Shown piece by piece: positions 1-64,000 of a stretch of 64,000 bases of DNA. Below the pieces are notes generated by a model. The model did no database searches. It was not told the origin of the DNA and saw nothing but the letters and a program-made list of their open reading frames with translations. This stretch comes from Myxococcota bacterium. GTDB taxonomy: Bacteria; Myxococcota_A; UBA9160; SZUA-336. Each line of letters opens with the position of its first letter. Within the stretch, counting starts at the first letter, position 1. The translations under genes were made by a program, and so were the position numbers. Location of the stretch: positions 672,001 to 736,000 of the forward strand of contig CBDFGR010000002.1 of NCBI GenBank assembly GCA_965247115.1. The letters run 5' to 3'.

Positions 1-2
1 AG

Positions 3-881
3 GGGCACGAGTGCGTGCAGGTGTTCGACAAGCTGTGCTGCGCCTGCCACGGCCTCTCGGTCTTGATCACGGGCCACCGCGGGGGCGAGGAGCGATCCAT
101 GCTCTTCGATGTCGGCCCGTACCCAGACGTCTGGCTCGACAACGCCAGGCGCCTCGACGTGGATCTGTCCAAGATCGAGTGCCTGTTCCTGTCGCACTGG
201 CACTTCGATCACAGCGGGGGACTGCCCGAAGTGATCTCGGCCATCACGCGCGCGCGGTCGGCCGCTGGACGGTCCGCGCCCGTCGTCGACCTGCATCCCG
301 ATCGGCCTGACCAGCGGGGCGTCCTCATACCCGGCGGTCCGCTGCTAATGCTCCCCAGGGAGCCGAGCTTCGACGCCATGAGGCAGGCCGGCGGCCAAGT
401 CACCACCCACGACGCCCCACATCCGCTCTGCGACGGCTTCTTCTTCGCCAGCGGAGCGATCGAGCGCGTCACTGAGTACGAAAAGGGCCTGGTCGGCCAC
501 CACACCTTCCGCGGCGACGAAGGCGGCCCCGACCCCCTGATCATGGACGAGCGATTCGTCGCGGCGTGCGTCCGCGGCGTCAGCGTGTTCTCGGCGTGCT
601 CGCACGCGGGAGTCGTGAACGCGTGCCTCGAAGCCAAGCAGAGTTTTACGGACATGCCCGTCGATGTCGTGCTCGGCGGTTATCACCTGGCTGGACGAGC
701 GATGGAGGAGCGCATCGAGCCGACGGTCCGGGACCTGCTCGCGCGCATCGAGCCCCGCGTCGTCGCCCCCGGGCACTGTACCGGCTGGCGGGCGAAGGCG
801 TGCCTTGCGGAAGCCTTCGCGCCGGGCCGTTACGGCCCCAGTGTCGTGGGCACGATGTATCACCTGCAGGCGGACGCCTAG
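3..881 (+). CDS. MBL-fold metallo-hydrolase (5' end likely outside window)
   Basis: SHWHFDHSGG (HxHxDH) motif, ACSHAG, LGGYHL and PGHCTG; frame is open from base 3. Confidence 0.85.
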   Translation, partial: GHECVQVFDKLCCACHGLSVLITGHRGGEERSMLFDVGPYPDVWLDNARRLDVDLSKIECLFLSHWHFDHSGGLPEVISAITRARSAAGRSAPVVDLHPDRPDQRGVLIPGGPLLMLPREPSFDAMRQAGGQVTTHDAPHPLCDGFFFASGAIERVTEYEKGLVGHHTFRGDEGGPDPLIMDERFVAACVRGVSVFSACSHAGVVNACLEAKQSFTDMPVDVVLGGYHLAGRAMEERIEPTVRDLLARIEPRVVAPGHCTGWRAKACLAEAFAPGRYGPSVVGTMYHLQADA

Positions 882-933
882 CGCGTGACTGGCGCAGCTA
901 GCCCAGGAACGCGAACGAGTTCCCCACGAGTAG

Positions 934-1359
934 ATGCGGGTCCTCGAACGCAGCGCGACGATCACCGGCCTCGGCCAGTCAGAGGTGGGGCGGCGCCTCG
1001 AGCGCGATCCGCTCGCGTTGACGGCCGACGCGTGCCTCGCGGCGATCGAAGACGCTGGCCTGCGTCGCGAGGACATCGACGTCCTGTCCACCTATCCCGG
1101 AGGCATGGCGGGTGGAGGCGCAGGTTTCGCCGGACCCGGGATTCCGGAGGTACACGATGCTCTACGCCTCGAGCTCTCCTGGTTCAGCGGTGGACCGGAG
1201 TTGCCGGGGCAGCTGGGTGCGGTCGTGAACGCGTGCATGGCGATCGCTACGGGACTGGCCAGCCATGTGCTGTGCTACCGGACCGTCTGGGAGTCGACCG
1301 CGCAGGGAGCTGGGCGCCGCGCGCCGATCGGCCAGGGGGCGCGCCGCGCCGTCGGCTAA
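934..1359 (+). pseudogene. Truncated thiolase-family (SCP-x/lipid-transfer type) gene, N-terminal part only
   Basis: ITGLGQSEVGRR...AIEDAGLRREDID...AIATGLASHVLCYR matches a thiolase N-terminus; stops at 141 aa and the next gene starts ~60 nt later, so there is no room for the C-terminal domain. Confidence 0.7.
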
Positions 1360-1416
1360 CTCGCTCACCAGCGGATTTCCTCCCCTCCGATCTTGCACCG
1401 GGTATTCTCCTGGGCG

Positions 1417-3905
1417 ATGGCGGGATCCGAGATCGAGCGTAGGCTTGCGGCAATTCTGTCGGCGGACGCGGTCGGCTACTCGCGTCTTATGGCGGACGAC
1501 GAGGCGGCGACGATCCGCTCGGTTCAGGAGAGTCGGGCGCTGATCGGCGAGGTGGCGGCCACCTACGGAGGTCGGGTCGTCGATGCACTCGGCGACAACA
1601 TCCTGGCCGAGTTCCCGGCCACTCTGGCAGCCGTCGAGGCCGGGATCGAGATCCAGAATCGACTGCGTGAGCGAGGGTCAGAGACTCCGGAGAGTCGTCG
1701 CATGCAGTTTCGCATCGGCATCCACCTAGGCGACGTCGCGACCGACGGCACGTCCCTCTACGGCGACGGGGTCAACATCGCAGCACGCCTGGAAGGGCTC
1801 GCAGAGCCGGGAGGGATCTGCATCTCGGGCGAGGTTCACGGTCAAGTTCGGGGTCGGATCGACAGGGACTTCAACGATCTCGGAGACCAAGTGGTCAAGA
1901 ACATCCCGCAGCCGGTTCGCGTGTACCGGCTCAAGTCGGCACGTGCGGAGCCCGCGACGAGAGAAAGCGGGGGAGGACGCCGCAGCATCTGGACCGCGGC
2001 AGCCGCGGTGGTCGCTGTGCTGGCGGTCGGTTTGTTTGCCTTCTGGCCCGGGGAGAGGCTCCCCGAGCCGGTGGCGATGGGGCCCTCGATTGCGGTGCTG
2101 CCGTTCGCGAATCTGAGCGCGGATCCTGACAACGAGTACTTCTCGGATGGCCTGTCCGAGGAGATCCTGAACTCCCTCGCCCAGCTGCGGGGGCTCAAGG
2201 TCGCAGCGCGCACGTCGAGCTTCGCCTTCAAGGACCGGAACGTCGACCTCGTCGAAGTGGGTGAGCAGCTCAACGTAGGTACGCTGCTCGAAGGCAGCGT
2301 GCGGAAGCAGGGGACCCGCGTCCGGATTACCGCGCAGCTGATCAACGTCTCGGACGGCTACCACATGTGGTCGGAGAGCTACGACCGCGAGCTCGACGAC
2401 GTCTTCGCAGTCCAGGCGGATATCGCGAAGGAGGTCGCCCGGATGCTCCGCGTGACGCTGCTCAACGCGGAGGCCGAGCGGATGGCAGTGCCCGACACCC
2501 AGAACTCGATGGCGTACGACAAGTACCTCTGGGGACTGCAGCGAGCCAGCGAGTTCCGCGTTACTTCGGTGCTCGAAGCGGTGGACTACTTCAGGGAGGC
2601 GACCGAGCTCGATCCAGACTACGCGAAGGCGCATGCCGGCGTCACGAACGCGCTCGCTCTGGCGTACACGACATCGGCGATCCCGGCTGAGTCGTTCGTC
2701 CGCGAGGGCGCAGCGCACGCGGAGCGGGCGATCGAGCTCGATCCCGGCTTGAGCGAGGCGCACTGCGCGCAGGGGGCGGTACTCCTGGCCCAGGGGCAGG
2801 CACGCGAGGCCGAGGCGGCCTTTCGGCTGGCCCTGAAGCTCAACCCAGGGAACAGCCCGCGGCGTTCTCCTATGGGAACATGCTCGCCGGGCAGCACCGC
2901 TTCGAAGAGGCGCTCGCCATTTTCGAGCAGGTGCTCGAGCGAAGTCCTTTCGATGCCACGCTCCGAGGCTACAAGGGCTGGACGCACGATTACCTAGGTG
3001 ACCACGAGGAGGCGCTGGCCTCCTACTCGCGCGCTCGGGCCATCGACGCATCAAACCCGTTCGGATTCTTGGGCCCAGGCTTCGCGACTGCTGCCACAGG
3101 AGAGCTCGCCGCCTCGGCCGACTGGTTCGAGCGCGCCGCGATGGTAGACCCGAGCGATGCCGAGCTCTTCGCGTGGGCCGCGCTCATGCACCTGTCGCTC
3201 GACGACACGGCGAGCGCGACCCGGGCCGCGGAGCACGCCGTTGAGCTGAATCCGCTGAACACCGTACCGCTAGCCGCGCGCGCACTCGTGCACGTGTTCG
3301 TCGGAGAGGACGACCGAGCGGTCGAGGTGGCACGACGCGGACTCCTACCCGATGTGGTGCGCCGCTTCGGGAACACGATCGCGTTGCTCCGGATCCTGCG
3401 GAACGAGCTGGTCGCCAGCGATCGGATCGACGAGGCGATCAATGTGTACGAGGCGGCCTTCCCGACGCTCCGGACCGCGTCGCCGTTCCGGAACTTCCAC
3501 GCGGAGTTTCCGCAGCACCCGATTGGCGAGCTCGCCCGGGCCGCCATCGACGTCGCCCATCTTCGAAAGATGGCAGGCGACGTAGCCGCGGCCGAGCGCC
3601 TGATCGACCTCACCCTGGCGGCGCACGACCGCGATCCCTATCTCGGCTACCTGTGGCTGTATGGGCCGGGTACGGTGCGCGTGGAGCTCGCGTTGATCGA
3701 GGGTCGCCACGAAGCAGCACTGGAGGCGCTCGATGCCCTCGTGGACGGCGGCTGGAGCGTCAGCTGGCGCTGGGAGATCGAGCGCAACCCGATCTACGAT
3801 CCGGTGCGGGACGACCCCCGGTACCTCGCGATCGTCGAGCGACTCGAGCGGCACGTCCTCGCACAGAGGGGCGCGATCGAGTCCGCCTCGCGACTCGCGC
3901 GATAG
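1417..3905 (+). CDS. Class III adenylate/guanylate cyclase + TM + TolB-like + TPR protein (frameshift at ~2856)
   Basis: RRLAAILSADAVGYS, FRIGIHLGDV, GDGVNIAARLE, SIAVLPFANLS and TPR repeats; ORFs 1393-2997 and 2880-3905 join if one C is added to CCC 2856-2858 (~829 aa). Confidence 0.85.
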
Positions 3906-4020
3906 AGACTGCTGCCCGACGGGCGGCTCCAGCCTCCCGCGTCGGGATCCACGGATTGTAGAGATGCAATAGTTTCGCGGTGTATCGTACTGTCAATTTC
4001 TCACCACAAGGGGAGCGAGC

Positions 4021-5124
4021 ATGAAATTCGGTGTGATCTACGACTTCCGTAATCCCCCGCAGCCGGAATTCTTCGAACCGTGGCCCGAATTCTACGCCGG
4101 CACGCTCGAACACATCGAGGAGATGGAGCATCTCGGCTTCCACGCGGTGAGTCTCGCCGAACATCACGGCGACCCGGACGGCTACAATCCGGGTATCGCG
4201 GTGACCCTGACCGCGGCGGCGATGCGCACCAAGCGGGTTCGCATCCAGTCGAACATTCTCCAGTTGCCTTTCCACCACCCCGTCCTCCTGGCCGAGCAGC
4301 TGGCGGTGCTCGACATCCTTTCGGGTGGGCGATTGGACGCGGGCTTTGGCCAGGTCGGGGAGACCTTCGACATGGAATTCTCGATGCTCGGGGTGAATCC
4401 CAAGTTTCGGCCGAGTCTTCTCGAAGAAGGGCTCGAGATCATTCGACGCTCGTGGATCGAAGACGACCCGTTCGACTTCCACGGGAAGCGATACGACCTG
4501 CGGGGCGTTTGGATCAATCCGAAGCCGCTGCAACGGCCCCACCCCCCGATGTACGTCGTGGCGCCTTCTTATGCTGCGAAAACGGGAACAGCGATGGACC
4601 GCGTGGCGCGAATGGGGTTGGACGTCGGTGCAATCGGCGGCTTCTTCACAGGTCTCACAGGGGGTGAGATGTGGAGGCAGTGGTGGGAGGCATGGCAGCG
4701 TGCTTGCGAACGCAATCAGCGTGATCGCAGCTACGCCCGGATCCACACCTTCGGCACGTGCTACGTCACAGACGATCCAGAAAAGGCGTGGGCGGAACAT
4801 CGCCTCGGTTTTCTGCACAGCTTCAACTACGAGCGGCAGGGAGTGCGCCCCTACAGTTCCCTGTTCATGGAAAAGCCACCGGAGCGGCCCGAGGACATCC
4901 CGGGGTGGGAAAAGGTGTTCGTCACGCCGGACTATGCGATCGCCGAACTGCGCACTTTCTATGCCGACGGGGCGCCGGACGAGATCCATCTGATCGGCAA
5001 AAAGCCCGGCATGAGCTGGGAACAATCGGGGCAGTACATGCGGAATTTCATCGAGAGGGTCGCACCGGCCGTCCAGGATTTAGCGCCCGAACGCGAATCC
5101 GCTTGCCGCGAGAACGCGACGTAA
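4021..5124 (+). CDS. LLM-class (luciferase-like) flavin-dependent oxidoreductase
   Basis: MKFGVIYDFRNP, AEHHG, HPVLLAEQLAVLDILSGGRL, PKPLQRPHPP; GGGAG RBS. Confidence 0.9.
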   Translation: MKFGVIYDFRNPPQPEFFEPWPEFYAGTLEHIEEMEHLGFHAVSLAEHHGDPDGYNPGIAVTLTAAAMRTKRVRIQSNILQLPFHHPVLLAEQLAVLDILSGGRLDAGFGQVGETFDMEFSMLGVNPKFRPSLLEEGLEIIRRSWIEDDPFDFHGKRYDLRGVWINPKPLQRPHPPMYVVAPSYAAKTGTAMDRVARMGLDVGAIGGFFTGLTGGEMWRQWWEAWQRACERNQRDRSYARIHTFGTCYVTDDPEKAWAEHRLGFLHSFNYERQGVRPYSSLFMEKPPERPEDIPGWEKVFVTPDYAIAELRTFYADGAPDEIHLIGKKPGMSWEQSGQYMRNFIERVAPAVQDLAPERESACRENAT

Positions 5125-5130
5125 AGGGGC

Positions 5131-5180
5131 GCTCTGGGGACTGACGGAGCACGGCCTCGAGCCGCGCTCCGATCCAGAGC
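5131..5180 (+). terminator. Imperfect GC-rich stem-loop just after the LLM stop codon (terminator or mRNA stabiliser)
   Basis: GCTCTGG/CCAGAGC, CGGAGC/GCTCCG and CGGC/GCCG nested arms; no U-tract. Confidence 0.4.
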
Positions 5181-5420
5181 CCTGAGCCACCCCGCCGAGG
5201 CCACGGGCCCGTAGACGTTCACGAGGGAGTCGATGCGCGAAACGGCCTATCTGCTGTCGGCGTCGTCCCGAATTGAGCTGAGTTACTCTCCTACCCTATG
5301 GAAGGGCACTCAAGAGGGCCCTTCGGGTTCTGACAATGGCTTCCCCGTTCGATCGAGTCGTCTGAAGGTCAGCAGAGAATTTCCGCGGTATCATCGAATA
5401 GTACACAGAGGAGAGGCAGC

Positions 5421-5849
5421 ATGAGGTCCACACTTGCACTTCTTAGCACCGTCGCGCTGCTCGCCGGGTGCGAGGATCCGGCTCCGCCTCCTGCCGAGAC
5501 GGTCGTCGAGGCAGGGCAGATCCAGATCGTGCATCCGGACGAGTATCTCGAGGAGTCCGACGGAACCGCGCTGTTGCGCAAGCTGGCCACCAGGTCCCGC
5601 GGATCGAATCGAGTCGAGTTCCAGCATGTCGTGCTTACCGAGGCTCTGGAGGGGGGGCCAGTGACCTACGACAGTCAGGACGAGTTCGTCTACGTGCTCA
5701 AGGGCCAGATCGACCTCACCACCGAGGGTCAGACACATCACATCGGGCCCGGCAGCTTCTTCTTCGTTCCCCAAGGTTTGCCCTACGACTTCAAGGTGAT
5801 CGAAGCACCCCTCGAGGTCGTTGCAGTCTTCTCTCCGCCGGGCGAGTAA
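5421..5849 (+). CDS. Cupin-domain lipoprotein
   Basis: Lipobox LLAGC; EFVYVLKGQI...GPGSFFFVP cupin motifs; GAGGAG RBS. Confidence 0.75.
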   Translation: MRSTLALLSTVALLAGCEDPAPPPAETVVEAGQIQIVHPDEYLEESDGTALLRKLATRSRGSNRVEFQHVVLTEALEGGPVTYDSQDEFVYVLKGQIDLTTEGQTHHIGPGSFFFVPQGLPYDFKVIEAPLEVVAVFSPPGE

Positions 5850-5887
5850 CGGAGCGGTCGCCGACCAGCGGCATCGGGGATCCGACC

Positions 5888-7792
5888 CTATTCGACGCCA
5901 AACGCGAGCAGCACGTTGCCTGGGGCGGTCAGGGTGATGTTGTAACCGGATCCCATGAACAGCATACCCCCGACGATCGCCGGCCCATGGCCACCGATCG
6001 AGCCCCCCCTGGCTCGCACACCGTTCACCGTCTCGTACTCTTGCATGGTGTTGTATTCCCACAGGACCTCGCCGTCCGCCGTCGAGTACGCGCGCAGGGT
6101 GCCGTCCCTGGCCCCTGCGAACACAACGCCGGGGATGACCGTGGCCGCCCCGAACAGTCCCGAGCTGCACCAGGTCGCCTCGGGGTCGGAGCAGTTCGTC
6201 GGCTTCGCGTGCGTCGTGGACCAGACCCGCTCGCCCGTCGCTGGCCGGAGCGCGACCATCGCACCCGTCTCGTCGGTGTCGCATTGGATCCCCACGAACT
6301 CCTCGGCGGCACCGGCAGAGCATACCGCGAGGGGTCTGTAGTAGAGCTCTCCATCCGCGGCGGCGCCCATGCCGGAGCCTTGTGGCCACACTCCGTCACC
6401 GGCCTGCGCGACCCACAGCACAGCGCCGCTATCGTCGGGGTCCAGTGCCGTGATCCTCCCGCTCTCTTGTCCCGCGATCAGAATCTGGCGCCCGTTCGGC
6501 AGCGTGTACAGGACGGGCGACCCCGACACGTCGTCGTTGCGATTCCGTATGTGACCGGGGCAATTGATCGCGCGCTCGGCCTCGGTCGTCCCATCTCCCC
6601 CGCAGTTCTGATCGTTGGCCAAGAGCTGGGTCGACCAGCGCCTCTTGCCGGTGTCGAGGTCGAAGGCGATGACGGCGTCACTGGAGCCCGAGTCCGGCAC
6701 ATCGATATAGCCATTGCTCGTACCGACGTAGAGGACGCGGCGCCGGTAGTCGAGCGTGGGCGCCGCCCAGATCGCGGCACCCGATGGGCCGTACAGCTGC
6801 GTGCCGGCGGAGTTCTTCCTGATCGGCCTGGGACGTTCCGGGATTGTGTAGGTCTTCCAGATCTGCTGGCCGGTCTTCACGTCCAGGGCCACCACGCTGC
6901 CCTGGGACGTGCAGCACTCGTACGAGGGGTTGGAGGGGCGGACCTCCTCGTACGAGCCTACGGGGACATACAGGCGTCCCCCCTGGGCATCGAGCACAGG
7001 CGACCCCGAGATCTTTGCCGCGCTATGGTCGTCCACGCGCACCGTCCACAGCGGCTCGCCCGTTTCCGCGTCTACGGCGTGGACGTTCGGCCCCAAATCC
7101 CCGAAGTACGCGGCGTAGCGGTCTTGCGACCCGGGCACGGTCCCCACGTTGACGGCCGTCACGACGGCTTGCCCGGCCTCGAAGGACCAGTGCACGCAGC
7201 CGGTCTTCGCGTCGAGCGCGTACACCATCCCGTTGTCGCTACCCACGAATACCCGACCCCCAGCCACCGTCGGCTGACCCCGGACCTGGCTGCCCTCCGG
7301 AAAGCCGAACGCCCACTTGCGCCGCAGCCGCGGCACTTGCTCGGCCGTCAGCCCCGCCGCAGCGGACGGCTGAAAGCGAGCGCTGGACGTGGGATCGGGG
7401 CTCATGCCGTTCCAGTGCGGCCCGGCCGACGGATCGCCCATCGGCATGCCACTGGCGCAGCGGTTCGGCATCGCCGCAGCCGAGCGGTCCGCCGCGTTTC
7501 CGAACGGGCGCCCGGTCAGGGACATGGCCAGCCCGCGCCTCTCCTGCTCCGAGAGCTCGCTCACATTGGCCGCCATCGAGCCGGTCGTCAGCGCCTTGAA
7601 CACCCGCTCCGGGGAGAACGCTCGGAGGGCTTCGCGACTGACCGCGCCGGGGGCGTGACTGGTCGCTCCATGGCAGACCGCGCACTGCTCCTCGAAGAAG
7701 AAGAGCCACCGAGAATCCGTCACCTGCGCCGATGTCGCCATCGGCAGCAACACCGTGACGGCGACAGACGCCACAACAAACCACCTCATCAT
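5888..7792 (-). CDS. Quinohemoprotein: cytochrome c + PQQ beta-propeller dehydrogenase (polyvinyl-alcohol dehydrogenase-like)
   Basis: Signal peptide, CAVCH heme motif, repeated ALDAxTG..W propeller blades, vicinal CC (YECCTSQG). Confidence 0.85.
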   Translation of the reverse strand: MMRWFVVASVAVTVLLPMATSAQVTDSRWLFFFEEQCAVCHGATSHAPGAVSREALRAFSPERVFKALTTGSMAANVSELSEQERRGLAMSLTGRPFGNAADRSAAAMPNRCASGMPMGDPSAGPHWNGMSPDPTSSARFQPSAAAGLTAEQVPRLRRKWAFGFPEGSQVRGQPTVAGGRVFVGSDNGMVYALDAKTGCVHWSFEAGQAVVTAVNVGTVPGSQDRYAAYFGDLGPNVHAVDAETGEPLWTVRVDDHSAAKISGSPVLDAQGGRLYVPVGSYEEVRPSNPSYECCTSQGSVVALDVKTGQQIWKTYTIPERPRPIRKNSAGTQLYGPSGAAIWAAPTLDYRRRVLYVGTSNGYIDVPDSGSSDAVIAFDLDTGKRRWSTQLLANDQNCGGDGTTEAERAINCPGHIRNRNDDVSGSPVLYTLPNGRQILIAGQESGRITALDPDDSGAVLWVAQAGDGVWPQGSGMGAAADGELYYRPLAVCSAGAAEEFVGIQCDTDETGAMVALRPATGERVWSTTHAKPTNCSDPEATWCSSGLFGAATVIPGVVFAGARDGTLRAYSTADGEVLWEYNTMQEYETVNGVRARGGSIGGHGPAIVGGMLFMGSGYNITLTAPGNVLLAFGVE

Positions 7793-7899
7793 CGTGCCTC
7801 CTCTTCGTCGGCCACGTCTCTGGAGCAGTGGCTCATCTTGGCCGCCACAATGGCAGCGGACTGCCTGCGGGTCAATCTCGCCGCTTCCAATCTCGGCCG

Positions 7900-8158
7900 G
7901 GGCCTCGTAGGGTAGGTGAGGAGAGTACCCATCCCGATGTCCGACTGCGTATCCCCGGTCAGGAGCTCCACGGTCTCCATGCCCCGACCCGCCCGCTACG
8001 CGCCGATCGCCAGGTTCGGACGCACCTCCTCACGCACGTGCCGGGAAGTGGCCCCCGGGAACATGATCAGGCCGTCGCCAATCTCACTGGCGAGCTTCGG
8101 GTCGAGCTGATCGGCGGGCAGCGGATCCAGAGTGCGGTTTGTCCAGGCGGATCGTCAC
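7900..8158 (-). pseudogene. Degraded remnant of an LLM-class oxidoreductase gene
   Basis: Minus strand reads KLASEIGDGLIMFPGATSRHVREEVRPNLAIGA*RAGRGMETVEL, resembling the LLM 'LAGEIADG...GAARAGR' segment; has an internal TAG, a frameshift and an RBS+GTG at 8158; lower boundary approximate. Confidence 0.4.
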
Positions 8159-8186
8159 TCTCCCTTCCGGTGTGCGGAGTTTCCCG

Positions 8187-8192
8187 TACAAT
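8187..8192 (+). promoter_or_regulatory. Putative -10 box TACAAT, 6 nt before ATG 8199 (leaderless transcript candidate)
   Basis: TACAAT-GGGCTC-ATG with no Shine-Dalgarno in between. Confidence 0.45.
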
Positions 8193-8198
8193 GGGCTC

Positions 8199-8837
8199 AT
8201 GGTACAGATCGTCGTTCTCGATCCGTCGGCGTCGCCGCGTGTCACCACGCGGCCCTTGGCCGACCGGCCGACCTCGCTCGTAGGCGCGCGGATCGGCTTC
8301 CTCAGCAACAAGAAAGCCAATGCAGACCTGCTCCTAGACGCGCTTCGGGGCCTCCTGCTCGACCGACTCGGCGGCTTCGAGACCCTTCGAGCCGAGAAGT
8401 CCGCCCCGCTGCCGGCTCCCAAAGAGGTACTCGAGGAGCTCGCCGGCTGCGACGCGGTCGTCAGCGCGATCGCCGATTGAGGCTCCTGCACGTCGTGGAG
8501 TCTCCACGACATGCTGACGCTCGAGGGGCGCGGTGTCCCGACCGCCCTCGTCGCGAGCGACGAGTTCGCGCCACTCGGCCGAGCCGAGTCCATCGCGCGC
8601 GGTCTGCCCGGTCTACCGCTCGTCACGGTGCCGCACCCGCTCGCCGGGAACCTGTCCGAGCTGGTGCGCGCCAAAGCGTCTGGGTGCGTGGACGAGGTCG
8701 TCCAGGTGCTGACCCAGAACGCCCAGGAGCTCGGCGCGCGCTATGAGCCGCGCTTTCAGCAGCTCGCCGAGCGCCGGCTCTCGCAAGACGCGGTCTGCAC
8801 AGACGCCGTTTGCGCCATCGATCCCGCCTACCGGTGA
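8199..8837 (+). CDS. UGSC-motif selenoprotein (212 aa, Sec94 encoded by TGA 8478-8480)
   Basis: ORFs 8139-8480 and 8511-8837 share one frame; readthrough gives DAVVSAIAD-U-GSCTSWSLHD (UxxC); SECIS-like hairpin follows directly. Confidence 0.85.
8488..8514 (+). promoter_or_regulatory. Bacterial SECIS-like hairpin
   Basis: GCA-C-GTCGTGG-AGTCT-CCACGAC-A-TGC; apical loop begins 18 nt after the TGA and has GU at loop positions 2-3. Confidence 0.75.
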
Positions 8838-8898
8838 GCGCACAGATCGACCGCGCGGTATGTGAGCGCACACAGCGACACCGCGCTCCCAGGCTGAG

Positions 8899-9939
8899 AT
8901 GAACGCGCGGCGCGTCACCCTCGACGACTCCCCCGAGGCCGTCGACGCGTACTTCGCCGAGCAAGGCTGGTCCGACGGCCTTCCGATCGTCCCGCCAACA
9001 CCGGAGCGGGTCGAAGCCTTCGTGGCCGCGGCGGGGGGAACGGCCGAGCGCGAGCTCGGCGCGGTCCCGCCCCGAAACGGCATTGCGACGCTCGAGAAGC
9101 TCGCGATCAACGCGGTGATGGCGGGTTGCCGACCCGAGTACTTCCCTGTTATCACGACCGCCATCGCGGCAATGCTCGAGGAACCCTTCAACCTGTACGG
9201 CGTCCAGAGCACGACCCACCCGTGCGCGCCTTTGGTGATTGTGAACGGTCCCCTGGCCCACCGACTCGAGCTGAACGCACGCTACAACTGCTTCGGCCCC
9301 GGCTCGCGCGCGAACGCCACCATTGGCAGGGCGATCCGGCTGATCCTGTTGAACGTCGGCGGCGCCGCCCCGGGCGTCCTCGACCGCGCCACCCAGGGCC
9401 AGCCCTCGAAGTACGCCTTTTGCATCGCGGAGAACGAAGAAGAAAACCCCTGGTCGCCGCTCCACGTCGAGCGCGGCTTCGCGCCGGACGACAGCACGGT
9501 GACCGTGTGCGGCGCCGAGAACCCGCACAACATCAACGATCACGTGAGCGATACGGCGGAAGGCATCCTCGTCACGGTCGCCGCGTCCATGGCGAACATG
9601 GGCTGCAACAACGCCTACCTGTTTGGCGAGCCGATCCTGGCACTCGGCCCGGAGCACGCCGCGCTGTTGGAACGCGACGGCGTCGGCAAAGACGAGATCC
9701 GCCGCTTCGTGTTCGAACACGCCCGCATCCCGCGCGCGGTGTGGGAGCGGGGCGGGATGTTCGGGATGTCGGGTGCGCGCACCGATCTCTTCCCCGATGC
9801 CGACGCGCTGCCCATCCTGCGGCGGCCTGAGGACTTGATCGTGATCGTCGCCGGAGGCCCCGGCCGCCACTCCTCGTGGCTGCCGACCTTCGGCGCCATG
9901 ACGCGGGCGGTTACGCGGAGAATCGAGAGCTCCGCCTAA
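8899..9939 (+). CDS. Conserved uncharacterised 'GWSDGLPIVPPT' protein, usual partner of UGSC proteins
   Basis: Motifs GWSDGLPIVPPT, NAVMAGC, ANATIGRA, AENEEENPW, IVAGGPG; directly downstream of the UGSC gene. Confidence 0.8.
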   Translation: MNARRVTLDDSPEAVDAYFAEQGWSDGLPIVPPTPERVEAFVAAAGGTAERELGAVPPRNGIATLEKLAINAVMAGCRPEYFPVITTAIAAMLEEPFNLYGVQSTTHPCAPLVIVNGPLAHRLELNARYNCFGPGSRANATIGRAIRLILLNVGGAAPGVLDRATQGQPSKYAFCIAENEEENPWSPLHVERGFAPDDSTVTVCGAENPHNINDHVSDTAEGILVTVAASMANMGCNNAYLFGEPILALGPEHAALLERDGVGKDEIRRFVFEHARIPRAVWERGGMFGMSGARTDLFPDADALPILRRPEDLIVIVAGGPGRHSSWLPTFGAMTRAVTRRIESSA

Positions 9940-9992
9940 AGCCGGCCGACACACGAGCGCGAATCGAGCGCGCGACACAGGAGGGGTAGGCG

Positions 9993-10765
9993 ATGCTGCG
10001 TTTCGAGGAGTACGCGGAAAAGTACGAGACCATCCGGATGCGGCGCGAGGACGGCATCCTGGAGCTCACGTTCCATACGGGGGGTGACACGCTGCAGTGG
10101 GGCTCCAGCCGCACGCGGAGTTCCCAGAGGCGTTCCGGGACATCGGGAGCGATCCCGATAACCGCGTCGTGATCGTGACGGGGACCGGCGAGGGCTTTTC
10201 GGGCCCGCACGCCACGCCCGATCGCTCGCTCCACCTGACGCCCGCGCAGTGGGATCGCGTTTACTGGGAGGGCAAGCAGCTCCTCATGAACTTGCTCGAC
10301 ATCGAGGTCCCGATGATCAGCGCGATCAACGGGCCGGCGCTACGCCACTCCGAGATCCCGCTCCTGTGCGACATCGTGCTCGCGGCGGAGGAGGCGGCCT
10401 TCCAGGACTCGGCCCACTTCCCGAACGGCATGACCCCCGGCGACGGCATGCACGTGGTCTACCCTCTGCTGCTCGGACTAAACCGGGGCCGCTACTTCCT
10501 GCTAACGGGCCAGACCCTCTCCGCGCGGGAGGCGCAGGCGATGGGACTCGTGAACGAGGTGCTGCCGAGGGACCAGCTGCTCGAGCACGCTTGGACTCTG
10601 GCGCGCGAGCTCGCCCAGAAGCCGCGCCTCGTACTGCGCTACAGCCGCGTGCTGCTGGTCCAGCAAGTAAAGCGACAGATGCAGGAAATGCTCGGCTACG
10701 GCCTCGCGCTCGAGGGGTTGGGCGTCGCGGATGCGACGCCACCGGAGGCCGCCTCGACAGGTTGA
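9993..10765 (+). CDS. Enoyl-CoA hydratase/isomerase family protein (frameshift at ~10100)
   Basis: GGAGGGG RBS + MLRFEEYAEKYETIRMRREDGILELTFH joins PMISAINGPA...GLVNEV after adding one G to GGGG 10099-10102 (~257 aa). Confidence 0.85.
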
Positions 10766-10839
10766 GCGCGATATCGCGTTCGTATAGCTTGCTCGAGCAG
10801 GGTCTCTCTTCCGCGAGAACACGCGTCGGAGGTGCGCAG

Positions 10840-11982
10840 ATGCGAGTCGGCCTGTCCCTTTTCTTCCAGAACTACTACGACTGGGGGCGCTTCGAGGCGC
10901 GCGAGGAGGAGGCGCCGATCGGCCTGGACGCGGGCGTCTACGAGGACGAGATCTCACTGGCCGACATGGCTTCCGAGTACGGCTTCAACTCGCTCTGGAC
11001 GGTCGAGCACCGGGTGTCGCCCAACACCTTGGTCCCGGACCCATCGGTCATGCTCGCGTACCTGGCCGGCCGCACGCACCTGGACATCGGCACGATGGTC
11101 ATCGTGCTGCCGTGGCACGACCCCTTGCAGACCGCCGAGCACATCACCATGTTGGACAACCTGCTCCAGGGCGGGCGGCTCACCATCGGCTTCGGCCGCG
11201 GCGCCGGCCGGCGCGAGTTCGACGCGCTGCGCATCTCGATGAGCGAGTCGCGCGGTCGCTTCCTGGAGGCGCTCGAGGTCGTTCGCAAGGCCCTCACCCA
11301 GGAGCGGTTCTCGCACGAGGGCGAGTTCTTCCAGATCCCCGAGACGACCGTGCGCCCGCGGCCGCGCAGCTCCGACTTGCTGGACCGCATGTACTGCGCG
11401 TGGGGCAGCCCCGAGACGCTGCCGATCGCCGCCGAGGCCGGTCTGAACATGCTCGTGATCCCCCAGGCCAGCTGGGAGGAGTACGGCAGCCAGATGCGGC
11501 AGTCCAACTCCATCCGCGCCGAGCACGGCTGGGACCCGATTCAGCCGATCGTCGTGTGCCATGTGTTCTGCCACGAGGACCCGAATGAGGCCCGCAAGCT
11601 GGCCGTGCACTACATCACGGAGTACTACGAGACCGTCACGTGGCACTACCGCTTCCAGGAGCTGGATGAGCCGAGCTACAAGCACTACAAGCAGATGGGC
11701 GCGGGCCTGAAGCACGTCGCCGAGACGGCCAAGCTGAAGACACCCGAGGAGTACCTGGGCTCTGCCTTCGACTGGGTCCACGGCTCGGCCGTTTGCGGCA
11801 CGCCGGACCAGTGCGTCGCCAAGCTCAAAGAGGTGCAGGAGATGACCGGCGCCTCCGAGGTCGTGTCGATCTTCAAGTATGGCGGCATGCCGCGCGACGT
11901 CGCAGCGAGCAGTCTGAAGCTGTTCGCTGAGAAGGCGCTGCCCCAGGTCAAGGGGCTCAACGCCAAGCTGCCCAACTTCTAG
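10840..11982 (+). CDS. LLM-class flavin-dependent oxidoreductase
   Basis: GGAGG RBS, MRVGLSLFFQN, LWTVEH, VLPWHDPL, GFGRG, GTPDQC. Confidence 0.9.
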   Translation: MRVGLSLFFQNYYDWGRFEAREEEAPIGLDAGVYEDEISLADMASEYGFNSLWTVEHRVSPNTLVPDPSVMLAYLAGRTHLDIGTMVIVLPWHDPLQTAEHITMLDNLLQGGRLTIGFGRGAGRREFDALRISMSESRGRFLEALEVVRKALTQERFSHEGEFFQIPETTVRPRPRSSDLLDRMYCAWGSPETLPIAAEAGLNMLVIPQASWEEYGSQMRQSNSIRAEHGWDPIQPIVVCHVFCHEDPNEARKLAVHYITEYYETVTWHYRFQELDEPSYKHYKQMGAGLKHVAETAKLKTPEEYLGSAFDWVHGSAVCGTPDQCVAKLKEVQEMTGASEVVSIFKYGGMPRDVAASSLKLFAEKALPQVKGLNAKLPNF

Positions 11983-12014
11983 GCCTTACCGCTCTTTCGC
12001 CTTCCAGCTCCGGC

Positions 12015-12033
12015 CGCTCGCCTGCGAACTCGC
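12015..12033 (-). repeat. Short REP-like intergenic motif, also present at 62500-62517
   Basis: CGCTCGCCTGCG(AA)CTCGC versus reverse complement of GCGAGCCGCAGGCGAGCG: 12 nt exact plus CTCGC. Confidence 0.35.
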
Positions 12034-12092
12034 CCCTGCGCTCCGCCGAGTGTACACTCGATTCGAGTACCGCAAGCGAGGAGGGGCAGACC

Positions 12093-13031
12093 GTGCGACT
12101 CGAGATCCGTCCTCTGCAAGAGCCGGTGGGAGCGCTCGTCCACGGCTGGCGGCCGGACGAGGAGCTGACCGCCATGGACTGCGACACCATTGTCGCTGGG
12201 CTCCGCGAACATCTGGTCCTGGTCTTCCGAGGTCACGAGCAGCCCAGCGACATCGCTCTGGTGCGCTTCGCCAGTCACTTCGGAGACCTGGTAAAGGGCT
12301 CGGAATGGTTCCGAGACGCGGGACAGCATCCGGCGGAGATCCTCCCGGTCTCGAACACCATGGGCGCCGACGGTGTCCCTGAGGGAACCGGCGCCTCCAT
12401 GGAGCTCAACTGGCACTCTGACTACTCGTACGTGGACCGTCCGGGCAAGGAGAGCTTCCTCGAGGCCATGGAGCTGCCAGACGATCCGCCACTCACCAGC
12501 TTCTGCAGCCAGTACGTCGCCCTCGAGACGCTACCGCCGGAGACCGTCGACAGGCTGCGGACGCTACGAGCGTTCCACAGCATTACGAACCTGCGCCGAG
12601 ACGGCGTCGAAACCGAGGCGCAACGCGACTACCGGGCCGGGTTCAAGGCGAAGCGTGCCCGAGACAAAGCGGCCGGAATCGAGCGTCCGAACATCCCGAA
12701 CGCGGAGCACCCTGTCATCGTGCGCCATCCCGAGTCGGGTCGCGAGCTGCTCTACGTCAGCCCGGGGATCACGCGTCACCTCGTCGGCCTGCCGCACGAC
12801 GAGAGCAAGTCGCTGCTCCAGGAGCTCTGCAAACACTCCACCCGCCCGGGGGGCGTCTACGCCCACAACTGGGAGGTGGGAGACATGATCGTGTTCGACA
12901 CGCTAGGCGCGATGCACCGGCGCGAAGCCTGGGATAGAAAGCAGCGGCGGCGCATGCGGCAGCTCAGCACGATGGTAACGGGCGGAACGGACGGGATCCA
13001 AGTCCGCGATTCAGCTCCCTTGTCTTGCTAG
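12093..13031 (+). CDS. TauD/TfdA family Fe(II)/2-oxoglutarate dioxygenase
   Basis: WHSDYSY (HxD), HPVIVRHPESGR, WEVGDMIVFD...MHRR. Confidence 0.9.
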   Translation: MRLEIRPLQEPVGALVHGWRPDEELTAMDCDTIVAGLREHLVLVFRGHEQPSDIALVRFASHFGDLVKGSEWFRDAGQHPAEILPVSNTMGADGVPEGTGASMELNWHSDYSYVDRPGKESFLEAMELPDDPPLTSFCSQYVALETLPPETVDRLRTLRAFHSITNLRRDGVETEAQRDYRAGFKAKRARDKAAGIERPNIPNAEHPVIVRHPESGRELLYVSPGITRHLVGLPHDESKSLLQELCKHSTRPGGVYAHNWEVGDMIVFDTLGAMHRREAWDRKQRRRMRQLSTMVTGGTDGIQVRDSAPLSC

Positions 13032-14188
13032 GTGGTCTTCGCGTGGCCGAACCTTCGCGCCATTGCGAGGTAGCAGATCAATGCGACTGCGATCGCCCCG
13101 GCGAGCAGGCCGTAGATGCTCCGAAGTCCGAAGGCCACAGACAGTGACCCGGAGAGCGCCGGGCCGAGAGCGCCGCCGAGTGTCTGCGCCGCCGGAACAA
13201 GTACGATGTAGCGCCCCGCCAGGTCGACGTTCGCGATCAGGTTCATCTGGTACGGCAGGCTGAAGTTCCACGCGACGTTGAAGATCAGCGCTGCGGCGGT
13301 GAACCCGAGGCCAGTGCGTACGTCGAGCGCTATGAGGATGAAGATCAGGAACAGGACTGGCGACGCCCACAGCGCCGGCGCGAACGGCAGCCGCTGACCG
13401 AGCGCACCTGCTAGCGCCGCCCCGCTCGCGCCGAGTACCATCGACGTAGCGAGGGCGGTGCCGATGGCCTCCCCGGATACGCCTGTCGCGTTCCCGATGC
13501 GTTCGAGGAACGCCCACGTACCGTTCAGTCCAACGAAGTAGATCGCCATTGCCGCGATGCCGAGCAGCGCCCATCGATGCAAGTTGACGCGCCCCTCGGC
13601 TGCCGGCGGTTCGGGCCGCCCTGGTCGCTCACCGCCGTCGGGGATCCAGCGAAGCAAGAGCAGCGCGGGAGCGAAAAGGGCCAATAGCACGGCGACCACG
13701 CCGGGGAACCCATAGCGCGGCACGGCGAACGCAGGGATCAAGAACAGCGCCACAGCGGCCAGCAGCACCTGCGCTGTGATGCTGAACCCGAAGGCTCGCG
13801 CGGGGTCGCGGGCGTCGGACAACGCGGCCAATGCGGGCGCGAAGATCGACGCCATCGCTACGCCGATCAGCGGAAACACGATCAGCAAGCCAGCAAACGA
13901 GTCGACCGTGTAGAGCGCCGCGATCGCAGCGACGCCGCTGCAGATCGACCAGCCGACGTGTCGCCGCCACCGCACGCGGCGGACCCAGAAGTACGACGAC
14001 ACGAGCACAACCGATGCACCGAGCAGCCCGACAGCGGCGAGCAGGCCGAGCTCGTCGTTACTGGCGCCGAACCCGTCTGCCACCGCCCCGAGTAGCACCG
14101 GCATGGTGTTGAACAGAATGGCCCCGACGGCGGTCATGTAGCTCGCGGCGGCCATCGGGCCAAGTTCGTCGATCCCGGATCGCTTCAT
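13028..14188 (-). CDS. MFS transporter
   Basis: About 12 hydrophobic segments in 386 aa; WAFLERIG motif. Confidence 0.85.
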   Translation of the reverse strand: MKRSGIDELGPMAAASYMTAVGAILFNTMPVLLGAVADGFGASNDELGLLAAVGLLGASVVLVSSYFWVRRVRWRRHVGWSICSGVAAIAALYTVDSFAGLLIVFPLIGVAMASIFAPALAALSDARDPARAFGFSITAQVLLAAVALFLIPAFAVPRYGFPGVVAVLLALFAPALLLLRWIPDGGERPGRPEPPAAEGRVNLHRWALLGIAAMAIYFVGLNGTWAFLERIGNATGVSGEAIGTALATSMVLGASGAALAGALGQRLPFAPALWASPVLFLIFILIALDVRTGLGFTAAALIFNVAWNFSLPYQMNLIANVDLAGRYIVLVPAAQTLGGALGPALSGSLSVAFGLRSIYGLLAGAIAVALICYLAMARRFGHAKTT

Positions 14189-14212
14189 CGGCTCCTTGCT
14201 CGACGCGGAGCG

Positions 14213-14698
14213 CTAGCGGCCCATCTTGAGCCGGTCTTCCTGGGCCCAGCCTTCGCTGAAGGGGACGGTGAAGTAGGGGGTCAAGCGCATGGACTTGAAC
14301 TTCCAGCTGCCGTTCTCGCGGATGTACTCGTCGTCGTAGCGGGCGGCGACGAAGTAGGCCTCGCCGCCGGAGATGGTCTTCGCCTCGAGGTAGCAGAAGC
14401 CGCGACCCGTGTCGCCGTCTACGTCCACGATGTGGTTGTGGATGAACTGCTTGACGAACGGCAGCAGGCCGGGGATTGCGTCGAAGAAGCGGGTGAGCTC
14501 GTCCCTGCCTCGGGCGCTGCCAAGGTAATCAAAGTCGAGCTCCGCGTCGTCGCTGAAGAGATCGGGGATGCCGGATGGCTTGCTCTCGTTGAAGCTCTCG
14601 TGATAGCGGCCGCGCAGGCGCCGGATCTGTTCGATATCCGTGAGCTCCTGGACCCGCGCCTCGAGGGCGCTGATCCGCTCTTCCATGTCCTGTGTCAT
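14213..14698 (-). CDS. SnoaL-like / NTF2-family protein
   Basis: GGAGGAG RBS before MTQDMEER; DIEQIRRLRGRY, HNHIVDVDGD, YDDEYIRENGSWKF. Confidence 0.85.
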   Translation of the reverse strand: MTQDMEERISALEARVQELTDIEQIRRLRGRYHESFNESKPSGIPDLFSDDAELDFDYLGSARGRDELTRFFDAIPGLLPFVKQFIHNHIVDVDGDTGRGFCYLEAKTISGGEAYFVAARYDDEYIRENGSWKFKSMRLTPYFTVPFSEGWAQEDRLKMGR

Positions 14699-14821
14699 GT
14701 CCACTCCTCCCTCCAGCCGCGGGCCGTGCGCAGCGCGCGGATGCTTCCCTGCTTGATGTACAACTCTTCTCGCTTCACCCCTGCACCGATCAGCCTCAGT
14801 CGACCTCAATCATCGATCGCC

Positions 14822-14887
14822 TTGTTCCAGCGTCTGGCCCTCGGCGCGGGCGATCAGCACCCCCAGGATGTCCGAGCCGCTGTGGTA
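14822..14887 (-). pseudogene. 22-codon remnant of a serine hydrolase (beta-lactamase family)
   Basis: YHSGSDILGVLIARAEGQTLEQ resembles the 'Y..G.D.LG.LI.R..G..L' segment; no flanking gene body. Confidence 0.45.
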
Positions 14888-15009
14888 CCCTCCCGAGCCC
14901 GTCGGGAATCCTCGAGTAGTGCATGCGCGGCCTCGCAACGCTCTCAGTTCTACTCGATTAGGCCCGAGGTGGGTGCGCGGAGGGCTCGAAGCGTGTCAGG
15001 CGACGCGGC

Positions 15010-15396
15010 CTAGCTCGCGGACGCCGGGTCGGGCCTTCGCCCCGCCAGCAGCAGGACCGCGACCATCGCGATCTCGATCCCGATCACGATTGCCATGCCT
15101 GCGTGGAACCCGTCGGCGAAGAGGCCGATCGTCCGCCCGACGGCCAGGGCGCCGACGATGACCGCGGCGGCGTTCAAGAGCTGGCCGTGTCCCGCGCGTA
15201 GGCCCAGCACGCAGAGCACTGTTGCACCCACGAAGAGCCCTCCGAGCTCGGCGCGCGCCGTGCTCAACGCGGGCAGGCCCTGGAGCATGATTCCCTGCTC
15301 CGAGGCGATGGACTCGGGCGCGAACATCCAGCGGACGCCCAGAAACGCGAAAAGCAGCGCGGTGAGTCCCACGCCGATATTCAGAGCAATGCGCAT
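15010..15396 (-). CDS. Small 4-TM membrane protein (DUF4345-like)
   Basis: AGGAGGAG RBS; STARAELGGLF and GRTIG motifs. Confidence 0.7.
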   Translation of the reverse strand: MRIALNIGVGLTALLFAFLGVRWMFAPESIASEQGIMLQGLPALSTARAELGGLFVGATVLCVLGLRAGHGQLLNAAAVIVGALAVGRTIGLFADGFHAGMAIVIGIEIAMVAVLLLAGRRPDPASAS

Positions 15397-15517
15397 CGGT
15401 CTCCTCCTGGTTGGTGACGCACGATACCTGAGATGAACGCGTTGAGTCTAGGTCAAGTAAGGGCAGTCTGAGGGTCTGATCACGCCTTGCCTCAAGTTAT
15501 CTGGTCGTTCTGAGTTC

Positions 15518-16576
15518 CTACGGGACGTCTTCGAGCCACAGCTGGACCAGCTTGTAGCCGACGGCGAGGAGAACGGCGCCGACGAACAGACCGATGATGC
15601 CCTGGAGAATGAAGCCGCCGATCGCGCCCATGAAGATCACCAGCATGGGTACGTCGACACCGCGGCCCAGCAGCATGGGCTTCAACACGTTGTCGCTCAC
15701 GCCGACCGCGATCATCCAGATGCCGAAGACGATGGCCCCTGCCGTCGAGCTGGTGGCGAAGACGTAGAAGATGATCGGTCCCAGTATTAGTAGGGTCGGG
15801 ATCTGAATCACGGCCAGGAGCAGGACCAGCAGCGTCCAGAGGCCGGCCGCGGGTACATTCGCGACGAGTAATGCGACCCCGGCCAGGACCGCCTGGATCA
15901 ACGCCACCCCGAGGATTCCGCGGGTCACGCTCTGCACCGTATTGCCGATCAACTCGACGAGCGCATCACCGCGCTCCTCAACCAGTCGCCTCGCGAGCCT
16001 GCGGGCCGCTGCGGTTGCCGGCTCGCCGTAGGAGAGCATTACACCGGCGATCACGATCGAGAGCGCGAACATCACGATCCCGAAGCCCGCGGTAGCACCT
16101 CCCGACAGGATCCAGTGACCGATCGCCTTGAGCTGCGGCTTCGCCTGGCCGAGCGCTGCGCCGAGGTTCTCCGAAGCCGTGGCCCAGAGAGCGTGGACCC
16201 TGTCGCCGACGATCGGCCAGTCGGCGACCTGACCAGGCGGTGGCGGGACATGGATGTCGCCTTCTCTGAAGCTGACAGCCAACCCCGTGGCCGACTCGAC
16301 AAGACTCGTTGTGATCAGGACGGACGGGACGAGCAGGAGTAGCAGAAGGCCGACCACCAGGATCGTGGCAGAGAGCCCCTTCCTCCCGCCCGTCACCCGG
16401 GCGAGCCTCTGGTAGAGCGGATGGATCGCGATGGCGAGGATGATGCCCCAGACGATGGGGTGGATGAACGGACGCACCACCTGGAAGCACCAGATGACGA
16501 GCAGTGCAATGAGACCGATGCGAAGACTTGTCTCAACGGCACGCTTGAAAAAAGCACTGTCTTCGACTGGGGACAT
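15518..16576 (-). CDS. AI-2E family transporter (YdiK-like)
   Basis: DNVLKPMLLGRG...GAIGG...GLFVG; multiple TM segments. Confidence 0.9.
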   Translation of the reverse strand: MSPVEDSAFFKRAVETSLRIGLIALLVIWCFQVVRPFIHPIVWGIILAIAIHPLYQRLARVTGGRKGLSATILVVGLLLLLLVPSVLITTSLVESATGLAVSFREGDIHVPPPPGQVADWPIVGDRVHALWATASENLGAALGQAKPQLKAIGHWILSGGATAGFGIVMFALSIVIAGVMLSYGEPATAAARRLARRLVEERGDALVELIGNTVQSVTRGILGVALIQAVLAGVALLVANVPAAGLWTLLVLLLAVIQIPTLLILGPIIFYVFATSSTAGAIVFGIWMIAVGVSDNVLKPMLLGRGVDVPMLVIFMGAIGGFILQGIIGLFVGAVLLAVGYKLVQLWLEDVP

Positions 16577-16603
16577 TGGGAGAGGACTCCTCTGTGGGAT
16601 CGG

Positions 16604-17806
16604 CTACGAAGTGGACTTCTCGCGCGCGCCAAAGGTAGCAGCGAGGGGGTTGGCGCTGAGGCCGTGGGCGAGAACGCTGAGCACGACCGTGCCGACCGTC
16701 GTCGCGACGATGGTGTCGCTGCCGGGCAGATTCTCACCGTAGACGATCACTACGAAGACGATGCTTGCGAGGCCACGTGGGCCGAACCAGCCCAGGAAGA
16801 GCTTCGCGTTCGTTGGCACGCCGAGACCGAGTAGGGAGAGGAAAACGGGGAGCATCCTCACGACGGTCAAGCTGAAGATCGCGTACACGCCGACCCGCCA
16901 GTCGAGGTCCCCGGGGTGCTGCAACACGACCGCCGCGCCAAAGATCACCCAGGTGATGAGCGCAAGGGCTTCGCCCGACGATTCTGCGGCCTTGAGAACC
17001 TCTTCCTTCCGCTCGTGCGTCAGCGCGCCGAAGGTGAGCCCTCCGATGAAGCAGGCGATGAAGCCGCTGCCACCCGCGAACTGCGTCAGGGCGAAGCAGG
17101 CAACAGCGAGCGCGGTGATCAGGATCCGCACCCAGGGCTCGACGACCCAGCCGCGCCGCCCTGCGGAGCGGAAGCTCCGCGCAGCCAGAACGGTGAGGCC
17201 CACGCCGATCACCGCGCCGATGCCGATCTCCTGTACGAGGAGCCGGAGCGCCAGCGAGCCGGTGCTCCCCTCCGCGCCGGTCTGAGAAGCCAGGGCGAGG
17301 AACGTGAACAAAATGGGCACGCAGATGCCGTCGTTGAGTCCGCTCTCGACGCTCAGACCCTGACGGATTGGCACCGGTACGATCGGGTTTGCCACGACGG
17401 CCTTGCCTAGCGCGGCATCCGTCGGCGCGAGAAGAGTTGCGAGGATGGCTACTTCGAGCAGCTCCAGCCCGGGGAACAGCAGCACGCCGGCGCCAACACC
17501 GAGCAGGATCGTGAGCGGTAGACCGAACAGCAGCATGCGCTGCGGAAGCTGGAAAGTGCGGCGCAGGACGGCCAGGTCCGCGTTGGCCGCATCGGTGAAG
17601 AGCACGAGCGCGAGGGTCAGCTCCGCGACCAGTCGGATCCCCTCTACGCTGATGCTCAGATTCAGCAGGCCAAGCCCCACCGGTCCGGCGATCGCCCCGA
17701 AGAGCAGATACACGAGCGGCCCGTTGACGGGCGTACGAGCGAGCCGGCCGGCCAGCACGCTGTACGCAAAGGCGAAGATCGCAAGGATGGCGAGGTTCTT
17801 GTACAT
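16604..17806 (-). CDS. CPA1 cation:proton antiporter (NhaP-like)
   Basis: LAPTDAALG, ESGLNDG, WFGPRGLAS. Confidence 0.9.
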   Translation of the reverse strand: MYKNLAILAIFAFAYSVLAGRLARTPVNGPLVYLLFGAIAGPVGLGLLNLSISVEGIRLVAELTLALVLFTDAANADLAVLRRTFQLPQRMLLFGLPLTILLGVGAGVLLFPGLELLEVAILATLLAPTDAALGKAVVANPIVPVPIRQGLSVESGLNDGICVPILFTFLALASQTGAEGSTGSLALRLLVQEIGIGAVIGVGLTVLAARSFRSAGRRGWVVEPWVRILITALAVACFALTQFAGGSGFIACFIGGLTFGALTHERKEEVLKAAESSGEALALITWVIFGAAVVLQHPGDLDWRVGVYAIFSLTVVRMLPVFLSLLGLGVPTNAKLFLGWFGPRGLASIVFVVIVYGENLPGSDTIVATTVGTVVLSVLAHGLSANPLAATFGAREKSTS

Positions 17807-17823
17807 GCTCTCACCTCAATGGA

Positions 17824-19242
17824 TCATGGCGAGCGCCCGAGTCCCCGCACGAGCTCGTTCAGCAGCGCCTCCACGACGGCGGGGTCTTCCAAGAAGGCGT
17901 AGAAGGAGATTTCGCGCTGGGCAGCGACGAGATCCTCCAGGAAGCGGTAGCGCGCGTTGGTCAGACCAAGCTCACCGTTGAGCAGCTCCGACTGCGCATC
18001 GAGCAGGTCGAGGATCGAAGCGATGCCCAGGGTGTAGGAAGCGTCGACGATCTCGAAGTTGCGAGCGGCCGCAGCGAGTTGCCGCTCGGCGAAGCTCACG
18101 CTCTCGAAGGAGCCGCTCGCCTGAGCGAATGCGAAGCGGATCGCCTGCTCCAGCGACTGGGAGGTCGCCCGCCGTTCGGTGCGCAGGCTCGCCAGCGCCT
18201 CGTGCGCCTGATCGAGTCCGGCGCGCTTCGCGCCGCCCTGGTAGAGCGGAAAAGTGAGCACGCCCTTCATGATCCACTCGGTCTTGTTGGAGTTGTCGCC
18301 AGAGCGCTGATTCTTCAGGTGGTCGACGCCGGCGCTGAGGGACACCTTGGGGATCCAGTACGCACGCCGGCTCGAAACAAGCTGCCGCTCCGCGACCGCG
18401 ATCGAGGCGTCGAGAGCCTCCAGGTCGGGTGAGCGCCGAAGACCCAGATGAACCAGGAAGTCCCGCATTTCACGGTCTCCACCCGCGGAGAGGATGGCCT
18501 CGGCGATGCCCTCCCTGGCGTAGGCGAAGCCGTACTCGTCGATGGTCGCCCGAAGGGCCGTGGTGGGGGACTCCGGAGGCTCGTTGCGGACGCGATTCAG
18601 CTCGAAAGTGTTCTGGAGCACGCGCACCTGTGCCGCGCGCACGTCGGTGTCGTTGGTCGCGAGCTGGGTCTCCCAGCGCAGGATCTCGTTCTCGCTGGAC
18701 CAGCCCGCGGCGATACGCGAGCGAGACTTGTCGAGGCTCGCGAGCGTCAGCTCGCGGTTGCGCTTCTGGATCTCGAGCAGCTGCAGCCACCGGTCGAGCT
18801 CAAGAAAGGCGTTCGCCGCAGCCTGGATCACTCCGAGCCGGAAAGCCTCGAGCTCCCGGACCCGCCCGTTGTAGACGTGCTTCTGGATGTCGAAGCCGGC
18901 CCAGCTCTCCTCGTCGTAGAGCGACTGGCTCAGCCCCGCCGCGAACAGGAGGGACCTGTTCCGGTTGTTGTCCCGTAAAGAGTCGGAGCGATCTTCGTCG
19001 AGCACTTGCGCGCGCGCACCGATCTCCACCTGCGGCAGCAGTGCGGAACGCGCAAGTCCGATGTCCTCGCTAGCGGCCGCCAGCGCCTGACGCTGCGCGC
19101 TGAGCTCGAGGTTCGAGGCGATTGCCTGTCGGACCGCGTCGGAGAGCGAGACCTGCGCAGCACTCCCGACGGACGCCAGCATCAGCCCCAGCGCCAGTAT
19201 CGCACCCGGACCGCCTCCGCGCTTCGCTGTCCGGAAGCTCAC
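17824..19242 (-). CDS. TolC-family outer membrane efflux protein
   Basis: Signal peptide; ARSALLPQV, FPLYQGG, YTLGIASILDLLDAQ. Confidence 0.85.
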   Translation of the reverse strand: MSFRTAKRGGGPGAILALGLMLASVGSAAQVSLSDAVRQAIASNLELSAQRQALAAASEDIGLARSALLPQVEIGARAQVLDEDRSDSLRDNNRNRSLLFAAGLSQSLYDEESWAGFDIQKHVYNGRVRELEAFRLGVIQAAANAFLELDRWLQLLEIQKRNRELTLASLDKSRSRIAAGWSSENEILRWETQLATNDTDVRAAQVRVLQNTFELNRVRNEPPESPTTALRATIDEYGFAYAREGIAEAILSAGGDREMRDFLVHLGLRRSPDLEALDASIAVAERQLVSSRRAYWIPKVSLSAGVDHLKNQRSGDNSNKTEWIMKGVLTFPLYQGGAKRAGLDQAHEALASLRTERRATSQSLEQAIRFAFAQASGSFESVSFAERQLAAAARNFEIVDASYTLGIASILDLLDAQSELLNGELGLTNARYRFLEDLVAAQREISFYAFLEDPAVVEALLNELVRGLGRSP

Positions 19243-19285
19243 TCTGGTACCATCGCGACTGACACCCTACTCGAAACGATCGCGG

Positions 19286-19603
19286 ATGCGGAAGCGGATA
19301 GGAGGCGACGCAGGGCTCGGCGTTGGGCTTAGGCGGCTTGGCGACGGCGCGCTTCGGTGGCTGGTGACCTTCTTCTGTCTGGCCTCTCCAGCGGGCTGCG
19401 CGCCTACAGTCGACGTGGGCGGGGTCTACTTCCCGGGCTGGCTGGTCGCAGCGATTGGTGGCGTTGTCGCATCCTACGGCATCGTACTCTGGCTGGCTCG
19501 ACGTCCGGACACCAGGAAGCTGGCCGACTCGGGACTCTTCTTCTTGAGCCTGGTCGCGGGCGTCGCACTCGCAATCTGGTGGGTGTCTTTCAGCAGCTTC
19601 TAG
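19286..19603 (+). CDS. ytcA: YtcA-family small membrane (lipo)protein; start uncertain
   Basis: AGCAPTVDVGGVYFPGWL motif; precedes the HlyD-FUSC pair as in ytcA-mdtNO-type clusters. Confidence 0.7.
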   Translation: MRKRIGGDAGLGVGLRRLGDGALRWLVTFFCLASPAGCAPTVDVGGVYFPGWLVAAIGGVVASYGIVLWLARRPDTRKLADSGLFFLSLVAGVALAIWWVSFSSF

Positions 19604-19612
19604 GGAGGGCGA

Positions 19613-20634
19613 GTGAACCGCACACAGCGCATCGCAGTCGTAACAGCGTCCTTTGTCATCGCTGCGATCCTCGCCTGGCTGCTGCTCGCTCGCTCCGAGC
19701 GCTATCCGCAGACCGACGACGCGTACGTCGACGCGGACGTCGTCGGGATCGTCGCCCAGCTCTCGGGGCCCATAGTCAACCTCCCCGTGGTGGACAATCA
19801 GGCCGTGCGAGCGGGCGAACTCCTGTTCGAGATCGACCCGCGGCCGTTTCAAATCCAGCTGGAGCAGGCTCGGGCGCAGCTGGACCGCACGGGGCTCGAC
19901 GTCACGGCTCTGGCCGATGCCGTGAGCAGCGCCGAGGCCAACTCCGCTACGCGGAGGCCGCTCTTCGCCTCGCAGAGACCCAGTGGCGACGGGTGGAGCC
20001 GCTGTCGGAGATCGGTGCCGTGCCATTCCAGGACCGCGACAGGGCTCAGGGGGCGCTCGACGGCGCACGCGCAGGCCTGGACAACGCGCGCGCCGAGCTT
20101 GCCAGGGCACGCGCGAATCTGGGGGAGGCCGACGCGAACAACCCGGACATCCGAGGCGCCCTCGCGGAACTCGAGCGCGCCGAGCTCGAGCTGAGCTATG
20201 CCACCGTCGCGGCTCCCGTGAACGGGTACGTCACCGACCTGGATCTGAGTCCAGGGAGCTATGCGAATGCGGGAAGTCCGATGCTCTCGCTCGTGAACAG
20301 CGACAGCTGGCGCGTGGTTGCCTACTACAAGGAGACCCAGCTCGAGCGTATCCGTCCCGGCCAGCCCGCCTACGTCTACCTGCCGGCGTATTCCGGGGTG
20401 CGCTTCGAAGGCTCCGTGCAGGGCATTGGCTGGGGCGTCGAGCAGCAGGAGGGCGATGGGGCACGCGGCCCGTCTGGAGTCCCCAGCGTGACGCCGACCG
20501 TCGACTGGGTGCGCATGGCTCAGCGCTTCCCGGTGCGCATCACGATCGCGGGTGACGATCCTACCCATCAGCTACGCAAGGGCATGCGTGCGACGGTCCG
20601 GATCGACACCAGTGCGGAGTCGGACGGGCGCTGA
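19613..20634 (+). CDS. HlyD-family membrane fusion protein, MdtN-like (frameshift at ~19942)
   Basis: TDDAYV, LFEIDPRPF, APVNGYV, WVRMAQRFPVRI; frames join with one extra C at ~19942 (~340 aa). Confidence 0.85.
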
Positions 20635-20654
20635 CCGGCGGATCGACGGGAAAC

Positions 20655-22874
20655 GTGACCGAGATCGCCCACGCTCTCTTGCGCTTCCCTGGGCGCGGCT
20701 GGCTGCGCCGCGCTCTCACGCTCTCGCCAGGTGCGGCGCATGTGATCCGCTTCAGTGTCGCCGCTGCGGTGGCGGTCTGGATCGGGAAAGCCCCGGGCCT
20801 CGTCGAGAATCAGGGGTACTGGATCCTGCTCACCGTTTTGATCGTGATGCAGCCGACGACCGGGGGCTCCCTGGTCCGTGGCCTGCTGCGACTCGTGGGG
20901 ACGCTGGCAGGGGCAATGACGGCGATCCTGCTCTTCAGGCTCTTCGCCCAGCATCCGCCCCTGCTCATGGCCGCCATGTTCCTGGTCCAGGCGATCGCCG
21001 CCTACGGGAACTCGGGTCCCCGCTTTCAGTACGCCTGGTTCGTCTGGGCATTGACGAGCGCGATCGTGCTCGGCGAGGCCTTGGCGGGGCAGAGCGCCGT
21101 AGAGACCGTGGCCTTCCAACGTGCCTCCATGCTCGGCATCGGGATCGTCCTGATCTTCGTGGTTGACTCCCTGCTCTGGCCCGCGCGCGCCGAGCCGCAG
21201 CTGCGGCAGAGCCTCGCCTCGCGCGCGCGTAGTCTGGGCCAGGCGCTGAGGCGGGCCATTGCCCCTCCCGGAGCCGCCGACTCGGCACCGACCTCCGAAT
21301 CGGGGGTTCTCGCCGGTCAGCTCGGGCTCGTCGACGCGGTGCGCTCGGAGCTTGGAGTGTCAGGCGCCACGGCGGATGCACTCGCGCGCTTGGCGATGCT
21401 GCTGGAGACCCTGGCGTCGCGCGCGCGCGTGCTCGCGGGTCGAATCGAGCATACGCCGGAGCTCGCTCTCGAGAGTCGGGCACTCGACGCAGCGCTGCGC
21501 GAGCTGGCCCGCCAGATCGAGGCCGGGCTCGAGGAGATCGCCGATGCGCTTACCGCTTCCCGGCCACCCGTACGCTTGTGGGACGATCTCGAACGGGCAC
21601 TGCTTGCGGTGGAAGCCGAGCGGGACCCTTGGGTCCAGCGCAGTGGCCGCAGGGCGCCGCTTGAGGGGCACGCCGCCGACATACGGGATCTGGTTGCGGT
21701 GCTGCGCACGGCGGAGGACGCACTGTCGCCGATCGAGCGGTCGCGGCCACCAGCAACATCGGGATCGCAGCTGCAGTTCAGTCCGGACCCGCTTCGTCTT
21801 CGTCTGAAGATCGCGCTGCGGACCGGGACAGCCGTGATAGCCGCCTTCGTGATTCCGCTCGCACTGGGCTGGCCCGTGAACACTCTCGTGGCGCCGGTCG
21901 CCTTCATGTTCTGTGCGTTCAACCGTGGAGCCGGCGTGCTGGCGCTCGCGATGCTCTCGGCGATCCTCGGGTTGGGCTGGCTCGTGGCGGATCTCTCTCT
22001 CGTCTACGTCGCCCCACACGTGGGTCGCGCGCCGCTCGCGCTGGTGATCCCCTTCGGGGTGACGGCCACGTTCGCGCTCATCGCCGCCCGGAGACCGCAG
22101 CTCGCGCTGCTCCCGTCGGTCGGAGGCCTGATCGCGCTCCTACCGGTCTTCGGCGGAACGAGTGCACCCACTGACGTGTACGGGCCCTACAGCACGGTGT
22201 CTTACATGGCGATCGCGGTCGGGATCGGCTGGCTCTTCAGTCGGCTGATGTGGCCGGCGACGGCGGCGGGGCTCTTCCGCCAGCGGGTTGCCCTGCAGCT
22301 CGAGCTGTGCCTGGACGCTGTCCCCGGGTCTCCGGAGTCGGACGGGATCGAGCGCCGCCGTCGTGCTGCGAACTTGATCCGAGGCTGCACGCGGCAGACC
22401 GTGCAGCTCGGGCCCCTTCACCGCCAGGCGCTTCACGAACCCGTCGAGCGTGCGCTCGACGAGGCGCGTCGTGTGGAGATCCTTCCGCTCGCGCTGGACC
22501 TGATGGACGCGGTCCTCGGCTACCGCCCGGCAGACTCCGTACCGCTGCTGGAGCGCGGGGGTGCGCCACTGAGACCTCTGCTCGAGGCACTCCTGCGCGC
22601 GGAACGCGCGCTCCTCGAGCGCATGCAGTCCGCCGTCGATGTCCTGCGGGGCGAAGCCGCGTATACGCCTTCGGATCTGGCGGAGGCACAGCGCGTTTTC
22701 GAGGACCGCCTGTTCGAGCTGAGCTCAAGTCCAGTCGATATTTCTGACCTGACCGACGAGGAGAAGCGGCACCTGCTCGTCCAGCTCGACCGCGGCCACC
22801 GGCTCGTCGCCCGTCAGCTCACCATCGAAGACTGGTTGGCCGGCTGGCATGAGGCGGAGCGGTTGCAAACGTGA
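20655..22874 (+). CDS. FUSC-family inner membrane efflux protein (MdtO-like)
   Basis: WILLTVLIVMQP, RLVGTLAG, two TM blocks each ending in LWP/MWP. Confidence 0.8.
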   Translation: MTEIAHALLRFPGRGWLRRALTLSPGAAHVIRFSVAAAVAVWIGKAPGLVENQGYWILLTVLIVMQPTTGGSLVRGLLRLVGTLAGAMTAILLFRLFAQHPPLLMAAMFLVQAIAAYGNSGPRFQYAWFVWALTSAIVLGEALAGQSAVETVAFQRASMLGIGIVLIFVVDSLLWPARAEPQLRQSLASRARSLGQALRRAIAPPGAADSAPTSESGVLAGQLGLVDAVRSELGVSGATADALARLAMLLETLASRARVLAGRIEHTPELALESRALDAALRELARQIEAGLEEIADALTASRPPVRLWDDLERALLAVEAERDPWVQRSGRRAPLEGHAADIRDLVAVLRTAEDALSPIERSRPPATSGSQLQFSPDPLRLRLKIALRTGTAVIAAFVIPLALGWPVNTLVAPVAFMFCAFNRGAGVLALAMLSAILGLGWLVADLSLVYVAPHVGRAPLALVIPFGVTATFALIAARRPQLALLPSVGGLIALLPVFGGTSAPTDVYGPYSTVSYMAIAVGIGWLFSRLMWPATAAGLFRQRVALQLELCLDAVPGSPESDGIERRRRAANLIRGCTRQTVQLGPLHRQALHEPVERALDEARRVEILPLALDLMDAVLGYRPADSVPLLERGGAPLRPLLEALLRAERALLERMQSAVDVLRGEAAYTPSDLAEAQRVFEDRLFELSSSPVDISDLTDEEKRHLLVQLDRGHRLVARQLTIEDWLAGWHEAERLQT

Positions 22875-23069
22875 GACCATGAGGCTCCGTTGACGTTCGT
22901 GGAGAAACTCGAACTAGGACACTCCAGTTGCAGGCGCTTCCTCGGAGTCCAGCTCGAGTATGCTCCCGGTGACACCCTGGTTAACCAGCGTCGCGAGGAA
23001 TGCCGCGTTACGAGAGCTTGCGCAGATCGGAGCGATCGCGGGAGCGGCGTCGTCTCGCGATCAAGCAAA

Positions 23070-23885
23070 TCAATGAAACGGTCGGTCGCCTTTCACCGTG
23101 ACGCGGATGCCGTCGCGCACCTCCAGGTGGTAGTCCCACACCGCCATATGCTGCGTGCAGCGGTTGTCCCACATGGCTACCGAGTTGGCTTGCCACTGAA
23201 ACCGGCAGTGGAAGTTCGGATTTTTCACATGCTCGAACAGCATGTCGAGCAGCGCACGGCTCTCCAGCGCGTGCAGGCCTTTGATCCTTCGCGTGAACCC
23301 GGAGTTCACGAACAGCGCCTGGCGGCCGGTCACCGGGTGTGTGCGTACCACCGGATGCTCCGCCTTGGGGAACTCACGCTGCGGCGGATGGTCGCCGTAG
23401 ACGCCGGTGTAGTCGGCCACGTGCAGCGCGGTCAGCGGATCCAGGAACTTCCGGATCCCTTCTGACAGAGCGTCATACGCAGCGTACATGTTGGCAAACA
23501 GGGTATCGCCGCCCTGCGTCGGTACGGTATGCAGGTGCAGGATGCTGCCGAGCGGCGGCTCCTCGTCCGCCGATACATCGGAATGCCAGCCAGAGCCGTT
23601 GTTGCGGAACGAGCTCTTGTCCGTGCGGATCACCATCAGCTCGGGGTTGCCGTGTGCATACGGCGCGGCAGGATGCACGTGCAGCTCGCCGAAGCGCTGG
23701 CCGAAGGTCAGATGCTGGTCCGGAGTCAGCGCCTGGTCGCGAAAAAACAGCACCAGGTGCTCCATCCACGCAGCATGAATCTCGCCGAACGTCTCGTCGT
23801 CGAGCGGCTTGGTCAGATCGGCACCGTATACTATCGCGCCAATGGTCGGGGTCAGCGGCTCTACGTCGATCAACCGGTAACGCAC
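23070..23885 (-). CDS. tauD: Taurine dioxygenase-like Fe(II)/2OG dioxygenase
   Basis: GGAGGGGG RBS + GTG; PLTPTIGA, WHSDVS, GGDTLFA, HPVVRTHP, WDNRCTQH. Confidence 0.85.
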   Translation of the reverse strand: MRYRLIDVEPLTPTIGAIVYGADLTKPLDDETFGEIHAAWMEHLVLFFRDQALTPDQHLTFGQRFGELHVHPAAPYAHGNPELMVIRTDKSSFRNNGSGWHSDVSADEEPPLGSILHLHTVPTQGGDTLFANMYAAYDALSEGIRKFLDPLTALHVADYTGVYGDHPPQREFPKAEHPVVRTHPVTGRQALFVNSGFTRRIKGLHALESRALLDMLFEHVKNPNFHCRFQWQANSVAMWDNRCTQHMAVWDYHLEVRDGIRVTVKGDRPFH

Positions 23886-24006
23886 GCGCGCCCCCTCCGT
23901 GGTTGGGTTGTCGGGCGGGCCTGGAGCCCGGCTCCACAGCGACTTTGGATTGCAATCATACGTACTGCAGGGGGGCGGCCGCTCGTAGGCTACTATCACA
24001 GAGCAT

Positions 24007-24690
24007 CTAGACGCGCACGGTGAGCTCGAAGCCGCCCGCGAACGGGAGCGTCATCGTGCGGAAGCGGTTCTTCGGATCGTTCACGAACTCGAAGTAGTCA
24101 CCGTAGAGGTCCGCGTACCCCGCGGTGTTGTCACACACCACGATGGCTCCCTGGCGCAGGCTTGGGGACACACGTTCCAGGGCGGCTAGGGCCACCTCCC
24201 AGATGTCCACCAACATGAAGTCCACCGGACCGCCGACGTCCTGGAGACTCTGGCGGAGGTCGCCCTCGCGCAGCTCGATGAACTCGGCAAGCCCAGCCTC
24301 CTTGAAGTTTGCACGGGCCACCTCCGCCTTCTCCGGCTCGTACTCCGTTCCGATTACCACGCCGTGCTCGACCTGATTGTCGCGCACGGCGGCCGCCAGA
24401 TAGAGCGTCGAGACCCCGAACGAAGTGCCCGCTTCCACGACACGGGCGGCGCGCAGGGACCGGCAGAGCTGGTAGCAGAACTCCGCCTTGTCGCGATCCA
24501 GGGCGACCATCTTGTCCGAGAAGAAGCGATGCATGTCGTCGTCGAAGACGAAGACTCTCTCCTGGTCGAGCGTGCCTTCTTGAATGCGTCTGGCGAAATA
24601 GGCGCCCATTTCATCGTCCTGCGCCTCGCTCTGCGCGTGCAGGCGATCGAGCAGGGCCTCGAGCTTCGGATCGTTCAGCGGGGATGTCAT
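24007..24690 (-). CDS. Class I SAM-dependent O-methyltransferase
   Basis: VEAGTSFGVSTLYLA, DFMLVDIW, VCDN. Confidence 0.85.
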   Translation of the reverse strand: MTSPLNDPKLEALLDRLHAQSEAQDDEMGAYFARRIQEGTLDQERVFVFDDDMHRFFSDKMVALDRDKAEFCYQLCRSLRAARVVEAGTSFGVSTLYLAAAVRDNQVEHGVVIGTEYEPEKAEVARANFKEAGLAEFIELREGDLRQSLQDVGGPVDFMLVDIWEVALAALERVSPSLRQGAIVVCDNTAGYADLYGDYFEFVNDPKNRFRTMTLPFAGGFELTVRV

Positions 24691-24710
24691 GCTTGCCTTC
24701 TCCCGATCCG

Positions 24711-25056
24711 TTACAGCTCGTCTGCCGAGTAGTTGCTCTTCTCGTGGAAGTTGAGGGGTTGGGTGAGCGCCCCGACGAAGGTCAATTTTTTCACCACCCG
24801 ACCGCCATGCAACGCCCGAGCAGGCACGAACATGTAGGCGCCAGGCTTGATGGTCGTCACGCTGCCGTCTGCCGGATCCACCGCTTCATACTCGCCGGAT
24901 ACGAAGTACAGGTGAGTGTCCCAGGTGTGCCAGTGTGGTTCCTCCATCGGCCCCTCGTTCATTTCCACGGAGAAGGGGCCAAAGCCCCTGCCTGACAAAG
25001 TCCAGCAGTGCGTCTTCTTTGCTGTTGTACTTGTCGCTGTGGATCTCGATTGCCAT
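24711..25056 (-). CDS. Small cupin protein (frameshift at ~24975)
   Basis: GGGAGG RBS + MAIEIHSDKY...RQGLWP joins FSVEM...PHWHTWD...VPARALHG after removing one base from the run at 24975-24978 (~114 aa). Confidence 0.7.
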
Positions 25057-25123
25057 GGTGCACCTCCCGTCGCAGGGATCGTAACACCAAAACTCGGTCG
25101 GGAGTTGAGCCTTTCGGCGATCC

Positions 25124-25567
25124 TCAACCCAGCACCCCCGCCAGGTAACGCGCGTAGGAGCGCGACATGACCAGGAGAAAGGCGGATGGGTCGCGGAGAA
25201 TCTCAGTGGCGACACCGGCCACATCCGTGCGGGCAGCGGCTCCAGCAGGAAACATCCTCTCGCCCAGGTCGAGGGCACACACGGACGGAAGCAGCGTCGC
25301 GGCCTCAGCAGCGGGTATCCGGAACGCAGCCCGGACGTGGCCGAGGTCGACGATCGCCACGTGGTCCGGCGGCGGACCCAAGACGGTCCATTCGCCAGGG
25401 GTAACGCACCAAATGAGCCGCTGCCCTTCGTGTCTGACGTGGCCCACGGGGCAGCCGCGCTCCGAAGGGTCGGCAAACGTACGCCACTTCGGGGCAAGCG
25501 ACATGTCTTCCCAGCCGTCGGGCAGCTCGTCGAAGGGCGACATTGCTGCAGGGGAGAACTCAGCCAC
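25124..25567 (-). CDS. mgdD: NMG dehydrogenase / sarcosine oxidase gamma subunit (SoxG-like)
   Basis: PGEW, LPSVCALDL, RSYARYL; GTG start overlaps the alpha-subunit stop. Confidence 0.75.
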   Translation of the reverse strand: MAEFSPAAMSPFDELPDGWEDMSLAPKWRTFADPSERGCPVGHVRHEGQRLIWCVTPGEWTVLGPPPDHVAIVDLGHVRAAFRIPAAEAATLLPSVCALDLGERMFPAGAAARTDVAGVATEILRDPSAFLLVMSRSYARYLAGVLG

Positions 25568-28424
25568 GAAGCCGCACCCCCTCGGGATCGAAGTGGGCAT
25601 GATGCTCCATCACCCGCGCCTCGACTCTCTCACCACCGGGGAGGACGATGGTCAGCAACGACCCGGGCTCGGCGAGCGCAGCGGCGACTTGTGCGAGGCA
25701 GATCGCCCGGTCGAGCGTCGGGGACCATCGCGAGGAAGTGACACGGCCGACGATCCGGGCGCCGTCGACGATCTGGGACCCTTCGGGCGGGACTACGCTG
25801 GGGGCGGCGGGCTGGATCGCAACGAGCAGCGGGGACCCGCCGGCGCTATCCCAGTCGTCGGCCTGCCACACCAGCTCTGACTTGCCCACGAAGTCGTCCT
25901 TGTCGGTCTTGATTGCCTGGCCGATGCCCGCCTGCCGGCCACGCAGTAGCGCATCGGTGTCTTGACCGACGATGAAGTGTCCCTTCTCGAGGCGCATGAT
26001 CCGCTGCGCCTCCACACCGAACGGGGCAATGCCGAAGTCACCACCGGCGTCGAGGATCGACTCCCATACGTGCAGCCCGTAGTTCGCCGGGACATGGACC
26101 TCGTACGACAGCTCTCCCGTGAACCCAATGCGCCAGATGACGCAGTCGGGAACGCCGGCCACCGTACCCACCCGCACGCGCATGTACGGGAACGCTCCCG
26201 GGTCGAGGTCGACGTCGGTCACGAGCCGCTCCATGAGCATCCGAGATTTTGGTCCAGCGACATTCATGGAGGCGAAGCCGTCGGTGACCGCGGTCATCTG
26301 GATGTCCTTGCCCCGGAAACGGGTCTGGATCCACTCCTCGAGCCAGTTCCATACCTGCCCGGCTCCGCCAGACGTCGTGGTCATCAGGTAGCGAGCCTCG
26401 GCGAGCCGCCCGGTGACACCGTCATCGAACACCACACCATCCTCACCGCACATCACGCCGTATCGCACCGAACCGACAGCGAGCTTCCGCCACCGGTTCG
26501 TGTAGACAAACTCGAGCAGCTCGGGAACGTCTGCGCCCTGCAGATCGATCTTTCCGAGCGGGGTCACGTCGATCATGCCGACGTTCTCCCTGACGTTGCG
26601 GACCTCGCTGTGTGGATCTCCGTAGTGGTCGGGGCGGATCCATTGCCCGGCGACCAGACGAGCTGCACCTTCGGCCTCGTGCCACGAGTGCATCGGCGAG
26701 TACCGGACCGGCTCCAGCATCGGCCCCGCCAGAGCCCCCAAGCTCATCGGAGCATAAGGTGGACGCCACGTCGTCGTGCCGGTCTCGCCGATGAACGTTC
26801 CGGTGGCCTCGGCGTGGATGGCCACGGCGTTCACCACCTCCAGCTTGCCCTGGATCGGACCCATGGTGACCGTGGTGAAACGCTTTGCCAGCTCGATCGA
26901 GTCGTAGCCCTCGCTGATGGCCGCCAGCAGATCCTTCGACGATACGTCTTCGGAGAAATCGACGAAGCCGTGGGAGGTCGTCCTGAAGACCTCGGGGTGG
27001 TCGGCCGCAGGGAGCTCGGGGATGACATCGCCGTCACCAACGGGTGCGTCGTCGGGAGTTGCCTCGGGCGCGGCTGCCGCAGGGGTTACACGCTGCAGCG
27101 CCGCCCTCCCCTTCGCCGCGCGACGAGCCGCCTCGCGGCCGACCGCGGTGCCGTGGGCAACCAGGTCGGCGCCGGATCCATCCCCGAGGATGCCTCCGGT
27201 GGCCAGTACCGCGTCGGGCAGGTCGCCGGGGAGGAAGCGGGCCGCCTTCGGGGAGTACGTCGGGCGGTTCCCTGCCATGTTGAGCAGCGCCGTTGGCGTG
27301 GTCCAGCCCACCGCGGTGACCAGCAGATCGGCTTCGACCCGCCTCCCCCCTGCGAGCTCCACGGCTCGCACGCGCCCCCGGCCGAAGGCCCGCACGATGT
27401 CCCCCCCGGCACGGACGTCGACCGTCACGACCTCCGTGCCGGTCCGGCGGAGCGCGGCGGCTGCGGCGTCGCCAGAGCCATTGGCCGTCACGACGACGGC
27501 GCGTTTCCCAGGCTTGACGCCGTAGAGGTTGATGAGCCGCAATACCGCAGTCGACAGCTGGACCCCCGGGAGATCGTTTCCCTCGAAGACGTAGGGACGT
27601 TCGATGGTTCCTGCGGCCACTACGAGGGCCTTCGCCCTTGCCTTCACCAGACGCTCGGCAATCCCGGGCACGTTGCGTTGGACGACGGCGACCCAGTTGT
27701 CGAGATACTGCCCGACCACCACCGAATCGGTCATCAGCTCGATGGCGTCGTTGGCCTCGACCCGGGCGCGCAGCTCTGCGAGGAGCGCCAGCTCCGCCGT
27801 GTCGCCCCAGCGGAGGTGGCCCCCGATTCTCGCTTGATCGTCCACGAGGATTACGGACGCACCCGCCTCGGCGGCAGCGATGGCAGCCGCCATCCCCGCT
27901 GGCCCGCCACCGGCGACGAGCACGTCCGGATGGGCGTACCTATGGTCGTATGCCTCGTCGCCCACAACGGGCGACACCTCGCCGCCGGCGCTGAACCGGC
28001 GCAGCACCCGCTGGTACCACGGCTGAAATGCGCGCGGCCAGATGAAGGTCTTGTAATAGAACCCCGGGCCGAGGAAGCGGCCGACGAGCCGGTTGGCGGC
28101 TTTCAGGTCCAGGGCCAGGGACGGCCACGCGTTCTGGGCGTCGACACGCATCCCGTTTTCGATCCTGCGTTGACCGGCGCGTACGTTGGGCTCGTCGCCC
28201 ACCTGCACGAAGAGGTTCGGGTCGTGCTGGTCTGCGGTGAGGATGCCCCGGGGACGGTGGTACTTGAAGCTGCGGGAAAAGACTGAGACTCCGCCGGCAG
28301 CGAGGGCCGATGCGATCGTGTCGCCGTGGTAGCCGTGGCGTGGGCGACCGTTCCAGTGGAAACCTACGGAGACGTCACGGTCGATCTCTTCACCGGGCTG
28401 TCGAGAAAGACGCAGGTCATCCAT
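25560..28424 (-). CDS. mgdC: NMG dehydrogenase / sarcosine oxidase alpha subunit (SoxA-like)
   Basis: GDTIASAL, RSFKYHRPRG, GGGPAG, KRFTTVTMGPIQG, GcvT-like GFTGELSYE and RLEKG. Confidence 0.9.
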   Translation of the reverse strand: MDDLRLSRQPGEEIDRDVSVGFHWNGRPRHGYHGDTIASALAAGGVSVFSRSFKYHRPRGILTADQHDPNLFVQVGDEPNVRAGQRRIENGMRVDAQNAWPSLALDLKAANRLVGRFLGPGFYYKTFIWPRAFQPWYQRVLRRFSAGGEVSPVVGDEAYDHRYAHPDVLVAGGGPAGMAAAIAAAEAGASVILVDDQARIGGHLRWGDTAELALLAELRARVEANDAIELMTDSVVVGQYLDNWVAVVQRNVPGIAERLVKARAKALVVAAGTIERPYVFEGNDLPGVQLSTAVLRLINLYGVKPGKRAVVVTANGSGDAAAAALRRTGTEVVTVDVRAGGDIVRAFGRGRVRAVELAGGRRVEADLLVTAVGWTTPTALLNMAGNRPTYSPKAARFLPGDLPDAVLATGGILGDGSGADLVAHGTAVGREAARRAAKGRAALQRVTPAAAAPEATPDDAPVGDGDVIPELPAADHPEVFRTTSHGFVDFSEDVSSKDLLAAISEGYDSIELAKRFTTVTMGPIQGKLEVVNAVAIHAEATGTFIGETGTTTWRPPYAPMSLGALAGPMLEPVRYSPMHSWHEAEGAARLVAGQWIRPDHYGDPHSEVRNVRENVGMIDVTPLGKIDLQGADVPELLEFVYTNRWRKLAVGSVRYGVMCGEDGVVFDDGVTGRLAEARYLMTTTSGGAGQVWNWLEEWIQTRFRGKDIQMTAVTDGFASMNVAGPKSRMLMERLVTDVDLDPGAFPYMRVRVGTVAGVPDCVIWRIGFTGELSYEVHVPANYGLHVWESILDAGGDFGIAPFGVEAQRIMRLEKGHFIVGQDTDALLRGRQAGIGQAIKTDKDDFVGKSELVWQADDWDSAGGSPLLVAIQPAAPSVVPPEGSQIVDGARIVGRVTSSRWSPTLDRAICLAQVAAALAEPGSLLTIVLPGGERVEARVMEHHAHFDPEGVRLRG

Positions 28425-28671
28425 CGACCAGGTCCTCCACGGAGCGGATTTGGTTGGTGACCGTGTGGCGCTCGATGCGCAGGAACCTGCGGCAGCCCAT
28501 GCCGTGGAACCACTGCTCGGTGACCCAGCCGGCCAGGTTCGATTCCTCGTACAGGTAGCGCCGCCATTCCGTTCTGGTGGACGTCGGCGGTGGTCGTTGC
28601 TTCTGCTCGTGCTGATAGGTGAACTCGGAGCTGTTGCGGGACCCGCAGTGCGGACAGACGATGAGCAGCAT
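28417..28671 (-). CDS. mgdB: NMG dehydrogenase / sarcosine oxidase delta subunit (SoxD-like)
   Basis: CPHCG...EF...H..GC Zn ligands; 84 aa. Confidence 0.9.
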   Translation of the reverse strand: MLLIVCPHCGSRNSSEFTYQHEQKQRPPPTSTRTEWRRYLYEESNLAGWVTEQWFHGMGCRRFLRIERHTVTNQIRSVEDLVDG

Positions 28672-28675
28672 GTCT

Positions 28676-29929
28676 TTAGTGCCCCACAGCCGCGGCGCCG
28701 CGCTCAGCCATCAACTCGCCGCGCTGGAAACGAGCAAAGTCGAAGGGGACGATCAGCTCTGGGACTTCCCCGGTGGCAATGAGACCCGCCATCGCCTCGC
28801 CAGCCACCGGACCCGCCTTGAAGCCGTACGTGCCCCACCCGACGTCGACCAGGAAACCCTCGACGGGCGTCACGCCGATGATCGGGGCGAAGTCGGGGGT
28901 CATGTCACAGAGACCGGCCCACTGGCGCAGAACGCGCGTGTTTCGCAGCGAGGGCATGAGCTCGAGCACGTGGTGGGCAAGGCCTTCGATGAACTCGAGG
29001 GAGCCTCGAGTCGAGTAGGAAGCGAAGGGGTCGACACTGGCCCCGAAGACCAGCTCCCCCCTGGAGGTCTGACTGACGTACACGTGAAGGGAGCCCGAGA
29101 CCACGACCGGGTGGAGGAAGGGTTTCACTGGCTCTGTCACCGCGGCCTGGAGCGGCCGCGTGTGGATGGGGAGCCGCACGCCGGCCTGTGCCGAGACCAG
29201 CGACGACCACCCCGCTGTGCAATTGACCACCACCGGTGAGCTGATGGTTCCGGCGGACGTCCGGACTCCTTTCACCCTTCCCTCTTCGACATCGACGCCG
29301 GTCACCTCGGTGCCTTGATGGATGTGCACCCCGCGGGCGCCCGCGCCCGTTGCATAGCCCCAGACGACCCCGTCGTGCCGGATGATCCCGCCGGGCGGGT
29401 GCCACAGGGCGCCCAGGATGGGGTACCGGGGATGCGACGACACGTCGATGAAGGGCGCGAGCTCAGCCACCGTCGCGGGGTCGATGACCTCCGAATCGAT
29501 ACCCTCCAGCTTGTTGACCTCTGCCCGCCACCTCATGGTGCGCAGGGACGCGTCGGTGTGGGCGAGGGTCATGTGTCCCCGCCGCTCGAAGAGCACATTG
29601 AAGTTGAGCTCCTCCGAGAGCCTGCCGTAGAGGTCGAGCGACCGCTGATAGAACCGGGATCCCTCTGGCGTGAGGTAGTTGGAACGCACAATGGCCGTAT
29701 TGCGCCCCGACCCGCCGCTGCCGATGTACCACTTCTCCAGGACGGCCACGTTGGTGATCCCGTGGTTGCGGGCCAGGTAGTAAGCGGTGGCGAGCCCATG
29801 CACACCGCCACCGACGATCACGACGTCATAAGACCGCTTCAGATCGTGGACGGGGAACTGTCGGGGCCAGGCCTCGCCGGTCAGTCCCCGGCGTAGCAGC
29901 CCGAAGGCAGAGAAGCGGCCCTTCGTCAC
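28676..29929 (-). CDS. mgdA: NMG dehydrogenase / sarcosine oxidase beta subunit (SoxB-like)
   Basis: GGGVHGLATAYYLA, GRNTAIVRSNY, RHD, WGTYGFKAGP, C-terminal AAVGH. Confidence 0.9.
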   Translation of the reverse strand: MTKGRFSAFGLLRRGLTGEAWPRQFPVHDLKRSYDVVIVGGGVHGLATAYYLARNHGITNVAVLEKWYIGSGGSGRNTAIVRSNYLTPEGSRFYQRSLDLYGRLSEELNFNVLFERRGHMTLAHTDASLRTMRWRAEVNKLEGIDSEVIDPATVAELAPFIDVSSHPRYPILGALWHPPGGIIRHDGVVWGYATGAGARGVHIHQGTEVTGVDVEEGRVKGVRTSAGTISSPVVVNCTAGWSSLVSAQAGVRLPIHTRPLQAAVTEPVKPFLHPVVVSGSLHVYVSQTSRGELVFGASVDPFASYSTRGSLEFIEGLAHHVLELMPSLRNTRVLRQWAGLCDMTPDFAPIIGVTPVEGFLVDVGWGTYGFKAGPVAGEAMAGLIATGEVPELIVPFDFARFQRGELMAERGAAAVGH

Positions 29930-31290
29930 TTCTCCCCGCCCGGGATCCAGCTCGTGCCGGCCAGGGGCACCCGCGCCATGGCCGCGGCCTCGACCGTCAG
30001 CGCCACCAGGTCCTCCGGCTCGAGGTTGTGGACGTCAGACTTCCCGCACGCCCTCGCCAACGCGGTCACCTCCATAGTTAGGGAGGAGAGATAGTTGGCG
30101 ACGCGGCGAGCGCCCATCTCCGGGTCGAGGCGTCGCTCCAGCTCCGGTGTCTGGGTTGTGATGCCCATGGGGCACAGCCCGGTTTGCATGTGGTGGCAGT
30201 AGCCTGGCTCGGTCCCGATGGCTGCGTAGTCTCCCGTGGCGTCGTACTCGACGCCATCGATCGTATAGGATCGGCTGTTGCACCCGAGGGCGACAAGCGC
30301 CGCCGTGCCGATGCTCACGGCATCCGCCCCCAGGGCGAGCGCCTTGGCAACGTCGCCGCCGCTGCGGATCCCGCCGGAGACGATCAGCTGCACCTCGTCC
30401 TGCATGCCGATGTCTCGCAGCGCCTCGGCCGCCTGGCGCACCGCCGGCATGGTAGGGATGCCGGCGTGCTCGATGAAGACATCCTGGGTGGCCGCCGTGC
30501 CTCCCTGGAGCCCGTCGACGACGACGACCTCCGCTCCGGCAGCCACACACAGCTTCACGTCGTTCTCGACGCGGGTGGCGCCGATCTTGATGAAGACGGG
30601 CTTCTCCCAGCTCGTCGCCTCGCGCAGCTCCTCGATCTTGATGCGCAGGTCGTCGGGACCCGTCCAATCGGGATGGCGGCTCGCCGACCGCTGGTCGATG
30701 CCCGGGGGCAACGTTCGCATGTCGGCGACGCGCTCGCTGACCTTCTGCCCGAGGAGCATCCCTCCGCCACCCGGCTTGGCGCCCTGGCCGATCACAACCT
30801 CGACGGCGTCTGCCTGCATGAGGTCCGTCGGGTTGAACCCATACCGTGATGGCAGCAACTGGTAGACGAGGATCTGCGACGCCCGCCGCTCCTCCGGGGT
30901 CATCCCACCGTCGCCGGTGGTCGTCGACGTGCCGACCATTGTCGCCGCCCTCCCCAGGGCCTCCTTGGCGTTGGCCGACAGCGCCCCAAAGCTCATGCCG
31001 GCGATCGTGATGGGGATCGCGAGCTCGATGGGCTTGGACGCAAAGCGGGTACCGAGCACGGTCGTGGTATCGCAACGCTCCCGGTACCCCTCCAGCGGAT
31101 AGCGTGACGCGGAAGCGGTAAGAAACACCAGGTCGTCGAATCCCGGCACTGCTCGCTTGGCACCACCGCCGCGGATCTCGTAATGACCCTCGGCGGCCGC
31201 CATCTGGATCTGGCCGATAGTCTCCGGGGGGAAGGTCGCATTGTGCCGCCGGCCGTGGGGCGGAATGAGGGGGACGGGGGTCTCGGTCAT
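29926..31290 (-). CDS. mgsC: NMG synthase subunit C (FMN-binding glutamate synthase domain, GlxD-like)
   Basis: AGMSFGALS, GQGAKPGGGG, RHPDWTGPDDL, ARACGK. Confidence 0.9.
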   Translation of the reverse strand: MTETPVPLIPPHGRRHNATFPPETIGQIQMAAAEGHYEIRGGGAKRAVPGFDDLVFLTASASRYPLEGYRERCDTTTVLGTRFASKPIELAIPITIAGMSFGALSANAKEALGRAATMVGTSTTTGDGGMTPEERRASQILVYQLLPSRYGFNPTDLMQADAVEVVIGQGAKPGGGGMLLGQKVSERVADMRTLPPGIDQRSASRHPDWTGPDDLRIKIEELREATSWEKPVFIKIGATRVENDVKLCVAAGAEVVVVDGLQGGTAATQDVFIEHAGIPTMPAVRQAAEALRDIGMQDEVQLIVSGGIRSGGDVAKALALGADAVSIGTAALVALGCNSRSYTIDGVEYDATGDYAAIGTEPGYCHHMQTGLCPMGITTQTPELERRLDPEMGARRVANYLSSLTMEVTALARACGKSDVHNLEPEDLVALTVEAAAMARVPLAGTSWIPGGEK

Positions 31291-31967
31291 CAGTAGGCCT
31301 GTCCCGAGAGGGCCTCGAAGGTGTACAGCCTCCTCGCCGAAGCGACCCGGGTCATGTTCTCCGGCTCGATGTGGTCGAAGCCGCTACGGTCGACGAGCCC
31401 CTTGAGCAGCTGGACGTCCTCGGCGGTCGGCTCCTCGATGCGAGCATCGGAGCCCAGCGAGTCGATCTTGCCCCCAACGTAGATGACGGCCTCGTAGAGG
31501 CTGTCGCCGAGGCCTGCGTGGGCGTCGCCACCGACCACGATGGTCCCGGCTTGCGCCATGAACCCGCTCATGTGCCCCACGTCCCCTGCCACGACAATTG
31601 CCCCACCTTTGAGGGAGATCCCGAGGCGGGATGAGGCGTCCCCGGCGATGAAGAGCTCACCGCCGCGGGCGGAGGCGCCTGCACACTCCGACGCGTTGCC
31701 GTTCACCCTGACGGTGCCCGCCATGAGGTTCTCGGCGACCGACCACCCGACGAACCCGTTGACGGTCACGTTGGGTCCCTCACCCAGACCGGCGATGAAG
31801 TACCCGGCATTGCCGTCGATGGTGACGTCGATCTGGTTGAACAATCCCACCGCAAGGTTGTGCCGCCCCCGAGGCTCGGCGATCGTCACGGAGGTTCCGT
31901 CGGGAAGCTCCCGCAGCCGGCGGTTGATCTCGGTCGTGGTCAACTCGTCACAGCTCAGCGTGACCAT
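31290..31967 (-). CDS. mgsB: NMG synthase subunit B (GXGXG domain, GlxC-like)
   Basis: HNLAVGL, AENLMAG, GISLKGG, GDSLYEA. Confidence 0.9.
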   Translation of the reverse strand: MVTLSCDELTTTEINRRLRELPDGTSVTIAEPRGRHNLAVGLFNQIDVTIDGNAGYFIAGLGEGPNVTVNGFVGWSVAENLMAGTVRVNGNASECAGASARGGELFIAGDASSRLGISLKGGAIVVAGDVGHMSGFMAQAGTIVVGGDAHAGLGDSLYEAVIYVGGKIDSLGSDARIEEPTAEDVQLLKGLVDRSGFDHIEPENMTRVASARRLYTFEALSGQAY

Positions 31968-32851
31968 ACGTGGATCTCTCTCGGCATGGGCTCGAAGACA
32001 TCGGCCTCCTCGATTCCAGGCAGGCCGGCCAGGGCGTGGAACTCCGAGGCCATGGCCACGTAGGCGTCGGTCTCGGCGATGACCGCCGGCTTGCAGGCGA
32101 AGGCATCGCGCACCACGGCGAACTCGGTCTCGGTGGCGACGAGAAGGGTGAAGAAGCCATCGAGGGTGTCCATTAGCTGTCCCAGCGCCCCACCGAGGTC
32201 TGCGCCGTGGGCCGTCTCGTAGGCGAGGTAGTTCGCCGCGACCTCGGAGTCGTTGTCTGTGACGAAGGTGACCCCGGCGTCGATCAGGCGGCGCCGCACC
32301 GTAGCGTAGTTGGAGAAGGAGCCATTGTGGACGAGACACAGATCGGCTCCCGCGGCAAAGGGGTGAGAGTGGGTAGTCGCGACCGCCGACTCGGTGGCCA
32401 TTCTCGTGTGCCCCAGCCCCTGGTATCCAGACCGCGACGCGATGTCGTACCGGTCGCAGATGGCCGCCGGATGACCGACGTCCTTGTAGACCTCGACGGC
32501 GCGACCGTAGGACACCACGCGGATGGTGGGGAACGACCCGGCGAGAGACTTCTCGACGAGCTCGGGCTCGGCGTCTAGCGCGAGTACCGCGTCGCCGGCG
32601 ACGCGGCGGACCTGTACCGTCGTCCCCAGCTCAGAACCCAGACCCTCGCCGAGGGCGTCCCAGTCGTAGCCGGGCCCCGGCGCGCACACCGACCACCGCA
32701 GCATCCCTTCGGGCAGGCTGTCTTCGTAGAGGCCGATGCCGGCGGAGTCCGGTCCGCGGGAGCTCATCGCCGCCAGCATGGGCGTGAGCAGCTCACCCAG
32801 CCGCGAGTGAAGCACCTCGTCTCGAAGATGGAGCCCGACAATGCCGCACAT
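31955..32851 (-). CDS. mgsA: NMG synthase subunit A (class II amidotransferase domain, GlxB-like)
   Basis: N-terminal MCGIVG, RGPDSAG, GHTRMATES, HNGSFSN, NDSE. Confidence 0.9.
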   Translation of the reverse strand: MCGIVGLHLRDEVLHSRLGELLTPMLAAMSSRGPDSAGIGLYEDSLPEGMLRWSVCAPGPGYDWDALGEGLGSELGTTVQVRRVAGDAVLALDAEPELVEKSLAGSFPTIRVVSYGRAVEVYKDVGHPAAICDRYDIASRSGYQGLGHTRMATESAVATTHSHPFAAGADLCLVHNGSFSNYATVRRRLIDAGVTFVTDNDSEVAANYLAYETAHGADLGGALGQLMDTLDGFFTLLVATETEFAVVRDAFACKPAVIAETDAYVAMASEFHALAGLPGIEEADVFEPMPREIHVWSR

Positions 32852-32895
32852 GTTGCTCCCCCCGACGCCTTCTCGGTCATGCCGCTGGTGGCTGG

Positions 32896-32932
32896 GTTCA
32901 CTCATAGTATACTGCGTTTCACGCTAGGCAAC
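32896..32932. promoter_or_regulatory. Pair of 17-bp imperfect palindromes (20-bp period) between mgsA and gmaS; candidate XRE operators
   Basis: GTTCACTCATAGTATAC (32896-32912) and GTTTCACGCTAGGCAAC (32916-32932) in an AT-rich patch. Confidence 0.4.
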
Positions 32933-32981
32933 ATCCTCGGGGCGCCGACAAGTCGCGCCACCGCCGGAAGGAAGGGAAAAC

Positions 32982-34334
32982 GTGTCCGCACACTCCGCGC
33001 TCAAGGAGCAGGTCGAACGCGACGGGATCGAGTACTTCTTTGCGATGTTCGTCGACATGCACGGCAGGCAATGCGCCAAGCTCGTGCCAAAGGATTCGTT
33101 CGACGTGCTGATGAACGACGGGGTCGGGTTCGCCGGTTTCGCAGCAGGCCCGATGGGACAGAGCCCGGCTGACCCGGACATGATCGCGATTCCCGATCCG
33201 GCTTCGTACACACCGGCCCCGTGGCAACCCGGGCTGGCGGTCTTCCAGTGCGACCTCCAGGTGAACGGCAAGGACTGGCCCTACGCCCCGCGACGCATTC
33301 TGAAGCAACAGCTCGCCAGGGTCGCCGAGCGGGGCCTCGTCTTCAAAGCGGGCCTCGAGGCCGAGTACTTCCTCGTGCGGCGCAACGACGATGGCTCGAT
33401 CTCGGTGGCCGATCCTCTCGACGTCGCAGCCCAGCCCTGCTACGACGCCAAGGGCCTCACCAGAATGTATGACCACCTCACCACCGTGTCGTCGTACATG
33501 AACCGACTCGGGTGGGGCAACTACGCCAACGACCATGAGGACGCCAACGGCCAGTTCGAGCAGAACTTCACGTACTCGGATGCCCTGACAACGGCCGACC
33601 GGCTGGTCTTCTTCCGCTACATGGTCCACACGATCGCGCAGCAGAGCGGCCTACTGGCGACCTTCATGCCCAAGGCGTTCTCCAATCTCACAGGGAACGG
33701 ACTCCACGTGCATTCATCGCTGTGGTCGGAGAGCGGGGAAGAGCTCTTTCGCGACGAGTCCGATCTCCGCGGCCTGGGGCTATCCAAGCTGGCCTACGCC
33801 TTCATGGGCGGGATCCTCGACCACGCTGCGGCGCTGTGCGCCATCACGGCGCCCACCGTTAACTCCTACAAGCGGATGGGGGTGGGCCCTCCGACCTCCG
33901 GGGCGACCTGGGCCCCGGCGTACATCAGCTACGGGGGCAACAATCGCACCCAGATGCTGAGGGTGCCCGAGCCGGGCCGGATGGAGAACCGCAGCGTCGA
34001 CGGCTCGGCCAACCCCTACCTGGCGCTGGCAGTGCTCGCTGCCGCCGGAATGGATGGCATCGACCGCGATCTCGACCCCGGGGATCCGAACGAAGACAAC
34101 CTCTACGCGCTCCCCGTGTCCGAAGCGGCACAGCGCGGGATCAAGATGATGCCTAGCACTCTGGTGCACGCGCTAGATGCGCTGTCGACAGACGACATCG
34201 TCAAGGCCGCACTGGGCGAGGTCCCCGGCGGCAGGTACGCCGACTACTACATCGACGTGAAGCGTGCCGAGTGGAGCGAGTACCACTCCCAGGTGACGAG
34301 CTGGGAGACCGATCGCTACCTGACCCTGTTCTGA
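32982..34334 (+). CDS. gmaS: Gamma-glutamylmethylamide synthetase (GlnT-type glutamine synthetase family)
   Basis: AKLVP, GFAGFA, DHEDANGQFE, TGNGLH, SGATWAP, GGNNRT; divergent from mgsABC-mgdABCD. Confidence 0.9.
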   Translation: MSAHSALKEQVERDGIEYFFAMFVDMHGRQCAKLVPKDSFDVLMNDGVGFAGFAAGPMGQSPADPDMIAIPDPASYTPAPWQPGLAVFQCDLQVNGKDWPYAPRRILKQQLARVAERGLVFKAGLEAEYFLVRRNDDGSISVADPLDVAAQPCYDAKGLTRMYDHLTTVSSYMNRLGWGNYANDHEDANGQFEQNFTYSDALTTADRLVFFRYMVHTIAQQSGLLATFMPKAFSNLTGNGLHVHSSLWSESGEELFRDESDLRGLGLSKLAYAFMGGILDHAAALCAITAPTVNSYKRMGVGPPTSGATWAPAYISYGGNNRTQMLRVPEPGRMENRSVDGSANPYLALAVLAAAGMDGIDRDLDPGDPNEDNLYALPVSEAAQRGIKMMPSTLVHALDALSTDDIVKAALGEVPGGRYADYYIDVKRAEWSEYHSQVTSWETDRYLTLF

Positions 34335-34340
34335 AGCGTC

Positions 34341-34958
34341 GTGACTGAGAAGGAGCGATCCGTCAGCGCCGAGCGCGTCCAGCGCATGCTCGGCGCCACC
34401 ATTGCGCAGTGCGTGCGCGAATACCGTCTGGGGCTCGGTCTGACGATCACCCAGCTCTCCGAACGCGCCAGTCTCTCGAAGGGGATGCTCTCCAAGATCG
34501 AGAATGCCCAGACCTCGCCGAGCCTGGCGACGCTGGCCGCGGTGGCCGCTGCGCTGGGAGTTCCCGTGACCGCCCTCTTCCGGGGTCTGGAGGAAGAACA
34601 CGACGCCATCTACGTGCCGGCCGGCCAGGGCATCGACATCGAGCACCAGAGCGAGGACCGCCCGGCCGGCCACCGCTCCCAGATGCTCGGCACCATGCGA
34701 GGCCCCCACCGACTCCTCGAGCCCGTACTGGTCATGCTGACTCAGCCCACCGAGGTATTCCCGCTCTACCAGCACCCCGGCGTCGAGTTCCTCTACGTGC
34801 TCCAGGGCAAGATGGAGTACGGGGCTGGCACATCCCGCTACATCCTGGGACGCGGAGACAGCCTCCAGTTCGAAGGCGAAGTCCCTCACGGCCCGACGGC
34901 GCTGCTCGAGCTGCCGATCCGCTTTCTATCCATGAAGGGCTACGGGTCGGTCGGTTAG
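34341..34958 (+). CDS. XRE-family transcriptional regulator with cupin domain
   Basis: LSKGMLSKIENAQTSPSL HTH; HPGVEFLYVLQG...PHGP cupin. Confidence 0.9.
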   Translation: MTEKERSVSAERVQRMLGATIAQCVREYRLGLGLTITQLSERASLSKGMLSKIENAQTSPSLATLAAVAAALGVPVTALFRGLEEEHDAIYVPAGQGIDIEHQSEDRPAGHRSQMLGTMRGPHRLLEPVLVMLTQPTEVFPLYQHPGVEFLYVLQGKMEYGAGTSRYILGRGDSLQFEGEVPHGPTALLELPIRFLSMKGYGSVG

Positions 34959-36229
34959 CGGATCCAGTTGATCGCGACGAGAATGACCAGCGCGTTGCTG
35001 AAGTCGAGGAAGAACCCCCCCACCACCGATACGCTCAAGAAAGGTTGAAACACCCTTCCGTGTCGTCTTGCGATCGCTTCCATCGCGGCCAGGGCGTTCG
35101 GAGTGGCTCCCAACGCAATTCCGCAATGTCCCGCGGAGATCATCGCGGCGTCGTAGTCGCGCCCGGCCCATCGATAGGTCACGACGGCGACGAACGCGAT
35201 CGCAAGCGCGACCTGTGCCAGAAGGAGGACACCGATCACGGACACGACCTCGGACAGCGCGGCAAAGGAGGTGTCCATCAGCGCCAGCACCAGAAAAATC
35301 CCGATCGAGAGTGAGCGGACGGGTTTCAGTGGTTCTTCGATTGCAGTGAAACGAAGCGAGTCGAGGAGATTCCGGATGATCGCGCCCACGATCATCGAGC
35401 CCATATAGATCGGGAACACCAATCCCGCCTGCACGAGCGCGTGGCTGAGCCACGCCCCGACCTTGAAGCAAAGCATCAGGATGAGGATCAGCGCGATCGT
35501 CCCGACTCGCTCGCGGTAGAGGGCGGAGAGATCGCGAAAGAAACTCCCCCCACTGGGTGCGAGGCGTGTGGCGGACACGGACTCGGGACTCGGCTTCACT
35601 CGGTAGCGCCGGATGAGAAAAGAACCGACCGGACCTGCGACGACGCCCCCGATCACAAGTCCAAAGGTGGCGGCGACGAAGCCAATCGCGCGAGCATCGG
35701 GAAGACCCGCTGCGGTGAGGAGCTCCGCAAAGCCCGCGGTGGTCCCGTGGCCCCCGGTCATGGAAACGGGTCCACACGCGAGCCCGAGCGCCGCGGGCTG
35801 CCCGGCCGAGATGGCGCCTGCAATCCCGACGACGGCCTGCGCGGCGGCCAGCACCGAGGACGCGGCGAAGAGGCCGAGGCCCGCGCGACCGCTCGAGCGG
35901 ATTGCAGAGACACTGCAGCCGAGACCCACCGACGTGAAGAACGCGATCAGAAAGGGTTGATCGAGCTCGAGCGGAGGACTCTCTTCCGAGGCTGAGAACA
36001 GTACGCGCCAGAGATCGCCACCGAGGGCCCCGTCGAAGTGGATGTCGAACGAGAAGAGCGAGGCCAGCAGCGAGACCACAGCAGACGCCAGCAGGCCGCC
36101 CGTCACCGGCCGTGGGATGCACAGCTCCCGCAGGATCGCGATCCGCGCGGTCAGCCAATCGCCGGCGAGCAGGGCGAAGAGGGCGCAAAGCAGGAAGAGC
36201 GGGCTCGCAAGCCTAAGCTCCGCCTCCAC
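34955..36229 (-). CDS. gltS: Sodium/glutamate symporter (ESS family)
   Basis: IPRPVTGG, FFTSVG, GGHGT, ATFGLVIGG, GATPNA, FFLDFSN. Confidence 0.9.
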   Translation of the reverse strand: MEAELRLASPLFLLCALFALLAGDWLTARIAILRELCIPRPVTGGLLASAVVSLLASLFSFDIHFDGALGGDLWRVLFSASEESPPLELDQPFLIAFFTSVGLGCSVSAIRSSGRAGLGLFAASSVLAAAQAVVGIAGAISAGQPAALGLACGPVSMTGGHGTTAGFAELLTAAGLPDARAIGFVAATFGLVIGGVVAGPVGSFLIRRYRVKPSPESVSATRLAPSGGSFFRDLSALYRERVGTIALILILMLCFKVGAWLSHALVQAGLVFPIYMGSMIVGAIIRNLLDSLRFTAIEEPLKPVRSLSIGIFLVLALMDTSFAALSEVVSVIGVLLLAQVALAIAFVAVVTYRWAGRDYDAAMISAGHCGIALGATPNALAAMEAIARRHGRVFQPFLSVSVVGGFFLDFSNALVILVAINWIR

Positions 36230-37085
36230 GGCCCCCGTCCCCGGCTACGAGGTAGCTCTCCAGGTAGCTCGAGCGTTCGCCGCTCCGCGCCCACAGCACC
36301 GGAAAGAACGCTTCGTCCATGGTGCAGTCACCCGGGCGTTGGTAGCGACTGTAGACCGGTCCCTTATTTTCGGGATGAAAGTGAGCCGCCGAGGACATGC
36401 AGTGCGCGACCACCGAACGCCGCTCGTGCGCCCCGCCGTTCGCCGAGGAACCGTGCCAGGTGCGCCCGTGGTGAAAGGCCCCGCCGCCAGCTGGCACCAC
36501 CACCGGAACGATCTCCGGCGCGACTCCCTGGCGCGCAGCCGCCTCGCGCATTTCGCGCTGCGGGTCCTCGGGCGCGTGAAACTGATCGATCATCTGTGCC
36601 AGCGGCCAGGCGTGGGAACCGCGCACGTACTCGAGGCTCCCCCTGTCGGCCGCCGTGTCGTCGAGCGCGATCCAGCAGCTCGCCATCGCCGGCGGAACTA
36701 CCCACGATTGGTAGCTCTCGTCCTGGTGGAAGCCGAGGGCTCTTCCGTGCGGCGGTTTCCAGAGCACGTTGTCCTGGTTGATCCGCGCGCCAGGCCAGTT
36801 CATCAGCAGAGCGCAAGCGCGCCCGATATCCTCGCGCAACACGACTCGCGCGATCTCCCGATCCGCCTTCCAGCCGTTGCAGATCTGGCGGGTCAGCTCG
36901 GGCGGGTCGCGACCCTCGCGCCAATTCCATTCATCGGGCTGAATCCCGGTCCCGAACTCCCCCCGGAAAAGCGGCGCGAAGCGCGCCACTATCCGCGCGA
37001 CGGTATCCGAGTCGAGGATCCCTTCGACGACCACGAAGCCATCCCGGCGAAAACGCGCGATCGCGTCCTGCGAAAGCGAGATCAC
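36213..37085 (-). CDS. Phytanoyl-CoA dioxygenase (PhyH) family Fe(II)/2OG enzyme
   Basis: FRRDGFVVV, FHQD (HxD), WIALDD, WHGS..N. Confidence 0.9.
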   Translation of the reverse strand: MISLSQDAIARFRRDGFVVVEGILDSDTVARIVARFAPLFRGEFGTGIQPDEWNWREGRDPPELTRQICNGWKADREIARVVLREDIGRACALLMNWPGARINQDNVLWKPPHGRALGFHQDESYQSWVVPPAMASCWIALDDTAADRGSLEYVRGSHAWPLAQMIDQFHAPEDPQREMREAAARQGVAPEIVPVVVPAGGGAFHHGRTWHGSSANGGAHERRSVVAHCMSSAAHFHPENKGPVYSRYQRPGDCTMDEAFFPVLWARSGERSSYLESYLVAGDGGRGGGA

Positions 37086-37100
37086 CTGCGCCGCCGCACG

Positions 37101-37328
37101 TCAGAGATCCGCGTCGTTCTCAATCGCCTGGGCGAGTGCGTCGCCATCCCCGAGCTCGCGCTCTCGGTCGGCGTACTCGCGGGATTCGGAGCGAATCTGC
37201 CAGATCACGAAGAGCGTCCAAAGCGCAAAGCAGAGCACGAAGAGCGCGACTTCCCAGCCGACGAAGGGATAGAGGGGCCCGATTTGCGTTGGGTCACCGA
37301 ACCAGCTCGAAACAAGACCTGTCTGCAC
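37101..37328 (-). CDS. 75-aa single-TM protein downstream of amt (embedded at the end of a spurious long ORF)
   Basis: GAGGAG RBS + GTG; IGPLYPFVGWE, hydrophobic helix, charged tail. Confidence 0.75.
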   Translation of the reverse strand: MQTGLVSSWFGDPTQIGPLYPFVGWEVALFVLCFALWTLFVIWQIRSESREYADRERELGDGDALAQAIENDADL

Positions 37329-37354
37329 AAACGTCTCCTCACCGCCTCGCGCGC

Positions 37355-38743
37355 CTAGCTGCGGGCGGCTCGCTGCTCTGCCTCTACGACGGCGCGACGA
37401 TCCCGGGCCACCTCGGCGGCGACGCTTGAATCGAGACCCGCCAATTCGACCGCGTGCGGGATCCGGAGCAACCCTGCGCGCTTGAGTACGAAGCCGAGGC
37501 CGAAGCAGGGCAAGAAGCCGAGCCCGAAGAACATGATCAGGGCGCCCGCCACCTGCCCCCACGGCGAGATTGCAGCGTAGCCCGCGGTCGGCGAGCTCGG
37601 ATACCCCCACAACACGAACCCCGCGACGACAACACCGATTGTTCCCGCATAGCCGTGCACGGCGACCGCGCCCACCGCGTCGTCGATTCCGAAGCGTCGC
37701 TCGACCCAGTAGTGGAGGCGGTAGGCGCATACGCTGCCGCCCGCACCGATCAGCGCCGCTTGCAGCGGGTGATAGAGATCGTTCCCGGCCGACGCGGTGA
37801 TGATTCCGGCGAGTCCGCCGGAGAAGGTCCAAAAGGGATCGCCCTTCGACGCGAAATAGCCGCCGAGCATGCCGCCGGCCAACGAGAGCAGAAAGTTCAG
37901 GGTGACGGCGCTCAGTGTGGTCGGGGTGAGGTAGATCGTGGTGGCAGAGAAGAAGGGCTCGCCGTCGGCAGGTGCCACATTCACGATCGGAACGTTGCAG
38001 GCGGCGTAGAAGCCCCAAAAGCCGGTGTAGATCAGGAAGAGGCCGATTATGACCAACCAGGTGTTGTGCGCTGGGAAGGGTCTCGGCTGGCCGTCTGCGC
38101 CAAAGCGGCCGATGCGGGGTCCGAGATGGATCAAGATCGCCAGCGCGGAGCCGCCGGCGAGTCCGTGGATCACGCCCGACGCATAGGCGTCGTGATAGCC
38201 GAGCACTTGAACCATCCACCCGGTATCCGACCATCCCCACGCAGCGTCGATGACCCAGGTCAGCGAACCGACCAGAACAGCGAAGAGCCAGAAGGCGCCC
38301 GAACGAATTCGTTCGATCACCGCGCCCGAGACCACCGAGGCGGCGGTCCACGAGAACAACAGAAAAGCGGCCCAGAACACCCCGTTGAGGCGCGCCCAGC
38401 TCATGTCAGCGGCGCTGAGGGTGTCCCGGTAGGGCGCGCCGCCCATGTGCGCGCCCATCATTTCACTCCACGGCGTCGCCCAGGGCGCGGCTTTCAACCC
38501 GCCCGTAAACCCCGGGCCGTTTTGAAAGGCGAAGTAGATCCACCAGCCAAAAAAGAAAAAAGTGACCGTGACGGCCGGGATCAACATCGCGTTCTTCATC
38601 AGCGCATGGAGCATGTTCTTCCGCCGCGATACCCCGACCTCGTAGAGGCAGAATCCGACGTGGATCAGGAACATCATGACGACCGTGACCCAGTAGTAGA
38701 ACTCGGTGAAGATCGTGCTGAGCGCGCCGAGCTCCTGGTTCAA
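37355..38743 (-). CDS. amt: Amt-family (methyl)ammonium transporter
   Basis: SGAVIER, GVIHG, LGPRIGRF, IDDAVGAVAVHG; TTG start overlaps the GntR stop (TTGA). Confidence 0.9.
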   Translation of the reverse strand: MNQELGALSTIFTEFYYWVTVVMMFLIHVGFCLYEVGVSRRKNMLHALMKNAMLIPAVTVTFFFFGWWIYFAFQNGPGFTGGLKAAPWATPWSEMMGAHMGGAPYRDTLSAADMSWARLNGVFWAAFLLFSWTAASVVSGAVIERIRSGAFWLFAVLVGSLTWVIDAAWGWSDTGWMVQVLGYHDAYASGVIHGLAGGSALAILIHLGPRIGRFGADGQPRPFPAHNTWLVIIGLFLIYTGFWGFYAACNVPIVNVAPADGEPFFSATTIYLTPTTLSAVTLNFLLSLAGGMLGGYFASKGDPFWTFSGGLAGIITASAGNDLYHPLQAALIGAGGSVCAYRLHYWVERRFGIDDAVGAVAVHGYAGTIGVVVAGFVLWGYPSSPTAGYAAISPWGQVAGALIMFFGLGFLPCFGLGFVLKRAGLLRIPHAVELAGLDSSVAAEVARDRRAVVEAEQRAARS

Positions 38744-39438
38744 TGGGCTCTCTCCAGGGGCACGCCGTCTTGCGAGACACGCGCGCTCGAGTCGCCGCGC
38801 GCGCCGACCAGATCGCGGCGGGCCCGTTCCAGATGCGCCTCGAGGACGCGGGCTGCCGCCGCAGCGTCTCGGCTTCGGAGGGCCTCGTGGAGCTGGCGGT
38901 GCTCGAGATTGTAGGCGGCGATCCGTTCCCGGGTGAGGATCTTGTCCTTCATGCGGTTCCACTGGTCGTGGCTGCGGATGTCGTTGATGTGGTGGTAGAG
39001 CCAGATCATCAGCGGGTTGTGCGTGCACTCGACGACGCAGAGATGAAAGTGCTCGTCGGCACGGGAAAAGGCCTCTCGATCGCTGCTGGCCGCCTCGAGG
39101 TCTTCGAGCGCGGCGCGCAGCTGCGCGAGATCGCGCGCTGTGGCGTTCGCCACCGCCAGCTGGGCTGCCCGCGGCTCAAGGGTGAGGCGGACCTCGATCA
39201 GCTCGAGGGGACTCGTCCGCTCGGCAATGGGATCGGGCGGAGTGAGTGTCACGAAGGTTCCACTCCCGATCCGGCGACTCACGAGCCCCAGCGCGTCGAG
39301 CCGTCGCAGCACCTCTCGGACCGAGCCCCGCGATGCCCCCCAGTGACTCGCGAGCTCGCGCTCCGGCGGCAGACGCTCACCCGGCGCGTAGCGACCCTCG
39401 AGGATGGCCGACGTGAGCCGCGCCGCAATCTGGTCCAC
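38740..39438 (-). CDS. GntR/FadR-family transcriptional regulator (start uncertain)
   Basis: PGERLPPERELA...SRGSVRE...GSGTFV HTH; FCD domain with D..FH and THNP. Confidence 0.9.
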   Translation of the reverse strand: MDQIAARLTSAILEGRYAPGERLPPERELASHWGASRGSVREVLRRLDALGLVSRRIGSGTFVTLTPPDPIAERTSPLELIEVRLTLEPRAAQLAVANATARDLAQLRAALEDLEAASSDREAFSRADEHFHLCVVECTHNPLMIWLYHHINDIRSHDQWNRMKDKILTRERIAAYNLEHRQLHEALRSRDAAAAARVLEAHLERARRDLVGARGDSSARVSQDGVPLERAH

Positions 39439-39528
39439 CCCGCGCGGTGGCGCCGTTGGCAGATCAATACGCGGCAGATTCCCGTCGTGTGACTGAGCCA
39501 GTTTCGAACCTTTCAGCCCAAATCGGTT

Positions 39529-39562
39529 TACTTATGGTCCGAGCTGTGTACTTATGGTCCGA
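39529..39562. promoter_or_regulatory. Perfect 14-bp direct repeat TACTTATGGTCCGA x2 (20-bp period); candidate FadR-type operators
   Basis: Copies at 39529-39542 and 39549-39562 between divergent genes; each contains a TGGT half-site. Confidence 0.65.
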
Positions 39563-39615
39563 ACTATGTTCGACTCGAGACCCTCTCGTCAAGACAAAGC
39601 GCGGGGGCGAGCAGA

Positions 39616-40956
39616 CTGAGCCTTCCGAGCCACACCGAGTTTCTGATCATCGGGGCCGGCATCCACGGGCTCTCGACGGCCTGGCACCTAGCCGAGGAAC
39701 TTCGGGCAAAGGGGCGTGCGGGCAGCGAGATTCTCGTGATCGACAAGGGCGGTATTGCTGCCGGCGCCAGCGGCATCGCCTGCGGCGTCATCCGCAACAA
39801 CTACTACCAGCCGGCGATGCGCGAGCTGATCGCTCACTCCGTCGCCACCTGGGAAAGCGACCCGGCGGCCTTCAGCTATCACCCCGTCGGCTACCTGCAG
39901 ATCAGTCCCGAGGCAATGGGCGAAGACGTCGCTCAGATTCACCAAGAGCAGCGTGCGATCGGCTACCCGTCCGACTTCATCGGGGGCGAAGCCGAGTCTG
40001 CGGCCTATCTAAAAGGTCTCTTCCACGACTGGCAGGCACGCGGCATCACCTCGGTCCTTCACGAGAAGAAGGGAGGGTTCGCGAACAACACCGCGAGTAT
40101 TTACGGAATCGCGACCAAAGCCGAAGCGCTCGGCATTCGCATTGCCACCGGGACCTGCGTCACCGGCTTTGAGTTCGATACTCGTTCGCCCTGTGTGACC
40201 GCGATCGAGACGAATCGCGGTCGGATCGACTGCGGGCAGGTCATCGTCGCCGTCGGGCCCTGGATCTGCCAGCTATGGGATCTCCTGGAGCTGCCACGGG
40301 CGATCTCGATCCGTGGTAGCGACGGGCTCTTGCACGACGACATACCGATGTGGCGCTACCTGGCGCTCGAAGAGGGGACGCTCGGCGTCGACCCGGACCT
40401 TCAACGCACCAACGACGGCGGTGCGGCACCGGTTGTGCACGTCGATACCGACGCGCCACTCTACTCCGACGTCGACGGCTCGCTCGTGACCGACGAGCCG
40501 TGGGGCATCTATTACAAGCCCGATCGCAACTTCGGCGGGATACAGGGCGGCTCGATGCCCTACGTGGTCGATAAGCCCGCCGAGCACGTCAGCATCGACC
40601 CCTACGGGCCCGCCAGCCCCGAATTCGTGGTCGATGAGAGCTTCGCCCACAAGTGGTGCTCTGCCCTGGCCTTCTGTCAGAAGCGTTTCGTCGGGTTGAG
40701 CGATCGCTACAAGAACGAGCCTTCCGGCGGCCTCGGCTGTTTTACGCCCGACAGCTTCCCGGTCTTCGATCGTTTCCGCGAGAACGTCACGGTCATCGCC
40801 GACTCGAACCACGGCTACAAGCTGATCGGCGTCGGCAAGCTCGTCGCCGGCGAGATCCTCGGGGAGCCGAGCGCCCTGCTCGAGCCCTTCCGTTTCTCCC
40901 GTTACGCGACGGGGGAGCTCCACCCCACTTCCAACAGCCCATTCCCCTGGAGCTGA
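39616..40956 (+). CDS. FAD-dependent amine oxidoreductase (DAO/SoxB-like), probable CTG start, 446 aa
   Basis: Frame extends 5' of the ORF call to CTG-SLPSHTEFLIIGAGIHGLSTAWHL (GxGxxG); GASGIACG, RNNY, TPDSFPV, HGYK. Confidence 0.85.
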   Translation: MSLPSHTEFLIIGAGIHGLSTAWHLAEELRAKGRAGSEILVIDKGGIAAGASGIACGVIRNNYYQPAMRELIAHSVATWESDPAAFSYHPVGYLQISPEAMGEDVAQIHQEQRAIGYPSDFIGGEAESAAYLKGLFHDWQARGITSVLHEKKGGFANNTASIYGIATKAEALGIRIATGTCVTGFEFDTRSPCVTAIETNRGRIDCGQVIVAVGPWICQLWDLLELPRAISIRGSDGLLHDDIPMWRYLALEEGTLGVDPDLQRTNDGGAAPVVHVDTDAPLYSDVDGSLVTDEPWGIYYKPDRNFGGIQGGSMPYVVDKPAEHVSIDPYGPASPEFVVDESFAHKWCSALAFCQKRFVGLSDRYKNEPSGGLGCFTPDSFPVFDRFRENVTVIADSNHGYKLIGVGKLVAGEILGEPSALLEPFRFSRYATGELHPTSNSPFPWS

Positions 40957-40971
40957 ACCGCAGAGGCTGGA

Positions 40972-42444
40972 ATGACGGACCTTGAGCAGCACGTCTCGTT
41001 ACCGGGTCGCGACACTCTCGTGAAAGAGGTCCGCGAGAAGATCGATACGCTCGGCATCAAGTACATCTACTACCAGTTCGTGTCCGTCACCGGACGCATC
41101 GTCGGCAAGGGGGTACCCGCGGCCCACTGGGAGCAGATCGCAGAACGGGGCTTCCAACTCGTGTACGGCTCGACGGCAAACCTGTACACCGACCGCCACC
41201 GCAACTATATCGGCTACGGACCCGAGGCCTCCGAGCTTGTGGGCATCCCGGATCCCGAGACTTTTGTTCAGTTGCCGTGGGACAAACGGGTGGCGCGAGT
41301 GTTCTGCACGTGCTTCCGGAACCGCGAAGAGGAGGAGAACCCCGGCGGCCATCTGAGCTCCGATTGCCGCGGTAACCTGCGGATCCTCCACGACGCCTTC
41401 AAGAAAAAGCACGGGATGGAGCTGCGCCACGGAACGGAGCCCGAGATGATGTGGCTTCGTCGCGACGCTGCGGGAAACCCGGACGGCGGGTTCTCGAAGC
41501 CGAATTGTTACCACATCGATCAGTTCGAATCGCTGCGCCCCGTGTTCATGCAGGTGATCGAGTACTGCGACGCGATGGGCCTCGACATGATTCAGGGCGA
41601 CCACGAGGACGCACCGGGCCAGCTCGAGTTGAACTTCACCTTCGACGACGCACTGCGCACCTGCGATCGGCTCACTACCTACCGTCAGATCTGCGCCCAG
41701 GTGGCGCGCGAGCAACAGCTCATCGCGTGCTTCATGTCGAAACCCTTCATGGGCGTCTCGGCTTCGGGCTGCCACCACAATATGTCGCTCTGGTCTGGCG
41801 GCGAGAGCGTCGTCAACCCCCTCGCCAACGCTTCGATCCCCGGGCTGGACGACGTCTTCACCTATCGCCGCGCGGGGCAGAACCACTTCCTCCCGGATGC
41901 CGGTGCCGTCGATCGGCGGAAGCCCGGAGCGATCGGGCTCCAGTGCATTGGCGGTGTGATCGAGCATCTGTCCGCCCTCACTGCGATCGGCTGCTCGACC
42001 GTAAACTCCTACCGTCGACTTTGGGACACCGGCTTCTGGGCACCCGTCTTCGCCGACTGGGGCTATCAGAACCGCACCTGTGGTCTGCGCGTCTCGGCGC
42101 CAGGTCGCTTCGAGTACCGCGCCGTCGATTCGATGGTGAATCCCTATCTGATGGCGGGCGCCCTGCTCCAGGTCTTTGACGACGGAATCACGCGCGACCT
42201 GGACCCGGGGGAGCCCGAGTCGCGCAACATCTACGAGGCGCTGGAAGCCGGCAAGCTGGTGAAGAAGCTCCCACTCTCGCTCGGTGAAGCGCTGGCTCGC
42301 CTCGAGGAGGATGAGGTAGTTCGTTCCGCGCTCCCCGACGAGATGTATCGCGTCTTCATGCACTACAAGCGCGACGAATGGGAAAAATTCATGGCGACCG
42401 TCACCGAGTGGGACGTCGAGACCTATTTGGATTGCCTGCCGTAG
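40972..42444 (+). CDS. Second glutamine synthetase-family ligase (GmaS-like, divergent)
   Basis: GTEPE, DHEDAPGQLELNF, KPF...SGCHHN, VNSYRRL, NRT..LR, RFEYR...NPYL. Confidence 0.85.
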   Translation: MTDLEQHVSLPGRDTLVKEVREKIDTLGIKYIYYQFVSVTGRIVGKGVPAAHWEQIAERGFQLVYGSTANLYTDRHRNYIGYGPEASELVGIPDPETFVQLPWDKRVARVFCTCFRNREEEENPGGHLSSDCRGNLRILHDAFKKKHGMELRHGTEPEMMWLRRDAAGNPDGGFSKPNCYHIDQFESLRPVFMQVIEYCDAMGLDMIQGDHEDAPGQLELNFTFDDALRTCDRLTTYRQICAQVAREQQLIACFMSKPFMGVSASGCHHNMSLWSGGESVVNPLANASIPGLDDVFTYRRAGQNHFLPDAGAVDRRKPGAIGLQCIGGVIEHLSALTAIGCSTVNSYRRLWDTGFWAPVFADWGYQNRTCGLRVSAPGRFEYRAVDSMVNPYLMAGALLQVFDDGITRDLDPGEPESRNIYEALEAGKLVKKLPLSLGEALARLEEDEVVRSALPDEMYRVFMHYKRDEWEKFMATVTEWDVETYLDCLP

Positions 42445-42460
42445 AACCAGGAGAAACGCG

Positions 42461-43396
42461 ATGTGTGGCATCGCGGGTGTAATTCACAAGAAGGCCCCGG
42501 GCGAGATCGGGCGCGAGCTCGCCTCGATGCTGCAGGCGATGCGGCATCGCGGGCCCGACTCCACCGGCTTCGCCCTCTACGGAGCGCCCAAAAAGGACCA
42601 CCACATCATGCGCTTCAAGGTGGCCGAGCAGGAGGATCTGGCCAAGAGCGTCGAGCTCCGTCGCCAGATCCGCGAGCGCAAGGCCCTGGTCGACACGCGG
42701 CTCCTCGATCTCAACGCCGTGGTCGAGGACGAATCCCAGCCCACCGAATACGCGCACCGCTACGTCCTTCAGTTTTCGGGAGAGATGCGCGAGCTGGCCG
42801 ACTACATCGAAGACCTGGAAGGCGTGGAGATCCTGTCGCTCGGCCATTCCCTCGAACTGGTCAAGGATCTCGGGGACGCCAACCGCGTCTGCTCGGACTA
42901 CGACCTGGGTGGCTTCGCTGGAATGCACGGGATCGGGCACGCACGCATGGCCACGGAATCCGATGTGGACATCCGCTCCGCCCATCCGTACTGGGCCTAT
43001 CCCTTCGATGACGTGGCCGTCGTCCACAACGGACAGCTCACGAACTACTGGACCTACCGGCGTGCGCTAGAGCGCCGCGGGCATCGCTTCATGTCGAACT
43101 GCGACTCGGAGTTGATCGCGGTGTACCTCGCTGACCGGATCGATCGTGGCGACGATCTCGAGGAAGCAATGCGACGAACGCTCGCCGAGCTCGACGGCGT
43201 CTTTACCTACCTGGTGACCACCTCGGACGCCCTGGGCATGGCGAAGGACGCGCTGGCTGCCAAGCCGATGGTCCTCTACGAATCGGCCGAGTTGATCGCG
43301 CTCGCCTCCGAGGAGGTTGCGATCCGCACCATCCTTCCCGGCGAGATCGAGACCGTCGACCCCTACGAAGGGGAGGTTCGGGTATGGCAGAGCTGA
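42461..43396 (+). CDS. Class II amidotransferase, MgsA/GlxB-like (second copy)
   Basis: MCGIAG, HRGPDSTG, GHARMATES, HNGQLTN, CDSE. Confidence 0.85.
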   Translation: MCGIAGVIHKKAPGEIGRELASMLQAMRHRGPDSTGFALYGAPKKDHHIMRFKVAEQEDLAKSVELRRQIRERKALVDTRLLDLNAVVEDESQPTEYAHRYVLQFSGEMRELADYIEDLEGVEILSLGHSLELVKDLGDANRVCSDYDLGGFAGMHGIGHARMATESDVDIRSAHPYWAYPFDDVAVVHNGQLTNYWTYRRALERRGHRFMSNCDSELIAVYLADRIDRGDDLEEAMRRTLAELDGVFTYLVTTSDALGMAKDALAAKPMVLYESAELIALASEEVAIRTILPGEIETVDPYEGEVRVWQS

Positions 43397-44229
43397 CTCC
43401 GGAGGCGCCGTCGCAGCGCACAGGTATGCACGCCGAAGTGCTGGCCGGTCGCACCCAGCAGGTCTTCTTCTCTCCCGAAGAGGAGGAGAACTTCCTCTAC
43501 CCCGATTCGTTCGTGGTCGACCTCGAAAAACACAGCGAGTTCAACGCCGAGAAGATCAGCGCAAAGGACGTCAACCGAAAGATCTCCGAGCTGATGCGGG
43601 AGGGTTGCGGGAGCATCACGATCCGCAACCCCGGCGCGAAGCACTCCATCGCGGTGGGGATCCTGAACCGGCTCTCACTCCAGATCGAGGGGAGCCTAGG
43701 GTACTTCGGATGCGGGCTGATCGACGGCCCCAACGTGCGGATCGCGGGGCGCGTTGGCTGGTCCTGCGCCGAGAACATGATGGCGGGCACCGTGGTTGTC
43801 GAGAAGAACGCGGGCTCGCTATTCGGCGCGGCGCTGCGCGGCGGGGACCTCGTCTGCAAAGGAGATGTTGGCGCGCGGACCGGCATCGATATGAAGGGCG
43901 GCACGATCCTGGTCGGCGGTCGCACCGGCGCCTTCTCCGGGTTCATGATGCAGCGCGGCCGGCTGGTCGTATTGGGCGACGCGGGCGAGAACCTCGGCGA
44001 CTCGCTCTACGACGGAACCATCTTCGTCGGAGGCAAGATCCAAAGCCTCGGGATCGACGCGGTCGAGGCAGAACTGACCGCTCTCGACATTCAGTGGCTG
44101 GAGCGAAAGCTGGAGCTCTATGGGCTCGAAGCACCAGAGGGCGCGGCGAACATGACCAAGATCGTTGCGGGCAAGCAGCTTTGGAACTACGACAACCTCG
44201 AGCCTGCCGAGAAGAAGCTGGTGCTCTGA
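43384..44229 (+). CDS. GXGXG-domain protein, MgsB/GlxC-like (second copy, N-terminal extension)
   Basis: AENMMAG, GIDMKGG, GDSLYDG. Confidence 0.85.
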   Translation: MAELTPEAPSQRTGMHAEVLAGRTQQVFFSPEEEENFLYPDSFVVDLEKHSEFNAEKISAKDVNRKISELMREGCGSITIRNPGAKHSIAVGILNRLSLQIEGSLGYFGCGLIDGPNVRIAGRVGWSCAENMMAGTVVVEKNAGSLFGAALRGGDLVCKGDVGARTGIDMKGGTILVGGRTGAFSGFMMQRGRLVVLGDAGENLGDSLYDGTIFVGGKIQSLGIDAVEAELTALDIQWLERKLELYGLEAPEGAANMTKIVAGKQLWNYDNLEPAEKKLVL

Positions 44230-44248
44230 GCACCGAAAGGAAGCGGGC

Positions 44249-45601
44249 ATGAGTCCGGAGCGCAAGAAAGCGGAGCGTGCGCGTCACGTCCTCGGTCACA
44301 GCAGCCTCTTTACGCCCGAAGTCATCGACGACATCCACATCAAGGCCGAGCTCGGGCGCTACCGGATGCGCGGCTTCTCGATGTTCAAGCGTATTCCCAG
44401 CTGGGACGATCTCACCTTCCTGCCCGGCACGCTGACCCGCTTCGTGATCGAAGGCTACCGCGAGAGATGCGAGACCCGGACGGTTCTCGGACCGCGCGCC
44501 AAGCGTCCGCTCGAGCTCGACATCCCGATCTACATCACAGGGATGAGCTTCGGCGCGCTCTCCTACGAGGCGAAGATCGCGCTGGCTCGGGGGGCCACCA
44601 TGGCGGGTACGGCGACTTGCTCCGGAGAGGGCGGGATGATCCCCGACGAACGCCGCTACTCGACAAAGTGGTTCTACCAGTGCATCCAGTCGCGCTACGG
44701 GTTCAACCCACACCACCTCCGCCTCGCCGACGCGTGCGAGTTCTTCATCGGGCAGGGCTGCAAGGTCGGACTCGGTGGCCATCTGATGGGACAGAAGATC
44801 ACCGATCAAGTCGCCGAGATGCGCTCGCTTCCCGCCGGTATCGATCAGCGCTCGCCGGCGCGCCATCCCGACTGGCTGGGACCCGACGACCTCGCGCTGA
44901 AGATCGAGGAGATCCGCGAAGCCACCCACGGCGAGATCCCGATCCAGCTCAAGCTCGGCGCCGCGCGCGTCTACGACGACGTGCGGATGGCCGCGAAGAC
45001 CGACCCAGACTGCATCTACATGGACGGCATGGAGGGGGGCACCGGCGCCGGCCCGCACCTGGCGGCGGAGGATACCGGCGTTCCCGGAATCGCCGCGATC
45101 CGTCAGGCGCGCAAGGCCCTCGACGACGTGGGAAGGTCGGGGGAGATCTCGCTCATCTACGCTGGCGGGATTCGCAACGGAGGCGACGTTGCCAAAGCGC
45201 TGGCGCTTGGCGCCGACGCGGTCGCAATCGGTCACTCGTCGTTGATCGCGCTCAACTGCAACAGAGACATCCCGGAGTCGGACTTCGAGACAGAGATCGG
45301 TGTCGAAGCAGGGAGCTGCTATCACTGCCATACGGGGCGCTGTCCGGTGGGGATCGCTACTCAGGACCCCGAGCTGCGCAAGCGCCTGAATCCCGACAAG
45401 GGCGCCGAGCGCGTTTATAACTTTCTGCACACCCTCGCGCTCGAATGCCAGATGCTGGCCCGCGCCTGTGGCAAGACCAGCGTGCACTCGCTCGAACCCG
45501 AAGATCTGGCCGCCCTGACAATGGAGGCCTCGGCCCTCGCCATGGTTCCCCTCGCGGGCACGCAGTACACCGTTGGTCAGCCCGACATGAACCGCTACTA
45601 G
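44249..45601 (+). CDS. FMN-binding glutamate synthase domain, MgsC/GlxD-like (second copy)
   Basis: GMSFGALS, GQGCKVGLGG, RHPDWLGPDDL, CYHCHTGRCPVG. Confidence 0.88.
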   Translation: MSPERKKAERARHVLGHSSLFTPEVIDDIHIKAELGRYRMRGFSMFKRIPSWDDLTFLPGTLTRFVIEGYRERCETRTVLGPRAKRPLELDIPIYITGMSFGALSYEAKIALARGATMAGTATCSGEGGMIPDERRYSTKWFYQCIQSRYGFNPHHLRLADACEFFIGQGCKVGLGGHLMGQKITDQVAEMRSLPAGIDQRSPARHPDWLGPDDLALKIEEIREATHGEIPIQLKLGAARVYDDVRMAAKTDPDCIYMDGMEGGTGAGPHLAAEDTGVPGIAAIRQARKALDDVGRSGEISLIYAGGIRNGGDVAKALALGADAVAIGHSSLIALNCNRDIPESDFETEIGVEAGSCYHCHTGRCPVGIATQDPELRKRLNPDKGAERVYNFLHTLALECQMLARACGKTSVHSLEPEDLAALTMEASALAMVPLAGTQYTVGQPDMNRY

Positions 45602-45611
45602 GAGTACCTCC

Positions 45612-46001
45612 GTGGGCGACCCAAAGGACGTCGATCATTTCCTGCAAAGCGACGGGATCGAGAGCGATCGAGAGCGCGACATTGGCCAGCACATCGGCTA
45701 CCGCTACGACGTCAACCTCCTGCCCGACTACGAGCGCCTCACGCCCTTCCTCAGGAAGTACATCGAGGTGATGGGGTGGAGGGATCTCAACTGGCTCGAG
45801 GACGTCCACATGGGGTATGAGGAAGGGCGCTCCGCGGTCTTCGATCGCAACATCAACGGCTGGGTCACGGTCTCGCCAGGCATGAAGCTCCCGGACAACC
45901 AGCAGGATCGCGACATGATCGCGCGCGAGCTCCTGGTGAAGTTTCAGATGTCGCGTCAGCACCCGATGGTCGAGCTCAACGAGGCTTACCGAAAGTTCTG
46001 A
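45612..46001 (+). CDS. Hypothetical protein (129 aa), last gene of the second NMG-like operon
   Basis: AGGAG RBS + GTG 10 nt after the previous stop; coding-like codon bias; no recognisable motif. Confidence 0.75.
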   Translation: MGDPKDVDHFLQSDGIESDRERDIGQHIGYRYDVNLLPDYERLTPFLRKYIEVMGWRDLNWLEDVHMGYEEGRSAVFDRNINGWVTVSPGMKLPDNQQDRDMIARELLVKFQMSRQHPMVELNEAYRKF

Positions 46002-46038
46002 CGGCGGATACCAGCGTGGTCAGCGTCCTCCTTCGCGC

Positions 46039-46812
46039 TCAAACCGCGGTGTAGCCGCCGTCGACCAGGAGGTCGGCGCCTGTCATGAACGAGGACTCGT
46101 TGCTCGCGAGGAACACCGCTGCAGCCGCGATTTCGTCGGGCTGACCCAGGCGCCCCAGCACGTGACGAGGTGCCAGATAGCTCCGGGCGCTCTCCATGTC
46201 CCCGAAGGCGGCGACCAGCCTCTGCGTCTCTATAGCCCCGGGGGAGAGGCTGTTTGCCCGGATGCCCTGGTCGGCGTGATCAACGGCGAGTGCGCGCGTC
46301 AGGTGTACGAGACCTGCCTTCGTGGCGCAGTACGCCGGCGTGCGTGGCATGGCGACGCGCGCGAGCTGCGAGGCCACGTTGATGATGCTTCCCCCGCCCG
46401 AGTCGGCCATCAACGGAATCGCCTCCTTGCAGGTCAGGAAGGCTCCTCCGAGGTTGACGTCGAGGGTCCGTTGCCAGTCGCGATAGTCGATCTCGGTCAC
46501 GCGACCGCCGCCATCCTGTCGGGCAGCGGCGTTCACCAGGATGTGGAGGGCCCCACAGCGCTCGCGGACCGTATCGACGGCCGCGTGCACGGACGTCGGG
46601 TCCGCCACATCACAGCGCAGTCCGAAGGTGTCGCCAGCGGGGTCCGCGAAGGCGCGCGCGGCCGCCGCTGCGGCTTCCGCCGCTTGCCGATCGACATCGA
46701 GGCAGGCGACCACAGCCCCCTCGGCGGCGAAGGCCAGCACGATTGCGCGGCCAATGCCTGCGCCGGCACCGGTCACCAGCGCTACGCGGTCGCTCAGGCG
46801 CTGGCTCGACAT
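46039..46812 (-). CDS. Short-chain dehydrogenase/reductase
   Basis: TGAGAGIG, VNAA, YCATK, VDGGY. Confidence 0.9.
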   Translation of the reverse strand: MSSQRLSDRVALVTGAGAGIGRAIVLAFAAEGAVVACLDVDRQAAEAAAAAARAFADPAGDTFGLRCDVADPTSVHAAVDTVRERCGALHILVNAAARQDGGGRVTEIDYRDWQRTLDVNLGGAFLTCKEAIPLMADSGGGSIINVASQLARVAMPRTPAYCATKAGLVHLTRALAVDHADQGIRANSLSPGAIETQRLVAAFGDMESARSYLAPRHVLGRLGQPDEIAAAAVFLASNESSFMTGADLLVDGGYTAV

Positions 46813-46822
46813 CGCCGGAGGC

Positions 46823-47941
46823 TCAAATGCCAAAGAACGTGGCGGCGTTCCGGCCCAAGATTTTCTCCACGGAGCTCTCGGGGAGTCGGGCTAGCGCTTC
46901 TCGCGCTTTCTCCACGGGTCGCACGAAGCCCTCGGCGTGCGGGTAGTCCGAGCCGATGAAGAACTTATCGTCCCCCACGAGCTCGACCATGTAAGGCAGC
47001 GCGCGCTCGTCCGGATCCGCCGAGACCCAGACGTTGCGGGCGAAGTACTCGCTGGGTGGGCGCTTCATCTGCGTGGTGTGACCCATGTAGCTGTAGCGGT
47101 AGTCGAACCGATCCAGCCACTCCACGACCCAGCCGCTCGCAGACTCGACAACGGCGACCCGCAGCGTCGGGAAACGCTCGAACACGCCGTCGTAGACCAT
47201 CGTCGTGAGCGCCATGCGCGGGTCCTGGATTAAGTTCATGCTCGCGAACATGAAGTCGGCACGCGGCTCGCGGTGCCACTCGTTTCCGAGGTACTGGGGA
47301 TGGACTACGAGGTGCAGATTCAAGGCCAGATCCAGCGCCTGGGCGGCCGACCAGACCTGGTCGAAGTCCGGGTGCCCAAAGCTCTTTCCATCGACTGGCA
47401 TGGCGCCGACGAAGGCCGCGCGGGACCCCTCGCCCGCCAGCCACTCCAGCTCCTGGACGGCTGCGGCTGGGTCCCGGAGGGAGATGTGACCTACCGGGTA
47501 CAGCCGATCCCGGTACCCGCCGCAGACCTCGAGTGTCCAGCGGTTATAGGCGCGACAGTGAGCCGCCGCGAGCTCCGGGTCCCGCACCATCGCGTCCGTG
47601 AGGAGCCCCAGCGACGGATAGAGGAACTGACATGCAAAGCCCTCGCGATCCAGGAAGGCGATGCGCTCGGACACGTCGTCGAGGTCGCGCCCGAACACCT
47701 CGGACACGTCGAAGGAGCCGAGGCCCTTTCCCTCTTCCTTCTGACCGTACCCGACCAGAACACCCAGCAGATCCTCGGCGCCGTAAGGGGAGTATCGGCC
47801 ATCGGCAAAGACCGCGAGGCGATCGTCATCGGGTCTTCGCGTCAGCCTCAGACAGCGCTCGCGGAAGCGCGGCTCGATGTAGCGCTGCCACAGATCGAAA
47901 GGCTCGATGAAGTGACCGTCTGCATCGATGATCCGTGCCAT
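46823..47941 (-). CDS. Amidohydrolase family 2 protein
   Basis: IDADGH, LYPSLG, AYNRW, GSDYPH. Confidence 0.9.
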   Translation of the reverse strand: MARIIDADGHFIEPFDLWQRYIEPRFRERCLRLTRRPDDDRLAVFADGRYSPYGAEDLLGVLVGYGQKEEGKGLGSFDVSEVFGRDLDDVSERIAFLDREGFACQFLYPSLGLLTDAMVRDPELAAAHCRAYNRWTLEVCGGYRDRLYPVGHISLRDPAAAVQELEWLAGEGSRAAFVGAMPVDGKSFGHPDFDQVWSAAQALDLALNLHLVVHPQYLGNEWHREPRADFMFASMNLIQDPRMALTTMVYDGVFERFPTLRVAVVESASGWVVEWLDRFDYRYSYMGHTTQMKRPPSEYFARNVWVSADPDERALPYMVELVGDDKFFIGSDYPHAEGFVRPVEKAREALARLPESSVEKILGRNAATFFGI

Positions 47942-47983
47942 ATTCAAGCCCCTGACAAGAGTTCCATGATACCAGGTTAGGAG

Positions 47984-48910
47984 TTGATGTCGTTGAGGAA
48001 TCTTCCTGCGTGGAGCCTTTGTAGCTTCATGGCCCTGGGCCTGGCCCTTCCATGCGCTGCGCAGGAGCTACAGCCTCGGCGGTGGGGCCACCTTCCGATG
48101 GGAGCCAACTTTGCCGGCGCAGCCTATTCCTACACGGAGGCGGACATATTCTTCGACCCCATACTCCGTCTCGATGACGTCGAGATGGAGGGGCATACAT
48201 GGGCGGCCAGATACATCCGCACGTTTGAGCTGCTCGAGAGATCCGCACGCGTCGATTTCGTGCAAGCCATCCAACGGGGTCGTTGGACTGGACTGGTCAA
48301 TGGCGTTCCCGCAGCCACGAAGCGGACTGGCTTGTCCGATTCAATCGTGCGCTTTGCAATCAATCTGTACGGAGGTCCGCCGTTGGAGGGTAAGGAGTTC
48401 GCTGCCCACCGGGCAAAGACGGAGGTCGAGACCATCGTCGGAGCTGCTCTGGCGGTGCACCTTCCGACTGGTGAATACATGGATGACAGACTCATCAATC
48501 TAGGCACAAACAGGTTTACGTTTCGCCCACAGCTCGGAATCGTGCACAACCGGGGACCATGGTCGATGGAAGTCACAGGTGCGGCCTGGCTCTATACGGA
48601 CAATGATGAGTTCTTCAATGGGAGCAAGCTTGAGAACGATCCGCTCTACACGATCCAAGCTCATCTCATTTACAATCTTCACCCCGGCCTCTGGGGCGCA
48701 GCGAGTGTTGCCTACGGCTACGGCGCAGAATCCAGCCTGAACGGCGAAGCGCAGGGAGACCGGAGGGGGAACCTGGTCTGGGCGCTCGGCTTGGGCTATC
48801 CGATCACACAGCGCTTTGGCGTCAACATCAGGTATGTCGGCACCCGTTCCCAGGAGTCCGTCGGTCAGGACTCTGACCAGGTGGTTGTGAGCCTGGCTGT
48901 CTCATGGTAA
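47984..48910 (+). CDS. Putative outer-membrane beta-barrel 'transporter' (MetA-pathway/SphA-like)
   Basis: Signal peptide, QELQPR, PTGEY...NLGTNR, amphipathic strands, terminal W. Confidence 0.75.
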   Translation: MMSLRNLPAWSLCSFMALGLALPCAAQELQPRRWGHLPMGANFAGAAYSYTEADIFFDPILRLDDVEMEGHTWAARYIRTFELLERSARVDFVQAIQRGRWTGLVNGVPAATKRTGLSDSIVRFAINLYGGPPLEGKEFAAHRAKTEVETIVGAALAVHLPTGEYMDDRLINLGTNRFTFRPQLGIVHNRGPWSMEVTGAAWLYTDNDEFFNGSKLENDPLYTIQAHLIYNLHPGLWGAASVAYGYGAESSLNGEAQGDRRGNLVWALGLGYPITQRFGVNIRYVGTRSQESVGQDSDQVVVSLAVSW

Positions 48911-49055
48911 CCGCACGCTACTTCGGTGACGACCGCGTCGCGCATCGCCGAACTCCGCGCTGAGCGGCGCCGCCTCGTCGAAGAACTCGAGCGTTCGGTC
49001 GGCACGCTAAATCGCGGGGAGGGCGGGCCGATACGCCTACAGCTGCGTCAATCCG

Positions 49056-50063
49056 ATGGAGGAACGCGTGGACATCGTCGCCAAGATGAAACGGGACTGG
49101 AACCGTCGCGCCCGGCACGACGCTCGCTTCTGGATCGCGACCAACGATTTTCGCAACGATGCCGAGTTCGATTCCTCAGGGGAGGCGACACGGCTAGCGC
49201 TACTCCGCCTGCTTGGCGACCACTACGACCCTGGCTGGACAGTGCTCGAAGTGGGCTGTGGCATCGGACGGGTGCTCAAGCCGCTGGCCAGGGACTTTGC
49301 CCGTCTCTGCGGCATCGACGTCGCTCCCGAGATGATTGCGCGCAGCCGCGATTGGCTGGGGGGACTGAGCAACGTGGAGGCCCGCGAGGGATCTGGCGTC
49401 GATCTCTCGGGCTTCGCGGATAGGAGCTTCGACCTCGCCTTTTCTTACGTCGCTTTCCAGCACATGCCGCGACCTGTGTTCGCGGCCTATCTGGCGGAGA
49501 TCAACCGGGTCCTGCGCGATGGTTCCCTGTTCGCACTGCAGGTGATCGTTGGCAGGCTAATCGACCCATCGTTCGAGGACACGATCACCATCCGTGCGTA
49601 CGAGCCAGATGAGCTCTGTGCTCACCTCTCGCTGAGCGGGTTCGAACTCATCTCGGATCTCCCCATGCTGACGCCGGAAAATCCGCTTGCCAGTCCCTTC
49701 CTTCTGGCTCGCCGGTCGCGGCCCATCAACCAGCCGCAGGCGAACGAGTGGCACGGACTCAGGTGTCGCAACGAGGTGTCCCCTCTAGACGATCACCTGC
49801 ACCTCTATCTCGCTCACGATCAGCTGGTGCGTGGGCAGCGCAAGGCGGCGATCGACACGCTCTCCCGCCTGGTTCTGAACAGTCCCGCGCACCTCTGTGG
49901 CTGGACCGAGCTCGTCACGCTTCTGCTCGAGGAGGGGCAGGTCGTCCCGGCCATCGACGCGCTCGAACGGATGTTGCGTGCAAATCCGGAGTACGAGCCC
50001 GCTCGTCGGCACCTCTCTGAGCTGCATACGCTCGTGAGGAGGTCACACTCGGGCAGCTGCTAG
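49056..50063 (+). CDS. Class I SAM methyltransferase with C-terminal TPR-like helices
   Basis: VLEVGCGIGR, FQHMP, EINRVLR; helical C-terminus. Confidence 0.8.
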   Translation: MEERVDIVAKMKRDWNRRARHDARFWIATNDFRNDAEFDSSGEATRLALLRLLGDHYDPGWTVLEVGCGIGRVLKPLARDFARLCGIDVAPEMIARSRDWLGGLSNVEAREGSGVDLSGFADRSFDLAFSYVAFQHMPRPVFAAYLAEINRVLRDGSLFALQVIVGRLIDPSFEDTITIRAYEPDELCAHLSLSGFELISDLPMLTPENPLASPFLLARRSRPINQPQANEWHGLRCRNEVSPLDDHLHLYLAHDQLVRGQRKAAIDTLSRLVLNSPAHLCGWTELVTLLLEEGQVVPAIDALERMLRANPEYEPARRHLSELHTLVRRSHSGSC

Positions 50064-50145
50064 GCCCGCACGGCGAGCTGCACTGCGGGGTACCGGACCG
50101 GACCCAGGCTGAATTTGCCTCGCCGACTGGTTTATCCTTCCTGCC

Positions 50146-50604
50146 ATGAAGATTGCGCTAGCACGCGTGCGCGAGCTGCTGAAGCGCAAAGGGAGTGTGG
50201 GCGAGCGCTCGTTCCTCGAGGCAGCCATGGCAGTGAGCGCGCTCGTGTCTATGGCCGACCGAGAGGTTCGTTTCTCGGAGCAGATCGGCCTCGACTACGT
50301 GCTCGATAACGCGAAGCGGCTCGAGACGGTGGATCCTCACGAGGCCGTCGAGATTCACCGGCGCTACGTCGAGGCGATCCGCGACGATGCAGCCGTGGGG
50401 CAGCGCGCCGCACTCGAGGTCATCGCGCGCTTTCGAGAGGACCCGGACTCCGCGAGCTTGCTTCTCGCGGTGGGACTTGCGATCGCAAAGGCTGACAGCG
50501 AGGTCTCGGCCGTCGAGGACCGCGCGCTCGCCGAGATCTGCGACACACTGCAGCTTCCTCACGACGCGCCATTCCTCTGGAAGCATCCAGGTGAGACGAG
50601 CTAG
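50146..50604 (+). CDS. TerB-family protein
   Basis: ALVSMADREV..SE and AIAKADSEVS..E helical repeats. Confidence 0.75.
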   Translation: MKIALARVRELLKRKGSVGERSFLEAAMAVSALVSMADREVRFSEQIGLDYVLDNAKRLETVDPHEAVEIHRRYVEAIRDDAAVGQRAALEVIARFREDPDSASLLLAVGLAIAKADSEVSAVEDRALAEICDTLQLPHDAPFLWKHPGETS

Positions 50605-50614
50605 ATCCTGAGCG

Positions 50615-51046
50615 CTACAGGTCCGACTGCCCCCCTGTAGGAACGCTCAGCAGCCAAACGACCAGGGTCAGCAGCGCTGCGCCCACAACGAGCTTCGCCC
50701 AGGGGTTCACGACGAAGAAAACCAGCGAGCTCCCACCCACGAGTCCGATCATCACGATCGCCGTGACCTTGACATGCCTGGCAATGCTGCGGGACTCGCG
50801 CCAGTCCCTGATCATCGGGCCGAACAGGCGGTTCGCGAGCAGCCAGTCGTAGAAGGGCGTCGAAGAGCGCGCGAAGCAGGCTGCGGCCACCAGCAGGAAG
50901 GGCGTCGTCGGCAGCACGGGCAGCACCGCTCCGAGCGCACCGAGCCCTACGAACACAAATCCGGTTCCGAGGAGCAACGTACGCACGGCCCTGGACTGGA
51001 TGAGCGCCGGTTTGGGAGCCCGCTCGCGTTCCCGTTTGACAGTCAC
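50615..51046 (-). CDS. YbaN/DUF454 family membrane protein
   Basis: LPVLPTTPFLLVAAACFARSS. Confidence 0.9.
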   Translation of the reverse strand: MTVKRERERAPKPALIQSRAVRTLLLGTGFVFVGLGALGAVLPVLPTTPFLLVAAACFARSSTPFYDWLLANRLFGPMIRDWRESRSIARHVKVTAIVMIGLVGGSSLVFFVVNPWAKLVVGAALLTLVVWLLSVPTGGQSDL

Positions 51047-51895
51047 CTACGCCGCAGAGACCTGATCCAGGTGGACGTCAGTCTGGGGAAACGGGATCGA
51101 GATCCCCTGTCGGTCGAACTCGACTTTTACGCGTTCCATCAGGTCGAAGTAGACCGGCCAGTAGTCTCCCGTCTTGACCCACGGTCGGACCGCAAGGTTG
51201 ACGCTGCTGTCTGCCAGCTCGAGAACCGCGATCGTCGGCGCTGGCTCTTGAAGTATGCGCTCGTCCGAGCTCACGATCTCGTTGAGCGTCGCCTTCGCCT
51301 GCGCCAGGTCGTCCCCGTAGCCGATCCCGAATACCAGGTCGACACGCCGCGTTTCCTTTGCGGAGTAGTTCACGATGCTCCCGCCGATGATCTGCCCGTT
51401 TGGCACCGTGATCTCTTTGTTGTCCGCGCTGCGGAGCTTGGTCGCGAAGACCTGGACTCCCTCGACGGTACCGGCAACACCGCCCGCCTCCACTGAGTCA
51501 CCCGTCTTGAAAGGCCGGAACAGCATCAGCATCACACCCGCGGCAAAGTTCCCCAGCGAGCCCTGGAGAGCGAAGCCGACGGCCAGACCGGCCGCCGCGA
51601 TGACCGCCGCGAACGAAGTCGTGTTGATTCCCAGCTGACCCAGCGCACTGATCCCCACGAGCGCGATGAGCGCCATGTAGACGAGGTTGCAGACGAAGGT
51701 CGTGAGCGTGGCATCGACCACCGCACGCGTCATCAGTCTGCGCGTCAGACTTGTAAGCAGGCGAGAGAGCCACCAGCCGACGATCAGTACGACGAGCGCC
51801 GAGATCAGCATGGGTCCCCCGGCAACGAGCGCCTCTCGAAAATTCCCGACTATGTCTTGCATTCTTTGCTCCATTTCCTCGAGAAAGATCAGCAT
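51047..51895 (-). CDS. mscS: Small-conductance mechanosensitive channel (start may be slightly downstream)
   Basis: GLAVGFALQGSLGNFAAG, RPFKTGD, VPNG, ISIPFPQ. Confidence 0.92.
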   Translation of the reverse strand: MLIFLEEMEQRMQDIVGNFREALVAGGPMLISALVVLIVGWWLSRLLTSLTRRLMTRAVVDATLTTFVCNLVYMALIALVGISALGQLGINTTSFAAVIAAAGLAVGFALQGSLGNFAAGVMLMLFRPFKTGDSVEAGGVAGTVEGVQVFATKLRSADNKEITVPNGQIIGGSIVNYSAKETRRVDLVFGIGYGDDLAQAKATLNEIVSSDERILQEPAPTIAVLELADSSVNLAVRPWVKTGDYWPVYFDLMERVKVEFDRQGISIPFPQTDVHLDQVSAA

Positions 51896-52091
51896 TCTCT
51901 CATACCGCGATTGCTGCGATACGACCTGTCTGCTTGCTGACCCGCTGCTGGGCCACCGTGCCGCGGAGAGGTGTCAGGAGCTCTCGGAACCGTTCCCAGG
52001 GGCATGACGGAGCTGTCGCCTTCCGGACCGCCACGCAGACTCAGCGCTCATGCTCGGACGGCCGGGTCCGATACGCTCAGCAGGAGCTGTG

Positions 52092-52992
52092 GTGGACGGT
52101 CTGACCCTCGTGTTCGGTCTCGGGGAAGCGCTCAGCGGGAACGAGCTGACGTTCCTGTTGACGCTCGCCCTCCTGGCGATTTTCATGCTGGCGGTCCCCT
52201 TCCACCTCTTGCGAGCCTCCGAGCGCTCCATTGCCTTTGCCCGTTCGGCGCCTGCGACTCTGGTGAGTGTAGGAGTGCTCGGGACCCTCGTGAGCCTGTT
52301 TGCAACCCTCCAGGCCTTTGACACCTCCGCCAGGGATGCCAGCCTACCGTCGCTCGTGGAGGGCCTGCGGGCTGCCTCCGCAACCGGTCTGCTCGGAGTC
52401 CTGCTGGCGCTCACGTACCGGACGTACGAGAGGCTGGTCCCACCGCGGAAGGATTCCCCAGGGTGCTGACGAGGGCAGCCCCGAGCCCGCCGGGCTGGCG
52501 CTCGAGACCGCGACGGACCTCACGAGCCTGAACGCGACCCTCGTGGGCGAATTCCAGAAGCTCCATACAGTCCTCGAGACCCAGCTCGAGGAGAGCCGTT
52601 CCGACTCGCAGCAATCGTTCGAGGACCTCAGTGTCGGCGTGCAGACTCTGAACGAGCAGGGCGCGGAGACGCTAAAACAGGTGGAGGAGACGCCGCTGGT
52701 CTCCGCCGACGAAGAGTGCGAGGCCGAGCCGAACGCACCTGCGCGCCGCTTTCTCTTCCGCATTCCGGTCGACTACGAAGCGGGCGGACAGTGCGGGAAG
52801 GGCACCCTGATCGATATCTCCTCTTCTGGAGCCCTGATCGAGGATGTCGACCTCCAGCTGATCCTCGGCGCGTTCGTCGAGATCTGCTACAAGCTCGAGG
52901 GCGAGGAGAAGCCCACCTTGCTCTACGGAAAGGTCGCCCGTGAGAGCGAGTCGGGCTTTGCCGTGGAGTTCGTCGAACGACGCACCGGGTAA
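52092..52992 (+). CDS. MotA/ZorA-like 3-TM domain + helical linker + PilZ domain (frameshift at ~52456)
   Basis: AGGAG RBS + GTG; APATLVSVGVLGT...FDT...LVEGLRAA; C-terminal RRFLFR and DISSSG; frames join after removing one C from CCCC 52456-52459 (~299 aa). Confidence 0.65.
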
Positions 52993-53002
52993 GCTCGTCG
53001 CG

Positions 53003-54037
53003 TCAGGCGCGATCGGCAACGCCGTCGTCCGAGAGCCGCGCGTCCGTCTCTCTGCCCAGCCTCCGCAGGCTGCCGAAGCTCAGTCCCAGCACTTGAAGCG
53101 AGACCAGCCCCGCGACGCCGATGACGGCGAATTGAAGACCGTGGACCACGATGGCGTAGCTCAGCGCCGCCTCGCGGCTGAGCGCGAAGGCAGCGAAGGC
53201 CAGGACCGCGCAGGCCTCGAACACGCCGATGTAGCCGGGAGCGGACGGGAGGGCGACACCAAAGGCAATCAGGACGAGCGTGAAGTACGCAAGGTAGGGA
53301 TCCGGCTCGAGTCCGAAAGCGAGCAGCCCGAGCCACAGTACCGCGCCCTCGATCAGCCAGACGGCGAGCGACAGAAGCGCGAAGAGGAGCAGGGTTCGGT
53401 CCAACCGTAGAAAGGCGAGCGCACCCAGGGCCGAGCGCCAGAGCTGCTCGACACGGTCTTTCACACGATCCGGGAGCCAGCCTCCCAGGCCGCCCGCTAT
53501 CCCTTCGATGAGCTGGGGCCGAATGCGGACCACGAGAACGGCTGTTAGCGCGACGAGAAGTACGGACGCCACAATCCACCCCGTGCTGGCGAGCGCTCGG
53601 TCGAGGCTCTCGGGAAACGGTGTGATCACGGCTGTGGCGCAGAAGATCAACAGGAGCACAGCGCCGTCGAAGGTCCGTTCTGCCACGATGGAGGCGAGTC
53701 CAAACGCGGTAGGCAGGTCCTCCCGACGGCGCAGCGCGAGCGCGCGCACCAGCTCACCGAGTCGCGCCGGCAGCAGGTTGTTTGCCATCATCCCCACGAA
53801 GATGATCGAGGTCGCAACTCCCAGCCGGACGGGTTTCGCAGGACGGAGCATGAGCTGCCACCGCAGGCCGCGGATGAGGTAGGCACAGAGGTAGACGGGA
53901 ATCATCAGGGCAAGCCAGGAGACCCGTAGGTCTCGGAGTGAGTCGACGAGGCGTTCGACGTCCAGCCGACGTACGACCAGGACGAGGGCGACCAGGCTGA
54001 CGACGGGCCCGATCAGCACGAGCGGCCAGCGTCGCAC
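53003..54037 (-). CDS. Lysylphosphatidylglycerol synthase TM / flippase-like protein
   Basis: RGLRW, NNLLPARLGELVR, ERTFDG, PSAPGYIGVFE. Confidence 0.88.
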   Translation of the reverse strand: MRRWPLVLIGPVVSLVALVLVVRRLDVERLVDSLRDLRVSWLALMIPVYLCAYLIRGLRWQLMLRPAKPVRLGVATSIIFVGMMANNLLPARLGELVRALALRRREDLPTAFGLASIVAERTFDGAVLLLIFCATAVITPFPESLDRALASTGWIVASVLLVALTAVLVVRIRPQLIEGIAGGLGGWLPDRVKDRVEQLWRSALGALAFLRLDRTLLLFALLSLAVWLIEGAVLWLGLLAFGLEPDPYLAYFTLVLIAFGVALPSAPGYIGVFEACAVLAFAAFALSREAALSYAIVVHGLQFAVIGVAGLVSLQVLGLSFGSLRRLGRETDARLSDDGVADRA

Positions 54038-54082
54038 CCCTGAGCTACCTCCCTCGGCCCACCATTCTCGGAACCTGGCCGC

Positions 54083-54559
54083 TCAGCCGAGGCTCCCGTA
54101 CTTGCCCCGAAAGTGGAGCAAGGGTGCGACCTCGCTGGCCTCGGCCTCTTCGAGACGGCCGACGCAAATGACGTGATCCCCAGCATCTACGGCCTCGTGA
54201 ACGGAGCAGTCGAGCCACGCCAGGGCTCCCGGGATGCGCGGACAGCCCGTGGCGCCAAGCGTGCACTCGAGGCCACGGAAGCGGATCTCCTCCTTCTGCT
54301 TGTTCGCGAACAGATTCGAAAGCTCGTCCTGGCCTCGAGCGAGGATGCTCACGCTGAATGCTCTCGACTGCTCGATGACTCCCAAAGTGCTGGAGCTCTT
54401 GTCGGCGCAGACCAGGATCATGGGAGGATCCAGACTCACTTCATTGAAGGAGGACACCGTCATTCCGTGGCGCAAGTCACCGTGCTGCGAGGTCACGATC
54501 GTGACCCCGGTCGCCCAGCTCCCGAGCACCCGCTTGAACGTCTCGCTGTCGACAGCCAC
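54083..54559 (-). CDS. Flavin reductase family protein
   Basis: ATGVTIVT, VSLDPP, AGDH; GTG overlaps the upstream TAG. Confidence 0.9.
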   Translation of the reverse strand: MAVDSETFKRVLGSWATGVTIVTSQHGDLRHGMTVSSFNEVSLDPPMILVCADKSSSTLGVIEQSRAFSVSILARGQDELSNLFANKQKEEIRFRGLECTLGATGCPRIPGALAWLDCSVHEAVDAGDHVICVGRLEEAEASEVAPLLHFRGKYGSLG

Positions 54560-55365
54560 TACTTCACCTGAACCTGGAGAACTTCGCTGAAGCGTACGCG
54601 CCCGGAGGCCGAGAAGAGCCCTCCCCTCGGCTGTGTCCCGGTGATGGTCTCCACTCCCCCATGAGGTGAAGCCTTCTCCGTTCCGTAGAGGAACGCCGCG
54701 GCCAGAGGGTACGTACCGGGTCGAGCCGGAGCGCGCAGGCGGTACGTCACCGAGACCTGATCGTATTTGTTCTGCACCGGGTCTGCCTGGACGCCGGAGA
54801 TGTTTACGTATGAGATGGCGGGCGACAGCTCCGGATTCCGGCGATCGGTGAACTTTGTCTGCGGTTGTCCGTCTGGACCCGTCACCGCGGGAGCCTCCAG
54901 AATCTGCCAGCCGCGCGAGGGAGCCGGGCTCGCCTGCCAGCGCTGGTTCGAGTCGACGAGGGCGATCCCGACGACGGGCCCCCCACCTCCCCTCGCCTCG
55001 ACGGTGACGTCGATCACCTGGCCGGCATTCACGCTGAGCGGAGCGAGGATCCGCACACCGGAGTTCTGGTCGATCTGTCGGATGGCAGCGATCAGCGCCC
55101 GCCGCTGCGCAGGATCGAGCTCCCCGTAGGGAGTCTCGTCCCCGGCGACCTCGATCGTGGCGAGGTGCTTGTTGTCGGCGAGCTCGGCGTTCGCTCGCTG
55201 CTCCGGCACTCCGCCGAGCTGCTCTATGGAGACTGACGAGTGGCACGCGGTGCAGAAGGGCGCGACGTCAGTAACGTAGTTTGGAGTACCACCAGGGTAG
55301 GCCAGTGCCGATGCCGGCAAGACACAAAGGGTGGCGAGCCACCACTTTCGAATCGGTCCCGTCAT
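54559..55365 (-). CDS. Secreted monoheme cytochrome c with a beta-rich C-terminal domain
   Basis: Signal peptide ending ASALA; CTACH. Confidence 0.7.
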   Translation of the reverse strand: MTGPIRKWWLATLCVLPASALAYPGGTPNYVTDVAPFCTACHSSVSIEQLGGVPEQRANAELADNKHLATIEVAGDETPYGELDPAQRRALIAAIRQIDQNSGVRILAPLSVNAGQVIDVTVEARGGGGPVVGIALVDSNQRWQASPAPSRGWQILEAPAVTGPDGQPQTKFTDRRNPELSPAISYVNISGVQADPVQNKYDQVSVTYRLRAPARPGTYPLAAAFLYGTEKASPHGGVETITGTQPRGGLFSASGRVRFSEVLQVQVK

Positions 55366-55367
55366 GC

Positions 55368-55919
55368 TCAGAGCTCCTCGTGACAGCTGTGGCAGGCTCG
55401 TCGCACACGAGCCGGTTCCAAAAATCCGAACTGGGCCGCGCCCTTAGTGGAGTGCGACACGTGACAGTCAACGCAGCGATAGACGAAGGACGGCAGATTA
55501 TGAACGTCGATCGCGTGGTAGTCGTCGGTCCGGTCGCTCTCGTAGGTCTCGTGGCACTGCACGCAGTCCTCGTCCCAGAGCGGGTGATCCATCGAGACGG
55601 GCTCTTCGAAGCGACCGAACAAGTAAACAAGGGCGTCCCGTGCGGCCACCGTCTTGACTCGGAGCTGGTTCGCGAAGCTCGCTCCCCCGTGGCATTCGAT
55701 GCAGCGGAACTCGCTGTCGGCCTGGTAGTGGAGCGAGACCAGGTTCACGGGCGGCGTTGCCATCAGCTCCTGCATTTTTTCCTCGTGAAGAGGGGTCTGC
55801 TCACTCAGGTGGCACGCGACGCAAAACGAATTGTTGGATTCGAGCCGATTGGTTATCACCCATCCGATTGGTCCACCGACCGCGATGAGGAGGATGCCAG
55901 TCGCGATTGCCAGCTTCAC
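55368..55919 (-). CDS. Membrane-anchored pentaheme cytochrome c (NapC/NirT-like N-terminus)
   Basis: N-terminal TM helix; CVACH, CIECH, CVQCH, CVDCH, CHSCH. Confidence 0.85.
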   Translation of the reverse strand: MKLAIATGILLIAVGGPIGWVITNRLESNNSFCVACHLSEQTPLHEEKMQELMATPPVNLVSLHYQADSEFRCIECHGGASFANQLRVKTVAARDALVYLFGRFEEPVSMDHPLWDEDCVQCHETYESDRTDDYHAIDVHNLPSFVYRCVDCHVSHSTKGAAQFGFLEPARVRRACHSCHEEL

Positions 55920-55931
55920 CGCGGCGCCATC

Positions 55932-57209
55932 CTACCCGAATCGGGGCGCGATGTGGATCAGCGCCAGATCGGTGACGTTCGTCTGGGTCGGACCGGTAAC
56001 GTGAAGGTCCCCTGTAGCGCGGAGTAGCGGGTAAGAGTCGTTGCGCGCAAGGTGAGCGTCCGGGTCGAGGCCCTTTGCGTTGGCGCGTTCCAGGCTGCTC
56101 GTGTCGGCGAACGCTCCAGCCGCATCCGTTGGGCCGTCACTCCCGTCCGTTCCGGCAAATAGGGCGGTGATCCCCTCCGCTCCCTGCAGCTCCAGAGCGA
56201 AAGCCAGCGCCAGCTCCTGACAACGCCCGCCCATTCCGGGGCCCCGCACGACGACCGTGGGTTCTCCACCGGCAATCAGGAAGCCCCCACCCGTATCGCG
56301 CGCCCGCCGCGCCTGCGTCGCGAGCGAGTGCCCCAGCGGCGCGGCCTCGCCGTACAGAACGGAGCCGAGCATCCGCACCTGCTGCCCACGACTCTGTGCC
56401 TCCACCCTCGCAGCCTCGAGCGCATCCTCCAGGCTTGCAACGACCCGGAAATCATTGCCCTCCTCTTGCGCGGGGTCGGGCTTCCAGGTCTCCGGGCGTT
56501 GACCCGCTGCACCCTGCTCCAGGTGTAGGCGTACAGCCGGGGCGGTAGCGTTCTCGAGCCCACGAGCGCGGAGCACGCTCAGCGCGTCCGCAAAGGTGGT
56601 GGGATCGGGAACCGTCGGGCCCGAGCCGATTCGATCTGGCAGATCCCCCGCCACGTCGGACACGGCCAGAGTCAGCACGGAGGCGGGTCGAGCGGCGACC
56701 CGCAGTCCTCCCCCCTTGATGCGGGACAGGTGTTTGCGCACGGTGTTGATCTCGGCGATGTCGGCTCCAGCGTTCAGCAGCTGTCGGGTCAGCTGCTGCT
56801 TGGCTTCGAGGCTCACGCCGTCGGCCGGCGCGCACCAGAGCGCGGAGGCTCCGCCAGAGATCAGCACGAGCACGGCATCAGAGGCGCCGAGTGAGCGTGC
56901 ATGGCGGAGCGCCCGCTCTGCGGCGTCCACTCCGCTCGCATCTGGAATGGGGTGCGAGGCTTCGAGCACCTCGAGGGATGGGATTGCGAAGGCGTTGCCG
57001 GTCTTGGTCACGATCGACCCCCCGGAGACTCGAGAGCCGAGCTCTGCGAGCGCAGCGCGGGCCATGGCGCACGCGGCCTTCCCCGCACCCAGCACACTCA
57101 GGCGGACCGGGGGGTCCCAGGCACGCAGCGCCTTCTCAACGGCCCGGCCCGCGTGCACCGCCTCGAGCGCGGCAGCGTGCACCCCGGCCAGAAGCTCTCG
57201 CGGGTTCAA
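55932..57209 (-). CDS. Glycerate kinase type 2 (MOFRL/DUF4147)
   Basis: GAGKAA, ISGGASAL, RKHLS.IKGG, GGR.QE, GTDGSDG, TNVTD. Confidence 0.9.
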   Translation of the reverse strand: MNPRELLAGVHAAALEAVHAGRAVEKALRAWDPPVRLSVLGAGKAACAMARAALAELGSRVSGGSIVTKTGNAFAIPSLEVLEASHPIPDASGVDAAERALRHARSLGASDAVLVLISGGASALWCAPADGVSLEAKQQLTRQLLNAGADIAEINTVRKHLSRIKGGGLRVAARPASVLTLAVSDVAGDLPDRIGSGPTVPDPTTFADALSVLRARGLENATAPAVRLHLEQGAAGQRPETWKPDPAQEEGNDFRVVASLEDALEAARVEAQSRGQQVRMLGSVLYGEAAPLGHSLATQARRARDTGGGFLIAGGEPTVVVRGPGMGGRCQELALAFALELQGAEGITALFAGTDGSDGPTDAAGAFADTSSLERANAKGLDPDAHLARNDSYPLLRATGDLHVTGPTQTNVTDLALIHIAPRFG

Positions 57210-57988
57210 CCCTGCTCGTCGGGAATGAGGACGATCTCGATACGCCGGTTGCGCGCACGGTTCTCGACGGTGTCGTTTGTCGCAACGGGCTGGTGAGGAC
57301 CGTAGCCAATAGCGGAGAGTGCGGAGGCGTCCACACCGGAGCTCTCGAGGAAGCGCAGGACCTGGACCGCACGCGCCGCGGAGAGCTCCCAGTTCGACGG
57401 GTACCGAGCGGTGGAGATGGGCCTGTCGTCCGTGTGGCCGCCGACGCGGACGGAATACCCCGAAAGGCCGCGGATCTGTTCGGCAACGGCCTCCAGCACC
57501 GACTCCCCGTCGGGCTTGATCTCCGCCAGCCCGGAGTCGAACAGGATCTGATCGGAGGCGCTCACTTGCAGACCTCCTCGGAGTGCCTGGATCTGAATTT
57601 CCCCGCGCTCGAGCTCGGCCTCGAGTGCCTCCACGAGGTTGAGGTATGTCGAAGACATCTCCTGAATCTCGCTCTCCCGGGCCCTCAGCTTCTCACGCTC
57701 ACTCTCCAGACCCGCGCGCATGCGCTCGTTCGCGAGGCGTAGATCCTCTGAATCACTCGTGAGCTGGACGCGTTCGAGTTCCAGCGATTTCAGCTCGAGG
57801 TCGAGGCGCTCCTGAGATCGTTGCAGCTCCACGATCTGTTGCTGCAACTCCGCCGCCACGTCGTCCTTCTTGGCGAGCTCGTACTCGAGGCTGCGAGCGC
57901 GCGACACCTCGGCGTCGTAGACGGTCTTGGTCACGATGCAGCCCGTGAGGAGGGTGGAGAGCATCGGGAGCAATGCGATGCGAATCAT
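57206..57988 (-). CDS. OmpA/MotB-family lipoprotein with coiled coil
   Basis: Lipobox LTGC; GHTD, NWELSAARA, NRRIEI. Confidence 0.9.
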   Translation of the reverse strand: MIRIALLPMLSTLLTGCIVTKTVYDAEVSRARSLEYELAKKDDVAAELQQQIVELQRSQERLDLELKSLELERVQLTSDSEDLRLANERMRAGLESEREKLRARESEIQEMSSTYLNLVEALEAELERGEIQIQALRGGLQVSASDQILFDSGLAEIKPDGESVLEAVAEQIRGLSGYSVRVGGHTDDRPISTARYPSNWELSAARAVQVLRFLESSGVDASALSAIGYGPHQPVATNDTVENRARNRRIEIVLIPDEQG

Positions 57989-60360
57989 GCGCTCGGAGTA
58001 TCGCGAAATACTCGCTGCAGCACCTCTTCGATTTGCTCGATGGGCTCGACGACAAGGTCTCCGAGCTGGCGATCGGCGATCTCGACAAGGTCCTTCTGGT
58101 TCGCCGCTGGGATCAGGACCCGCTCCACGCCGGCGCGCTTCGCGGCCAGGATCTTCTCCTTGATGCCCCCCACCGGCAGCACCTTCCCCCGCAGCGTGAT
58201 CTCGCCCGTCATCGCCAGGTCCGGCGGAACGGATTCGTCCTTGAGCAGGCTCGTGAGCGCGGTCACGATGGCAATGCCCGCACTCGGACCATCCTTGGGG
58301 GTCGAGCCGGCGGGGATGTGGATGTGAAAGTCGCTGGTCTGGAAGATTCCTGGATCGATCCCTAGCTCCGACGCGCGCGTGCGCACGAGTGAGACGGCCG
58401 TGTGCGCAGACTCTCGCATCACGTCACGGACGGAGCCCGTGATCTTGAGCTCGCCCTTTCCTCGCATCCGAGTGGCCTCGATGAAGAGGATCTCGCCGCC
58501 CGCGCCGGTCACTGCGAGGCCGACGGCCACGCCGGGGTTGTGGAGGCGGCCAGCCACCTCTGGCTCGAACTTGATCACTCCGAGCAGCTCGTGCAGGTCC
58601 TCCGTCCCGACCTCATCCACGCGGCCCGACTTCTCGACGAATCGCCGTGCCAGCTTGCGCGCGACCTTGCCGAGCTCGCGCTCCAGATTCCGTAGTCCCG
58701 CCTCGTGCGTGTAGCCCTGAATGATCGTGCGAATCACCTCGTCGCCAATCTCGGGCTTGTGGTCCTGCAGGCCATGTCGCTCGAGCTGGCGGGGCCAGAG
58801 GTAGCGCTTGGCGATCTCGAGCTTGTCCTCGTCGGTGTAGCCCGGAAGCTCGATGATCTCCATGCGATCGAGAAGCGTGAGCGGAATCGTGTCGAACACG
58901 TTAGCCGTCGCGATGAAGAGAACCTTCGAGAGATCGAACGGAACCTCCAGGTAGTTGTCGCTGAAGGTGTGATTCTGCTCGGGATCGAGGACCTCGAGGA
59001 GCGCGGACGCCGGGTCACCGCGAAAATCGCTGCCGAGCTTGTCGATCTCGTCGAGCATGAAGACAGGGTTCCGCGTCTTCACCCGCTTTAGACTCTGCAG
59101 GATGCGCCCCGGCAAGGAGCCGACATATGTGCGGCGGTGCCCGCGGATCTCGGCCTCGTCTCGCACACCCCCGAGCGCGATGCGCGCAAAGTTCCGATTC
59201 ATCGCGCGAGCGATCGAGCGCCCGAGCGAAGTCTTCCCGGTTCCCGGCGGGCCGACGAAACACAGGATCGGACCCTTCAGATCCTTCTTGAGCTTCAGGA
59301 CCGCGATGAACTCGAGGATCCGCTCCTTGATCTTCTCCAGGCCGTAGTGGTCCTCGTCCAGGATCTCGCGGGCGGAGGCCACGTCGAGCGCGTCCTCGGT
59401 TTCGGCGGACCACGGCAGGTCGGCGATCCACTCGAGATAGGTGCGGATCGTTCCGGCCTCCATCGCGCCAGGGGGCTGTGATATCAGCCGGCCGAGCTCT
59501 CGCTCGCTATGCTCGCGGACCTCGTCGGGCACGCCCGCCCTCTCGATTCGCTCGCGCAGCTCCTCCACCTGCTGGGCAGGGCTGTCGTGGTCGCCCAGCT
59601 GACGCCGGATCGCTCGCGCCTGCTCCCGCAGGATGTACTCGCGCTGGTTCCGTGAGAGCTCCTCTTGGACCTGTTCGCGGATCTCCTCCTCCAGGTGGCG
59701 CACCTCCTGCTCCCGGGCCAGGTGTTCGGAGAGCCGCTCGAGGCGTGCCCGCACCTGCGTGGTCTCGAGCAGCTCCTGCTGCTCTTCGACCGAGAGGTCG
59801 AGATGGGCCGCAACCACGTCGGCCAGCATGCCGGAATCCTGGATTTGGACGATCAGTGCGCGGACCGCGTCGGGTACGCCGCCCGACGCCCCCGAGATTT
59901 CGAGAAACTGCTGGCTCACGTTCCGGTGCAGAGCCTCAGCCTCCAGGCCCTTCGCGGTGTGCTCGTCGAGCGTCTCGATGTGAGCTAGCAGGTAGGGTGT
60001 CGTCGACTCGTACGCGCCGATCGCACAGCGGCGCAGGCCCTGCACAAAGAGACGCAGGGCGTCCTCCCCGGTCTTCACCACGCGGAGGATCCGGACCGCT
60101 GCGCCCACCTCGTACAGGTCCTCGGGTCCCGGCTCCTCCACATCGGGGTCGCGAGACGCGACGGTGACGAGCAGGCGATCCCCCTTGAGTGCGCTGTCGA
60201 CGAGCGCGCGCGCTCGGGCAGTGGTCGCGACCATCGGCTTGACCACTCCTGGGAACAGCACCGTGTTGCGCAGGGGCAACACCGGGAGAATCTCGGGGAT
60301 GGCTTCGCCTTCCTCCGAGGTTTCCAGCTTGCCGTCGAGCTCGTCAGCGTCAGTCGTCAT
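57985..60360 (-). CDS. lon: Endopeptidase La (Lon protease)
   Basis: LPLRNTVLFP, GPPGTGKTS, LDEIDK, KDGPSAG (catalytic Ser), GGIKEK (catalytic Lys). Confidence 0.97.
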   Translation of the reverse strand: MTTDADELDGKLETSEEGEAIPEILPVLPLRNTVLFPGVVKPMVATTARARALVDSALKGDRLLVTVASRDPDVEEPGPEDLYEVGAAVRILRVVKTGEDALRLFVQGLRRCAIGAYESTTPYLLAHIETLDEHTAKGLEAEALHRNVSQQFLEISGASGGVPDAVRALIVQIQDSGMLADVVAAHLDLSVEEQQELLETTQVRARLERLSEHLAREQEVRHLEEEIREQVQEELSRNQREYILREQARAIRRQLGDHDSPAQQVEELRERIERAGVPDEVREHSERELGRLISQPPGAMEAGTIRTYLEWIADLPWSAETEDALDVASAREILDEDHYGLEKIKERILEFIAVLKLKKDLKGPILCFVGPPGTGKTSLGRSIARAMNRNFARIALGGVRDEAEIRGHRRTYVGSLPGRILQSLKRVKTRNPVFMLDEIDKLGSDFRGDPASALLEVLDPEQNHTFSDNYLEVPFDLSKVLFIATANVFDTIPLTLLDRMEIIELPGYTDEDKLEIAKRYLWPRQLERHGLQDHKPEIGDEVIRTIIQGYTHEAGLRNLERELGKVARKLARRFVEKSGRVDEVGTEDLHELLGVIKFEPEVAGRLHNPGVAVGLAVTGAGGEILFIEATRMRGKGELKITGSVRDVMRESAHTAVSLVRTRASELGIDPGIFQTSDFHIHIPAGSTPKDGPSAGIAIVTALTSLLKDESVPPDLAMTGEITLRGKVLPVGGIKEKILAAKRAGVERVLIPAANQKDLVEIADRQLGDLVVEPIEQIEEVLQRVFRDTPSA

Positions 60361-60370
60361 TGGTGCTGAA

Positions 60371-60413
60371 CGCGGAGGGCTGCGCTCGGTACCGTGGAGA
60401 CAGCCCTCCCGCG
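60371..60413 (-). terminator. Stem-loop filling the dnaK-lon intergenic space
   Basis: GGAGGGCTG 60374-60382 pairs with CAGCCCTCC 60401-60409; inner palindrome CGGTACCG. Confidence 0.55.
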
Positions 60414-60414
60414 G

Positions 60415-62319
60415 TTACTTCTCCTCCGTGAATTCCGCGTCGACCACGTCGGGTCCGTCGCCGGAAGACTCCGTTCCCGCCTCGGAGGCCTCTCCACCGG
60501 CGTCTGCCTGCTCCGCCTCGCGCTTATAGAGCTCCGCGCTGATCTTGTGAACGGCCGACTGGAGCTGCTCCGCTTGAGTGCTGAGCTCCTCTCCTGTGGC
60601 GTCCTCCTTCTCGAGCACGATCTTCGACGCACTCATGGCGTCCTCAAGGGTCTTCAGGTCGCCGACCGGGATCTTCTCGCGGTGCTCGTTGAGCGTTTTT
60701 TCCGCCTCGTACACCAGGCTGTCGAGCGCGTTGTGCGCGTCGACACGTTCGCGACGCCCTTTGTCGTCGCTTGCGTGGGTCTCAGCGTCCGAGACCATGC
60801 GATCGATCTCTGACTTCTCGAGGCCGGTCGAGCCCTCGATCCGGATCGACTGCTCCTTGTCCGACGCCTTGTCCTTCGCGGATACGGAGACGATACCGTT
60901 CGCGTCGATGTCGAAGGTGACGTCCACCTGCGGAACGCCACGCGGCGCAGGCGGCAACCCGTCGAGGATGAACTTGCCCAGCGAGCGGTTATCCAGCGAC
61001 ATCTCCCGCTCGCCCTGGAGCACGTGGATCTCGACCTGCGGCTGGTTGTCGGCGGCCGTCGAGAAGGTCTGGCTGCGCTTGGTCGGAATCGTGGTGTTCC
61101 GCTCGATCAGCTTGGTCATGACGCCACCCAGGGTCTCGATACCAAGCGAGAGGGGCGTCACGTCGAGGAGCAGTACGTCGCTGACGTCTCCGGTCAGCAC
61201 TCCCGCCTGGACGGCGGCGCCGACCGCGACGACCTCGTCGGGATTCACACCGCGGTGCGGGTCTCTCCCGAAGAAATCCTTTACGAGCTCCTGGACCTTG
61301 GGAATGCGCGTCGAGCCACCGACGAGCACGACCTCGTCGATCTCGCTCGGGGCGAGCCCCGAGTCCTTGCACGCGGCCCGGACCGGATCAAGTGTACGGC
61401 CCAGAAGATCATCGACCAGCTGCTCGAACTTCGAACGGCTGAGCTTCACGTTCATGTGCTTCGGTCCGGACTGGTCGGCCGTAATGTAGGGCAGATTGAT
61501 TTCGGTCTCGGTCAGAGTGGACAGCTCGATCTTCGCCTTCTCTGCGCCCTCCTTGAGTCGCTGCATGGCCATCGGGTCCTTGGAGAGATCGACGCCCTGG
61601 TCCTTCTTGAACTCGTCGACCAGGTAGCGAATCACCCGATCGTCGAAGTCGTCACCGCCCAGATGCGTGTCGCCGTTCGTCGAGAGCACCTCCACGGTGT
61701 TGTCACCTACCTCGAGTACGGAGATATCGAATGTGCCTCCGCCCAGGTCGTAGACGGCGATCTTCTCCTCCGTCTTCTTCTCGAGCGAGTACGCGAGCGA
61801 CGCTGCCGTCGGCTCGTTGACGAGCCGCAGCACTTCGAGTCCGGCGATCGTGCCGGCGTCCTTGGTGGCCTGGCGCTGGGCATCGTTGAAGTAGGCCGGA
61901 ACCGTGATCACGGCCTGGGAGACACTCTCGCCAAGGTAGGCCTCTGCCGAGGTCTTGAGCTTCTGGAGCACCATCGCGGAGATCTCGGGCGGCGTGTACT
62001 TCTTGCCGAGGGCCTCGACGACGACCTGGTCGTCCTTGTCGCTCAGCACCTTGTAGGGCACGAGCTTTTTCTCGTCGCTCACCTCACCAAGGCGACGACC
62101 CATGAAGCGCTTGATCGAGAAGATGGTGTTCTCCGGATTCGTGATGGCCTGACGCCGGGCGATCTGCCCCACCAGCCGTTGGCCGTCCCTCGTAAACGCG
62201 ACCACGGACGGCGTCGTGCGCCCGCCCTCTTCGTTGGCAATGATCTTCGCCTCGCCACCCTCCATCACGGCGACCGCCGAGTTCGTCGTCCCCAGATCAA
62301 TTCCAATCACGCTTGCCAT
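60415..62319 (-). CDS. dnaK: Molecular chaperone DnaK (Hsp70)
   Basis: [34 protein letters not shown]-terminal DVVDAEF. Confidence 0.98.
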
Positions 62320-62339
62320 GACCACCCTACCCCCGACGT

Positions 62340-62368
62340 AAAAAAATCCTAGCTAAATCAAATACTTA
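62340..62368 (+). promoter_or_regulatory. IHF-consensus site with 5' A-tract in the dnaK leader
   Basis: AATCAA-ATAC-TTA (62356-62368) fits WATCAANNNNTTR exactly; A7 tract at 62340-62346. Confidence 0.55.
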
Positions 62369-62392
62369 CGGACAAGCCCGTGTTGACGTCCC

Positions 62393-62420
62393 AAATTAAG
62401 CCCGTCCCCAACCCTGTCAA
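62393..62420 (-). promoter_or_regulatory. Putative sigma70-type promoter for dnaK
   Basis: Minus strand TTGACA (62420-62415), 16 nt spacer, TAATTT (62398-62393). Confidence 0.5.
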
Positions 62421-62479
62421 GCCGGTGCCGGTCGGACCACCCCGCAAGCCTGTCAAGCCGGTCGGGCCACCCCGCAAGC
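62413..62479. repeat. Tandem duplication (~30-36 bp unit) upstream of dnaK
   Basis: CCTGTCAAGCCGGT(GCCGGT)CGG[A/G]CCACCCCGCAAG twice. Confidence 0.8.
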
Positions 62480-63025
62480 GCTGCGAAGCGGCGCGCGCAG
62501 CGAGCCGCAGGCGAGCGTAGGTGGGTGGCCGCGGCCGCCCGCGGCCGGGTCCCACAGTAGAGGCCCCAGTAGTGCCCGATCGAGATTAGGATAGGGGCGA
62601 ACCTGGAAGACGACGGTTCGCGCGTCCTGGAAGTAGCGAGAGCCCCACCAGCCGCGACCAAACACCTCGATTCGAATCCGGTTCTCGCCCTCGATCAGCC
62701 CCAGGATGGCGCCCTGCGCGCCGTTGCTGCCGAGCGTCAGCAAGTGGGTGACGTCGCGGTTGTTGAGCAGGCAGCGAAACGTATCGACGGCCACGCGTTC
62801 GTGACCGGAGAAGCCGACCTCGACCTCGACCCCGCCGAAGGAGATCTGCTGACCGGGTGTCGGCCGCAGCACGTGGACCAAGGGGCGTCCAAGGAACACC
62901 AGGCGTCGGGCGCGCTCGCTGAGCGTACCCTCGCCCATGGCCGCGAGCCCGATACCGCCAGCAACCAGCAGTGTCAGCAGACTCCCTATCGCGACCCCCC
63001 GGAACAGGGTTGTCCTGCTACGCAT
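62453..63025 (-). CDS. Hypothetical exported protein with Ig-like beta domain; true 3' end uncertain
   Basis: N-terminal hydrophobic helix; LNNRDVT...GLIEGENRIRIEV; last ~35 codons run into repeat DNA. Confidence 0.6.
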   Translation of the reverse strand: MRSRTTLFRGVAIGSLLTLLVAGGIGLAAMGEGTLSERARRLVFLGRPLVHVLRPTPGQQISFGGVEVEVGFSGHERVAVDTFRCLLNNRDVTHLLTLGSNGAQGAILGLIEGENRIRIEVFGRGWWGSRYFQDARTVVFQVRPYPNLDRALLGPLLWDPAAGGRGHPPTLACGSLRAPLRSACGVARPA

Positions 63026-63192
63026 GACGTCGACTCGCGCCGCGCGAATGAGCCTCTCGAAGGCGTTTGCAGCAGTTCCCCATCGGGCTAGAATTCATTG
63101 GAATTGTTGAGGATTCTCTCGGCGGGGACGAGCGCTCGCGATCCCCGCGGGGCGCATCGACAGCGGCGCGGCGCAGCGCCCTGGGAGTTAAT

Positions 63193-64000
63193 GTGCTCTT
63201 GAATTCCGGCCTTCGCATCGTCCAGGGAGTGCTCCTTCTTACCTGTGTATATCTTGTGTATGCCGGGCTGGCTCCGGCCATGAGCAACGCACCGCTCGAA
63301 CCCGCGCGCATCCCCACCGTGGAAGAGCCGCAAGCCGGTAGGCACCCCTGGAGCCACTATCGGATCATAGGCGAGCGCAACTTGTTCCGGAACGCAACTA
63401 CCGGGCCGATTGCTCCCGCGAGATCTGAGGCGATCGCGGAGAGCAAGCTGCGCATGAAGCTCCACGCGACGATCTCCGGGGACGGAAGCTCCCTCGCCAC
63501 CCTGGAAGACCTTTCCACGCACGAGCGGTTCTACGTGAAGCCTGGAGACGCGGTGGGGAATGCGACGGTCGAGTGGATCGAGCGCCGCAAAGTCGTGATT
63601 CGAAACCAGGGGAAGCGCGAGGCCATCACCATGGATGATGAGACCGCCGCCAGTGCGACGCCGCAGCGAGCCAGGACCCGGCGCGCCTCGTCTCGGAGCC
63701 GACCCGCTCGCAGCCGGGCACAGCGGGGTCGCGAACGGCTGTTGCAGCGCCTCGGGCGGCGCGCCCCGACGCAGGCCGTCGCGCCCGCGTCCGCTAGTCC
63801 GAGCCTGATCGAGCAGGCCACGTTCCGTCCGGCCTTCAACGAGGTCGGCGAGGTGGAGGGACTGCTCGTGGAGAACCTCCGTCCCGGTAGCGCTCTGGCC
63901 GCAACGGGCTTGGGCAACGGCGCGGTCTGCAGCTCCCTCAACGGCGTGAGCCTGACGGACATCGAGTCGTTGCAGCCAGCCTCGCTCTCGCCACAGGGCC
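63193..64000 (+). CDS. gspC: Type II secretion system protein C-like with PDZ domain (3'-truncated; absent from the ORF track)
   Basis: GGGAG RBS + GTG; TM helix, IGERNLF, KLHATISG..SLATLED, IERRKVVIRNQGKRE, PDZ-like GLLVENLRPGS...GL...LNGVSL; no stop before the window end. Confidence 0.8.
   Translation, partial: MLLNSGLRIVQGVLLLTCVYLVYAGLAPAMSNAPLEPARIPTVEEPQAGRHPWSHYRIIGERNLFRNATTGPIAPARSEAIAESKLRMKLHATISGDGSSLATLEDLSTHERFYVKPGDAVGNATVEWIERRKVVIRNQGKREAITMDDETAASATPQRARTRRASSRSRPARSRAQRGRERLLQRLGRRAPTQAVAPASASPSLIEQATFRPAFNEVGEVEGLLVENLRPGSALAATGLGNGAVCSSLNGVSLTDIESLQPASLSPQG

Follow-up and report, generated by a model that had tools for sequence, protein, structure and literature searches.

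The locus described here raises the question of whether an in-frame TGA ends a gene or is read as selenocysteine (Sec) and, in the latter case, what the resulting protein does. It lies in a stretch of 64,000 nucleotides (the window) from a Myxococcota genome (G000, 98% complete), where two open reading frames, 8139–8480 and 8511–8837, share one frame whose sole interruption is the TGA at 8478–8480, just as the initial annotation had described. The features of the gene are as follows:

8199..8837, + strand: UGSC-family gene, predicted selenoprotein of 212 aa when the UGA is read through; an alpha/beta fold of flavodoxin-like type is predicted
8478..8480, + strand: in-frame UGA, putative Sec94, placed by the model in the loop from strand 3 to the next helix
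8487..8489, + strand: Cys97, which closes the UxxC motif; conserved without exception in 108/108 aligned sequences
8796..8813, + strand: Cys200 and Cys205 (CxxxxC), which may shuttle electrons, in a C-terminal tail modelled with low confidence
8187..8192, + strand: TACAAT, 6 nt 5' of the start codon, weak candidate for a -10 box of a leaderless transcript

Read-through from ATG 8199 gives 212 residues with the motif U94-G-S-C97, the Sec94/Cys97 protein that had been proposed for this locus, and the product scores 158.7 bits against Pfam UGSC PF24696 (cut-off 25) and 129.2 bits against NCBIfam NF041046 (cut-off 125). Since the family is catalogued under both models, the gene is, by its sequence, an added member of it and not a new selenoprotein. 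UGSC proteins have been known since 2007 (PMC1976440) and, with 255 sequences, are counted among the most abundant selenoproteins in Global Ocean Sampling data (PMC2398784); they are listed in two reviews (PMC9312934; PMC13188914), and the relevant passages of the more recent one, from 2026, still describe them as uncharacterised. The passages on UGSC considered here draw no link to PrdB or GrdB and name no function, although other papers, subscription ones among them, and supplements may contain more.

TTG 8139 was considered as an upstream start and rejected because homologues begin at a shared methionine corresponding to ATG 8199. No ribosome-binding site was seen before this ATG, and a scan for consensus promoters and terminators returned 0 sites. 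TACAAT is also found 6 nt before the ATG in a Myxococcota MAG relative (L016), and three other loci (L017–L019) have TTGACC and a weak -10-like box just 5' of the ATG; the upstream boxes in the window and in L016–L019 suggest leaderless transcripts. A gene for a cytochrome c and PQQ beta-propeller protein (5888–7792 of the window, - strand) is divergent from the UGSC gene and is absent among the recurring neighbours of the family.

The TGA itself is not a base error, because a contig assembled from another study (run X5) keeps it: this contig spans 8196–8584 with 11 differences, 0 of them at 8478–8480 and 0 in the hairpin described below. The contig from run X1 shows 0 differences and is possibly the source sample itself; contigs from runs X7 and X9 are not counted, as their differences are listed only in part. 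TGC, TGT or TGG at 8478, which the initial annotation had named as speaking against selenocysteine, is seen in neither the X5 nor the X1 contig. All five UGSC genes of the source genome have TGA at the Sec column, and 79 outside loci, drawn from the best 80 of 401 relatives, contain 92 UGSC hits with 44 TGA, 46 TGY and 2 without the motif, so that no codon other than TGA or TGY occurs where the motif is present, as had been expected for position 94; since the motif itself supplied the patterns by which the loci were sought, and kin do not count as independent, these counts and those for the hairpin overstate the case. In 21 genomes of kin, 28/30 matches hold one TGA and the remaining 2 are fragments, while the closest named relative among the matches listed, the MAG L016, is 79% identical and also has TGA.

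A hairpin lies directly downstream of this codon:

8488..8514, + strand: bacterial SECIS-like hairpin; upper stem 8492–8499/8503–8510, GUC loop 8500–8502, 19 nt after the UGA

The inverted repeat reported earlier at 8492–8510 is present and is extended by GCA/UGC (8488–8490/8512–8514), but its 9-base arms leave a 1-nt loop and cannot fold as such; likewise, the 18 nt first given between UGA and loop applies to an alternative fold of 7 bp with an AGUCU loop, whereas the 8-bp/GUC form stands at 19 nt. The hairpin has a minimum free energy (MFE) of -16.6 kcal/mol (z -2.7), equalled by 3/200 shuffles. The bSECIS model, as far as its description in PMC13188914 goes, comprises a loop of 3–9 nt, a stem of 4–16 bp, a G within the first two nucleotides of the loop, a distance of 16–37 nt from the UGA and an MFE of at most -7.5; the hairpin here, with a 3-nt loop that opens with G, a stem of 8 bp, a spacing of 19 nt and -11.1 for its upper stem, lies within every one of these bounds, which upholds the geometry originally claimed. 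Across 112,873 TGA triplets genome-wide, only 10 are followed by a Watson–Crick stem of at least 6 bp with GU at the same position, three of which belong to UGSC genes and one to a UxxC protein. At G000 C3:1796737 (+), a UxxC motif in a context that we take to be DsbA-like is followed, at the spacing seen here, by a hairpin of 8 bp with a GU loop, and likely marks another selenoprotein.

The loop distinguishes TGA genes from Cys genes. Over 86 distinct sites, the genome's own included, GU is found in the loop of 45/46 TGA genes vs 2/40 Cys genes, and the pair +18/+24 is kept in 46/46 TGA genes (29 G-C, 17 C-G) vs 24/40 Cys genes; the Ser codon that forms the loop, a synonymous choice, is AGT in 41/41 TGA genes vs 0/15 Cys genes, against a genome background of 1978/13536 (15%). 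The contrast is given as counts and no weight is placed on a p-value because kin are not independent. It is the pattern that SelB recognition predicts and not the one expected of protein constraint, and by this comparative measure the hairpin behaves as a SECIS element.

The machinery named for a search in the initial annotation was largely recovered: selA (521.9 bits), the tRNA-Sec gene selC and selD, the latter with its own TGA, are present in the source genome, and selB exceeds its cut-off but lies in two frames (G000 C2:1656156–1658112; L003) owing to a one-base insertion relative to the same-genus genome G152, where selB is intact. Because both halves are 90–94% identical to G152 and 4/61 orthologues tested, selB among them, are split in this assembly, the insertion is probably an assembly error; if it were real, the strain could not decode UGA. 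A PrdB-like gene with a PF07355 hit (G000 C2:1679031–1679772; L105) is also split into two frames in the same assembly. In another genome, G157 (93% complete), TGA-bearing UGSC genes are present and a selB match is absent at E<=1e-60. The stop-like codon at 8478 thus very likely encodes selenocysteine, with insertion deduced from codon, hairpin and machinery. That the TGA is a true stop, whether in a pseudogene or in a gene that is split, or results from an error of sequencing, is highly improbable: the frameshifted selB and other indel breaks in the assembly speak for it, and against it stand the independent contig, the TGA common to 5/5 paralogues and 44 outside genes, and hairpin features confined to TGA genes.

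What the protein does is best approached through the adjacent gene, which the initial annotation had missed and which is the best clue to function:

8899..9939, + strand: partner gene, 346 aa; conserved D26, N71, C77, T106, N139, R144, D162, C175 and E178

The partner finds no match in Pfam or NCBIfam at E<=0.1, not even to the pyruvoyl PrdA/GrdE family, although its relatives form 5,733 clusters at 50% identity. By eye, it matches the 'Unknown_1' domain drawn as a fusion to UGSC in Fig. S1A of PMC2398784 (2008), differing in that UGSC and partner are encoded separately at this locus. For 87/92 UGSC hits and in 74/79 loci, a partner gene is found no more than 400 nt away on the same strand, and all 5 paralogues of the source genome have one beside or fused to them (a fusion in one case); it is missing at this distance for 5/92 hits, and in 4 Dehalococcoidia loci it is absent within 6 kb. 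Fusions are frequent as well: 53 of the 74 partner homologues longer than 400 aa (from the best 150) carry UGSC sequence, which is the complete domain in 18, is confined to the stretch after the Sec site in 31 and to the stretch before it in 4, so that 35/53 are cut at the Sec site, and both orders of fusion occur. In a fused paralogue at L015:7198–8934, the motif reads C-U-G-S-C and the hairpin takes another form, with a loop of 6 nt at 17 nt.

The partner has also been joined to redox domains, each a single case among 75 proteins scanned: a thioredoxin-reductase-type domain in P0220, a ferredoxin:thioredoxin reductase beta domain in P0272 and, in the source genome (L013), an AhpC/TSA-like CxxC domain that scores weakly (22.7 bits, under the cut-off of 26). 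The last belongs to a paralogous pair at L013:6798–8890, where it is N-terminal in the partner; genes near this pair are presumably suf Fe-S assembly genes. The partner model has a pLDDT of 96.7, and its whole chain found no match in the PDB at E<=0.001 with Foldseek; its best VIA Z, 5.7 over 80–90 residues (encapsulin/capsid), is at the level of a common arrangement. Such weak matches are no proof of a new fold for the modelled protein. Searching the PDB by sequence, with profiles of UGSC and of the partner, returned no hit at E<0.2, and in the ESM Atlas the partner led only to its own unnamed clusters, while UGSC gave no usable hit outside PF24696.

The UGSC model (pLDDT 89.8) consists of five strands alternating with helices. 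The matches listed for it are flavodoxin-like or Rossmann-like, with a best Z of 10.6 and no thioredoxin entry among them; judged by these matches, the protein is probably flavodoxin-like rather than Trx-like, the fold proposed for it in a passage of PMC2398784. It resembles the catalogued family in scoring over both cut-offs, in the UGSC motif, in the in-frame UGA with SECIS and in the 'Unknown_1' association, and this subfamily differs by a C-terminal extension of ~40 residues with CxxxxC beyond the Pfam model. CxxxxC occurs within the last 45 residues of 26/68 homologues and a Cys within the last 6 residues of 39/68.

The Sec segment is similar to that of PrdB-like proteins. HHalign against 18 PrdB-like sequences from one phylum (30 GRDB-hit loci less 12 without the motif) gave a probability of 85.8%, E 5.4e-6 and a score of 45.8. 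The alignment spans 75 columns, of which 16% are identical, and keeps both Sec and the Cys at +3 in register; of 30 controls made by shuffling or reversal, none exceeded 19.1, and three other flavodoxin-like families reached 12.9 (REC), 9.7 (B12-binding) and 26.0 (FMN reductase). UGSC shares with D-proline reductase PrdB and glycine/sarcosine/betaine reductase selenoprotein B (GrdB; PF07355 GRDB) a UxxC that comes after a strand and before a helix, with a comparable motif further downstream. According to the sections of PMC11229817 concerned, PrdB uses its Sec to attack the substrate proline while PrdA holds it, and the U151C variant is inactive; the same source shows a separately encoded larger subunit, which the partner would be for UGSC. 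The differences are that the partner is not recognisably a pyruvoyl proenzyme by sequence and that UGSC has many Cys forms. By analogy, UGSC may work like PrdB, yet it is no GrdB/PrdB member, because 0/108 UGSC members match PF07355 directly at E<=0.1 and there is no recognisable pyruvoyl subunit; given that the partner lacks a Pfam match, PrdA/GrdE included, the substrate-activation chemistry would have to differ.

The near-obligate pairing, the fusions and the PrdB likeness favour a model in which UGSC and the adjoining 346-aa protein form a two-subunit reductase, UGSC being the subunit that carries selenium; to this model we would give an even chance. SelB would bind the GU-loop hairpin and Sec would enter at position 94, as in the established bacterial pathway; UGSC and its partner would bind each other, as pairing and frequent fusion suggest, and the partner, to go by the remote homology of UGSC to PrdB, would bind and activate a small organic substrate. 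The Sec94 selenolate could then attack this substrate and cleave or reduce a bond in it, in the way PrdB acts on proline bound to PrdA, after which Cys97 would resolve the adduct to a selenenylsulfide. A thioredoxin-type chain, suggested by the fusions, would re-reduce it, in the present subfamily possibly via the flexible Cys200/Cys205 tail. A point against this reductase is that about half of the family uses Cys, whereas the Cys variant of PrdB is reported as inactive in the pertinent part of PMC11229817.

Gene neighbourhoods add to this picture only in outline. Clustering of neighbours over 84 loci, with 37 cluster representatives scanned and ORFs called mechanically, found no third conserved gene and none beyond about 10/84; the recurrent ones, each in at most 10 loci, include crotonases, CoA-transferase III, acyl-CoA ligases and dehydrogenases, as well as SDRs, luciferase-like monooxygenases, amidohydrolases and transporters. 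No prd or grd genes were found among the recurring neighbours of these loci. The neighbourhoods point loosely to organic-acid or xenobiotic catabolism, and such varied genes name no substrate. In the window, a crotonase-family gene (9994–10765) follows the partner, with an apparent start at ATG 9994 and a frame change near 10100 that is probably another indel artefact. Tandem arrays of two or three UGSC–partner pairs are seen in groundwater Deltaproteobacteria, Binatia and Chloroflexi (L029, L041, L043, L045, L057), and Cys-form pairs in haloarchaea and Archaeoglobi (L026–L028, L030, L032–L035), several by DUF6282, crotonase and CoA-transferase III genes. In Microbacterium and Agromyces (L053, L055, L061, L082), the genes after a Cys-form pair are those for aconitase X and an ABC transporter, an arrangement that may offer a handle on one substrate.

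Among the other functions considered, a dedicated electron carrier fares best and is nonetheless unlikely, at about one chance in four. Here, C77 and C175 of the partner would do the chemistry, and Sec94/Cys97 would do no more than re-reduce them, as thioredoxin does for peroxiredoxin or Msr. The retention of C77 in 116/123 and C175 in 115/123 partner sequences is consistent with this, as are Cys forms as common as Sec forms, partner Atlas clusters with automatic names such as 'thioredoxin family protein', and the partner fusions to AhpC/TSA-like, TrxR-like and FTR domains, which could replace UGSC. The modelled fold, which does not look thioredoxin-like, argues the other way, together with a Sec segment resembling PrdB, whose Sec is a nucleophile, and with the AhpC/TSA-fused partner of L013, which still adjoins a UGSC gene.

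A role as a two-subunit iron–sulfur enzyme of the hydro-lyase type, in which Sec94/Cys97 and partner C77/C175 would coordinate a cluster or metal where the two subunits meet, with no redox cycling, is rather improbable. Its main attraction is structural: class I Fe-S fumarate hydratases, in their N-terminal/alpha domain (6uqb, 7xky, 6mso), are the best Foldseek hits of the partner model (E 1.2e-3, probability 0.90, TM 0.31) and give its longest VIA alignments (181–188 residues, Z 3.9–4.0, rmsd 5.3–5.5). The match is weak, however (TM 0.31, Z about 4, 6–12% identity), falls below significance and lacks sequence-profile support, as profile–profile comparison with 25 fumarases yielded 17.9 where shuffled controls gave 10.8–19.0; fumarate hydratases ligate their cluster by three Cys, whereas the partner has only two that are well conserved. 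Aconitase X neighbours 4 actinobacterial loci, one paralogue lies near apparent suf genes, and a small CxxC domain without a Pfam hit, which we take to be NifU-like, occurs as a fusion in P0193 and as a neighbour in 7 loci, all in keeping with iron–sulfur chemistry; the thioredoxin-system fusions fit redox cycling better.

That UGSC is a stand-alone oxidoreductase is more improbable still, for the UxxC motif, the Trx-like fold suggested in a passage of PMC2398784 and the 4 Dehalococcoidia loci without a nearby partner are outweighed by a model that does not look thioredoxin-like, pairing in 87/92 hits and fusions in both orders.

Returning to the two-subunit reductase, its fullest form, which we advance tentatively and put somewhat below an even chance, would be an undescribed class of selenium-dependent reductase, in which a minimal PrdB-like Sec subunit docks on a catalytic subunit without a clear PDB relative, is fed by thioredoxin and, through its paralogues, reductively cleaves different small organics in aquatic and soil bacteria and haloarchaea. 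In practical terms, this locus brings out an annotation gap: many database records of UGSC proteins end prematurely at the UGA, and Pfam lacks a model for the partner family. 'Function unknown' becomes a bench question, namely which reaction UGSC and its partner catalyse together, and the natural Cys forms of the cultured, non-pathogenic genera Sphingobium, Microbacterium and Natrinema make it testable without Sec expression. If the proposal is true, it would provide a function for a selenoprotein that ranks among the most abundant in the ocean and would extend proline/glycine-reductase chemistry beyond pyruvoyl enzymes.
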